Source: Octopus sinensis
Lineage: Eukaryota
NCBI RefSeq assembly: GCF_006345805.1
Contig: NC_042998.1
Span: 82,274,001 to 82,338,000 of the forward strand
DNA: 64,000 bases
Direction: 5' to 3'
This document shows, piece by piece, positions 1 through 64,000 of the stretch. A program made the position numbers and the translations under genes. Numbering within the stretch: the first letter of the stretch is position 1; each line of letters begins with the position of its first letter. The notes under the pieces were generated by a model, which did not search any database, was not told the origin of the DNA, and saw only the letters and a program-made list of their open reading frames with translations.

Positions 1-327
1 ACTAATTCTCAAATTAAATTATATGTAATACGTTAAATCTGTTTATAAAATTAATACTAAATCATATTAAATACATAGATATCATAACTAATAACGATCG
101 TAACTAATAACTGTCAAGAAACTATAAATAAAAGTAATAATAGTTCAACAACAACAACAACAACAATAATAATAATAATAATATCAAACCAAAAACAATT
201 CAAAATCCAAATAATATAGATAATCAATAAAACAACATAAATAATAATATTTCAACAACAATAATAATAACAATAATAATCAAACCCAATATTATTCAAA
301 AGCCAAATAATATTTATAAGCGAAAAC

Positions 328-857
328 CGTTACTTAGCTTGTCGAAGAAAAAATATAACTGAATTTTAAACGTAAAAAAATAGTCCTTAGCGTTTATAAA
401 ATTTAACGCGTGAAGGCTTTGTGTAAACAAATAGAATAAATTATCAATGAAAATGGCGAAAACTATTTATCAATGAAAAGTACGAGAAAACATTTAAGCC
501 TCATGAACTAAAGAAAGGTGAGGAAAAATACAGCATATGAACAATCTAACATGAAGACACCCAACTGCAACTAACAGCCCACTATTAATAATTCAATAAC
601 AATAACAACAACAACTATTAATCCCATATAATGCAAAATCCAAACAATATTGATAAACAAACAACGTTACTTAGCTTGTTGAGAATATAATATAACTAAA
701 TTTTAAACGTAAAAGTATAGTTCTTAGCGTTTATAAGAAATTAAACTCGTGGAGACGTTGTTTAAAGAAATAGAATAAATTATCAATGAAAATGGCGAAA
801 ACTATCTATTAATGAAAAATACAAAAAATATTCAAGTTTCATGAATCAAAGAAAAGT
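328..857 (+). repeat. Diverged ~190-bp direct duplication (328-520 / 665-857) within AAT/AAC-rich sequence; possibly decayed C-terminus of a PLE ORF
   Basis: cgttacttagcttgt...aaatagaataaattatcaatgaaaatggcgaaaacta...catgaa occurs twice; an HHR-like motif lies ~230 bp downstream. Confidence 0.6.
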
Positions 858-1087
858 AATGAAAATAGGATAACAAGTATTGCTTGTTCATCAATACTAC
901 CCGGAACCTACATCCCACTGTACCCGACTATCATTATTATTACCATCACTGCTACTAACCCAATCTACAACAAACCGCCAGCTACCACCAAATGTCTTCA
1001 CAGCCGACTACCCTTTACCACCCATCTTTTTTAAGAGATTATTTACGTATATTTATTAATTAATTATTTTATTATTGTAGTTATTTT

Positions 1088-1186
1088 TCACCGGATGAGT
1101 GGCTATATGTATACTGAAGTGATTTTACTATTACTAATATTTTTACTATAATCATTTCTTAAATATAGCCACGAAACAGGTGTCGT
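1088..1186 (+). ncRNA. Decayed type I hammerhead ribozyme with long stem II
   Basis: c-cggatga (CUGAUGA with one change), stem II gtggctatat...atatagccac, gaaa, near-palindrome caggtg, tc; stem I poor. Confidence 0.55.
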
Positions 1187-4100
1187 TATTCAACCAAATA
1201 TATACGTTTTATTGATTATTTTGCAGATTACTTAATCATCGATATACTTTTTATCCTATATTTAATATTTCTATTATATGTAATTTCTGAAACCACATGG
1301 TTGCAAACTCAGCTTCTTAACTACGCAGTCGTGCGTTCTCTAGCTGAACGTTTTTAATTATCTCGGTTAAATTATATAATGCTTTATATAGCTGTCAGTT
1401 AAATTACATTATATGTTGTATGGTTTTCTATGAACAAATATGTTAGATTAGATAAGTTTCATATCTACGGCCCCTCTCGATAGGAAAAGATATTACAGAC
1501 AATCTCATCTCAATGTTGCGAGTGAAAGTAACATTTTATTATATATAAGCGTTTCGTTTAGGAACAAACTCTTTCACTTTTACCAACAAATTAGATTGGT
1601 ACCATTACAGCAATAGCAATAGAATAAGAGATACCTGTTATAGAATAGTGTTGGACTTTCCATTTCTAACGATACTCGTTTTAGTTAACCTATGAGACTA
1701 GCATCTCTCTTAAGATCATAAACGGCATGGCTGTTATTTCTCCTTTTCTAAAAACATTAGGCATCAAAGAGAATGACATCACAGCAAATATATCAATGAA
1801 GGTTATAATATCCCAACATCACACGTAAAACTGAAGTTAGGTATGATGAAATATTAAGAAATGCAGAGTATCTTTCTATCATGTAGGAGGGCAGGAAATA
1901 GAAAGCATTTTAGATTCGTGGAATAAACTATTTAGCGTAGATTAGATTTCTCCTGTCAATATCTATTTGAAACATTTCTAGGTAAGTCTTCAGAAAAAAA
2001 AATATATTGGCATTACTCACTAAAAATTTCGCATATAAAATGATAACATAGACAGTATAAATTGAGATTCAATTGCGTAGCGTATATATCTATGAATGTG
2101 TGTGTGCGTGCGTGTGTACGTATGTGTATGTTTGTGTGTGTGTGTGTTTAAGCATGAAGTTGTACGTGTGTGCATATGTGTGTATATATGAAAATATAAA
2201 ACATATATGCAATAAATATTTGGGTGTTAGTGTGTGCATATATTATACGCCCTACTTTGTGTGTGTGTGTGTATGTGTGTTTCGAATTTCAAATTAACTT
2301 TGTGATCGCATCTACTGAACTTAGATCTCTCTGTAATGTTTCATTTTCATGAATGTGCTGTATGCCTCTGTTATACTTTGTTGGCGAAACACTATCACAA
2401 GCTAAATATTGTGTAGATTCCTTTCGCTGCTATCTCTTGGGAAATTCTGGGAAGTAATTCACATGCATGGCCGACATACAAAGAATGTTTGAATCGTTAT
2501 TACCGCCGGGAAATAAAACAAAGCATATAGTTCTTTTGTTAATGTTTTATGTGATGGACGTAGTAATTTTAAATCAACTCTAAACCACATGAAATGATTA
2601 TTTCAGGATCAACAACGAAAAACACAAAATAATAATTCTGTATTGAAATCAATATAGTAACAATAGTCTCCCTCATCACTCACATCAAAATTTCACGCTG
2701 ATTTATGAAATATGAAGATAGAATGTTGTCGAATCTTTTGGTCCCTAATATAGTATTTCAGATGATTAGTTTATTTTAAACTCATATATATATTCGTTAC
2801 GTTATGAATTAAATTGCTCTTAATATTAAGTTTGCAATTATTTCCCGTAGGAATGTAGATCGATTAAATACAAAAAATACCAAATATTCATTTATTTTAC
2901 TCATAAATTTGATTTATATTTTCAATAGTATTCGGCGTTTTATATATATTCAAATCTTCATCTTCTCATTCGTATAGTACAAAAGTTTCTTTCCATTCAA
3001 ATACATCTTCATCCATTGCTATTTATTACAGAACTATATACATCTTGAGTTTGAATTTTTCATATTAAATTTATATCTTCTCACTTTATAGAAAATATAG
3101 AACACAAAAAACAGAAAGTTTTATGATCTGACGAATTTTGGAACAGAAGCAAAATCTTTTTCTATATTGAAAATTATAAAGGAGCCTTCAGCATTTACAT
3201 TCGTCAAAAGTCATGGATTGTTCAATAAAATTCAGTAAGTTATCTTTGCTTTTCTATGACAATTTTCCCCGTAATAAGATAAGCTGATAATAGTTTATAG
3301 ATAATAGTATAGGCACTTCAAATATTGCAGACATTGCTATTATTGGAAGAAAATAACAAAAAATAACTCTTAGTGAGACAGGCAAAGGAAAAAGATTCAA
3401 CGAAGGTTGTGGATAGCCTTACTAACCTTGTAACATGTGTACCTTAAGCAAGGCACACATGAAAATGAATGTTATGCTGTTATTAAACAGCCATGTTATA
3501 ACACATAAATTCTTTTACACGGACAATGCGAAATTTAAAAAATTGAGCAGATAAAATGTGCTCGAGTAGAGCTCTTGCTTGAATGGAGTATAACCAATGA
3601 ATGAAATTAGTCGACAGTCAGAACACATATCTTTAATACGTCTCCATCTTATTCACCTCGTCGTACCTAATAATTAAGTCTTGTCAGTAATCAGTTTAAT
3701 TTAACCATAGTAATATATAAAGCTGATATAATACTTTTAAATAGTACGTACTCTGAGAAATCATGCAATGGTTATGAAATGGTATCGTGATATATATTTA
3801 TCGTAGTGATTTGATATTTATAGTGGTCGCTGATATTTCATTTAATGGTTGCAATTTAGGACTTGACTCCAAGTCATTGAAATGAAAGAAACTGTCGTGA
3901 TTGATATTACGGCTGAGTGATGTAATAAAGGATAATCAGTTACAACAATTAAATTTTCTTCAAGTAAATCTATGAGTCTGCAAAGATTCTATAATGTTGA
4001 GTCGATCCATAACAAATGACATAGTAACTTACTTCCCTTCATTCGTACAAACAGGAATGAATTTCTATGACTGAGGAACAGAATCATGAACTGGTTAGAA

Positions 4101-4427
4101 AATGAGGAATTATTACATGAATTAGTATTTTAGGTGCACAGAATCAAATTATCTATACCATATATACCGTACCAAATTGCATCACTATAAGGGTTTACGC
4201 TATAGGTACAGATGGTCATATCAGTAGCTACAAATATCAAATGTTTTAAATCGGGTCGATTATAGATCATAGTAAAAATTATTTTATAAATCATGAATGA
4301 CTCACTGGCTTAGATAGAATATATAATATATCATGTTTTAATTTAGCCCAATTTTGGAGAAGAAAAGAAAGTTGGAAAGCACGTATAAGTAATATATCAT
4401 ACAATCTTAATTTTTTTATTTTTATAT

Positions 4428-4637
4428 TTTATGTTTCAGTCAGTAAAATGCAGCCATGCTGGGGCTTCTCCTTGACGAAATTTTAGCGGAATGAATCGAC
4501 CCCAATCAACGCCAATCGACCCTTTTTCAAATTGGTATTGTATCGGTGTCTTCTGTCAATCCACAATGTTACGGGGACGTAAACATATCGACACCGGTTG
4601 TCAAGCGGTGCGGCGGGACAAACACAGACACAAAGAA
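4428..4637 (-). mobile_element. SINE family A, body and 3' tail
   Basis: gtttcagtca...gcagccatgctggggc and ggggacgtaaac...ggttgtcaagcgg...gacaaacacagacaca; similar to 43278-43480. Confidence 0.75.
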
Positions 4638-4859
4638 AGAGAAACACACACACATACACATACATACACACGCATACACACTCATACACACGCACTCACA
4701 CACACATATGTAATATAAAGAAAATGGAGAGCGTGAACACAGAAAATCAATTTATTTATATATTAGTAGTCAATTTCATGTCGTCTACGCTCGTCTCAGT
4801 TCTTACCTTCATTCATATTTTACAATTACATTGCATTTTGAATTTATAAGCCAAAATTA

Positions 4860-6450
4860 AAATGGTATGGCCCAAAGTATAACTCTAATAAGACAATAAG
4901 CATAAAGCAGGATACAAACAAAAATTAAAGATCCTTGAACTAAATGTAAATTCTAATAATGAGAATTATACACACAACGGACTTCACAATAATGATATAA
5001 AATAGAAGAAAATAAATATAAGGATAAAATAATTACAGATGGAATTCGATATAGAATAAATAAGAATAATATCAGAATATACGCCAAGAAACATATGGAA
5101 GGCATAAATAAACTAAACACTTATAATAAGGATGGAAACAATGAGGAACTAATAAAATTTAAAGATAATAGAATAGAAAAAAGGTCAAAAACAAAAAATG
5201 AAAATCGTGACTACTTAAATAAAAATAAAAATAAAAATAAAAACGTAAGTAGCATAGGAAATAACAAAAAAGTAGAAATCGAAAACCTAAACTATATAAT
5301 TCATGTTAACTCTGTAAACCATTAAACCCTGTATGTAAATGCAATTAACCACCAGAAAAATTAAACTAAAAAGAATTACTATGAACATAATATAGTATGG
5401 TTCATAATACCATTTGCAAAACAAATTTGAATCATTATAGTAAGATTATTTTACACAACTGTCTCGAAACACTTTTCAAAGGAAAACAGTTATCAGAAAA
5501 TAACGAACTCCCATAAATTAAGGGCCGGCTTCTGCGTTTCGAAAACCATTGCAGAAATTATATCTGCCCAAAATACTAAAATTTAAACGATTTCTATAAC
5601 AACAGGAGTAAGGAAAATACAAATGATTTACTAAATGTCCCAAATGCTGAAGATCATAACGATAGTATTCTATAGACAAGCGAATAAAGGGAAGTAATCC
5701 TTAATGATTCCCCACTAAAACGGAAAAATTTAAACTTGCAGCCTACAAAAATGAGAAAAAATAAACTTAATAACAATAACAAAAATGGTAATAAAAACAC
5801 TAATACAAATGATTTCAATATATTATTCGTACCTATATTAGCAACAACGAACAAAAAATCAGTTACAATATAATTATTAGGATAGATAAGAAAAGGGAAC
5901 AGGAAGAAAATATGTCATTATTTAAAATGCATACCACAAGAAATAAACAACACGAAAATAACCCTGAAAAATAGGCACAACATTATGAATAAGGAATCAG
6001 CAAAAGATCCTGCAAATAAAACCTGTGATTGTGGCAATGAACATAGAAATAGATATCCATTAACATCTTTTGTGGAGAAAAATGTATAATATATAGGTGT
6101 AAGTTAATGTCTGAGGAGCAGGATTACTATTATATAGGCTCAACAGAAAATTATCTAAAAAGCAGGATAGCCAACCATAAAAGCACTTTTAGAGATAAGA
6201 GAAAAGAGGTCTAAGTAGAATAATTTGGGCAAGTAAGGAAAAAAACAAGGACTTTACGCTGAAGTGGGAAGTAAGTAGCCGGCCAAAATCTGTTTGACAA
6301 ATGAAAATGTGTTATTTATGCAAAGGTTTGATTTATACGTTAAGACACTTTTCCAGATCAATAAGACCAAGCACAAATTAATACACAATAAAAGAGAAAG
6401 AGGTTTTTGTTGCCCACACATAATTAAATATGTGTTTAATAAATTCAAAT
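4860..6450 (+). mobile_element. Penelope-like element remnant A (GIY-YIG endonuclease pseudogene with Asn/Lys-rich flanks)
   Basis: Manual translation: NIVWFIIPFAKQI...KHFSKENSYQKI...IAEIISAQNTKI (~5390-5580) and KTCDC...IIYRCKL...YYYIGSTENYLKSRIANHKSTFRD...CYLC...CPH (~6020-6420), with stops and frameshifts. Confidence 0.75.
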
Positions 6451-6668
6451 AAATGAAATTAAATTATAGTGAATAAATATGTCTAGTAAATCCAGATAGA
6501 TATAATTAAATGGGCATTGAGAATAAATAAATATATATAACCAATGATTTTTAATATTAATCCAATAGAAGACGTATTGAAACCCTTACTATCAGCTGAT
6601 GTATCTAAATAAATATGGGAACAATTGTATTAAAGGAATGGGGGATAGAGGACCTGTTATATTCATAA

Positions 6669-6671
<3 letters not shown>

Positions 6672-6735
<64 letters not shown>

Positions 6736-6743
6736 TGTATATA
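6672..6743. repeat. (TA)n microsatellite separating two PLE remnants
   Basis: Directly visible. Confidence 0.95.
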
Positions 6744-7488
6744 TGTTCTCTTACTCTGTAATGCCTAACTTTGCTTCCATCATTGCTTCAATCAATAGAA
6801 GCAAGCTTGCTGGGTGGAATAGCGGAAAAGTTCTTTTGAGGATGACCAAAGAACGAACTGCGTATGATAATCTTGTAACGCCTAATGCCAATGCTACAAG
6901 CAGTCTGCCTTTACCGGGTATATCGAACCCATGTAATAAGGAAGATTTGATGGAATGAAAACGGGAAACCCGTCTGGAACTGGAGGTACAAGAAGTAAAG
7001 GTAACAATAGGAATAAAACTAGGAAAGGCCCCGGAAAGACATGTAACTGTAGAAAACCCGAATTATGTCCTTTAGATGGTTCCTGTCTAGTTACCAACGT
7101 TATATATAAATGTGTAGTCAAGGACGAAGATAAGCTAAATAAATTTTATATAGGTAGCACGATAGACTTTAAGGCGAGATATATATTACATATGAGCTCT
7201 TTTGCTGACGACTAATAATGTAACTCAACTACACTTGCATCTCATATACACAACTTGAAGAAAACTAATAAGAATTATCATCTAGAATGGTCCATTATTT
7301 CTAAAACCCCAAATTTCAAGAGAAATATCAACAAATGTAAGCTATGCATAAGGGAATCACTTACCATCCTTAGGTGTTATGGACCGCACATTCTGAATAA
7401 ATTTACGGACGTGATTCCCTTTTGCATCCATAAATTTTCTTCTACATTCTTAAAAGTCTATAGAAATAAAATAAGTTGTAGAAAATAA
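6744..7488 (+). pseudogene. Penelope-like element remnant B, GIY-YIG endonuclease with Cys-rich motif
   Basis: FSYSVMPNFASIIASINRSKL; KTCNCRKPELCPLDGSCLVTNVIYKC...FYIGSTIDFKARYILHMSSF; LEWSIISK...KCKLCIRESLTI...LNK...CIHK (ORFs 6955-7215 and 7255-7488, same frame, split by stops). Confidence 0.85.
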
Positions 7489-7730
7489 ATAATTTAGCTT
7501 TTACAGGATTTGGGACCACGGAGGCTCAATTTAATTCAATTTAATTCAATTTAATTTAAATGAACTTAATTTAATTTAATACACCCATTATTTTGAGTCT
7601 ATAGGAATAAAATAAGTTGTAGAAAATGAATAATTTAGCTTTTACAGGATTTGAAACCACGGAGGCTCAATTTAATTCAATTTAATTCAATTTAATTTAA
7701 TTGAACTTAATTTAATTTAATACACACATT
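7455..7730 (+). repeat. 141-bp tandem duplication at the PLE B ORF end / 3' UTR
   Basis: gtctatag..ataaaataagttgtagaaaat...ccacggaggctcaatttaattc at 7456 and 7597. Confidence 0.9.
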
Positions 7731-7846
7731 TTTTTACCGCCTTATTTCTCTACTGCTTTAAAAGAAAATTCTTTTACTGTTTTAATTTTTTCGTTTGGGC
7801 TATCGAAGTCGTGAGTTAATTTTTGTTGCTGCGTTGCACGTAAGTT

Positions 7847-8746
7847 TTGTTAAGCGTTTTTGTTGTACGGATGCGCGGTGTTTGTGTCTGCGTTAAGACA
7901 GACAAGAACAATCCCTCCCAAATGGGAGAGACGGCAAGAATGTTCGAAACCCTATCGGACTTGTCTACGTCTGAGGAGGAATTGGAGGAAGCGGTGAGGA
8001 GAATGGACCAGAAACTAGGTAATACCTATGCTGGAGTGGCTACAAAATCGGAGGAGAGAGGGTTGGACTTGGCCAAGCTGCCAAGTTACCAGACGTATGT
8101 CAGGAAGGACGGAGGTGAGGTGGAATTGGTACCGCCACGAAAGCGCAGAGAATGGTACGAGAAAAGGACCATTACATACAGGGTCTACGTAAACGGAAAG
8201 AGAAAAATCAAAGTGGTGAATATGGAGTGGATAGAGGAGGCTCTGAGAAGAACAGAAGTGGAAATAATATTTCTGACAAGAGGTATAAGCTATGGTACTG
8301 TGGTGGTACAGTTCAGGAGTGAAAATACAGCAAGGAGGATGGCGGCGAAAGCAGTGAAATCTGAGAGGGTATTCCTTTTGCCCTCATACTTAAACAGGAA
8401 AATTACTAGAATAAGGGTTGAGGGAATACCCCCAAACGTCGAAGCTGAGTGGATTGTGACAGCTACAATTAGCGATCATGAGGATGAAGTGGACATCTTC
8501 CATGCCACGGTAAAGACCGAGGGCTGGAGAGGCGCGACACTGGATCTAAATATGCAGGCGGAGGATAATGTACTGGAGGACCTAGAAGAGAACATCAGAT
8601 TGGGAGACGTAATCATGAGAGTGTGGGTGGAGGGCAGAGCTCCACGTTGTTACAAGTGTGGCCTGAGGGGCCACATAAGAGCTAACCGCCCTCCCCCAGA
8701 GAAAGATATGGATGCGGAACAACAAAGAGAGGCGGAAAAAGAGTAG
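7847..8746 (+). CDS. Gag-like/ORF1 protein of a non-LTR retroelement (L1/Tx1-type) with degenerate CCHC zinc knuckle; probably continues past premature stops to ~9240
   Basis: 299-aa ORF, purine-rich, RRM-like VVVQFRSE and IRVEGIPP segments, then RCYKCGLRGHIRANR (CX2CX4HX4C with last C to R) and a charged/Pro-rich tail. Confidence 0.75.
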   Translation: MLSVFVVRMRGVCVCVKTDKNNPSQMGETARMFETLSDLSTSEEELEEAVRRMDQKLGNTYAGVATKSEERGLDLAKLPSYQTYVRKDGGEVELVPPRKRREWYEKRTITYRVYVNGKRKIKVVNMEWIEEALRRTEVEIIFLTRGISYGTVVVQFRSENTARRMAAKAVKSERVFLLPSYLNRKITRIRVEGIPPNVEAEWIVTATISDHEDEVDIFHATVKTEGWRGATLDLNMQAEDNVLEDLEENIRLGDVIMRVWVEGRAPRCYKCGLRGHIRANRPPPEKDMDAEQQREAEKE

Positions 8747-9338
8747 AAAACAGAAGAGGAGATAACAGAAGAAGAAAATAATTCAAAAGAATGGAAAGAA
8801 GCCAGGAGAAAGAGGAAAAGAAGAATAGTATGGAATCCCAAACCACCCCAACACCACCCACACCCTCTGAGTCCCACCCTCTCCCTGCGGACAGTGAACC
8901 CACCCGCTCCCCTCCAACAAGGAAACAGAAAGGAAAAGACACACACAACCATGATACAAAAAATGAACCCAGGCCAAACATTGTATGTATGACGGGAAAA
9001 GAAAAAAATTAAAAAGACAATGGAAGAATATCAATGGTGTGACAGAGGACCGATCAGGTATGCAGTAATTGAAAAAGAACGAATGGACGAGTTTATGATA
9101 ATGTGTGAAAGGGAGGATTGAGAAGTAAATGAAGTGAGAATTGTCGAAAAAATCATGAGGGATTTGGAAGAGACGTTTGAAACAAGGATGGAGATGGAAG
9201 GACTTTGTATAGGAACTGAACAAGGAGCATTTGTGTGGGATTAACGACTAAAGGACAGGGAAGTGATGCTAGCGGATGGGGAAAGCACACAACATTGTGT
9301 TAGCCTGGTACGCGATGATGTCTGTCTTTCTGTATTTT

Positions 9339-9418
9339 TCCCCTGACGAAGGAGGTATTATCTTGATGCACCCTAGTGCTTTAAACATAATAATACACCC
9401 CTGAAATGGCCATAAGGA
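9339..9418 (+). ncRNA. Type I hammerhead ribozyme (probable pLTR of PLE B)
   Basis: tccc-CTGACGA-aggaggtatta...taatacacccct-GAAA-tggcca (palindrome)-TA-agga. Confidence 0.7.
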
Positions 9419-10919
9419 TTAAGTAAATATGGTTTCCTCTTCTTTAACTATAAGGCTTCTCTTACTTGAATAGTTTTATAAGATTTCTAAACGATGAACT
9501 TTTATTTTATTTACATGATATATATTATATATTTTTTATATGCTTCCTATATATATATTTTATATATTTTTATATACCTATATATTTTTATATATTACTT
9601 TATATTATATTTTTACTTTCTAGATGTTGTAATGTTTTTTTTTTAAATGTATTTTTCTGAATCGCTAAAGTATTAACACTAAACCGTGATGAACTTCTTT
9701 CTCGCACCTTATTATATGCTTATTGCTTGTACAGATGAATTATGTTCCATCTTGCGGGATGTTTAAATGTATATTCTATGATTAAATGCTCGAATTATGA
9801 AATGTCATGCGGATGACCTTGCATTTATTTGTTCTTTAACCTTAGTTTGATATATTTGTCTCTTTCAATAGAGCACTTCTATAGCAGTCCTATTCATCTT
9901 TTTGTTCCTGACAAGAAACAATCACTGTATTATTGATATATGTATGTATGTATATGTTATATATTAAATAATAAATTATAAACACTCGATGAATAATAAA
10001 ATTAAAGTAAATATGGGAACAAATCTTAAAATAAAATTTGCTCTCACCATTTGAAAATAGTCTAACTCTGTGCATGTAACTATGTATCACATTAGTAAAT
10101 CATGCCCCCAATAAAATATATGAACATTAATTTAACTAAGTATATGTTATAACCCAAAGTATCAACCGAAAAACACTAACAACACATAAATATATAACTA
10201 ATAAAAAAAATTCTTTTATTTAAGTAAGTACAAGTTAAATGTATTGATTTAGATACTTACTAATAAATGCATATATCTATATATATTTACTTTTGGAATC
10301 CTTTGGTAAGGGAGTAGGGATAGAAGTGTTAATCAGCTTCTAAAAACACTAGCCTAAATTCCATTAAGATTGGATACTAATGTGTCCTGGTTCTTCATGA
10401 CTGCTATAAGCTCTTGTCCACCATGATCGTAGTTTAGCCTCTAGTTATTTTTATAATGAAAACCAAGGACACACAAGCTCTCTCTCTCAGACAGACACAA
10501 GCTGCTATTTTAGTCTGTAAGGAACTCTCCATCATTTTAAATTCATAATGCAATTTAACTGTAACACATAGACGAAGGTAGAAATTAGAACTTGCGACAT
10601 ACGAAGGCAACATGAAATTGACTACTATCATGTAAATAAATTAATGTTCTCTTTCCACACTCACCATTTTCTTTATATTATGTTTTCAAAATTCTGTTCT
10701 CCAATGTCGGATGGATGAAAACATCCATAACGACCACTGGAGCTTCGTTAGCACTGATGTCGAAGAAGTTACATTAATAAACACCAATTCTAAAACAGGT
10801 TAACAAATGGCAGGAAAATCAATCAATATGAAGCTAAACCAGGGTACGCTTGGATGAAATGCCTCCTTGTTGAAAGAGCAGCCTCTTTCTATTCGAAACC
10901 TCATAAACAATCGTTACAT

Positions 10920-10951
<32 letters not shown>

Positions 10952-11189
10952 GCACACACACATATATATATATATATATAACTGTGAATGTAATATGTGA
11001 CAATTGTTCGGTAGCCATGATAAAATTTACATTTCCACATATAAATTCCTCTATTTACATAATATCGAAGTCTCTTTCATTCTTGTGTTGTCTTACCATT
11101 TCTATCAAGATATGTATATGTATATATATATAATAACACGTGCTTGAAAATGTTAAAAACTGAAAGCGCTTGCACATCTATAAAATCAA

Positions 11190-11330
11190 AACCCACACAC
11201 ATTTTTGAAATCGGTTCTCAAAGGTTAGTGTTTTTCGACTTTCTAAAAAGGTTCTTTTCTCAATCTTAACTTTTTCGGATAAATCTTCTCTCCAAATAAC
11301 TGTATCAAGGAATCTCCAAAACACACTAAC
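11190..11330 (-). mobile_element. Possible L1/Tx1-type ORF2 3'-end fragment
   Basis: Translation VFWRFLDTVIWREDLSEKVKIEKRTFLESRKTLTFENRF resembles L1/Tx1 C-termini; weak. Confidence 0.3.
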
Positions 11331-11349
11331 TATATATATATATATATAC

Positions 11350-11351
11350 AG

Positions 11352-11436
<85 letters not shown>

Positions 11437-11490
11437 TAGATACATACATACACACAGACATACATACAGACATACATGCGTACATACATA
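11350..11490. repeat. (GATA)n / (CATA)n microsatellite
   Basis: Directly visible. Confidence 0.95.
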
Positions 11491-11494
11491 CGTA

Positions 11495-11651
11495 CGACAG
11501 GCCACTTACTGTTTTCGGCTACAAAATCTCATAAAGTTTTGTTGGTCCATGACTATAGTAGAAGAAACTTGCCCAAGGAGACTTGGCAGCGGGACTGAGT
11601 GCAGAACAATGTGGTTGAGTAGTAAACGTCTTACCATACAACCATGCCTAC
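11495..11651 (-). mobile_element. SINE family A, tRNA-derived head (diverged)
   Basis: ctatagtagaagaaacttgcccaagg...gggactga...atgtggttg...cttaccatacaaccatgcct; similar to 13757-13924. Confidence 0.7.
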
Positions 11652-12088
11652 ACATGGCATTTATTACTTATATGTAAAAAATTATATGCTATATTTTACT
11701 ATATAACATATTTTGTGCTTCACAAAAGACAAAAATTTAAAAGCCTTGCCTAATGAGATTTACTCCGATCAAGCTTTTTTCTAAATACATTTGAAATGGT
11801 GCAAAAAAAAATGTTTCTAACTGTAAAATGTCATTTTATACTAAAATACTGATCACGTGGCATTGGGTTATTTTTATTAGATTACTGACCTGAATACCAT
11901 TTCAGCGATAATTCTTTGACACAACATCGTTGCAGGCTGTATCTGAATTAGAATCTTGTCACAGTCTAATTAATGATCTGTTATCATCAAAAGTGTACTG
12001 TTATTTCTGCCAATAACAATGAGGGCCGCAATATTTTAGTTGTATATAAAGATAAATACTTCGAATAATAACTTCCTACATATGTATG

Positions 12089-12128
<40 letters not shown>

Positions 12129-12872
12129 TGTGTGTGTGTGTGTGTCTGTGTGCCTGTGTGTGTATAAAAAATGTATAGGCACATATATATGTACACACGT
12201 ATGTATACACACACTCATATATACACATATAAAAATATATTTGCATGAATATATAAATGTATATCAATGTGTTTTTGAATACAAATGTCTACACGTGATA
12301 CCAAAGACAAGCTATACACAAAAACTAATTATTTTGAATGTATAGAAAACCAGGTTGATAATCTGATTTATAACTGGACGCAGAGTCATAATTTGAAAAT
12401 ATAAAGAATTTATAGAAGATAAAGTGAATGAAAAATTGTTATAAAATGTAACTCGTAAAGAAACGTGAAACGGTTATGATTTCGAAAAATAAAGTAATGA
12501 AAACTAGTCGTAAAAAGTGAAAACTGAAGGGATAATAGTTGGCCATGAAAGATAAGATATTAACAAAATTATGGACAAGGCGTACAATGGGTTTGGGAAA
12601 GGGGAGAGAGAGAGAGAGAGAGAGAGAAGGGAGAGAGACAGATAGACGGACAAACAGACAGAGACAGACAGACAGGCAGAAAAGTATATGTGCTTTACAC
12701 ATGACTATCGCTAGTAATTGTAAGCCAACGCATAAAGACAATGAGTCTACTGTGCACACTCACGCAAATACGTTTCAAGGACAGTATTTATATGTAGAGA
12801 GAAACTGATAGGCAAGATCTGCCGTAAGAGCCATAAAAAAACTGTACCCTTTGATTAATATATTCACTTTAT

Positions 12873-13215
12873 GAAGGCGGTGAGCTGGCAGAATCGTATT
12901 TCGTCTGCCGCTACGTTCTGAGTTCAAATTCCGCCGAGGTCGACTTTGCCTTTCATCCTTTCGGGGTCGATTAAATAAGTACCAGTTATGCACTGGGGTC
13001 GATACAGTCGACTTAATCCGTTCGTTTGTCCTTGTTTGTCCCTTCTGTGTTTAGCCCCTTGTGGGTAGTAAAAAAATAGGTATTTTGTCTGCCGTTACGT
13101 TCTGAGTTCAAATTCCGCCAAGGTCGACTTCGTCTTTCATCCTTTCAGGATCGATAAATTAAGTACCAGTTACGCACTGGGGGTCGATGTAATCGACTTA
13201 ATCTCTTTGTCTGTC
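12873..13215 (+). mobile_element. SINE family B, tandem dimer of the core unit
   Basis: ggcggtgagctggcagaatcg head; gagttcaaattcc B-box; gactttgcctttcatcctttcggggtcgat.aa.taagtacc core present twice. Confidence 0.8.
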
Positions 13216-13597
13216 ATAAATGTAAAAATAATGGTAGTAGACAAATAGAATTTTAATGTAACATATATTACTACAAAAGCATTTATCACTCAGTATGAGC
13301 ACCCTTTTGAGCAATTAATGCCTCCACACAAGAACGAAATTGTTCTGCAGCGGCCGCAACCTCCATCTTTTTGATTTTGCGTGTCGCACACACGATGCAG
13401 ATCTTCAAACTGTTGACACTCGAGTGTGGTGAAGCATTAGTTCTTGCTTGGACTACGCCCCATAAAATGTAATGGAGAAATTTGAGATCTAGGCATTAAT
13501 TGCTCAAAAGGGTGCTCATATTGAGTGATAAATGCTTTTGTAGTAATAAATGTTATATTAAAATTCTATTTGTCTACTACCATAATTTTATATTTAT
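13216..13597. mobile_element. Foldback/MITE-like element with ~108-bp inverted repeats
   Basis: 13216-13323 (atggtagtagacaaatagaattttaat...gagcaattaatgcct) is the reverse complement of 13491-13597. Confidence 0.8.
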
Positions 13598-13756
13598 AAC
13601 CAGTTTTATGCATTGTAAAAATTGTCTCGATTTACCTGCAACACCCTGTGTAGGTGTATATTCCTACATACATACATACATACATACATACATACATACA
13701 TACATACATACATACATACATACACACACATACACACACACACACATATATATATA

Positions 13757-13924
13757 CGACGGTATTCTTTCAGTTTCCCTCTACCAAATCCAATCACAAG
13801 GTTTTGGTCGGCCAGAAGCTATTGTAAAAGACACTTGGCCAAGGTGCCACGCAGTGGGGCTGAACCCAGGACCATGTGGTTGGTAAGCAAGCTATTTACC
13901 ACACTTACCCACTCCTACACCTAT
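13757..13924 (-). mobile_element. SINE family A, tRNA-derived head
   Basis: Reverse strand reads ggagtggg..tgtggtaaatagcttgcttaccaaccacatggtcctgggttcagccccactgcgtggcaccttggccaagtgtc (A/B boxes). Confidence 0.85.
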
Positions 13925-13941
13925 AAAATACTATTATTACT

Positions 13942-14004
<63 letters not shown>

Positions 14005-14194
14005 TATGTATATGTATGTATGTGTGTGTATGTATGTATAATTAAGTATAGCTAACTATTGAACAGCGCGAAGAAAATGTGTATCAAAATGAATGTGCTT
14101 CACATGAATAACAGAAATATATATATAACAACTAATTCATTGTACAAAATATAAGCCGGCTACTGATGACATCTTAACTTAAATAACTTAGATT

Positions 14195-14460
14195 GGTTTC
14201 GACCATTATCGGCCCACGCCATGATTAACTCATTAGCACCACCTGGAAAAGTCTTTTAGTTAATTATTTCGGGACGCCATGGACCACTCAAGAAGAGAGT
14301 TGATACTATTTGAGACGTATCCAGGTGTAGGTGGTTTATCCTGTATTTCCTAGAGAAACTTTTCCAGGTACCGTTTGAAAGTTGTGGATTCTTTTTCTAC
14401 TTTATTTCCTTTCGGGGTAACATTGAAAGGAGCGGGACCATTTGTAGTGTTGAAATGTTT
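14195..14460 (-). mobile_element. CR1-like LINE 3' end (ORF2 C-terminus and tail)
   Basis: Reverse translation NGPAPFNVTPK...TTFKRYLEKFL*EIQDKPPTPGY matches the end of the LINE at 42270-43260 (KGPQLFNIL...LNRFLSEIPDEP). Confidence 0.65.
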
Positions 14461-15199
14461 TTATGTGATGTGATTTCGACCTCTGTAGGGGACGCATTGC
14501 ACGGGGGTCTTGTGTGAATTGTAAATATATACTGATATAATTTGGATAATATTGGATAACCTTTTAGTTTTAAATCTAACAAGTATCTGTCTCCTCTCTT
14601 TTTATATATATCGTTTGGAAGCAAAACCAAAGGCAGCAAGCCCTATTTAACCTTAGATAAAATTGTTAGGTCATGTGAAATTCACTCCAAAGTAATGTTT
14701 CTCAAGTTACATTCCAAAAGATATATGAACGTACTTTTCTTTAAATATGTACTACAATGTTAACCCAAAACATTTACGGACATTCCTTGACTTAAAATAG
14801 CGCAGAAAAAAATAACAATCTAATATTCAGTAATATGGTTCTCAATATTAATGAGAGAAAAATATATAGCAAATGCTGTCAGAAGACTCAGAAAAAGAAA
14901 AGCAGATATATATCTCTAATTGAAATTAAGATATATTTAGCCAGTTGTGGTCATTATATCATTATAGTGGTATGATTTTGGTATAATTGTAAAAGAAAAG
15001 GCATACTTCTGAGTATCCATTAAAGTCTTCGTGCATGTAAGTGTGCGTAGATTGAGTGTGTCTATGTGTATCTGCATATATGTGTGTGCATGAATGTATG
15101 TTTGCATATATATTTATTATCATAATCAAGAATATTCTTGAGAGGGAATTCGAAGTTTCGGCCAGTGAAGCTAACGTTGGGCCGCGATGCATTGCAGTT

Positions 15200-15600
15200 T
15201 ATATAATCTCTGTTAATAAAATTTGGCCATACATTCTTGTGTCATTCTTGTGTCATTCTTGTTTTCAAGGTTTTGCTTAACTTCCTGAAAAATTCTGGTG
15301 TCCTGATAGAATCAGAGCGTTTGGAATGTTTTTACGTTTTGATACAGATAATACAGTTTCACCTTTTTCTCTAGCTCACACCAAATCTTGAGGACAAAAG
15401 ATCTTGCAACTTTCAGAAAAAGAGAAATTTCTAAATCACCATGCTTAGCCTTCAAAGCCACAATCACAGCATCCCTTTTCATTTCATTAGTAAGCATAGG
15501 ACCTGTCATTGTTATTTTCTGAAATAGACGTTGAATAAACGTTAGTCAAATAAAATAATGTCTAAAAATGCATGTCTTCAAATACCGTCCGCACCCTGTA
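15200..15600 (-). mobile_element. Tc1/mariner transposon 5' fragment (TIR plus transposase N-terminus)
   Basis: Reverse strand starts TA-CAGGGTGCGGACGG (15600 downward); ORF 15312-15509 MKRDAVIVALKAKHGDLEISLFLKVARSFVLKI is HTH-like. Confidence 0.7.
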
Positions 15601-16971
15601 TATATACGAGTGCGTATATGTTTGTGTGTTTTCGATGATACGAAGGGAAATACCTCTTAAATTCTCAATATCATATAAGTACTTTTTTTCTATATTCATA
15701 TTCCACTAGAAATGTGTACCAAATTCCTGTTATGTTTAAAAGAAGTCTGTTTATTTACAAGAATTGATAATCAATTTAACAATTACTCATCGCCTTGATG
15801 AAAAAAGAAAAGGGATTAGATTTTTTATGTCACAGCACTTAATTGACACGACTCAGCTTTGCAAAGTTATATTTATTCTATTCTCAATATCTAAATGAGA
15901 TTGACAATTATATTTCACATTAATTTTTATGCTGAATTATTGCTATTAGATTTTTCTGGGAAGAAACCACAAATCTGCGATTGCCTACAGCAGTGGTCTA
16001 AACCTCTTTTAGTAAACCATATGTTAAAATTTTAGCTGGTTTTTCGGTGAAATCAGCCATCCGCATTCGTCTTAATAGAATAGAGATGAGGAGTACTATA
16101 GCACATAGATTTAATCGACGTTTTCCCCATCTTATTAATTACTTTTATACTTCAGTAACAAATTCATTTGTGAATCGAACAAATTAAGGTTCATCAGTAT
16201 TAACTTCTTATATCAGAAATCAATATTAGCAATCTATTGAGAATTAGAAAGTAATTGCGCGATATTCACATTTACACATCATCAGATTGGCACGGAAGAA
16301 TTTAGATCCATTTTCGCTAGGAAATGATATAAAATTGTAGACCTAGTTCGAGACAGCGCAGGCTCATGCGAGGCGTCAGAAGATAACGGCAACAAGATAT
16401 GTATTACAATTTCTTTTTTCTAATCAACATCTCAGTTCTAAATTTTGATATACTTAACAATTCTTTGAATAGTTGTCATGAATGGAGAAAAGCTGGGGTT
16501 TTTTTACTCATAGAGAAATATTTCTTGAAAAGATGCACAATGTCATATACAATAGTCAGGCCTGTATAATGAAAACATTTATAGTTTCCTTGCTAAAATT
16601 AGTAATTGCTCATTCTCTCTATGCTCCAGTGCGTCAGTTAGAGATTGTAACTGCACAAATAATATAATTCAGCTATGCTGTCATTTACATCGTGCTGTAG
16701 TTCCACTTCCAAATATAATTCTAGCTATACATTTAAAAAAAAAATTATTCATCTGTATGCATCGGAAAGTCTGATCATGTTCGCCCAGTATCTCCACTTC
16801 ACTTAGTTTCAGTTGTCTGCCTGTGAATGACATTCTTATTGGCTTCGTAATATTTCTGAAAAGAGTTTTTCTCAGACATTTTCTACTAATTTTACAGACT
16901 ATGTAAAAGACGTGTTAGCATGCAATTGCTCAATAATGAATTTATGTATATGTGTGTGTGTGTGTGTGTGT

Positions 16972-17007
<36 letters not shown>

Positions 17008-17018
17008 CGTGCGTGTAT

Positions 17019-17093
<75 letters not shown>

Positions 17094-17536
17094 ATATAAT
17101 ATATTATTCTTTATGAAAGTCATTAATATTTGAGCAAGAAGTGTACTATATCGATATCTGCTTCTATGTATATAATAGACTAATTTTATAACTACATATT
17201 TTCAGGTTAAAATTTCAAGTATTCGCTGGCATGATTCAGTAAAAATGTATCTGAAATGGAAAAAAAACAGTCTAATGAATTGAAGAGCTCAGCTATTGAT
17301 AAATATTTTTTACAGGTGAAAGAAAAATAAGGGCTACCAAATGGCTGTAAAATTAAAGTGACGAGGCACAAAATATACTATGATTATTTTAGCCTGCTTA
17401 CTCAACAATTTTATTCACTGTCGACCTCACCTAAAATTATTGCAACTCATTTTCCTTACTGTATAAACATGGAATCAACATGTGTTTAGTCAAAAGGTCA
17501 GAAATAACGATTATTATTTTGTATTATCATAAGGAA

Positions 17537-17889
17537 GTGGAGGCACAATAACCCAGTGGTTAGGGCAGCGGACTTGATTCCTAGTACGGGCGTTGTGAGT
17601 GTTTATTGAGCGGAAACAAATAAAGACCCGCAAGGCTCCGGCAGGGAGTGGTGGGGAACCCTGCTATACTCTTTCACCACAACTTTCTCTCAATCTTTCT
17701 TCTTGTACATGTATTTCAAAGGGCCAGCCTTTTCATACACACTGTATCACGCTGAATCTCCTCGAGAACTACGTTAAGGGTACACGTGTCGGGAGTGCTC
17801 AGCCCTTTACTCGTTAAATTCACGAGCAGGCTGTTCTGTTGCTCGGTTCAACTGGAACCCTCGTTGTCGTAACCGACGGTGTGCCACAA
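17537..17889 (+). mobile_element. SINE family C (tRNA-derived)
   Basis: ggaggcacaataacccagtggttagggcagcgg head and cacgagcaggctgttc...gtcgtaaccgacggtgtgccaca tail; second copy at 46025-46390. Confidence 0.85.
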
Positions 17890-18483
17890 TTATTAGAAAT
17901 ATTACGGAGACTAAACCATAGTCAGAAAATATTGATACAGTACTCAGACAGAAATTTTTTTATATCATAAAACTCCATGATTTGTCTGGTTCAGAAAATT
18001 ACATTAGCGTCACCAAATAATTATTGAGAGAAGATAAGCACATATAGTCCTAAACTCCAAAGAGACTCAGCGTTGAACATTGTGCTTAGTCAAAAGGCCC
18101 AATATAGAAAATGGGAAAATAAATTCACTTATCAATTTTAAAAGCTATCAGTGACTTTATTATTATGTTATGTTAACGTATATAATTCAATAAAAACTTA
18201 TTTCGACTTGACACAATTCATATCCTTCTCGGTTTATGACGTAACCTGTAGACTGCGATAAAATATAGTACATGTATGTATGTGTAAGTGAAACATATTT
18301 GTGCATGTTAAGGTGCATGCATATAAAACCTATTCTGCACACGACACAATGAATTCCCATTTTTGTTCCATCCTTTCATTAAACGAAAGTGCATACGCAT
18401 ATACATACATACATAGATACATACATACATACTTCCACACACACATACACACACACACACACACGCACGTATATGTATGCAAT

Positions 18484-18527
18484 GTCCCAGCATGGCCGCA
18501 ATCAAATCATTGAAACAAAGTAAAAGG
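18484..18527 (+). mobile_element. SINE family A 3' tail fragment
   Basis: cccagcatggccgcaatcaaatcattgaaacaagtaaaag. Confidence 0.65.
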
Positions 18528-21407
18528 TAGAAGATAATATATATATAGATACATACATATAAGCACATGTGCGCGCACACATGCACAGATATATTCCTAT
18601 AATGCTCTATAGTGCATGTCTATAAAGTTATTAACCAACACCGTTACAAAGTTAATATATGTAAACGCACTAAGCTCGTATCCTGGCAAAAAAAAAAGAG
18701 TATGATGTGTTGTATGTTTTGATCTGGTTGGATTTTCTGTAAGCAACTGTTTACCTTCCTTAACAATCCACGAGGTCTTAAAGTATATTGAAAAAATGAA
18801 TTAGCAGATTTTACACTTTTCCAGAAAGAGAATTGCGATTAATGCAATTTTCTTCCTCGAAATTAACACAATATTGATTAATGTAGTTTTGATCTCACAA
18901 TCTATATTATGAATAGTCTTCAACTGACATCAAGCACTCTCATTTAGTTTGCAGAGTATTTGTGGACTAACTAATCCAGCCAGCATTGTTGTATTTCATT
19001 TCTGTTATCGGAATTGTTTGGATGTCCATAGTGTTACATGATGTTGAAGTTATGTTCATGATTTACAATGCAATATGATGGGCAACCAACACGAAAACAA
19101 TTCATGCGCTCATATTGATGTTCATTCATCTGTATGAAAATAGTTATATACTAAGTACAATATGATAAATATTATATAACATATACTAAGACAATTCATA
19201 ATCATTCCTCAACTAGGCTGCTGGTTAGTTTTCTATCATACTACGTTATGTATATTTATACTAAGAGAAAATCACTTCAAACCTGATTCATTAAACTATT
19301 ATTCCCTCTACATGGCTAATCAGAAACACTGATTATTGTTTTGTATTATTATAAGAAATATTATGGTCACTAATAGCATTATCATAAAAAAATGTATATT
19401 TATAAAGTACTCAGACAGAAAGTTGTTTTTTTTCTCATAAAGCTCTGTAACTTGTCTGGCTGAGAAAACTACATTAATGACACCAAATATTTATTGAGAA
19501 TAGATAAACACAAAATTCCAAAGAGACTCAGCGTTGAATATTTCAGTTAATTTCGTTAAAATTAAATCAAGGCAAGTAGGCTATAAATCAGCAGTATATT
19601 TCAAATTTTATGTAAAAACTAGAAAAATAGTAATGTTGTCTTCTATTAACTCGTGTGTATAACATTGATAATATCTATATGTGTGGTATATGATGCAATT
19701 GTTAAGGACACTCACTGTTTTTTAAGTCATCTCGGTCTTGTAAATTTATTTCATTCTTAATCGCCGGCCTGTGTAACTTTATATTGTGGTACGATGGTGA
19801 GCAAGAGATCACTGCAATAGTTACAAGTTCTCTAACAACGAATCTATGTGAATAAATTCCTATAAATATATAACATATAACTACACCACAATAGCTTCCG
19901 TTGAAAAATTTACTTATATAAGAAATTTTTTCAACGGTGTTCCAAATGTCTAATGTCTATCGAAACCTAATTCTTACTGTTTCTTCAATATTTCTTAATC
20001 AATAACTCTGAGGCTTTAATATTTTATAATATTTAGATTTTTGTATTTCATTTAAAGAAGTTGCCTAAACACTATAAATAACGATTCTAAGCCATGCTCA
20101 ACAAAACATTTATTTTAAATTTTGTCAGAAAAGTTAAAAAAGAACCTTTTATTTCCAGAAACTGGTTTTCGTTTTAATAATGCCAGCACGAAATATTTTT
20201 ATAACAAAATAAAAGATGCTTTAAAACAGCCCAGAAAACCTGATTGTTATCGTAATATAATGGTGATAAAAAAATGAGAAAAATTTTTTAACTCGTCTTT
20301 AAGAGCTGAGTTACAAAGGGAATTAATTAAATTCTATAATTGAAACGTTTGCAATGTTTATAACAATATTATATTTAAAATGTTTTATTAAAATATTTCT
20401 AACCATTAATTATAATAATGACTTTAATGTCAAATTGTTTTTTATAAAATTATAAACGCTTTTGGTCCAAAAAGAGATTGATCAGATTTGTAAATTAAAT
20501 TCCCTTTCAGTAAACATGGCAAATATTTCAGAGTGCTAATATTTTTTTTTTTTACATGAAGGATTTCAGAATCAATTACAAATAGGATTAGATCAACATT
20601 TTAATGGACTGCACTCTATAGTGGAACATATTGGAACATATATCTTACCCAATCTAATACATATCAATAACTTGTCACAACAATATTTCGACAGACAAAA
20701 CTTTATTAAATACTTGATTTTCAAAAAAGAAAAAAACATTGCTGTTTGCAATTATGTAGTTAAATTTTTCGAAGTGTATCCAAATGTTTTCCATATCATT
20801 TTAAACTAAATACATGTTAGGAGATTCATATGAAAACTGTTCAAAACGGGAATTCTAAATAAAATCCCTGTTTTAGTTCCTACCTGTAATTACGTTTTCT
20901 GTAGACGAATATTACAGATTAATCTTAACATGTTGAGAGCTGCCACTTTATTTCATATCATGCAGTTGTCATTTATTCTTCCCCTTACTCGGAACCTTCC
21001 CTACGTTTTCATCTGGAGTTTATAGTCGACTAATGAATAAGTGCAGTGGATCTGTGTCACTACGATGAAAAATTCAGTATTCAGTCAGTACTTGTGGGTC
21101 TGTGCATGACTGAAAGTACGAATTTGTCAATATACATTGTCGGTGCACAGGTGTGCTATCCTTGACTCTATCTTGGTGCTTTTACTGTTTAAATACCTAA
21201 TTAATTCGGATCCTGAAAATCGTATATATATATAAAGTAAAGGCTATTTTCCAACATAATGTGGTTGTCCTGAAACGGACGATGTTAATGTTGTTTACCT
21301 CGGGAGACATCGTTTATAGCTGGCTATACGATACAATATCTGTGTCCTTATATTTTCGAACAGGGAATTCCGCACTCCCATCTAGCACAAAACAATATCT
21401 ATAATAT

Positions 21408-21447
21408 CTATGGACCGATTTCTGGGTTATTTCCTTTATCAACACAG
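21408..21447 (-). ncRNA. Type I HHR, U3-A8 core variant
   Basis: Reverse strand: ctgtg-TTGATAA-aggaaataaccca-GAAA-tcgg-TC-catag. Confidence 0.7.
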
Positions 21448-21671
21448 AGTAGCTGCTTGGCTAGATGGCGTTGCTGAATACACTGTTTGAATATATAGTT
21501 TTCAAAGCGACACACAGTCACGGATCTAAAAATAGAAATATTATTTCTAAGCTTCTCAAAGAGAGATATTGAGTAACAGCTCTTTAAAGTAAAGGCTATT
21601 TGCCAACATAATGTGGCTGTCCTGGAAGGGACAATGCTACTGTTGTTTAGCCATCTAGCCAAGCAACTACT

Positions 21672-21712
21672 CTGTGTTAATAAGGCGCAATAACCCAGAA
21701 ACCGGTTCACAG
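21672..21712 (+). ncRNA. Type I HHR, U3-A8 variant (decayed inverted copy)
   Basis: ctgtg-TTAATAA-ggcgcaataaccca-GAAA-ccgg-TT-cacag. Confidence 0.6.
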
Positions 21713-21918
21713 ACATTGTTTTGTGCTAGATGACGGTGATGAACTCTCTGTTCGAAAATATAAGGACACAGATATTGTGTCGTGTAGCCAGCTAGAGACA
21801 ATGATTCCTGGGGCTAAACAACAGTAATATTTTCTCTTCCAGGACAGCCACATTATGTTAGCAAATAGCCTTTACCTTAAAGAGCTGTTACTGAATGTTT
21901 CCCTTTGAGAGATTTAGA

Positions 21919-21949
<31 letters not shown>

Positions 21950-22099
21950 TTAATAATAATAATAATAATGATAATAATAATAATAATAATAATAACAACA
22001 ACAACAATAATAATAATAACAACAACAATAATAATAATAACAACACCAACAACAATAATAATAATAATGATAATAATAATAATAATGATGACAATAATG

Positions 22100-22163
<64 letters not shown>

Positions 22164-22172
22164 TAGCAATAA
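21919..22172. repeat. (AAT)n/(AAC)n/(GAT) microsatellite
   Basis: Directly visible. Confidence 0.95.
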
Positions 22173-22407
22173 TATATGTAATAGAAATATTAAAATTACT
22201 AAGTCTCTTTAAAGGAGATTACGGCAGCGTTACTGGATATTAATAGTTATCGCCATACTAATATGGCAGTCTATAAATAAGACTAAAGCTGTCGCTGATT
22301 AGCTCCAAGAGGCCATCGCTTCTAGCTAGCTATATGACACACGAACCTGCGTCCATTACAACCTTCGAACAGGGGAGGTCAGCCGCTTCACCTTGCTAGT
22401 CAGACAT

Positions 22408-22448
22408 CTGCAGACATGTTTCAGGGTTGTTGCCATTTACCAATGCAG
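22408..22448 (-). ncRNA. Type I HHR, U3-A8 variant (inverted copy, two substitutions)
   Basis: Reverse strand: ctgca-TTGGTAA-atggcaacaaccct-GAAA-catg-TC-tgcag. Confidence 0.6.
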
Positions 22449-22635
22449 CGTAGACTGCCATATTAGTATGGCGATAACTATTAATATCCAGTAACGCTGC
22501 CGTAATCTCCTTTAGAGAGACTTAGTAATTTTAATATTTCTATTATTGAAAACAAGTGGATGTATTCCACTGTAACTAGGTAAATAAAATCTTCGAACAG
22601 ACGGTCAGTAGCGACACCTGCTGGTTCTGACTACG

Positions 22636-22676
22636 CTGCATTGATAAAGGGCAACAACCCTGAAACATGTCTGCAG
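22636..22676 (+). ncRNA. Type I HHR with U3-A8 core, structurally intact
   Basis: ctgca-TTGATAA-aggg-caacaa-ccct-GAAA-catg (palindrome)-TC-tgcag; stems I and II pair perfectly, GUC site. Confidence 0.8.
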
Positions 22677-23405
22677 ATGTCTGACTAGCAAGGTGAAGCG
22701 GCTGACCTCCCCTGTTCGAAGGTTGTAATGGACGCAGGTTCGTGTGTTATATAGCTAGCTAGAGGCCATGGCCTCTTGGAGCTAATCAGCGACAGCTTTA
22801 GTTTTATTTATAGACTGCAATATTAGTATGGTGATATCTATTAATAATATATATATATATATATAAAGATTTAGTTTAATTAGGTACTACCAAAGCGACC
22901 ATAGTAAAATCTCAAGAATAGATCAGAGTAGTAACTATACTAACAAGTAAATTCAATCGCCACATCAAAGTGGCTGTTCCATGTTACTACTAGTTTAACC
23001 CCAGGCAGATCTTCCACCGGTTGGTTACCGGAGCGAATTACAACCATCCTCTAGTAGACAACAGGATCAAAAGACTGACTCTGTTTCGATCTAGTTGGCC
23101 CGTCTTCACGAGCACCTGGTTAACAGAGCGATTACCAGGGTCTGCTCCAGCTAAGATAATACTGTAAATAAAGCGACCATCGACTTTACTTCTTTTATGG
23201 AACATATATTTATATAATAGTATGTGCTCCATTTACAGCCACTAAACTGATAGTTTAACCAGACTAATATTCACCCATTTCTGTGCCTTTCTGATATTCT
23301 TATATAATCCGTCTGTTTTTATTATTTTGTGCAATATATATGCACACAATCATGCACATATACACATACACATACAAACACACACATGTATATGTGTATG
23401 TGCAT

Positions 23406-25879
23406 GAGAGGACCCGGCAGGACTAGTCAGGCCATATCCCGTGGCCCCTACCTGGGACGTAGTCGATCCACCTGTGCATACCTTCCTTCTTGTGACACTT
23501 GTGAAGACCTGCTGAGGCAAGTGAAAATCAATGAAAATAGATGAACATCAATGGAATTTGTATCTTTGTGGTACCAGTGCCTGTAGCACACAAGAAAACC
23601 ATCCGAACGTGGCCGTAGCCAGTACCGCATCGACTCGCCTCCGTGCTGTGGGAACATGGTGGCACATAAAAACACCATCCGAAGACCCGGCAAGACTAGT
23701 CAGGTCATAACCCGTGGGCCCTACCTGGGACGTAGTCAGTCCACCTGTACATACCTTCCTTCTTGCGACACTTGTGAAGACCTGTTGAGGCAAGTGAAAA
23801 TCAAAACAAATCAAAATAGATGAACATCAATGGAATTTGTATCTTTGTGGTACCAGTGCCGGTGGCACACAAGAATCCATCCGAACGTGGCCGTAGTCAG
23901 TACCGCTTGTGGTACCAGTGCCGGTGGCACACAAGTATCCATCCGAACGTGGCCGTAGTCAGTACCGCATCACTGGCCATCGTGCTGTGGGCACATAACA
24001 AACACCATCCGGTCGTGGCCGTTCGCCAGCCTCATCTAGCACCTGTGTCGGTGGCACATAAAAAGTAGTCAGTACCGCTTGTTGTACCAGTGCCGGTGGC
24101 ACTCAAGAATCCATCCGAACATGGCCGTAGTCAGTACCGCATCAGTGGCCATCGTGCTGTGGGCACATAACAAACACCATCCGGTTGTGGCCGTTCGCCA
24201 GCCTCATCTAGCACCTGTGTCGGTGGCACATAAAAACACCATCCGAAGACCCGGCAAGACTAGTCAGGCCATAAACCATGGCCCCTACCTGGGACGTAGT
24301 CAGTCCACCTGTGCATACCTTCCTCCTTGTGATACTTGTCAAGGCCTGTTGAGGCAAGTGAAAATCAAAATCAAAATCAAATCAAAACAAATCAAAGTAG
24401 ATGAACATCAATGGAATTTGTATCTTTGTGGTACCAGTGCTAGTGGCACACAAGAGAAAACCATCCGAAAGTGGCCGTAGCCAGTACCGCATCGACTGGC
24501 CTCCGTGCTGTGGGCACATGACAAACACCATCCGATCGTGGCCGTTCGCCAGCCTCATCTAGTACCTGTGTCGGTGGCACATAAAAACACCATCCGAAGA
24601 CCCGGCAAGACTAGTCAGGCCATAACCCATGGCCCCTACCTGGGACGTAGTCAGTCCACCTGTGCATACCTTCCTTCTTGTGACACTTGTGAAGACCTGT
24701 TGAGGCAAGTGAAAATCAAAATCAAAACAAATCAAAATAGATGAACATCAATGGAATCTGTATCTTTGTGGTACCAGTGCCGGTGGCACACACTTTGTGG
24801 TACCAGTGCCGGTGGCACACAAGAGAACCATCCGAACGTGGCCGTAGCCAGTTCCGCATCGACCGGCCTCCGTGCTGTGGGCACATAACAAACACCATCC
24901 GATCATGGCCGTTCGCCAGCCTCATCTGGCACCTGTGTCGGTGGCACATAAAAACACCTTCCGAAGACCCGGCAAGACTAGTCAGTCCACCTGTGCATAC
25001 CTTCCTTCTTGTGACACTTGTGAAGACCGGTTGAGGCAAGTGAAAATCAAATCAAAATCAAAATCAAAATAGACAAAATAGATGAACATCAATGGAATTT
25101 GTATCTTGTGGTACCAGTGCCTGTGGGACACAAGAAATCCATCAGTGCTGTAGTCAGTGCGGTGGGCACATGACAAACACCATCCGATCGTGGCCGTTCG
25201 CCAGCCTCATCTAGCACCTGTGTCGGTGGCACATAAAAACACCATCCGAAGACCCGGCAAGACTAGTCAGGCCATAACCCATGGCCCCTACCTGGGGCGT
25301 AGTCAGTCCACCTGTGCATACCTTCCTTCTTGTGACACTTGTAAAGACCTGTTGAGGCAAGTGAAAATCAAAACAAATCAAAATAGATGAACATCAATGG
25401 AATTTGTATCTTTGTGGTACCAGTGCCGGTGGCACGTGGCACACAAGAAAACCATCCGAACGTGGCCGTAGCCAGTACCGCATCGACTGGCCTCCGTGCT
25501 GTGGGCACGTAACAAGCACCATCCGATCGTGGCCGTTTGCCAGCCTCATCTGGCACCTGTGTCGGTGGCACATAAAAAAACCATCCGAGCGTGGCCGTCT
25601 GCCAGCCTCGTCTGGCACCTGTGTCGGTGGCACATAAAAAACACCATCCGAGCGTGGCCGTTTGCTAGCCTCGTCTGGCACCTGTGTCGGTGGCACATAA
25701 AATCACCCACTACACTCTCGGAGTGGTTGGCGTTAGGAAGGGCATCCAGCTGTAGAAACACTGCCAGATCTGACTGGACTGGTGCAGCTTTCGGGCTCCG
25801 CAGACCCCAGTTGAACCGTCCAACCCATGCTAGCATGGAAAGCGGACGTTAAATGATGATGATGATGATGATGATGATG

Positions 25880-25880
<1 letters not shown>
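23406..25880 (+). repeat. Complex modular tandem array (~300-bp higher-order unit of ~50-bp modules) ending in an RTE/Ceph-domain-like SINE body with (GAT)n tail
   Basis: Repeats of gaagacccggcaagactagtcag...cttgtgaagacctgttgaggcaagtgaaaatc and ggtggcacataaaaacaccatccga; ends gagtggttggcgttaggaagggcatccagctgtag...catggaaagcggacgttaaatgatgatg. Confidence 0.85.
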
Positions 25881-25943
<63 letters not shown>

Positions 25944-26606
25944 TACACACACACACATACATACACACACACATATATATACAATTTATATACGTTATTA
26001 TTATTATCTTTTTTTTGCAATTTACTTAATCTTTAACATTTTATTGTTATTTTAATATTAATATTTCTATTATATGTAATATTCTAGATGGTGTAATGTA
26101 ATTGTTCATTTCGAATTGATAAAAGGTGTTTTTTTTTCTAATTTTATATATATATATACATGTATGTATAAGTATGAACATGTAAATGAGTCTGGGAAGG
26201 AGTAACTGAGTGTCTGTGTATATGACGAGTTATGGTTCGTGCTGCGACGCAAGAATTATTTACCTGAAAATTGTTGGATGATTTATGAGGATACTCAACC
26301 TTCGTAAGTGAAGCATTTAGGTGTTAGTTAGCTTATTACCATGTTCAATGCGTTCACTCACAGAAACGTAATAAGTAATGTGTTAAATGTTCGGTCACTC
26401 AAACATAAAATAAAAGTGCTTACAACAAATGGAAGATGAAAAGCTATGAGATGAACGTACCTAAAATTCAGTTAAAAAATACCTGGTGTAGCTTTGCATG
26501 AACATATTTAAAAAAAAACATTTTTTAAGAGAAAAATTGTGTTAAGAGTGCTATTTGAAGGAAACATAATGATTTCAAATTTTCGCACAACCTTAGCAAA
26601 TTGATG

Positions 26607-26712
26607 AAAGACAAAGTCGATCGTGCCGGCATTAGAATTCAGGTCGTATAGTCATTAGGAATACCGCTAAGCGTTTTGTTCGGAACAGTAACGGTTCTGC
26701 AAAGCTCACTGT
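26607..26712 (-). mobile_element. Degenerate SINE family B
   Basis: aaagacaaagtcga...ggcattagaattcag...ggttctgcaaagctcac resembles the reverse complement of the 12873 copy. Confidence 0.45.
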
Positions 26713-27258
26713 TTTATTTATCACAAATATTACCGAATGCAGTTTTTATATTGTTTATAAGAAGGGAGTACCCAAATGAATTATATGTTTATTGGTTAAG
26801 GATAAGGCTTGATGAATTTGAAAAAGACTCGGGCAAAACTTTAAATATAATTCCAGAAAAGAGTGCATTGGCCTAGGTTTTATGAATTCTTATCATTTGC
26901 AACGAGTTCAGAATGTCCTTATATTGGTATTTCATTGTTTGTTGTATTATTTACCACTCTTAAAGAGAATTTATTTAAATGTCTTCATATCAAATCAAAT
27001 AGCAAGCCACTAGTATTATTATTTCCTTCGATCAATGACATTTAGGCAACGTCTATTATATTAAGACGACGTTTCACGATCCAATTCTAGTTTTCCTATA
27101 ACATAATATTCATCTGGCTGCTATCATCTACTTTTGTGATCATCGAAATGTTTGTAAGTGAAAGCATTTCAGTAATACAAGCAGATATAAATATTATAAA
27201 ACACCATTGCTTCCAAATTTCAATTAAACTGTTTACATTATTTTTCCATCTTCTAAAC

Positions 27259-27658
27259 CAGTGATTCTTAAATGTTTTGTAGCGCCCCATTTTGGAATAC
27301 TTGTTAAACCTAGTGCCTGCCTAGGTGGGGAGTGAGTTATCATGACTAAATTAACATGGATAATAATTTATAAGTTCCCCTCTAAAGATGGATTGTATAA
27401 GCTTTTAACAGTGAAATTATAAAAAAATTATCAGACAAAAGTTGTAAATTTACATTGTCCATTGAAAATTAATGACTTCTCAGTGCCTGATGAGCTCTCA
27501 TTTTATTTTGATAACCATCAATAATTTTATCATGTATAATATAATTACTACTCTAAGTAAAATGTAATATGTTAATTATGTTCCCTTGCCGCCCCTTAAT
27601 GCCTTCGACATGCCCAGGGCACCCTTGGGGGCATTATCTCCTACTTTGAATACTTCTC
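27259..27658. mobile_element. Decayed hAT (Charlie-type) MITE
   Basis: Left end cagtgattcttaaa, right end actttgaatacttctc; candidate 8-bp TSD ttctaaac / ccctaaac. Confidence 0.5.
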
Positions 27659-28344
27659 CCCTAAACCATTAGCAGAAACCACTTGTATATTCAGGATACG
27701 TGCACTTTTCTGAAGACCCTATATAATGTATTTCAAAATGGATTTTTTCTAAATAAAAGAAAATTCAAGGTAAAATACATGCGCACTCTTTGATATCTCT
27801 CCTGCTAATTAGTCAATTTTTATCAATCGTAGCTGGAAATCAAGTACAACTTAATAAGTATTTGTTGTTACCTGTGTCAAAATATTACTTAGAATACATA
27901 CTGAGGTCTTCACGTGATTATATCAGTAATGGCCGCAGCTGGTATGCTGAATTATTTAAAAATTTAATTTGAAGCCTATTTTACTCCTCATACCTCACAA
28001 CTTACTTTCATAATAAAAGAAGAAATGATGATTATCATACATATTAAATACTTTCAACGTAGTCAGTATCTGAAAAGTAAATATATTCTGTTTCTGGTAA
28101 GTTCATTGTTCTTATCTGGGTTTGTCTTCAGGGAAATAATTTGAATTTAACTCTACAAAAACTGGGAAATTTTGATGTTACTGAGAAATATTAAACGAGA
28201 ATAATATACACACATACACTTATAGAATATATATATATGTGTATATATATAGGTATATATTGTTATATGCACAAATATACACCCACGCGTACACACCCAC
28301 GCGTACACACACACACACACTCGTGTATGAATGTATCTACAGAG

Positions 28345-28380
28345 AAAGATGGACAGATAGATAGATAGATAGATAAATAA

Positions 28381-28474
<94 letters not shown>

Positions 28475-28525
28475 TGATAGATAGATTGATAGATAGATGG
28501 ACAGACAGATAGACATATAGATAGA
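28345..28525. repeat. (GATA)n microsatellite
   Basis: Directly visible. Confidence 0.95.
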
Positions 28526-29161
28526 AATCCCTTTTCCTCCTTGTCCTTCATCCGTTATTGGATGATGAAGAAAGGGGAATGAAAGGGGAATTGAAAAGAG
28601 GAATGGTGACAGATGGGTGAAGTTTAAAAGAAGAAAAAAACAACATTAAACGATAAACCATGCAATGGGAAACCAGCAACAATTGACATAAATCGCCAAA
28701 GAATAAACGAAGTGATTACCATGGACCACGTATCACGATTTATATGCTTCCTACGCTGTTCGACTGTGATAGCAATGCATTACAGATACTGGAAAACATT
28801 ATGTATGAAAAGTGTCCGCAAAGAGGGTACCACAGCTGTTGACATCTTTTTACTTAAGAAGAAGTGTGCAGTGGATGTTTGCTCGGATCAACTGAAACGT
28901 TCGTTTTCAATGCTTTTGTGTTTCTTTAATCTTTTATTCTCTCTTTTGTTTGTTTCAGTTACCAGGCAGCAGCAACGTTCTGCCTTGAATAATTTTAGTC
29001 GACCGAATCAACACTAGTAATGATATTTTTATGCTTTTAATTGATTATACCGGTCATTTTTGCTGTAGAGTTAAGTTACAGGAACCTATACGCACAAACA
29101 GCGGTTGATAAACACAGAGACACAGACAGAGACACACACACGCACGCACATACACATATGA

Positions 29162-29240
<79 letters not shown>

Positions 29241-29733
29241 ATTAATTTGGAATAATTATCAATTACACCAAGTAGTCTTCGGCATGTAAAAGCCTCATTT
29301 GAGGAAAATTTAAGTAATACTAAGCAATAAGGGTTCAGCAACGAATTGCCTTACCACATACCGAATTTAGAAATAGCAGTCAAAGGGTTATAGCTATTTC
29401 TTCTACTAAAAATACTATTGCTTAGTATTACTTAAATTTTCCTCAAATGAGGCTTTTACATGCCGAAGACTACTTGGTGTAATTGATAATTATTCCAAAT
29501 TAATTAATTTCACCCTTCATTATTACGGATAACCATATTTTATCTCAGTAGATGACTACAGCATCTTGTTTTGGCTACACGCGGGTGGGAGGGGGCTGTT
29601 GACACAATCGTTTCATTCACAAATTTGAATTCGGTGATACTAGTTGAGGATTCTAGCTCGCTCTGATACTGAGTTGAGTTGGTACCTCCTAGTATCTCAA
29701 AATTCAATATATAATCATTTATGATTATAGTAT

Positions 29734-29840
29734 TCCACGCTGAAGAGAAAAGAAGTTTCGGTAAGATAGAATTATTTAATATTTAATATTTTAATTCTTA
29801 TGCTTTCCTAAAACTTGATTTCGAAACGTACGTCCGTGGA
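29734..29840 (+). ncRNA. Type I hammerhead ribozyme, unit 1
   Basis: tccacg-CTGAAGA-gaaaagaagttt...aaacttgatttc-GAAA-cgtacg (palindrome)-TC-cgtgga; 6-bp stem I, ~76-nt extended stem II, GUC site. Confidence 0.85.
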
Positions 29841-30334
29841 TAACTTTAAAAATGTTTGATAGATTGCGGTTAATTCATTCTCTCTTACCTGTTTGTGTCA
29901 GCCTTCCAATTGCTGTTTTTACTGAGATCTCCCTTTTTAGTAGAAGAAATAGCTATAACCCTTTGACTGCTATTTCTAAATTCGGTATGTGGTAAGGCAA
30001 TTCGTTGCTGAACCCTTATTGCTTAGTATTACTTAAATTTTCCTCAAATGAGGCTTTTACATGCCGAAGACTACTTGGTGTAATTGATAATTATTCCAAA
30101 TTAATTAATTTCACCCTTCATTATTACGGATAACCATATTTTATCTCAGTAGATGACTACAGCATCTTGTTTTGGCTACACGCGGGTGGGAGGGGGCTGT
30201 TGACACAATCGTTTCATTCACAAATTTGAATTCGGTGATACTAGTTGAGGATTCTAGCTCGCTCTGATACTGAGTTGAGTTGGTACCTCCTAGTATCTCA
30301 AAATTCAATATATAATCATTTATGATTATAGTAT

Positions 30335-30441
30335 TCCACGCTGAAGAGAAAAGAAGTTTCGGTAAGATAGAATTATTTAATATTTAATATTTTAATTCTT
30401 ATGCTTTCCTAAAACTTGATTTCGAAACGTACGTCCGTGGA
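30335..30441 (+). ncRNA. Type I hammerhead ribozyme, unit 2
   Basis: Same motif shifted by 601. Confidence 0.85.
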
Positions 30442-30935
30442 TAACTTTAAAAATGTTTGATAGATTGCGGTTAATTCATTCTCTCTTACCTGTTTGTGTC
30501 AGCCTTCCAATTGCTGTTTTTACTGAGATCTCCCTTTTTAGTAGAAGAAATAGCTATAACCCTTTGACTGCTATTTCTAAATTCGGTATGTGGTAAGGCA
30601 ATTCGTTGCTGAACCCTTATTGCTTAGTATTACTTAAATTTTCCTCAAATGAGGCTTTTACATGCCGAAGACTACTTGGTGTAATTGATAATTATTCCAA
30701 ATTAATTAATTTCACCCTTCATTATTACGGATAACCATATTTTATCTCAGTAGATGACTACAGCATCTTGTTTTGGCTACACGCGGGTGGGAGGGGGCTG
30801 TTGACACAATCGTTTCATTCACAAATTTGAATTCGGTGATACTAGTTGAGGATTCTAGCTCGCTCTGATACTGAGTTGAGTTGGTACCTCCTAGTATCTC
30901 AAAATTCAATATATAATCATTTATGATTATAGTAT

Positions 30936-31042
30936 TCCACGCTGAAGAGAAAAGAAGTTTCGGTAAGATAGAATTATTTAATATTTAATATTTTAATTCT
31001 TATGCTTTCCTAAAACTTGATTTCGAAACGTACGTCCGTGGA
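30936..31042 (+). ncRNA. Type I hammerhead ribozyme, unit 3
   Basis: Same motif shifted by 1202. Confidence 0.85.
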
Positions 31043-31785
31043 TAACTTTAAAAATGTTTGATAGATTGCGGTTAATTCATTCTCTCTTACCTGTTTGTGT
31101 CAGCCTTCCAATTGCTGTTTTTACTGAGATCTCCCTTTTTAGTAGAAGAAATAGCTATAACCCTTTGACTGCTATTTCTAAATTCGGTATGTGGTAAGGC
31201 AATTCGTTGCTGAACCCTTATTGCTTAGTATTACTTATATATATATATGTATATATTGGTAAATGTGTGAAATCCTTGGTATATTTAGGTATGTTTGAAT
31301 AAGGAAAAGAATGACTTCACTGTTCTAATTAATTTCCTTTCCTAATAATATAATGAAATTTAATTTTTCAGTTTCATTTGGAGATCTAGTAAGTTCTTTG
31401 TTAACTTCGGTGGGGAGATATTTTCATGATTCCCTGTTAACTTTTCTTGAGAACTTTCTCGCATTCGTCGGTGGCGGTTGTCAAACTGATCTTCAGGTTC
31501 TGTGCTGCTGTGTGATTCTATATACAAGAGATTTGGGTATGTCTTGGTTGGGGTTGGGGTTTGTTAATTAAAAGTGTGAGAATGAAGGGGTGTCGATGAA
31601 TCAGAGCTGAAGGAAAACAGTGAATGGTGAAAACAAGATAATTGATTGAGGATGGAGCACCATACAACCTGAATGTGAGAATGTTCTCCAGAAAAGTTAA
31701 CAGAACAAATTGTAAGATTAAATTATATTATATTATTAGGAAATGAAATCAATTAGAACTACCTGTGAATTCATTCCTTCCCTTG

Positions 31786-31884
<99 letters not shown>

Positions 31885-31889
31885 GAACG

Positions 31890-32575
31890 AAAAGTGGAAC
31901 AAAAACGTAACAGGCGATTACAAAACATTCGGACAGTTAGAAGATACAAAAAAGGAAAGGAAAAAACAACGATGTGTCATTCGGAGTTTCCTATCCTCAG
32001 TTGGGTTCCAGATCGTCTTTTCAGTTCCGGTCGGTTTCACTCAAGACTGCTCCAATCTGGCCGGCCCGAAGAAAACCTAAGCTAAGATGACTAGACTCCT
32101 TGGAAGAAAGCAAGCGAATGTATATGAAAACAAGGGCGAAAAAATGGAGAGATGATACACAATAACAAATACAAATAACAGGACATTAACAACACGTGTC
32201 TATCGACTAAGGACGAATTCAATTAAACTGGCTCGTGTGGAAGTGAAGCCTTACGGCAGGAACATTGCAGATGAAAGTCACGGAAAGGAATATAAGGGAT
32301 GCTACACGAACCAAGAAAGTAAAGTCAGGCTTAGTCGAACACCGGTCACGTGGAAGGAGAGGAGAGAGTTCGGAGCAAATGGATTATAGAATTAGTGAGG
32401 GATGAGAAGAAGAGAAAAAAGGAAATGGACAGAGTATGGTAAAACATGGGGGCAGTGAGAATGAAGGGAAGGCCAAGAAATGTGAGAGAGGAGGAGCGAG
32501 AAACAGAAAAGCGGAAAGAACGAAGAAAGTGTGGAGAGGGTTAAAAGAAGAGTAATAGAATCGCACAGATTTTAT
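31890..32575 (-). repeat. Dispersed non-coding repeat (family E); inverted copy at 37455-38140, partial copy at 32650-32760
   Basis: caaatacaaataacaggacattaacaacacgtgtctatcgactaaggacgaa and ggtcacgtggaaggagaggagagag match the reverse complement of 37670-37890. Confidence 0.75.
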
Positions 32576-32759
32576 ATATATATATATATGTATGTACTTA
32601 CATACTTGTGTCTAAAAGTGTACGTACGCCGCTATATGTATGAAAAAAGAAAACAAAAATGGAAGAACGTCACAGGCGACAACAAAACATCCGAACAGTT
32701 AGACAATACAAAAAGGAGAGGCAAAAACAATGACGGGTCATTCGGAGCTTCCTATCCTG

Positions 32760-32912
32760 ACGAGCTTCTTTCAGTTTCCGTCTGCCAAACCCACTCACAG
32801 TGTTGGTCGGCCCGAGGCTTTAATAGAAGAAATTTACCCATAGTGCCACGCAGCGGGACTGAATCCGGAACCATGTGGTTGGGAAGTAAGTTTTTTAGTA
32901 CACAACCACTCC
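32760..32912 (-). mobile_element. SINE family A head
   Basis: cttctttcagtttccgtctgccaaa...ggtcggcccgaggct...gtgccacgcagcgggactgaatccggaaccatgtggttggg. Confidence 0.8.
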
Positions 32913-33603
32913 TGAATCTTATGTAGTCACGTGTTTTTTTTGTTGTAGTTGTTGTTTTTACTTTCGATTGATTGACAGGATATGAAACATGGCTCTACAG
33001 CAGCGTTCACCTGAATTATTTGAATTATTAAAAACAGGATCCAAGGTTTGTGGGCCACAAATTAGGCGAATAAATATTTTGTGATCGAGAGTATGTTAAA
33101 TATCAACTTTGAATTGACCAAGAGTTACTCTGATGAAATGTGCAATCAATTTTATCAAATACATACACACAAGACTCAGATGAAGGAAAAAAGGCTGGTC
33201 ATTCCCCAAAAATTCTGTATAAGTACCTAAATAAGATTCCTGATGAAGTTTATAATAAGCAATGCACGCTTCTCCTATCAAATACTGTCTATAAATCCTC
33301 TCTTTATATATGCTTCTATATAATCATGATTTTTGATGAAATTATAAATAATTATGAATTTATTTTGCTACATATTTTGAACACTTTTATGTAAATCGTT
33401 TAAACAAAAACTCCTCTTGACATTTTAAGACTGCATCACTGTATTTTAATACACCTATGATAACGATTTTTTAACCCAACAAAGGCTACACAAAGCCTTA
33501 CATTTTACATTTGAAAATCGTTTTTTTAAAAATGTGAAACCGGTCAAGTCAATAAACATCTTTAAAAGACCTCTGCATTTTCAAATCCCCTTTCCTGTAT
33601 ATA

Positions 33604-33657
<54 letters not shown>

Positions 33658-33667
33658 GTGTGTGGTG

Positions 33668-33703
<36 letters not shown>

Positions 33704-33959
33704 CTATGTACTATGTATGTATGTATGTATGTATGTATGTACGTATGTATGTATGTATGCATGTATGTATGTATAAAGTACAATTACTCCACACACAAAC
33801 ATACACACACGAACACATACATATACACACACTGCAAACAAAACACACACACACACACACACACGTGCTATCATTACACAAACACAGACCTGCACGTACG
33901 CACATACCCACACATGCACACACATACCTCCTTCTCTTACACTCTCCTGTCTTTAAAAG

Positions 33960-34205
33960 AACTTTTTCTTCGCCCATTCCGTTCCGGTAAATTCAATATG
34001 TGACCGCGTGTGTATTGTTGGTGATTTTCTTTCTCCGTCTTCCCTTCCTTAGACTTTTTCTTTTTTTATATATTTCCGACGAAGAGCTCCGCTCGGAACC
34101 TTAAATCCTTCTTCTATCTTTCCTTTCCTGAATGTCCAATAACACTGAACTTTTACCAGGTCCACGCGTTGTTGTGTTTTCTCTTTGTTCATGTTTGGAT
34201 TAACT
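33960..34205 (+). mobile_element. Short non-coding element (family D) with decayed minimal HHR at 34073-34105
   Basis: ttt-CCGACGA-a-gagc-tcc-gctc-ggaa; downstream ttcctgaatgtcc..taatac and ccacgcgttgttg resemble 56040-56250. Confidence 0.55.
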
Positions 34206-34740
34206 ATATAAATGTACATACATACGTGCAAATATATATGCCTTATATGTTATGTATGTATTAATGTATAATATATAAATGTTTACATATATATGAATGT
34301 GCGTTAGTTTGTTTAATGATAAATCACTCTTGTAGGAATTATACCAGTATATGACTGGAGAATTCATTGCAGAACCATGGTTATAAATTTTCGAGAAATG
34401 CAACCCTACTTATCATATAAGGCTCACTTAATTAATACATTTATATGCCTTTATCGAGTACTTTGCATTAATTGGCGCCCCCTCCGTTTGTAATAGCATA
34501 TATAGCGTCAAATATGTGTGGGTGTAGGTGTGTGTGTAGTATGTATTCGTGTATGTATACGTATGTATATGCATACATATGTACACGCAAAGACACACAC
34601 ATACTCACGCACGTACATACATACATGTATATATATAAAATTGATGTTATTCGTGGTTTAGACTTTCACTGCCCTTTCTGGCATGTAAGGTGTCCTGTAA
34701 ATGGTCACCTCTTTATGTATGAATATATAAATTCTTTGTA

Positions 34741-35017
<277 letters not shown>

Positions 35018-37314
35018 CCTTTATACGTACATTGTATACTCTGAGAGAAGCAGAGATGTAGGAAGACAGAGAGGCAGATAGACAAATAGGTAGGAGCAAT
35101 AGAGAGTATAGATCTCTGTAGGGAATCATACGACCACTTTGTATTATATACACTTTGTTCATTTGGGTTTAGCAGGAATGTATTTGTTTCTTTCTTTTTG
35201 TAGTTTTCAAGTCACTGTGACCCATGTTTTTATTCATTAATAGTTAGCCTTTGGGAATCTAGTAAACTAACCTGATAGCCTCATTATTTCTCTTATATGA
35301 GATCTTATTGGTGTTTCTTAGCATCTTACACTGCAGAAAATGAGTTGACCCTAATGCTCTGTTCTAATATACCATCTATTGTCAGATATATGCTTAATGC
35401 ACTAGATTTCCTTTACCTTCATTTCTCATCTGTAAACGCGTACACACTCATACACTTACATACACAGAAGCATAGTCTCACACACACATATACCTGAAAC
35501 ATACGGACATGCCAGAAGCGGACACGCATAGCACAAGCGTACACACATGCCAGAAGCATGTACACAAATATACTAACGCACACATAAATACCATCCTCAC
35601 TCAACACATCGCTTATACACGCATTGTCAATGTTTTCACCTGTGTATCTACCATTAAAGTTTAGGAAACAATCTGCCATTCGTACAACAAATAGTGTACG
35701 TCACGACTCAAAACGTAAGCAAAATCTTTTTGAGTGGTTTTATAAATTACAGTCTTAAACCGGAAACAAACATTGTTGTTTTAAAAGGAGAGACCCGTGT
35801 TAAGATATGTTTTAATTATAACCAGCTGTGGCGATGTCACACAGAGCTATACAAACTAAATACACAAACGAAACTTGCAAAAACGAACAAATACAAATAA
35901 GAGAGTATAATACAGAAAAGAAGAAATAAAAAGATTTTAATGTTATTTGGGTTTCCATTTCGAATGTATTAAAAGAATGTAGTACTTGCGTAGGTAGACC
36001 TGTTGGAGTATATGACAACTCAGCAGCGGTAAAAACAATTGAAAAGCAATACCGTAAACAGATTCCATACTACTTTATCTAAAGTAAGCTGATCTTTCGT
36101 TTATAGTCTATTGGGATTTCATTGTTTTTATTTTACAACCATTTTAACTGGAATAACTAGTCAATGGAAAGCAAACAACCAAGACAATATTACACGAGAA
36201 CAAAACAGCAGAAAACTTGGCTTTCAAACAAAAGAGGAAGTTATCTTACATGACATTTTTATTACTCCCCCTATTTCGATTATTTATTTATTTATTATTT
36301 CTTTTTGAGTTAATATAACAATGTACTTAAGTGAAAAGAACGTATTATGCAATAATCCTTTCTTAAATTATACGAGAAATAAGAATGAGTAGTTCTAAAT
36401 TTGTTTATATATTTTTGCTAGATATATTTCCTTATATATTCTTTCAACCGTTAATTTTCGTAAACATTTCTTGAGTGCAGTGTCTATGTCTGTCTTACAA
36501 GTCATGACCATAAACTATACCAGACACTTTGGAGACAGCTGCCAACTTCAGCATTTTGTTACCAATTATGTTATACTACCGAATTATTGATTGTTTTCGT
36601 CTTTTAACACAAGCACAAGATTTTTGCAGATTTGTAGAAAGAAAATATAATTATATAACATTTATGGCATTTCGAAGACTAAGTGGCTCCAAACACGATT
36701 TGAAATCTGTTCATCTTGGCAAACTAGAAATCTACAATGACTGTATCGAACTTGAAATTTCCTTGAAATAATCGATAAGGAATTAGCGATATATTTCAAA
36801 CAAACATTTGGCCAGTAACATTTGATATGTGACGACCATGCCTTTTGTTAAAGCATTCCTGACCTCATTCAGTAAGTCACACTATTTTTGTCTTCTAAAC
36901 ACTTGAAATGGTTATTTAGTACTTTTTAAAAAGGACCTTTCAATCCCTTTTTAACAAATTTCATGATTTAGGAAATAAGTATCGTACAGATTCAACTCAG
37001 ACTGGAAATGCGACGCCCGCTTCTTTGGCCGGGAGTTACATATTTCCGTTACAGCTCGGGTTACAAGACCAGACATTTTCTCTTTCACTATAGGAAAATC
37101 TATTTTTGTAAAACAGTGCTTTACGTAACGGCTTTATATCCTCAGATAGCTTACATATACAAAACGTATGCATTTCTAAATAATTTATCATCCCTCGTTT
37201 GGTTCACGTCATAAATGATGATTCTATATCACTAGACTATTCAGTTCTACTGTACTCCATCTAACTTTTACCAGTGTAACCTTTATTTGTCATCACTTCA
37301 GGGAGATCATATAC

Positions 37315-37354
<40 letters not shown>

Positions 37355-37454
37355 TTGTGTGTGTGTGTTGTAAAAGTGTAATGGCATTATATCATAGGAT
37401 AGCTTACATATTCAAAACGCATGCATTTCTGTATAATTTATCATCCCTCATATA

Positions 37455-38140
37455 TATATAAATTCCGTTCGACTCTTTTACTCTTTTCTTTATCCCCCTT
37501 TACATTTTCTTCGTTCCTTTCACTTTGTTTTTCTCGCTCTCATCCTCTCTCACGTTTCTTGGCTTTCCCTTCATTATCATTACTTTATCTCCTCCCTTAC
37601 CTCACTCTGTCCCTTTCGTTTTTTCTCTCTTTTACGCCCGTCCCCCTAATTCTTCAATCCCTCTACTCCCTATCTCTCTCCTCTCCTTCCACGTGACCTG
37701 TGGTCGACCAAGCCTAACATTTCTTTCTTGGTTAAACTACCAACCGTGTAGCTTCTCTTATATTCCTTCCCATGACTTTTATTTTCTACGTTCCTGTCGT
37801 AATGCTTCACTTCCACACTCGCCAGCTTAATTTAGTTCGTCCCTAGTCGAAAGACACCTGTTGTTAATATCCTGTTGTTTGTATTTGTAACTGTGTACCA
37901 TTTATCTGTTTTTTCTTCATCCTTGTTTTCGCATATATTCGCTTAGATTTTCTTGAAACCGGCCAGATTAGAGTAGTCTCCAGATTAACCGGCTGAAACT
38001 GCAGAGATGATCTGCTTCTCGACTGAAGATGGAAAGCTCCAAATGACCCGTCCTTGTTTTTTCCTGTCCTTTTTTGTATTGTCTAACTCACCGAATGTTT
38101 TGTTGTCATCTGTAACGTTCTTGTTCCATTTTTGTTTTGT
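37455..38140 (+). repeat. Family E repeat copy
   Basis: Reverse-complement similarity to 31890-32575. Confidence 0.75.
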
Positions 38141-38154
38141 TATATATTATATAT

Positions 38155-38265
38155 ATGGATAAATTAAGAAATGGAGTCAAATGCAGGTGTTATTCAGTTC
38201 ATATACTGGAAGTATAAATGATTTGAATAACACCTGCGTTTAACTCCATTTATTCATTTATCCAT
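38155..38265. repeat. Hairpin with ~53-bp arms next to a TA tract
   Basis: atggataaat...tggagtcaaatgcaggtgttattca / tgaataacacctgcgtttaactcca...tttatccat. Confidence 0.8.
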
Positions 38266-38412
38266 GTTATACAAAAAGTTTCGCTTAACCCTGGAATTTC
38301 TACCTTTATAAGTAGGCTGTAATACAAGTACAATTTTGTGAATTTTTGCTACCCTGGTAACTACTTATTTATTTAACCTTTTTATTTGTGCACATTGAAA
38401 AGATACACACAC

Positions 38413-38507
<95 letters not shown>

Positions 38508-40520
38508 GCGAGTCATTTATCACAATATAAATCTTAGCTTAGTGCACATTTCTATCTGAAGAGATTGTGATGTAATAGTCGAAACACTAACTCCAGGATA
38601 AAATCCTAATGAATGACTTAATCACTGTTTCTAAAGATGCATATTGAACCTGAATGTTTATGAGTCATAGAAATGCTAAAATATAAAGGCTGCGAGTGGA
38701 AGTTGAAATTATACTGCAAATTCTTGATGCAGAGAACAGAATCATACAGTTCTATTTTTATTTCTAACCCTTAAATTAAGTAGTACCTACGTACTTAGTA
38801 AATAAGTTCTTGAGCCCGAAAACGTACGTCATATGTAATTTTGCATCTGATAAACATTAAACAATGACCCATGAAATCACAAGCTATCGTGTTAATTAAC
38901 AAAAACATTAGTTAATATTATCATAGATACATCTTTTGAAATTTTTCTTTAAAATGTGATGGGCAAAACCGGGTCATATTTCAATATTTGAATAGAGTTC
39001 TCTCGGTGCCTACACAACACCAAGAAGATTTTAAAAAGGATTAAGAATTCGCAAATGTAATTTTCTGACAGTAATGTACAATGCCTTACTAAAGTTTAGA
39101 TTTAGATTGTGATCAGTGACTCGCTCTGTATGTGTCTACTATACTCTTTTTACCTTGCGCGGATTTTGACCAGCAAGTAAATATTTTGCCAGCACGAAAG
39201 TACAGAGATTTCTCCTGTGACAAAATAAGTGTTGAATGAAAACATTCGACCTGCCAAAAACTGAAAATAAAAAGAAAACTTTTGCATCACACCTAAAAAT
39301 GTTCTTTCTATTTACACTAATATTTTCTATTTATTACTTATTTTTTTTATTTCCAAACTCACTGGTATATTCTCACAAAGGATAAAAAAGAAAATTTCTT
39401 AAAAGTTTTGAAAGGTTATATGTAATATCAATTTTTCTTCTGTACAAAATCAGTATAGTCATATGAAATGAATTACGAATATCAAAAACAAAAACAAAAA
39501 AGTCCACCAATAAACCGTTTAAAATCTAAATATGAGATTTAAATCTGACAAAGATTCCCTGATAAGGGTTATACTATAATCTCTGTATATTTTTTATTAT
39601 TTTCATCTTATGTTCGTTGAAGTAATTGGACGGCAACCCCATCAAGGCACCGCTTGAAAAATTTATTTGGACAAATCGACTCTGATACAAATTTAAGCCA
39701 GGTAGTTATTCATTCTCTGAGTCACTTTTTTCTGAATCGCCAACTTGTGATGGGGACATAATACAAGTAACACCAGTTATCGACATTTGAGGAAATAAAC
39801 AAACACAATAATGCATATGCATACGCAAACATCTCGTTCTCCCTCTTCCTCTGTCTCTGTCTCTTCATATATATATATATACAAAAACATATATATATAA
39901 TTGATGGTGACTTTGAAGTCTCGGCCAGTTAAGCAATAACTGAAAATAAAATCATATATATATATTTAAAGAGATTTATGGAATTTCTTTATATAATAGT
40001 CAATTCCATGTCGCCTACACATGTTTCAATTTCTCACCTTCATTCATATTTTACAATTAATATCACATTATGAATTTAAAAGGTAAAAAAAATCTCTTCA
40101 GGGCAAAATTGACCTAAATTCATTTACATCCTAATGGAAGGAGAGTTCATTATAGACAGAATGGCAGTGTATGTATGTGTATATGTGTGAGTGTGTGTGT
40201 GGGTGTGTGTGTTGGTGTGTGTGTGTGTGTGTGTGTGTGTGAGCATGTGGATCTCTGGATTCTCTTCTAAAAATGTCTACAGGTTAATCTGCGACCATGA
40301 TGGACAATGGCTAGTTGCAGTACTGAAGAATTAGGTCATGCTACTATTCACCCCTAATGAAATTTAGATCAACTTTTTTAGAGGCTGGCTGTTACTCTTC
40401 TCCCTACTCACTTGTCAGAAGAATAAAACAAGAATAAAACAAGAATAAAACTTTTATTATTAGTATAATTCTTTATTTTATTTATATAGTTGTATTAATC
40501 TTATTTATTGGTAGTTTGGG

Positions 40521-40560
<40 letters not shown>

Positions 40561-41599
40561 TCTTGTTAAATTAATTTGTATTTACTTTAAAGGGAGTACG
40601 ATTCACAATGTATCATATGTCCGGAATTAGATTATTTTCAAATCGTGAGAGTACATTTGCTTTTAAGATTTCTTCCTATGTCTATTTGGATGTTATCATC
40701 CATTAAAAGAAACATAGGAACACATAGGACGTTGGGTCAAAACCAGCAGAATTTACTGTATCAAAAACTACAACAAAGAGGCTTTAATTCTATAGTCATT
40801 AAAAACAGGCCGTACTTAATTTTGTAAGAAAAGCAACGCTTTCTATCAGTAATATCCCTTAAGCTTCAGGAAACGAGGTGTTGCAGCCCAAAACGTGGTA
40901 TTGTAGTCTGAAATGAGATAGTGTAGCATATATAATTACAATTACTATAATAAGACTAGTACTTGATTACTCTCTACACATCCTAACAAATAATCATAGT
41001 TTTTACCACGGGATACAGCCAACATTACCGATTCTATTAATAATTGACTTGGTTTCTTTGTAGAGATAAAAGGCGAAACCAATTCTGACAACATTTCAAC
41101 ACAGGAAGTGGACTAATTCAGTGCTTAACTGGTTTTATTCCGATTCCTGTCTTTGATTTTCTACTGTAATTCTTAAAGGAAATTAACACTTTATTATTTT
41201 TTACTGAATGATATGCTTTGGTGTTTGTAATATGTGGTAATATCGAATTTTGTAAAATAATTAAAACCACCCAGACGTATCTGTAAAACCGAAATTATGT
41301 TATGAAGAGTTATGTACTAATTAATCTCAGATGGAAACCAATCGCTTGGTTGGACATAGCATCAATGATTTTACAGATGCCATACAACTCTAATCGTATC
41401 GCGGTCAAATGAATTCGCAAACCAGTCACATTTAAGATTAAAAAATTTTGTCTGGAGGCATTTAACCATGATACTAAACAATTACGTTCACCATATTCAT
41501 TAACATTGCATTACTACAGAAAATTTAGAGGTACGATTGCGCGACGTGAACACGCACACACACACATATATATATGAGTGTGTACGTGTATATATATAT

Positions 41600-41694
<95 letters not shown>

Positions 41695-42128
41695 CGTGTG
41701 TCCAAACGTTCAAAGCTTTTAGATAATTGCTAGTTTTTCCAATGAGCTACGTTTTAATTTGCAATATCACCGGTATTTTGTAACTGAAGTCTCAATAGGA
41801 TCATGCAATCGGGAGAAATATACATGCACTTCAGAAGTGTTCTCTAGTTCTTTCGTCACGCACTAGCTACAATTTAGATGAAAAGAATAGTAGTTTTACA
41901 CGAGGGTTATATCCGAAATGCTAAGTAAATTTCAAAATTTATCATGAATTGATAAATAATGCGAAAGACGTCTTAGTACCAAAACTAGAGAGGAGTTATT
42001 CCAAGTTCCACTTTTTTGTCTACTTACAACAACGTATATGCATGTATCTACATACACCCACATATTCACTCACCCCTGTATATATATATATAATATATAT
42101 AATAATATATATATATATATATATATAT

Positions 42129-42214
<86 letters not shown>

Positions 42215-42229
42215 TATATATATATATAT

Positions 42230-43260
42230 TTGTGGTGGCCCTCTCAGACATGTCCTCAGCGGTACAGTCTGCCAATCTGACCAGTTATGCTAACAATATG
42301 AAAGTACCGCAGGCAGATAGGAACCCAGAGGGTATCGTAAAACTGCAGAAAGATCTCAATGAAATATACAAATGCGCTAACAAAATTAACTGACAATTTA
42401 ATGCTATGAAATTTCAGGCACTCCACTATCAGCACAACACCAGGCTAAAATCGGAATACACTGGACCAGAAGGTAATATAGTCCCAGAGTCAATGTTGGT
42501 GCATAACCTGGGGGTTCATTGAGCAATGATGCAACATTCCATGTTCATATTACCAAGATGGCAACACCGCGGAGACGAGTAGCTGAATGGATTCTGAGGA
42601 TGTTCAGAACTAGGAAAAGGGAGGTTCTGCTATTCCTATGGCGGACGTTCGTTCTTGGACTACTGCGCCTAACTATGGTCCCGGGAGAGTGTGATACAAA
42701 CTGTGGAACTCGAAGCAATCCAGCGCCAATACACAAAGAAGATTGACTTGATACAAAAGATGGGCTTCTGGGAGAGGCTAAAGGAGTTGAGTCTCTATTC
42801 CCTGGAGAGAAGACAAGAGAAATATGCGGTGACATATAGTTGGAAGATCTTAGAGAGTTTAACTCCTAATTTTGGAATTGACAGCTATACCAATACACGA
42901 ACTGGATGGCAGAGCATCATACCAAAGATCACGTCTTCCCCATCTAAAATAAGGACACAGTACTGCTTTAGTCACGGATACAAGGGTCCGCAGTTGTTCA
43001 ACATCCTGGCTGGTAACCTTAGAGATCTACATGGCATTGATGTAGAACTTGTCAAGGAACGTCTGAACAGGTTTCTATCTGAGATACCAGATGAACCCAT
43101 ATGACGGCAGGAGACACAAAGAAGAGTAGCTCTGCCCAGATAGCCACTTCACCAAAAACAATACCGGAAACAACACCGAATAACTACAGGTGATTCACCA
43201 GCATGACTTCAGCCCTGGGCTGAAACCAGCAAAAGATAAAAGATAAATAAATAAATATAT
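42230..43260 (+). mobile_element. 5'-truncated CR1-like LINE (RT C-terminal half and 3' tail), pseudogenised
   Basis: YANN (YADD-like)...LQKDLNEIYK...FNAMKF...LGV...ELEAIQRQYTKKI...YSLERR...GPQLFNIL...IPDEP; tail cagccctgggctgaaac then aagataa repeats. Confidence 0.85.
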
Positions 43261-43277
43261 ATATATATATATATATA

Positions 43278-43480
43278 TTCTTTTACTTGTTTCAGTCATT
43301 TGACTGCGGCTATGCTGGAGCACAGCCTTTACTCGAGTAAATCGACCCCAGGACTTATTCTTTGTAAGCTTAGTACTTATTCTATCGGGTCTCTTTTACC
43401 GAACCACTAGGTTTCGGAGACGTAAACGCAGTAGCATCGGTGGTCAAGCGTTGTTGGGCAGACAAACACGGACACACAGA
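43278..43480 (-). mobile_element. SINE family A body and tail
   Basis: cttttacttgtttcagtcatttgactgcggctatgctggagcac...aatcgaccccagga...gacgtaaac...gtcaagcg. Confidence 0.85.
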
Positions 43481-43488
43481 CATATACA

Positions 43489-43548
<60 letters not shown>

Positions 43549-44632
43549 CTTAGGCATAGCGATGCTAATTACGTGGCGTTAGAACTTAATATATCCATGC
43601 TTCAGAATAAAGTGTCAGTTGAGTACAGAGCAGTTATAAATCATGCTATTAGATGTACTGCACTCATATTTGATGCGTCGTCGGAGCTTTGAACACGAAG
43701 TGCTATTTCGTTTGGGAAATGAAATTTAGGACAACATTCTTCCTTACAGAGAAAAGCATTACCAACGAACGAAAAAGCATAAACATATGTAGGAAATTAA
43801 TTCATGGGTTTGAGGGGAAACGCCCCATCAGAGGTAGACTGAGAAATGTTTGTTTATTTGTGTGTGTGTGTGTGTGTGTAAGTATAGGTCTCTGAAGAAC
43901 TCCTATGAAAAGAAGTAAAAATGGCGTAAAGAAGACAAATAAAAATATGTCCTAGGAGCAGAGATACGTTGAATGAGACAGGAAAAGTAAAAAGAAAACC
44001 AGAAATGAAGTGAAAAAAGAGAAAGGGACGCAGAAAAGCGTTGGTGAAGGTAGATTAATATATTTCTACGTAAGGTTCTTAGGCAGATTGACCAACAGGT
44101 GAACTGAAGGGAACTCCGTTTGAATGGCTCTACTGAATACCTATCAATGAGTGTTACCAATCTTAAGAAGAGAAATAATTCCTCTAAACATGAAGAACAA
44201 TTATACCTTGTAATATGCTAGTGCTATCCAAGCAAAAGGCACAAAATGAAACGCATTTAGCCAGACATCGAAACAGCTACTCGCCAAGTATTTACTACAA
44301 TGCTTGTTCAATACCAGAAAGAATAACTATACTGTAAAGATAGATTAATGATGTTTGAAATATAATAAATATCCCAAGCAGATCTCAGAAAAGTAAACGT
44401 CAATGAGAAACATTATATCATCATAATCTAATAAATAATCTTCAGTTAAATATTCCAATTTATTGTTCGCCTCGACTGCTATAAAAACACGTCAAGTGTA
44501 TTGGTAATAAGTAAAAACAAGGGCGTTAGTTTCATATGTCTACAGTGTCATATATCTGTATATCTATGCGTCTAAAGTCTGATGTAATATATGTTTGTGT
44601 GTGCGTGTGTACGTCCGTGTGTGTTATATACG

Positions 44633-44666
<34 letters not shown>

Positions 44667-44946
44667 TGTATGTATGTATGTATGTATGTATGTATGTATG
44701 CATGTATGTATGTATGTATGTATGTATGTATGTATGTATGTATGTATACACACACGGACACATGGTGTCATTTGTAAAGTCTGCCATGATATTGTTGACT
44801 AAGTATTGAAAATGAAAGCAAAAACAACGTGTTATACTCGAATATTCTATCGATATATTTCTTCTAACTTTTTTATAGTGAAACCAATATCACATATTGT
44901 TTAGAGTGTAATGTGCATGTACATACATACATGCATACATGCATAC

Positions 44947-45013
<67 letters not shown>

Positions 45014-45058
45014 CATATATATATATGTATATATATATATACATATATACATATATAA

Positions 45059-45089
<31 letters not shown>

Positions 45090-45120
45090 GTATATATATA
45101 TATACATATATATATACATG

Positions 45121-45177
<57 letters not shown>

Positions 45178-45574
45178 TTGCATGTATATGGAGATAAGAT
45201 ATATTTTCGAAGACCATGCTTCTGTGGTTTTTATGAAATTATATGCTCTTACACAAAAATACTCTAACAAAGTTTTCAATGCATTTGTTATTTTCATTAT
45301 CCGAGTGGTAACTATCTGCTCTTTTCTATTTTAGTAGTATTTTTTATGGTTATGGTCGAATATGCTGCAATGTATTTTATGACTAACAATATTATAGAAA
45401 ACGTATAAGATAACTCCTGATGAGTCGATGTTCTTTTTATTCAATTTATTTCACTTACTGCTCTAATGCATTGAATACAAGCATAAACATCACTACAGCT
45501 GGTAGCATCTAGTCAAAAGTGGAAAAACTGTGCGACGCATTTTATCCTGAAACGGGAAAGTATTGTCTGAACTC

Positions 45575-45810
45575 CAAAGACTCAAAGAGCTGCTTACCCG
45601 CTTTCTACGGCGTATGACTGGCCGAGATCACAATATTCCCTCGTCTCTGAACGGGAAACCAATTCATTGCAGCGTCCCTCATTCATGGCTGAGTAAGATG
45701 GAGCAACGTGAGATGAAGAGTTTTGGTTAAGGTCAAAATGCACCGCCTAGTCAGAGAATCGAAACCTCGGTCTTGCAACTCTGAATGCAGCACCCTAACT
45801 ATTAAGACTG
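45575..45810 (-). mobile_element. Old CORE-like tRNA SINE
   Basis: ggagcaacgtgagatgaagagttttg...gagaatcgaaacc (reverse B-box)...caccctaacta. Confidence 0.55.
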
Positions 45811-45980
45811 ACATTTGTACCATAACACGAGAAACCTGACCTAAATTTCTCCTACACAATGTTTAGATTAGGCCTACCTTCTAGTTTCGCTCTTCGATTC
45901 AGAATGACTTTAATAATCCAAATCACTGATAAATCATATTCAGTATTTAATTTTGAATTACATTATGTGTGTGTGTATGT

Positions 45981-46024
<44 letters not shown>

Positions 46025-46026
<2 letters not shown>

Positions 46027-46387
46027 TGTAGGAGTAATGGCTCAGTGGTTAGGGCAGCGGTTTGGCGGTCGTAAAAACACGGTTTCGATTCCCAGACCGA
46101 CCGTTTTTGAGTGTTTAATGAGGGAAAACACCTAAAGCTCCACGAAGCTCTGGCGAGGTGATGGAGGTGGCGAAAACTGCTGTACTCTTTCGCCACAATT
46201 TTCTCTGTGACTGTATTTCAAAGGACCAGCCTTTTCACACTGTGTGTCACGCTGAATTTCCCCGACAAATACGTGAAGAGCACGCCTGTTTGTGGAGAGC
46301 TCAGCCACTTGCACGTTAATTTCAGGAGCAGGGTGTTCCGTTGATCGGATCAACTGGATCACTCGTCGTCGTAACCGACAGAGTACC

Positions 46388-46390
<3 letters not shown>
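46025..46390 (+). mobile_element. SINE family C
   Basis: tggctcagtggttagggcagcgg A-box, ggtttcgattccc B-box; body and tail as at 17537. Confidence 0.85.
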
Positions 46391-46444
<54 letters not shown>

Positions 46445-46467
46445 GTGTGTGTATGTGTGTGTATAAA

Positions 46468-46736
46468 CACATAAATTGACAGAAAGAGATAAAAAAAACC
46501 AAGACAGTAAATAGATTTCATAGCATTTATCAAGAAAAAGTCTTGGTAAATGTTATGAAATCTATTTACTGCCTTGGTTTTTTTTTTATTTCATTCTGTC
46601 AATTTATATATACGTATGCTAATACATGATCCACATTGGACTCCTCACTCATATTATCGAGCCAGGAGCTTAACCACGGTCTATCCATAGTACTTTACCC
46701 GACACCTTTTGGGTCTTCCTGACACCAATACCTTTC

Positions 46737-46743
<7 letters not shown>
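46468..46743 (+). mobile_element. Foldback fragment of the 59339 HHR family (hairpin 46468-46607 plus 3' segment), ending in (TA)n
   Basis: aaattgacagaa...atttatcaaga / tcttggtaaat...ttctgtcaattt; gccttggtttttttt, ggtct.tc.atag.act and tgacacca shared with 59760-59950. Confidence 0.65.
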
Positions 46744-46794
<51 letters not shown>

Positions 46795-46929
46795 TCTTCC
46801 CTCTGTCGTAATAAATTCACGTCACTTAGATGCTATTCTCCTTAATGTTATCTGTTCTTTCTTCAACTAACTTAAGAAGTTTTAGTGAATAGTTAAAACG
46901 AAGCTAACACACACATATATATATATATC

Positions 46930-47128
46930 GCCAGGATAGATCGTTAGCCACTACACACATTTTTTTCTCTCCTTGTTTCTCTCCTTATTTTTTTGTATCC
47001 CTTTCTGTAGAAGAGCGTAGGCTCGAAAAGTAAAAGACTTTTTTCTATTCCTGAGCGTTATACTAATACATCTGTTTGTTTTGTACACCACCAGTCTTCG
47101 TCTTTTGTTTTTTCCGTAAACTCTCCCT
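46930..47128 (+). mobile_element. Family D element with minimal HHR-like motif at 47001-47036, TA-flanked
   Basis: cttt-CTGTAGA-a-gagc-gtag-gctc-GAAA-ag-TA-aaag. Confidence 0.7.
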
Positions 47129-47134
47129 ATATAT

Positions 47135-47231
<97 letters not shown>

Positions 47232-47253
47232 TATTATATATAATATATATATA

Positions 47254-47295
<42 letters not shown>

Positions 47296-48644
47296 TGCTA
47301 CATCTCCTTGTTTTGATACTAATAGTGACGAATAATACTTGCTCTGCAAATGAACTAATTAATAAACGAGCCAGTAAGGTAACACTTAGGAGGTAATTTC
47401 CTGTTAGAAATAACAGCGACGTCGCATTCATTTTGCAGAAAAAGAAACGTTTTGTAACATAGTTCTTGGTATAAGCAGAGACATGATGATAACGACTGCA
47501 AATTATTTCATCATAGCTGCGTTCAGCCAGGGTTGATATCTGCATAAACATCATCCGTGAAATATTATTCTCTGCGATACAACAAGCTCCCATAAATTTG
47601 TTCGGGAAGCAGCATAATCAACTATGATATATCGATCCAATTAACTTGTACTTAATAGTGGTAGAGATCAAACCCGTCTTAACCCAGTACAAATACCTAA
47701 CAATACTAACATCTGTTACTGTCCATTGGAATTTGCTTCCCTCATCTCATTAACTACTATTTATTCTTATCCGTAATCCAATATAGTGATTTATAAAGAA
47801 ATTCATAAATTTTATTTACATCAAACTAAACTGAGTCGGGTAAATGGAAACATTCTGGGTATAGATAGAGTAGTTCATATGAATGCAAAACAACCGTTTA
47901 CTGAACGACTAGATCATCTATTATATTTGATGTGCTCTGCCTCATCAAGATTTTGGCAAATTTCATGCAGATTCTCTACTCAACTGTCTCTGTCATGACA
48001 ATGCGAGATAACACGCTACACACGTTCCTTCCAACCAAGCACTGCTGGAAACAACAGAAGTGAGGCAGAACGTTAAAACCTAATGCGTATATACAGCAGA
48101 TTTCAAGGTCAATCTGTGCCAAGCGTGTTATACGTATGTGTCTGTGTGTGTGTGTATGTACATACATACGCACATACATATATCATTGTCATCGTTGTTA
48201 TTATAATTATTATTATTAGAAATCATTTAACTGTGAAAGAAAAGTATAAGAATGCAAGCACATCCCTTCTGGGCTTTCGAATTGTAGGAAAAGAGAAATG
48301 GAGCTGCTCCAGAACTGTTTCACAGGTTGGTGGGCGCTCTTCAGAACCTAAACGCTAGACTGCTTTTCGTAATCGATAGTTGTAGAAGACCTAGCCGCTC
48401 TATAAAGCTGTCAGAAACTAAGCTATTGTCGTATTAGACAGTTTAACTTACATCTTTATAATTTGATGGCATGCAGTTAGATAAAACGTATAACTATTCT
48501 GTAACCGTCGTGTAATCAGGATTAATGAAGTAAATTTACACATGAGAAGCTATTTAGATGTGAGAAAAGATTAATAGGAATGTAAACACAATTCTTCTCT
48601 GCACAGGATATTTATCGGCTATATAAACTAGTCTGATATTATTT

Positions 48645-48850
48645 GTTACTCTAGGCACAAGGCCCGAAATTTTGGGTGAGGAAGCAGTCGATTTGAATGA
48701 CACCAGTACATATCTGTTACTTAATTTATCGATCCCGAAAGGAGGAAAGGCAAAATAAACCTCGGTGGAATTTGAACTCAGAACATAGACAGACAAAATA
48801 CTGCTAACCATTTCGCCTGGCGTGCTAATGTTTCTGCCAGTTCGCCACCT
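48645..48850 (-). mobile_element. SINE family B
   Basis: ttatcgatcccgaaaggaggaaaggcaaaa...ggaatttgaactcagaac...ttctgccagttcgccacct. Confidence 0.8.
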
Positions 48851-49962
48851 TAACCAGTCTGATATTAAGATATTGCCATTGTGGATTGTTTAATTTGCTT
48901 AGTTGTACTTTGATGACATGTCGTGAATCAAACAATATACATGTTCTATATTATATATTTCTACGATTTTAGCATAATTTCTACCTGCTATATATAATGG
49001 CTATACATAATGTCAAGATTGTTTTTCCAGCATTGTAACCTTTGAGCCTCCTCCTTCACATATGCCAATACCTGTACATGGGCGCGCTCACACAAACATA
49101 CATACACACACCTATAGGTATATGTATATGCGTTTGTATACGTGTGTGTATGTGTGTGTACGTGTGTGAGTTTGCGTTTATAGTACACTGTTCCCCTACC
49201 ATTAAACAACATACCTAAGTGTAAGTACATGTTCGAAAAGTCAGAAATCTTACCTAGGTTGAACATTTTCAGATCACGTATATCTTGTATATATTACAAC
49301 TCAGCTATATCACTTGTGCAATGCGTCGATGTGTAAATACGATAAACACTTTAGATTTTACCTGACAAATTGATTAATGTATTAGACAACTATTTACATG
49401 TTAACATTTCCAGGGAATGCTGCCAAGCATAATTGATAATTTGTAGACAGATTTAAAATAATCTAATTGTTTCCTTTTAGTAAACAATATTTGTCTTTCT
49501 TATTTATGGTGGTGAGAAATGTGAGCAAGTGTTGTCTCTTGTTATATTCTTTCCGTTAAACGTTTTCGATTCTTGTTGACGACATCACACTATCACAGCT
49601 AACGTAGACTAGCAAACGAATTTATGCCGTAAAGATTATATATTCATCCATTTGAAAATAATCGAAGACGTTCTGTGGTTTCATTTCAAGTAAAAATAGT
49701 GGGTACGTTTTGGTTATTTCATGTGCCACAGTGCAGTGGGTGAGCTGAAAGGATCACTTATGCATATGACAAAGCTCCAGACTATAGTACTTTCCCCTCT
49801 ATATGTTCTGATTTGAAAACTCTCCGACGTCTATTTTGCCTTTAACGCTCTCGAGATCAAAAAAAGTAAAACACCAACCAAGTACACGAGTAGAAGTCAG
49901 AGAATAACTCCTTTACATTACTTACATTATTTGACAGATATTTGTCCTCATCTTGTTTGTTA

Positions 49963-50006
49963 ACACAACTCTTCGGCTCATATACCGTCCAGCTTTCATC
50001 AGGTGT
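49963..50006 (-). ncRNA. Type I HHR (partly decayed) at Penelope 3' end
   Basis: Reverse strand: acac-CTGATGA-a-agctg..gagcc-GAAG-ag-TT-gtgt; sister copy at 53630 retains gagccGAAAcgTT. Confidence 0.65.
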
Positions 50007-50043
50007 CGTGGGGGAAATTTTGAACCTGGATTCTCATTCCTAA

Positions 50044-50074
<31 letters not shown>

Positions 50075-50075
50075 G

Positions 50076-50146
50076 GGTCACTGCCTAGAATCGAACTAAT
50101 CTTGGGGTTAGTAGCCCGCACTCTTAATCACTGCGCCATATGCCTG
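50076..50146 (-). promoter_or_regulatory. tRNA-derived cassette (Pol III A and B boxes) inside the Penelope 3' region
   Basis: Reverse strand: tggcgcagtgattaa (A-box), ggg-ctactaa-ccc (anticodon-like arm), agttcgattc (B-box). Confidence 0.65.
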
Positions 50147-50995
50147 TGGGCAATTATGGAGTGAATTATAGGGCTTATAAATCTAATATTCTCCAATCCT
50201 TCCTTAATATTGGTTCCCATATGCTACTCATATATGCACTCGGTCTGTTTAGGAGATTGTTGTGTCCTAGCATATGTGCTGCTTCGTTTAGTTTCCGTAT
50301 TTTTTTAATGGTGTTCTCTGTCTATTATTTTAACTTTATCCCACAGGAGAAGGGGGTCTCCATTTTTCCATACATGATCAGCTATAACCGATTTATCAAT
50401 ATTTCCTCATGCCACAGCTTTGCGATGTTCGTCTACCCTTATTTTAAGGGGGCAGCATGTTTCGCCTTTGTATAACCTACCACAGATCCATGCGATGAAG
50501 TACACGCAGTCTTTGGTCATATTCTCTTGTATTGGTTTTACTCGAAATAGATATTTGCGAAGTGTTGTATTATTCTTGAATACTGTCCTGATGTCATATG
50601 GGCCACATATCTTTTGTTTCTTTTGGAAGAGGCCTTTCATATAGGGTAGATAGACTGTGGAATGTTTATTGGTTTCATCCTCTCTTTTCTTCATAATTGG
50701 AGAGGATAGTATGTTTTTTTGGGTAGTTGTTGCTTAATAGATTGTTATTGAGCTTGATCATTTCTTCTTGGTGTGTATCATGATCGCTACTTAAATTCGT
50801 TGTTCGATGTTTTAGGCACTGAGCAACAACACCTCTCTTTACACTGTATGGAAGTTGAGGTATCGTCCAGGTATCGTCAGGACAGAGATATATGCCTGTG
50901 AGATAGTTTTAGCACTTTTATTGAAGACAGCATTAAAATGGAACTAAAAATAATTATACGATTATCAGAAGATGATATTAGTGAATGACGGAACA

Positions 50996-51135
50996 GCGGC
51001 CACCTGGCAGCCTGGCAAAATCGTTACCACACTGTGCAAAATGTTTAGCGGCATTTCGGCCGTCTTTATGTTCTGAGTTCAAATAGCGCCGAAGTTGACT
51101 TTGCCTTTCATCCTTTCGGAGTCGATAAAATAATT
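50996..51135 (+). mobile_element. SINE family B
   Basis: ctggcaaaatcgtta...gttctgagttcaaat...gactttgcctttcatcctttcggagtcgataaaat. Confidence 0.8.
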
Positions 51136-51559
51136 AGGAAAAAGAATTGTTTAGTCAAAAATGAAATGCTGACGCCATCCTCATGAAAAACAGTATACGT
51201 GTTAGTGTTCGTATATTCAATGCCGGGACCAACATAAAGCTTATAGGGGTACAAATAAAAGACCAAGCATGTCCCAAATTGTGTCACCTGTTTTTCAAAA
51301 TATAAATCATCTTTTCCGATCAGCTTATAATTAATTCTAGTTAGATTTTAATACTTCTTGCACGAATTATAATACAAATCTGGAACCCGAAGGGAATGCT
51401 TGGTAATCAGTAGCCTCGGCACAACCGAATCAGCAAGGTAGTTCGAAGGGAGTTCAAAGAGTTTATTAACTGCAAGGTGTAAAACAATCTCACGTTTCCA
51501 GAACTAGAAGTCTTCTGAGAAATATTTTATACAAAGGTGTTATTATCTGCGTAATATCC

Positions 51560-51960
51560 CTGTGAATGCAAAACAAAATATGTTTGTGATGGGAGGAATT
51601 CAAATGCAGTACGTGAGGGAAACCAGTGATAAGTAATATGCGAGGAAGTTGACAGGAAATGAAGTAAAAAGTGGTTACGAGAGAGAAAGTTTCAAAGCAA
51701 ATCCAGCTTAGTTGAAATGAGAAAGAAGGTAGTGTGATCAAGTGAGGTGAGATTTAGTAGTAGGAGCACATAAAGACAAGCTTGATCAAAAGGACATTCA
51801 CACAGGTAGCATAGAAGCATGTACAAAGTGCAATAGGAGAGAGAAGGAATGACAGAAGAGTTTGATGAGAAGAGTAAGGATTAGACATAGTCAGTGTTAT
51901 GAGATGTTCATAGAAATAAATATCTGGTTAGACCTCTTGAGGGACCCGTATTCACATGCA
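51560..51960 (-). mobile_element. Possible very old LINE ORF2 3' fragment
   Basis: Pyrimidine-rich reverse strand with faint CR1/Jockey-like C-terminal character; weak. Confidence 0.25.
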
Positions 51961-53144
51961 TTTTCCTCAACTTCAAATAACCAACACGCACGCACACACA
52001 CACACACACATGCACACACACACACACACACATGCACACAAGCACACACACACACACACATACATACACACAAATACACACGTATATATGAATGTATGTA
52101 TGTAAATGAAAAAATGAGCTAAGAAAAATAATTCAGAGTGGCCAGTGGCACGTAACTGAACATCATAAACAAGTGAATCTATATCAAATAACTTGCACCG
52201 TAAATTTATAATTTATTAACATTATCTCGCCCATTAGAAGATGTATAACAAATTACAAATCGCAATTAAGACTAAATCCATATCAGAAGGAGTTCACCGA
52301 AGTTGACATGCCTTTCAGGAAAAGGACAGACTTTCCTGAATATAAGGAGATAGTCGTGCACACTTGTTTCTGCCCCCATAGGCGTCATCAGTACTACGAT
52401 TGTATATTCCTCTAAAGTTTCACATCTTCAAGAAGCGGTGATAAGAATAATAAATCAAGAATTTATGCGTTACGGTATTTGATTTACCTGTATTTTTCAA
52501 TGTTATTCAAATACATCCCACTGGTCGTTCCATTTTAATTCTTTTAGCTCATTTGTTTTTAAATTATACGAATTACGTGGGCCATAAATGTGTTCTACTC
52601 AATTTGTATAAATCTGAGCCGCTTGATTATTAGAATTAATTCGGCCAATTCTCTTGCTGATGACGACCATTCAGCAAGAAACATGCCCTCTTCAGACAAA
52701 AAGTCTATCCTTTTAATTAAAGGAATATCAAATTTGGAAAACTTATGATTATTGAACTTATCTCCCTTCTCCGTTTGGAGCTGGTCTTACTTGCAATTTG
52801 TTAATTATAACACGTCTTCTAGTGAAGGAAATAGTTTTAATGAATCATGACTGTTGTCATATGGATGTAATAAACCTGTATTTCTTTCTCTTTTTCTATT
52901 TGTTTCTCTCTCTCTATTAGTCTCTCTCTCTCTAGGTCCTGGTAGGGTATTTCCAGAGAAGCACTGAACCCGAGTTCAGACTAAAACTGAAATTCCTCAA
53001 GTGTAGAAAATCCTGGTTTCACGACGGTAAAACTGTTGCGTGGATGCAGCGAAGAGCAAACTATAATCCAAAGAAAAAGTCAAGGAAATCCTTTAACACA
53101 TATTTACGAGAGGTACATTATAAGACTTGCATCAAAGGTCTCCC

Positions 53145-53176
<32 letters not shown>

Positions 53177-53624
53177 CGGCAAAAAAGAAAATGGAGGGGA
53201 TACAAAAATGACATACATCAGTCGGTAGACATTCTATTATGTCTATTTATTCCAAAACATAAGGAAGCATTAAAATAACATGAATCTTGGAAGGCAAAAC
53301 TGGAAATCTATGATTTATTTCCCTTTCCTATACCTAATCCATTTTACTAAGTTGTACTCCTCTCACACTCAAAATTTTGCTCATATTCTTCATATGCCCT
53401 CTTCAATAAGAAAAATATACAGTACCTATTGGTAGACCCTCTGAAGAAGCCTATTAGCACACTCAACATCTTAACTTTATCTACCCATCCCTACAAAACA
53501 CTGAAGAGATGGAGATATCGTGGCCTCTTGACAGAAACGGCCGTACGTAACTGATCTTTTATTCTTTTATGTATTACTAGTACATATGTCTGTAGCACAC
53601 AGTCTTTGTATGTGTATGTATTCT

Positions 53625-53697
53625 TAGAATATGAGCCGAAACGTTATGTTAACAGCAAACAAGATGAGGACAAATGCAAATAATGTAAATAATGTTT
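53625..53697 (+). mobile_element. 3' terminal fragment of the 49912 Penelope family (half HHR)
   Basis: tatgagccgaaacgttatgttaacagcaaacaagatgaggacaaat...taatgtaaataatgt matches reverse complement of 49912-49985. Confidence 0.7.
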
Positions 53698-54764
53698 ATA
53701 TAAGCGTATTCACAAAGCACGGTTATTGACCTTTCCGTAACAAGTACAATAGGACGCCCTCTGTACACCTGATGCCAAAATTGCATCGCATTGTTAATCA
53801 AGGCCCCAGAGAACAACCGAAACGATTTCCTTCAGCTGAGCGCGAACAGAAATGTGAGGCACTACATCATATGTATGGTTTTCATCTGTTTAATTTATGC
53901 AATAAATTGCAGATTTTGCGATATGTGATGATCTTTGAGAGCAATCATATGATGTAAAGGGTTCGTTGAACACAGTGTGAGGCGACTGTTGTTATCGTTA
54001 GGCCTAACTCATCGTAAAGTCAATACCACCATGACTGATATCCAAACTACAGTGGAGAGGGTTAGTCACTGGATTTGGTTAAAAAGAGACGATGAGCGAT
54101 TGCTAGAAGAATATTAAGCTTTATTTGATAACCAGCTGATCTAGCAAGCGGGGCCTCATATCAGTGAGGGGAGCCGGTGTGCATTGATGCCGTCGAGAGG
54201 TAGGCCCCGAAACGGCGCGCATTCTCTCCTGATGACCCCATACACTTGCTGGCTTCCGGTATGCGGAGGTTTTGACTGGTAGCACTTGCATGTGCAAGTT
54301 GTTTGCAAGACATCTATAAAACTAAAATTATATTTGAAAGCTTAGGCATCTTCTTCGAATTCAAAAATAACTAATTTATTCTTCATCATAGACAAGGAAG
54401 ACGTTTAATAGAGAGTGCAGTTCGGCTTTAATATCATGAGTGTACATTAATGCAGCTTCTACCAACATAAGCATCTTAGAATTCAGAAAAGTCCATTTAG
54501 CTGATTTGCAAGGACTCACACGACAGCATGTCAGCCGGATATATAGCTGCTTATAATGTATACACTTGATATGACTATTAATGCTTCGTTCTCATTGACG
54601 AACAAACAACAGAATGAATTTCAACAAACTAAGTGACTAATTCACGACTCTTAAAAATATTTTATCCCACGTTACTCCATTGTATGTGTGTATGTGTATA
54701 TGTGTATATGAAAGAGTATTCACGTGTAGACTGACACATTCAGAGAGACAGACAAACAGACAGA

Positions 54765-54823
54765 CATATAGATAGATAGATGGATGGATAGATAGATAGA
54801 TAGATAGATAGATAGAGAGATAT

Positions 54824-54908
<85 letters not shown>

Positions 54909-54930
54909 CAGATAGACAGATAGATAGATC
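54765..54930. repeat. (GATA)n microsatellite
   Basis: Directly visible. Confidence 0.95.
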
Positions 54931-56039
54931 TGAGTGAAGCATTATGTATATTTACGACCACATTTGAATTCAACGTTTTCAGTACTTTCTACTGAAATTG
55001 ATTTTATGCACAAAAAGGTTATATGACTAAATATTAAATAATTAGATGGAATATGTGTAATCTATATTATCTTAATTCCAAGGTCAAATCTTAGGTGCCA
55101 TAGTTCTGAAGAAATTGAACATATTCGATTTACAATGGAAAATTGTAAAACAATGCACTCTTAGAGTTTACACTTTTCTAAACTTCAATAACAATACTTA
55201 ATATAACTTATCAAATGTATATATTTTCTAGTTGAATGAAATAAGATGAATTAAGAAATATATAGGAAATAGATTTTGTATGAATGGGTTTGATGTATAT
55301 ATTTTTTTACTTTAATATGACATTATAAACAACATCAACATGTACATCACACATTATTCTTAACACATTCTTTATAAATACTGGTTGAAACATGACGAGC
55401 AACAAAAATACTTTTCGTATGTTATGGCAGCACAAAAGTGTATTCATGCCAAGGAAATGTAGGCCACTATCTTTACCATTCTCGTTCGACTAGTTGTATC
55501 AGTTTAAAATTAATGTTCATTCTTCTAGCGTCACGAAGAAGTTCTCAAAGCAATTTTTGAAATACAATGTTGTATTGATGCAAATTTTGAATGAAGTCAA
55601 TTTGCACATGTCTAGGAACGGTTTCATTGTCGTTACCATCATTTCAGATAGAAGCAAGGAGATTCTCAAACGTTAGCAAAGATGCAACATTTTTCCTTCT
55701 TTTTCCCAGTCTCTTTGAAAGGTCTTTATAATGCTATTTTCTCTGAGCATTTTCTTCCAGTTGTCTTTCATTTGTTTCCTTAGTTGAGACTGTCTGCTTT
55801 AGCTCAAACTATTTGAATTATACAACTTCGTGTTGATGTAAACTTAATATCTGATATATCACCTTTCCAAAATAAGACACCGGTTTGAGTTTATTATTTT
55901 TTTTATAGTTATGTCAGAATTGTATGCCTTAGGTTTTGTGTTGAATGTACGTTTACTCACATTTATCCCAATTAGCAGCAAGGATTTCTTCAATCCACAC
56001 ACAAACCAACCCGCACACACACATGCGCGCGCGCTTAAG

Positions 56040-56250
56040 TGTAATCACATGTGAAAAGTTGGCGATTTTCCCCCAGTCTTGCTTTTCCCTTGGACATCCC
56101 TCTGTCTCCTGTTTCTGAAGAAGAGCTTTGCTCGAAACGCAAAATCACCTTTTTTTTTTCCTTCCCTGAGCGTCTGCTAATACTTTGTATGTACCACGTC
56201 CTCGCGTTATTGCTTTTTTTCTTGTGTTGTTCTTCGTCTTTTTTACTTAC
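56040..56250 (+). mobile_element. Family D-related element with minimal HHR at 56112-56144, followed by (TA)n
   Basis: ttt-CTGAAGA-a-gagc-ttt-gctc-GAAA-cg-CA-aaa; downstream cctgagcgt..ctaatac as in the 46930 copy. Confidence 0.7.
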
Positions 56251-56328
<78 letters not shown>

Positions 56329-56617
56329 ATGCATACATATACATACATATGTAAATGCACATATATACATATATATGTAAATATATATAGACATACATAT
56401 ATATATATATGCATATATATACATATGTAAATACACATATATACATGTGTATATATATATTTCATTCTTTTTCATAATAGACATTTACTAAAATTTATCT
56501 CAAATTACAAGAACCTGAAAAAACTAGCGTTTTACACACACACACCTCATATGTATGTATGTATACACACAGAAACACAAACACAGAAACAGACACACAC
56601 ACACACCCACACACACA

Positions 56618-56664
<47 letters not shown>

Positions 56665-57247
56665 CTGTCAGAACACAATGTACAGTATGTTGATAATTTA
56701 AACATAAAAGATTAAATTTATAATATTTTCATCTCATATGAGCTAGACATTTCACCAGCTGCTCCCATCCGACTTATTTAATTATAAACACATACACATA
56801 TATTAGACTTCAATTATTACAAACAAATGTGATACACTGATATTTGATAGAACCATCGAGTGGTTTTTGAAAAACCAATTTATAAAATAAATATTTATAA
56901 ATTGTTCACATGACATTATTTCAGAAAAATCGCTAGTAAGATCTACACTGAAATTATTTAAACACTAACCTAAGAGCCTGTTGTGCCCGTCGCTTTCATT
57001 TTAAAGACACACTATAATGATATTTCTACATTTATTTATGTTTAGTTATTTTTGTTTTACTTGTCAGGGATTTGCGTTGTCTAACCCCAAATCAAGCTTC
57101 AATGAAGAAACTTAAGTTGTGAGACATTTCATCCGTGACATTTTAGGTGTTATAAGAGACTATATTCTCCACTGTGTTGTGTCTTTACTTATAACAAGTT
57201 GTGATCGAAGAAAATTTAATTAGTAATTCTAAGCTGTCGTTGAGTGC

Positions 57248-57300
<53 letters not shown>

Positions 57301-57644
57301 ATAAGACAAGCAATATAAGAGTCTTTGGTAAAATTATTGAGCCCAATGTCAACATGTGAAATGTATTTTAATATGTGAATAACGAAGGATCAGACTGATT
57401 CCAGTTGTCATAAATTTTGATGTTAAAACCTCAGACATTTTCCTTGATACGGATACCAGTTATCGCACACTATATGAATTGTTATGATATATAGCATTGG
57501 AAATATATATATTTTATGTTGTGGTTCCTGGAGAATTAAGGTATATCTAGTCATGATTCGAATAAATAGAGACGCATTGTGTGAAGGAAAGGCAAACGAG
57601 AGCGACGGTTAGAGTTGGGAACAAAGATAAAATAATAAAGTAAT

Positions 57645-57797
57645 ATGGAAAGACATGGCGCGTCACCTTCGAAGAAGATCTGAAGCAGATAATCATCATC
57701 TGGAGAAATTCAGGCAGCTCTCAAAACCAGGGTTATTGGAGACGTCTTGCTGCCCGATGTCCAGACCAACTGTGTGTGAAAAACTAAAACTAAAACT
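57645..57797 (+). mobile_element. RTE LINE extreme 3' end
   Basis: KTWRVTFEEDLKQIIIIW...YWRRLAARC followed by (aaaact)n tail. Confidence 0.65.
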
Positions 57798-59338
57798 ACG
57801 GGGAAGAGGGTGGGAAGGAATAGAAACGTGAAAATATATATTTACATTGCAAGCTTACAGTCTATTACACAGCTGGAAAATCTGAGGAGATGAATTATCA
57901 GTTGAGGAGCCCTGATACCTATCATCCTCACCAGTTCCATCCAATGTTAATGAAGATAATTATTTCTTAGGGGTTAAAGTTATAGATGCTCCGAAAACTG
58001 TCGACATTTCTAGAAGCTTGTGGTAGAGTGTTTAACCTACATCTGATGTACAGCTTTTAAAATTGATAGGCTCAACCCTGTAAACATACCTTGGTGAAAG
58101 CTACTTGCCTATAGGCACCAAAAAATATCAACGTACTCTACAAATTGCTTTAGACATATCAGCCAAATTTTCCTCAGATTGACTTCTATTCTTTTAAAGA
58201 AACAGAGGCATAATATTTATATATTAAAATATTTTATTTTTTTATTTAGTAAATATGTGTGATGGTCACTGTGTCGTGTCAAGAAAAGCATAGCAACAAT
58301 TTATTTTTCACTTCTCTAGCTGTTCACTTTCAATCGAAATGTACTACTTACGAATATTATTTTGACTTAGAAGGCTCTATTCGGCTATAGTTTTATATAT
58401 TAGAATGGAGAAAACACTTTTATTGTTTGCTTCTCCACATATTTCGGCATTGTTTAACATCATTGCTGTTAGTGTTGTTAACGAACCCAGAAGAATGTCA
58501 AGTTTAAAGAGACGGTTCTGAAATAGAATTTCATACTCAATTCTGCACATAGATTAGAAGCATCAATTACTGATGCCATATATTAGTTAATATCAATTGT
58601 CTTCATTGCGATTGTCTTAATTACTACTACTGGCATTATTGTAATGATTAATGATCAATGTTGTAATTGCTGTTATAATTTAAGAATACGATAACATCAA
58701 TTGTTCCTACTCTCCGAGAAGGTTGTGAATAATTACTATAATCCTGTTAATTAAGATACAGTTGATAATAAAATATATTAATCGTCCTATTGGCAGACGG
58801 AACGGACATTCGTGCAGTTAAGTAGGTGTAAACAATCGAGTTTGCTGTAGAATATAACTTGAGACAATGGCTGAGCCTTGCTCACAGATCAAAGATAAAC
58901 TGGAGAGAAACGGCCCATACTGGTTAATCCAACGTCTTATTGTGTGAGAACAAAATAGAAAGAACAACAATACTGGTTTCTAAGTTAGTCACATGAGTAG
59001 CAATTTTGAGTAAAGACTAAGTGGAATCAAATCAAAACACATGGTCTGTCAAATGCCAAAATATTTGTATCTTGTCCTTTCAATTTCCTTTTATCTCTTA
59101 AACCGCAGCAAATAAAATCATTCAATACACCACTAATCTAGAGTATTACTCTCCACAATAGATATTTAATGATGGTAGCAATGCTCGTTATAAAGCACAC
59201 TGGAAAGACAAAGAGCTAGCATAAGCTAATTACAAATAATCACCAAACTGATGAGATAAAACTAACGGTCTTGTTTCAAATTCCTGCATTAATGAGTTCA
59301 TCAGTCAGATTTGATCTTGGTTATCGTAAATAGGAAAC

Positions 59339-59952
59339 AAATAGATGTAAGATATGTATGGGTATTGGTTTCATAAATCCTTTTTATGGGCATAATGCAA
59401 TATTCCAATATCCTTTGAATAAAATCCAAAAGTCCAACATAGTTTAATATGAATCCATCCAAATATAGAGATTACATTGCTTATAAACTCTATATTTGGA
59501 TGAACTGATATTAAACTCTGTTGGACTTTTGGATTTTACTCAAACGATATTGGAATATTGCATATGTACCATTATACCTATAAAACGGATTTACGAAATC
59601 AATACACATACATATCTTACATCTATTTTCTTTCCTCCACCACACTCGCTATTTGTATCACATCGAAACTAACTATGACTTAATTTTTCCTGTCACACCG
59701 TCTCCGATGAAGGGATATTATTAATTAATATCCTAGAAACAGGTGTAAGACCTTCTATCTATAAATGCTCTAATATCTATACAGCCTTGGTTTTTTTTTA
59801 TCTCATTACGCAAAAAATTCTTATATACACACGCTGACATAGAACCAACGTTGAAACCTTTATTCGCAATATTACTGAATCTGGAACTTAAATATGGTCT
59901 GTCTATAGCACTTATTCAGCATTACATGACACCATTATCTCTTATAACCTCA
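59339..59952 (+). mobile_element. Non-coding HHR element: ~130-bp inverted 5' arm (59339-59470 vs 59488-59628), HHR, 3' segment, then (TA)n
   Basis: aaatagatgtaagatatgtatg...catccaaatatagag / ctctatatttggatg...catacatatcttacatctattt. Confidence 0.8.
59700..59751 (+). ncRNA. Type I HHR with CCGAUGA core
   Basis: gtct-CCGATGA-agggatatta-ttaat-taatatccta-GAAA-caggtg-TA-agac. Confidence 0.7.
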
Positions 59953-59966
59953 GCTATATATATATA

Positions 59967-60010
59967 TCGAGTTTGTACACAGTGCTATTGAATCGAGGGT
60001 TTTATTTAAA

Positions 60011-60049
<39 letters not shown>

Positions 60050-60431
60050 TTAAATAAAACCCTCGATTCAATAGCACTGTGTACAAACTCGATACTTGGA
60101 ATGACCAACTTTAAACACCATTGGAATTTACGCACAAGGTACTGGAATCTTATATGTATACCATTCTGCCTAAATAATGGATCTACAAATGCAATATCTC
60201 TGCATATCTCACATCTATTTTCATTGCTCTACGTCACTCTTTATTTCGTATCTTATCTAAATTATCTATTGCTTAATCATTTTCTCACACCGTCTTCGAT
60301 GAAGGGATATAATAAATGTTCTGGAAACAATTGTAAGACCTATTTATAAATGTTCTAAAATCTTCACAGCCTTGGTTTTTTATCTCATTCTGACACTTTT
60401 GGGCGTTAGTGACACCATTACCTCTCATAAC

Positions 60432-60435
<4 letters not shown>
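59967..60435 (+). mobile_element. Sister HHR element: 44-bp inverted repeat flanking a (TA)n tract, decayed HHR at 60292-60339
   Basis: atcgagtttgtacacagtgctattgaatcgagggttttatttaaa / exact reverse complement at 60050-60093; gtct-TCGATGA-agggatat..atgttctg-GAAA-caattg-TA-agac. Confidence 0.75.
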
Positions 60436-60528
<93 letters not shown>

Positions 60529-61745
60529 GATGTATACGTATATCGTATTTATGCGTGTGCATATATACAAAAGTGTGTGTGCATGTGCCTATCTGCATGC
60601 ATGAATACACACACACACATACGCACACTCACGCACACACACGTATATATATATTTGAGAGAGAGGAAGAATTTAGTTAGAGGAAGGGGATAGTGGGAGA
60701 TAAGTAAAAGAAAGGACATAAAAGGGATTTATATATTAAATCGTGGGGAGGCGATAACACAATGAACTTATATGAAAACTACTCCGAATTAAACTAAATA
60801 TTGTTATGCAAAGACTGTATAGTTGTACATACAATATATAAATTTCGTATCAATATACGAATAATTTACGCATTTTACCTGTATTTATCCATATTGTGTG
60901 GTATAATATTATTATTCGCCGTATAACGCATTTCTTTAATGAATTTATTACGGCTTTGCGGGATTTAAACATAAGGTTTCCGAGAATAGATAATTGATTT
61001 TGTTGAAAAGAACTTCGTTGCTACTATCAGGTTATAGGGAGTCATGAAACAGGAATTAATGGATTTGTTTCGTTATGTATTTGACGCGCAGATGAAATTC
61101 TATATATGCAAGAATGCAATATCTGTGTTTATTACTTTGCTTATTCTGTAATTATCAATATCCTGTAATGGATTATTAGCTGTATTAAGAAAATTATGAT
61201 TCTAAGAAAGTAGGATTATGGCATTAACGTCCTTCTAAATGATAATACAAACAACTGTCAAATAGTAAATAGAGGAATCACAAATTTGGATCGTGTTGCA
61301 TAATTTCCTTATATTTCATTCTGTTCTCTGATGCCCACGTATATTCACCATTGCATGCAGTCTGCCGACAATCTATTATGACTATCCGTACGAAATATCG
61401 ATTGCTGTATTATTGCAAGTGAATTGATTTTCTTAACTGGTTTCTGACATCAGTTGGTGTACTCCTACCGCTGTCATGTATCTCCTCACATCATGTTATG
61501 AATACCTTCATACCTATTATGTGTATGTCGTATACATACACTTTACGCATACTGATGTTTCGTACCAGCTGATGACTGTGGATACATGATATGTTTTACT
61601 TACTGAGCTTCCTATATTTTCGGAACATTTTCAAACCTTATTTTTTTAAGGTTATATTTTTACAAAAATTATAGCCAGCGCTGACGTTTTGCTACAACGT
61701 TTCATATCAAGATCTCAGATGTAAACAAAAAATGAGATCGGAGAC

Positions 61746-62008
61746 AAAAATGGTTAATGAGTGTATATGCATAAATTTTAGGGTTGGTGTTAGCCTCTTC
61801 ATCAGCACTCATCTAACACACACTTGCCTCCGAACACAGCATTCAGCCGTGTAAAGTTTAATGTGTAAATTGGTATATCCAATAACTTTAGACTGCTGTA
61901 AGTGGCGGCTGTATAAACAATGTGTTCGGAGGCAAGAGTGGATTACTTGAGTGCTGATGAAGGGGCAAAAATCCCAAATATGGCATATACACTCATTACC
62001 CATTTTTA
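61746..62008. mobile_element. Old foldback element with two decayed HHRs in inverted orientation (61759-61810 minus; 61949-61994 plus)
   Basis: gagtg-CTGATGA-agggg..tccc-aaa-tatggcata-TA-cactc and its diverged reverse complement. Confidence 0.65.
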
Positions 62009-62049
62009 CATCCGATCTCATTATTTGTTTACATCTGGCGCCTCGATAC

Positions 62050-62800
62050 GAAACATTGTAGCAAAAAATCAGTGCTATAGAAATAACCGTAACAAAATAA
62101 TCTAAAGAGCACTACTAATGCAGTAGGACGTGGTATTCACTCATAAAAACATTTAATACACTTTATAGAATATAGTTGCATAACGTAATTTCACTTGGCT
62201 ACAAGTCTTTAACATTTTGAAACCAGCGGAGGTTTCATTGCACCTATGTCTCTTCCACGCTAAGGGGCTCGGTTTTCTCTAATATGAGATAGTATTCAAC
62301 ACTGTCTCTTGGTCTGACGTTTATGATCCCTCTGAAGGTCTCATCAAGTATACATGCAGTTTCGAATCTGTTCTACACAATAAGTTGGATAATATTAATC
62401 TGACATACATAATAAGTTGGATAACACTACTGCTTGGAAGTCATTGCACTTCACTAGAATCAAAACGACCTTGTTGTTCCACAATTGTACCCCCAAGATT
62501 GGGAATTCCAAGATGCTTCTTGCTCATTCTACGATCAAGTTTGTCCCTGTCTCTACTATCATTACCTATGTTACTGCAGGGATAGGTACACTAGCTGTCC
62601 TTTTCAAACTCCTGCCCTTTCATAAGGATTATTATACCTTTAATAAAAAAAAAGTACCACCATTGTTCCTTATATTAATTTTCGTTTCAATGTTTATGGC
62701 TGTGTCGTTGAAAGCATCCAACCTGCTCTGAATATCCTCTGCACTACGGAAGACAACAGTGTGATCATCTTGCAAAACATTTCTAATTAACATAAGTGTG
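62050..62800 (-). mobile_element. Degenerate RTE-clade LINE RT fragment
   Basis: Reverse translation LQDDHTVVFRSAEDIQSRLDAF...KIN and FRGIINVRPRDSVEYYLILEKTEPLSVEE...NLRWF. Confidence 0.65.
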
Positions 62801-64000
62801 ACGTCGTTCTTAGGTTTGTATCATTGGCTGCATGAGTATGTATACATACTTACACACACAAACACACACATACACAAACACTCACACATATACAATATAT
62901 ATATATATATGTGTGTGTGTATGTGTGTGTATGTATGTATGTGTCACCTACCAACCCTCCATCCTGCCCCTCTAACACACCGTTCTCCGAGCCTTCCGGC
63001 AACTCCAGTCCGACCCCTCCACCTTGCACATCTTCCCCAACCTACCCTCCTCCCTTCATCTGACACCTACTTCGTCTCTTCACACCTACCCACCTTCTCT
63101 CTTCGGTGATACCACCGACAACTCCTCCTCACCGCACTACTACCGATACACCGACACCCCACACCGACACCCCACATAACACCTTCAGCCTTGTTTTCAG
63201 ATGTAAAATATACCGTCACGTGATACTAACGCACGAGCGTAGCGGGGAAACATACAAAAGTTTATAAACTTAATCATGTATTCATTCTCTACAAACACCT
63301 GATAGAAAACAATCAGAGCATTGATTGCTTGGATATGTTCAGTTAACCGTCTCAGCCTTAACTTACAACGCTATTGTCACTTGATACCAACACACAATAG
63401 TTTGTAAGACCAGACACCTGACTCTCCTCAATCAATCAAATATTATTCAAGGCGTATACTAATTTGAGCCATAAAACACTGGTTAGAAGCAAGACAGCTG
63501 AGACATAAGCCACGCCTTTCTATTTGAACTTTTTGAAAATCAGTGTAAGCTGTGAAACCGGTTAAAGCTTCAAATATATTAATAACAAATATTTTAACTA
63601 TTCTCCGTGCATTTTCAACTTATATTGTCTTTATATATATATATATATATATATCAGAATTACTGAAGAACTATTAAACTAAGGGAGATAATGATGGTGC
63701 TAGCGTGCAGACAGAGATATAGTAACAAGCTGCATACGGTTGAAATTTATCGATATCATTTATATTTCGACTCTCATTCTACTCTGTGAGGGCTCTTTCA
63801 CATGAGTGAATACATTTTAGTGCTTTACAAACCTCCGGAGTCCCTCTCACAAGCTTGATTGGTTCATTGTAGAGAATGATTGGTGAAGTCAATAGGAACA
63901 ACATACAAAGCATCGTCCTGTTCCACATATTCTCCTGTGATTGTTGCAGGCAGAACATTAATTATTTCTATCGAAATCCCTAACTCTCTGAACTCAATTT

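What the first reader, a model, noticed from the sequence alone, without database searches (positions are those of the whole stretch)
21408..22676. Two related element families share a compensatory U3-A8 hammerhead core (UUGAUAA)
Seen: four motifs with perfect or near-perfect HHR scaffolds (ctgca/tgcag or ctgtg/cacag stem I, aggg/ccct stem II, GAAA, catg or ccgg palindrome, UC) carry TTGATAA or a single-base decay of it instead of CTGANGA. Established: C3 and G8 form a Watson-Crick pair in the active HHR fold, so U3-A8 preserves it. Inference: the double change is kept in two families whose stems I and III differ by covarying substitutions, arguing for selection on function. Standard CUGANGA searches would miss these.
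Basis: partly seen in the sequence, partly recalled or inferred. Interest (0 to 1): 0.75.

Follow-up and report, generated by a model that had tools for sequence, protein, structure and literature searches.

The report
Retrozyme family with swapped hammerhead core
The stretch holds two insertions of related ~360-base protein-free jumping repeats whose hammerhead RNA motif, predicted to cut itself in pairs, carries an already published core swap (U3-A8 for C3-G8) as the family norm; sister families spread with C-G, U·G and C·A at the same pair, which would let one test how much cutting these elements need.

Summary
Real, but mostly known. The four motifs are the two arms of two insertions (old family A, young family B) of homologous ~355-nt non-coding repeats; only 22636-22676 is intact. 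UUGAUAA is family B's norm (97 of 100 listed copies, none CUGANGA), and stems covary across 20 family representatives (95% paired, 13 of 16 pairs compensatory). U3-A8 is in print: natural examples (PMC3088659) and ~1,300 Penelope hammerheads in Schistosoma, with UUGAUAA itself (PMC4209133). Penelope elements of this genome carry it too (9 of 30 loci). The argument that two families keep it, hence selection, is weak: A and B share it by descent, and sister lineages spread with U3·G8 (39 of 42) and C3·A8 (13 of 44 family-A copies, only 10 of 44 with an intact stem II). Insertions show Penelope marks: head-to-head arms, two fixed ends, AT microsatellites. Best reading: non-LTR retrozymes, likely dimer-cleaved, circularised and copied by Penelope enzymes; cleavage untested. 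The scan found this kind, and the second element that inserts into it, before on other DNA.

The parts
21233..21649 (-). Family A inverted arm, 417 nt (more than one 352-nt unit); 3' end runs into (TA)n at 21224-21232
21408..21447 (-). Hammerhead A1: core TTGATAA (21442-21436), weak stem II, broken palindrome TCGG, C17 at 21413; decayed
21650..21925 (+). Family A forward arm, 5'-truncated, 3' end runs into the (AAT)n tract
21672..21712 (+). Hammerhead A2: core TTAATAA (G5A; 21677-21683), stem II 2 of 4 pairs, CCGG, U17 at 21707; decayed
21919..22174 (.). (AAT)n microsatellite between the two insertions
22179..22453 (-). Family B inverted arm, 275 nt, unit positions 181 to 360 then 1 to 95 (the distal fixed end)
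22408..22448 (-). Hammerhead B1: core TTGGTAA (A6G; 22443-22437), stem II ATGG/CCCT, CATG, C17 at 22413; decayed
22451..22846 (+). Family B forward arm, 396 nt = one 360-nt unit (22451-22810) plus 36 nt (the proximal fixed end), followed by (TA)n to 22864
22615..22695 (+). Extended helix I carrying hammerhead B2, with a UAC-containing internal loop; z = -3.8 against shuffles
22636..22676 (+). Intact type I hammerhead B2: U3 22641, A8 22646, stem II AGGG/CCCT with loop CAACAA, GAAA, palindrome CATG, predicted cut after C17 at 22671
22605..22605 (+). Position (unit 155) at which an ORF1-only element is inserted in other family-B copies; empty in this copy

Best explanation
These are two insertions of related ~355-nt protein-free repeats (non-LTR retrozymes) whose type I hammerhead has U3-A8 as the family core; the RNA is predicted to cut itself after C17 mainly as a pair of hammerheads, is likely closed into a circle, and is likely copied into AT-rich microsatellites by Penelope-element enzymes. 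Shown: unit structure, family membership, the U3-A8 norm, covarying stems I and II, a palindromic stem III insert, head-to-head arms with two fixed 3' ends, copies longer than one unit, and RT plus GIY-YIG elements in the genome that carry the same core. Inferred: transcription, dimer cleavage, ligation to a circle, Penelope RT/endonuclease as the mobiliser. U3-A8 is one inherited state shared by families A and B; the 3-8 pair is constrained loosely, the rest of the core tightly. In the window only 22636-22676 would be active, and its partner in the inverted arm is on the other strand and mutated, so this locus is most likely a dead-end copy.
For: Family B: 188 exact scaffolds, 97 of 100 listed with TTGATAA; 40 scored of 2,339 candidates at 96-98% identity. 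Units tandem and permuted, arms up to 604-610 nt that cross the predicted cut site twice (L002, L011), so the template was a circle or an uncut multimer. 13 of 21 two-arm loci pair a 33-37 end with a 93-96 end (30 loci: 21 two-arm, 8 single, 1 complex); ends run into (TA)n; inverted 5'-truncated arms and microsatellite bias are described for PLEs (PMC8557442 passages). Unit folds at z = -6.7 linear, -6.5 circular. Across 20 representatives 95.0% of cells pair against 74.0 +/- 1.5 shuffled, 13 of 16 pairs compensatory, slid controls 30-50%; stem III insert a perfect palindrome in 18 of 20 with six different sequences. G5, A6, A9, G12, A13, A14, A15.1, U16.1 invariant over 8 family rows in which 51 of 247 columns are invariant. 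Monomer closure of stem III costs 5.7 kcal/mol and the two-molecule fold pairs the palindromes (-66.8 against -61.8). 9 of 30 GIY-YIG loci have a TTGATAA hammerhead downstream on the sense strand; two tested carry RVT_1 plus GIY-YIG. U3-A8 variants reported active in vitro (PMC3088659 section 8).
Against: No cleavage, transcript end or circle was observed. Representatives passed a filter that asked for paired stems and a palindrome, so the covariation figures lean upward. No autonomous element shares sequence with the unit beyond the core (the only hits were retrozyme copies lying nearby), so the mobiliser is not identified. 0 of 54 arm blocks begin within 3 nt of the predicted cut site, so there is no genomic footprint of cleavage. 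Family A multiplied with a poor stem II (10 of 44 intact) and in part with C3·A8 (13 of 44), which is hard to square with a strict need for cleavage. Position 10.1-11.1 is A-U in B and A·A in A rather than the usual G-C. Long tandem arrays are rare here (largest seen about 2.4 units, L062).
Confidence: 0.72

Rival explanations
1. The hammerhead fold is kept, but cleavage is dispensable or only occasionally needed: the elements are SINE-like passengers copied from uncut tandem transcripts, and the fold serves as a structure for Penelope RT recognition or RNA stability.
For: U3·G8 in 39 of 42 copies of a sister family; C3·A8 in 12 of 34 aligned family-A rows against a median 3% T-to-C at other T columns, linked to diagnostic positions (best p = 5e-5 uncorrected); stem II broken in 34 of 44 family-A copies; no arm starts at the cut site. 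PLE hammerheads cleave poorly even as dimers (PMC4209133); Naiads proliferate without canonical hammerheads (PMC8557442).
Against: The catalytic positions G12, A9, G5, A6, A13, A14 and the A15.1-U16.1 pair stay invariant while flanks diverge to 44-67% identity between the main clades, and changing palindromes are kept, which is what dimer cleavage predicts. A natural U3/G8 core is listed among tested variants (PMC7151607 passage).
Confidence: 0.2
2. The sequences are 5'-truncated ends (pLTRs) of autonomous Penelope elements, not independent retrozymes.
For: Same insertion marks as PLEs; the genome's PLEs carry U3-A8 hammerheads; retrozymes are proposed to derive from pLTRs (bioRxiv 10.64898/2026.07.22.740005).
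Against: In 30 family-B and 30 family-A loci the sequence 5' of the unit is more unit, an inverted arm or unrelated flank; the two widely spaced copy pairs examined enclose an ORF1-like zinc-knuckle element, not RT-GIY-YIG; the PLE hammerheads found have long stem II and AU-rich weak stem I, unlike these.
Confidence: 0.06
3. U3-A8 in these copies is chance decay of a CUGANGA family, or the motif is a chance match.
For: TTGATAA alone is at chance frequency in the window; three of four motifs are damaged.
Against: 97 of 100 listed family-B copies have TTGATAA and none CTGANGA; reversed-pattern controls give 0; covariation.
Confidence: 0.01

Closest known systems
Metazoan non-LTR retrozymes (Cervera and de la Pena 2020, PMC7229834; mussel units 350-390 bp; seen: passages and section 14, supplement unreadable. 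Li, Clavereau and Pollet 2026, bioRxiv 10.64898/2026.07.22.740005; seen: part 1 of 5 and passages)
   Same: Non-coding ~355-nt unit, under 45% GC, one canonical-architecture type I hammerhead per unit (helix I 5-6 bp plus internal loop, helix II 4 bp, short palindromic helix III), strongly folded, co-existing with PLEs, more-than-unit copies.
   Different: Core is U3-A8, with sister families at C-G, U·G and C·A; copies are mostly dispersed head-to-head arms with two fixed ends, not long tandem arrays; circular RNA and cleavage not shown here.
U3-A8 minimal hammerheads of Cercyon Penelope-like elements in Schistosoma mansoni (Cervera and de la Pena 2014, PMC4209133; seen: parts 1-2 of 4 and passages of supplement file 2)
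   Same: Same U3-A8 covariation, about 1,300 hits there; the supplement prints a UUGAUAA core; palindromic stem III, dimer model, opposite-strand pairs 100-700 bp apart.
   Different: Those are minimal motifs with long helix II and poorly defined loop 1 in pLTRs; these have a canonical 4-bp helix II, a 6-nt loop 2 and an extended helix I in a non-autonomous unit.
Natural hammerhead core variants (Perreault et al. 2011, PMC3088659; seen: passages and section 8)
   Same: U3-A8 reported in several natural ribozymes and stated to be active in vitro; weak stems II and III and palindromic loop III common.
   Different: Scattered examples; no family series with several 3-8 states in one lineage in the parts I read.

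Membership tests
Type I hammerhead ribozyme | Three-way junction with core N3 U4 G5 A6 N7 N8 A9 / G12 A13 A14, A15.1-U16.1, H17; ends in helix I | tested here: met
   Intact in 22636-22676; core positions invariant across families
Type I hammerhead ribozyme | Watson-Crick pair between positions 3 and 8 | tested here: met
   U-A in family B (97 of 100 listed). Not met in 13 of 44 family-A copies (C·A); wobble in a sister family
Type I hammerhead ribozyme | Helices I and II supported by covariation | tested here: met
   13 of 16 pairs compensatory, 0 of 500 shuffles reach 95% pairing; representatives pre-filtered for pairing. Family A stem II intact in only 10 of 44
Type I hammerhead ribozyme | G10.1-C11.1 closing pair | tested here: not met
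   A-U in family B, A·A in family A; G-C in 7 of 20 representatives. Tolerated departures are described (PMC3088659)
Type I hammerhead ribozyme | Match to an Rfam hammerhead model | tested here: inconclusive
   No hit at E <= 10, but C3-G8 sister motifs are also missed
Type I hammerhead ribozyme | Self-cleavage after H17 | not testable with these tools
   Needs an in vitro assay
Non-LTR retrozyme | 150-450 bp non-coding, low-GC unit with one type I hammerhead | tested here: met
   360-nt (B) and 352-nt (A) units; no frame of 200 codons or more in the region
Non-LTR retrozyme | Tandem copies with at least two consecutive hammerheads | tested here: met
   L062 (358-nt spacing), L002 and L011; most copies, including the window's, have one hammerhead per arm
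Non-LTR retrozyme | Highly self-paired unit RNA | tested here: met
   z = -6.7 linear, -6.5 circular
Non-LTR retrozyme | Expressed as linear and circular RNA | tested here: inconclusive
   Only assembled contigs of runs not on record as RNA; back-joints also occur in a run of unknown kind with genome-scale depth
Autonomous Penelope-like element | RT plus GIY-YIG frame between pLTRs | tested here: not met
   None 5' of 60 copies or between two spaced pairs; such frames exist elsewhere in the genome
PLE-mobilised sequence | 5' truncation, inverted 5' arm, partial tandem, microsatellite target | tested here: met
   features as described in PMC8557442 passages
Minimal PLE hammerhead (min-HHR) | Helix II 7-8 bp, helix I 4-5 bp with poorly defined loop 1, unpaired base after A9 | tested here: not met
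   Helix II 4 bp, extended helix I with internal loop

The most novel reading that the evidence does not exclude
One retrozyme superfamily has spread through this genome with four different states of the catalytic 3-8 pair (U-A, C-G, U·G, C·A), family A even with a collapsed stem II, meaning that retrozyme and Penelope-type copying needs little or no hammerhead cleavage in cis; the conserved fold and its neighbourhood also serve as the fixed landing pad of an ORF1-only retroelement across families that differ in sequence. This would make the open question of what PLE and retrozyme hammerheads are for testable with a natural allelic series.
Probability: 0.25. Interest if true: 0.6.

Novelty: new variant of a known kind. 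Interest (0 to 1): 0.32.

Why it matters
The core swap itself is known, so the finding as written is a modest extension: U3-A8 in canonical-architecture retrozyme hammerheads, which strict CUGANGA descriptors used in retrozyme surveys would undercount. What has value is the natural series of 3-8 states in families that each multiplied, since it links cleavage rate to success in transposition, a question left open in PMC4209133 and PMC8557442; and the two fixed insertion ends, which give a defined small substrate for Penelope integration.

Tried and rejected
Rfam at gathering and E <= 10: no hammerhead hit for U3-A8 or C3-G8 copies; microRNA hits come from the inverted arms and microsatellites. 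Loose CTGANGA pattern: 2,714 against 393 control, but most of the 100 listed are one repeat without stem II, so it gives no count of canonical hammerheads. Expression: no RNA holder listed on record; contigs of four runs cover the unit and show back-joints, but cannot show strand, ends or circles and the same joints occur in the largest run; not used as evidence. One search used a structure string off by one column and is void; one search is the corrected count. One search timed out with no output (number of seed rows not printed; I had dropped candidates with implausible cores and the AT-rich minimal families L066, L071-L075); its alignment was reused. The energy of a forced double-hammerhead string could not be evaluated; only the free two-molecule fold is cited. 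Direction of the C3-G8/U3-A8 change: midpoint rooting nests the C3-G8 clade beside family B (support 100), suggesting a return to C3-G8, but there is no sound outgroup (L078/L079 do not match the profile), so direction is open. The idea that spaced family-B pairs flank a Penelope frame was rejected. The ORF1 protein could not be classified beyond a sub-threshold zf-CCHC hit. Papers with kinetics of 3-8 swaps (Przybilski and Hammann 2007, Nelson and Uhlenbeck 2008, Martick and Scott 2006) and Lunse et al. on PLE dimers were not held, so I saw nothing of them beyond citations; they, and the unread supplement of PMC7229834 and file 1 of PMC4209133, may already hold retrozyme-type U3-A8, U3·G8 or C3·A8 examples. 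Literature searches that found no retrozyme U3-A8 report.

Full report
Observation. The four motifs are in the sequence. B2 (22636-22676, +) reads CTGCA TTGATAA AGGG CAACAA CCCT GAAA CATG TC TGCAG and is a complete type I hammerhead with U3 and A8. The other three are damaged: B1 (22408-22448, -) has A6G and a stem II mismatch; A2 (21672-21712, +) has G5A, two of four stem II pairs and U17; A1 (21408-21447, -) has an intact core but two stem II pairs and a broken palindrome. TTGATAA alone is at chance level in the window (29 seen, 30.0 expected); the scaffold is not (below). The four motifs belong to two insertions, each of two head-to-head arms: family A at 21233-21649 (-) and 21650-21925 (+), family B at 22179-22453 (-) and 22451-22846 (+), separated by an (AAT)n tract and ending in (TA)n or (AAT)n.

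What the elements are. The window lies in a 2.72-Gb genome. Family B gave 2,339 candidates, 40 scored, the best at 96-98% identity; family A gave 2,386 candidates, 40 scored, at about 76-85% to the window copy. Flanks show circularly permuted units of 360 nt (B) and 352 nt (A), not the end of a longer coding element. The units are homologous end to end, about 62-65% identical. The B unit folds far better than shuffles (z = -6.7 linear; -6.5 circular), with the hammerhead on a long helix I that has a UAC-containing internal loop. Of 30 family-B loci, 21 have two divergent arms, 8 one arm and 1 is complex; 13 of the 21 pair an end at unit position 33-37 with one at 93-96, as the window copy does (36 and 95); two arms of 604 and 610 nt cross the predicted cut site twice; 0 of 54 arm blocks start within 3 nt of it (my tally of its output; the query selected copies that span the hammerhead). 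Family A ends at the two homologous positions. Inverted 5'-truncated arms, partial tandems and microsatellite targets are the described marks of Penelope-like elements (PMC8557442, passages).

Is U3-A8 the family state? Yes. With the core left free, 188 exact family-B scaffolds were counted (reversed control 0); of the 100 listed, 97 have TTGATAA, 2 TCGATAA, 1 TTCATAA, none CTGANGA. A loose U3-A8 pattern gives 509 matches against 108 for the control and shows many further families. Across 20 representatives of the superfamily 95.0% of cells pair (shuffled 74.0 +/- 1.5; 0 of 500), 13 of 16 pairs have compensatory changes and slid controls reach 30-50%; the stem III insert is a perfect palindrome in 18 of 20, in six different sequences. 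These rows had passed a pairing and palindrome filter, so the figures lean upward. G5, A6, A9, G12, A13, A14, A15.1 and U16.1 are invariant over 8 family majority rows in which only 51 of 247 columns are. Selection on a hammerhead fold over the history of the superfamily is therefore well supported.

Only loosely. A tree of 125 near-full units built without the core columns (both arms of one insertion can be present) has four clades: A (34 rows: U-A 20, C·A 12, U·G 2), D (14: U-A 9, U·G 5), C (26: C-G 25, C·A 1) and B (51: U-A 49, two single departures). A and B thus share U3-A8 by descent; one paired change explains C against the rest, and its direction is not fixed. A young sister family has U3·G8 in 39 of 42 exact scaffolds (mean pairwise identity 0.91 in 10 copies, 8 of them without the ORF element nearby). 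In family A, 13 of 44 pattern matches have C3·A8 and only 10 of 44 have the three G-C pairs of stem II; C3 is at 35% against a median 3% T-to-C at other columns and travels with diagnostic bases, so it was inherited from source copies, although the C3 rows fall in two subclades. These are results against the reading that the Watson-Crick pair is strictly required for spread.

The likely mobiliser. A GIY-YIG search returned 150 scored matches; of the 30 loci fetched, 9 have a TTGATAA hammerhead downstream on the sense strand and 3 more have close U3-A8 variants, none a C3-G8 motif there; two tested loci carry RVT_1 plus GIY-YIG, and the two printed ends with a hammerhead run into (TA)n. U3-A8 is therefore also the core of autonomous Penelope elements here. 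No sequence link between those elements and the unit was found beyond the core.

Mechanism. Shown: structure, family state, covariation, insertion pattern, presence of candidate enzymes. Inferred: a transcript with two units forms a double hammerhead through the palindrome (monomer closure costs 5.7 kcal/mol; the two-molecule fold pairs the palindromes and gains 5 kcal/mol), cuts after C17, the monomer is ligated to a circle as shown for coral, mussel and axolotl retrozymes (PMC7229834, passages), and Penelope RT copies it for more than one round from two priming points. Nothing here shows RNA: run data are contigs of unrecorded kind.

Comparison with what is known. U3-A8 in natural hammerheads, and its activity in vitro, are stated in PMC3088659 (section 8). 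PMC4209133 (parts 1-2 of 4) reports U3-A8 in Cercyon PLEs of Schistosoma mansoni, about 1,300 hits with a dedicated descriptor, and its supplement prints a UUGAUAA core. A natural U3/G8 core is mentioned in PMC7151607 (passage). Retrozymes of 350-390 bp are described in mussel (PMC7229834 section 14) and a PLE origin is argued in bioRxiv 10.64898/2026.07.22.740005 (part 1 of 5 and passages). In nine searches I found no report of U3-A8 in retrozyme-type hammerheads or of several 3-8 states in one lineage, but four key papers and two supplementary files were not readable. Rfam misses these motifs and their C3-G8 sisters alike.

Side result. An ORF1-like, zinc-knuckle-bearing element of about 1.7 kb (147 protein matches; 88 exact 3' tails) is inserted into these units: of 30 tails examined, 20 have a hammerhead core 25-40 nt downstream, 9 are followed by another copy of the element and 1 by neither, across families with different target sequences and with 11-21-nt duplications in family B. 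The window copies lack it.

Earlier notes. The scan recorded this kind of element, the two fixed ends, the inserting element and a wobble-core series before, on other DNA of this and other genomes. I used them as leads; the pairing of the two ends was taken from them and tested.

Verdict. A real U3-A8 hammerhead family in Penelope-mobilised retrozyme-type repeats; a new variant of a known kind. The compensatory core is published; the selection argument as written is weak; the allelic series is the part worth testing. Interest 0.32.

Noticed in passing
L061, L062, L081-L140 (for example L089:1501-2838 +): ORF1-only element of about 1.7 kb (445-aa frame, weak zf-CCHC, T/G-rich 5' end, fixed 3' tail) inserted 25-40 nt upstream of the hammerhead core in many retrozyme families, often as tandem arrays; resembles half-LINE or Tx1-type site-specific elements (recalled label). 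No RT partner looked for.
   Followed up: partly
L149-L158; L087, L102, L104, L112: Young sister family with a U3·G8 wobble core (39 of 42) and a 6-nt palindrome CTATAG.
   Followed up: partly
L089, L092, L093, L097, L108-L111, L117-L120, L124: C3-G8 sister clade in which most copies also carry U4C (CCGAYGA) and longer 6-8-nt stem III inserts.
   Followed up: partly
L165, L166, L175, L178-L181, L187, L188: Penelope-like elements with RT plus GIY-YIG frames up to 780-883 codons and U3-A8 hammerheads with long stem II near their 3' ends.
   Followed up: partly
L066, L071-L075: Further AT-rich U3-A8 hammerhead families with weak stems, one with a U·U at 10.1-11.1; not matched by the retrozyme profile.
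   Followed up: no
L078, L079: C3-G8 hammerhead family with a long stem II insert, in inverted pairs; not matched by the retrozyme profile.
   Followed up: no
alignment offsets +84 to +147 from the core (window about 22730-22790): Motifs conserved across all families downstream of the hammerhead (GGACAC...GTGTC hairpin and CGATG...GGCTAA block); possible promoter or RT-recognition elements.
   Followed up: no
window 23408-25702: GC-rich complex tandem repeat with nested 62/63-, 125- and 172-bp periods.
   Followed up: no
window 29239-31240: Three near-identical 601-bp tandem units with an inverted partial copy at the left end, a PLE-like arrangement with a very young age.
   Followed up: no
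window 7844-8743 (+): 300-codon stop-free frame, the only one of 200 codons or more in the window; not examined.
   Followed up: no
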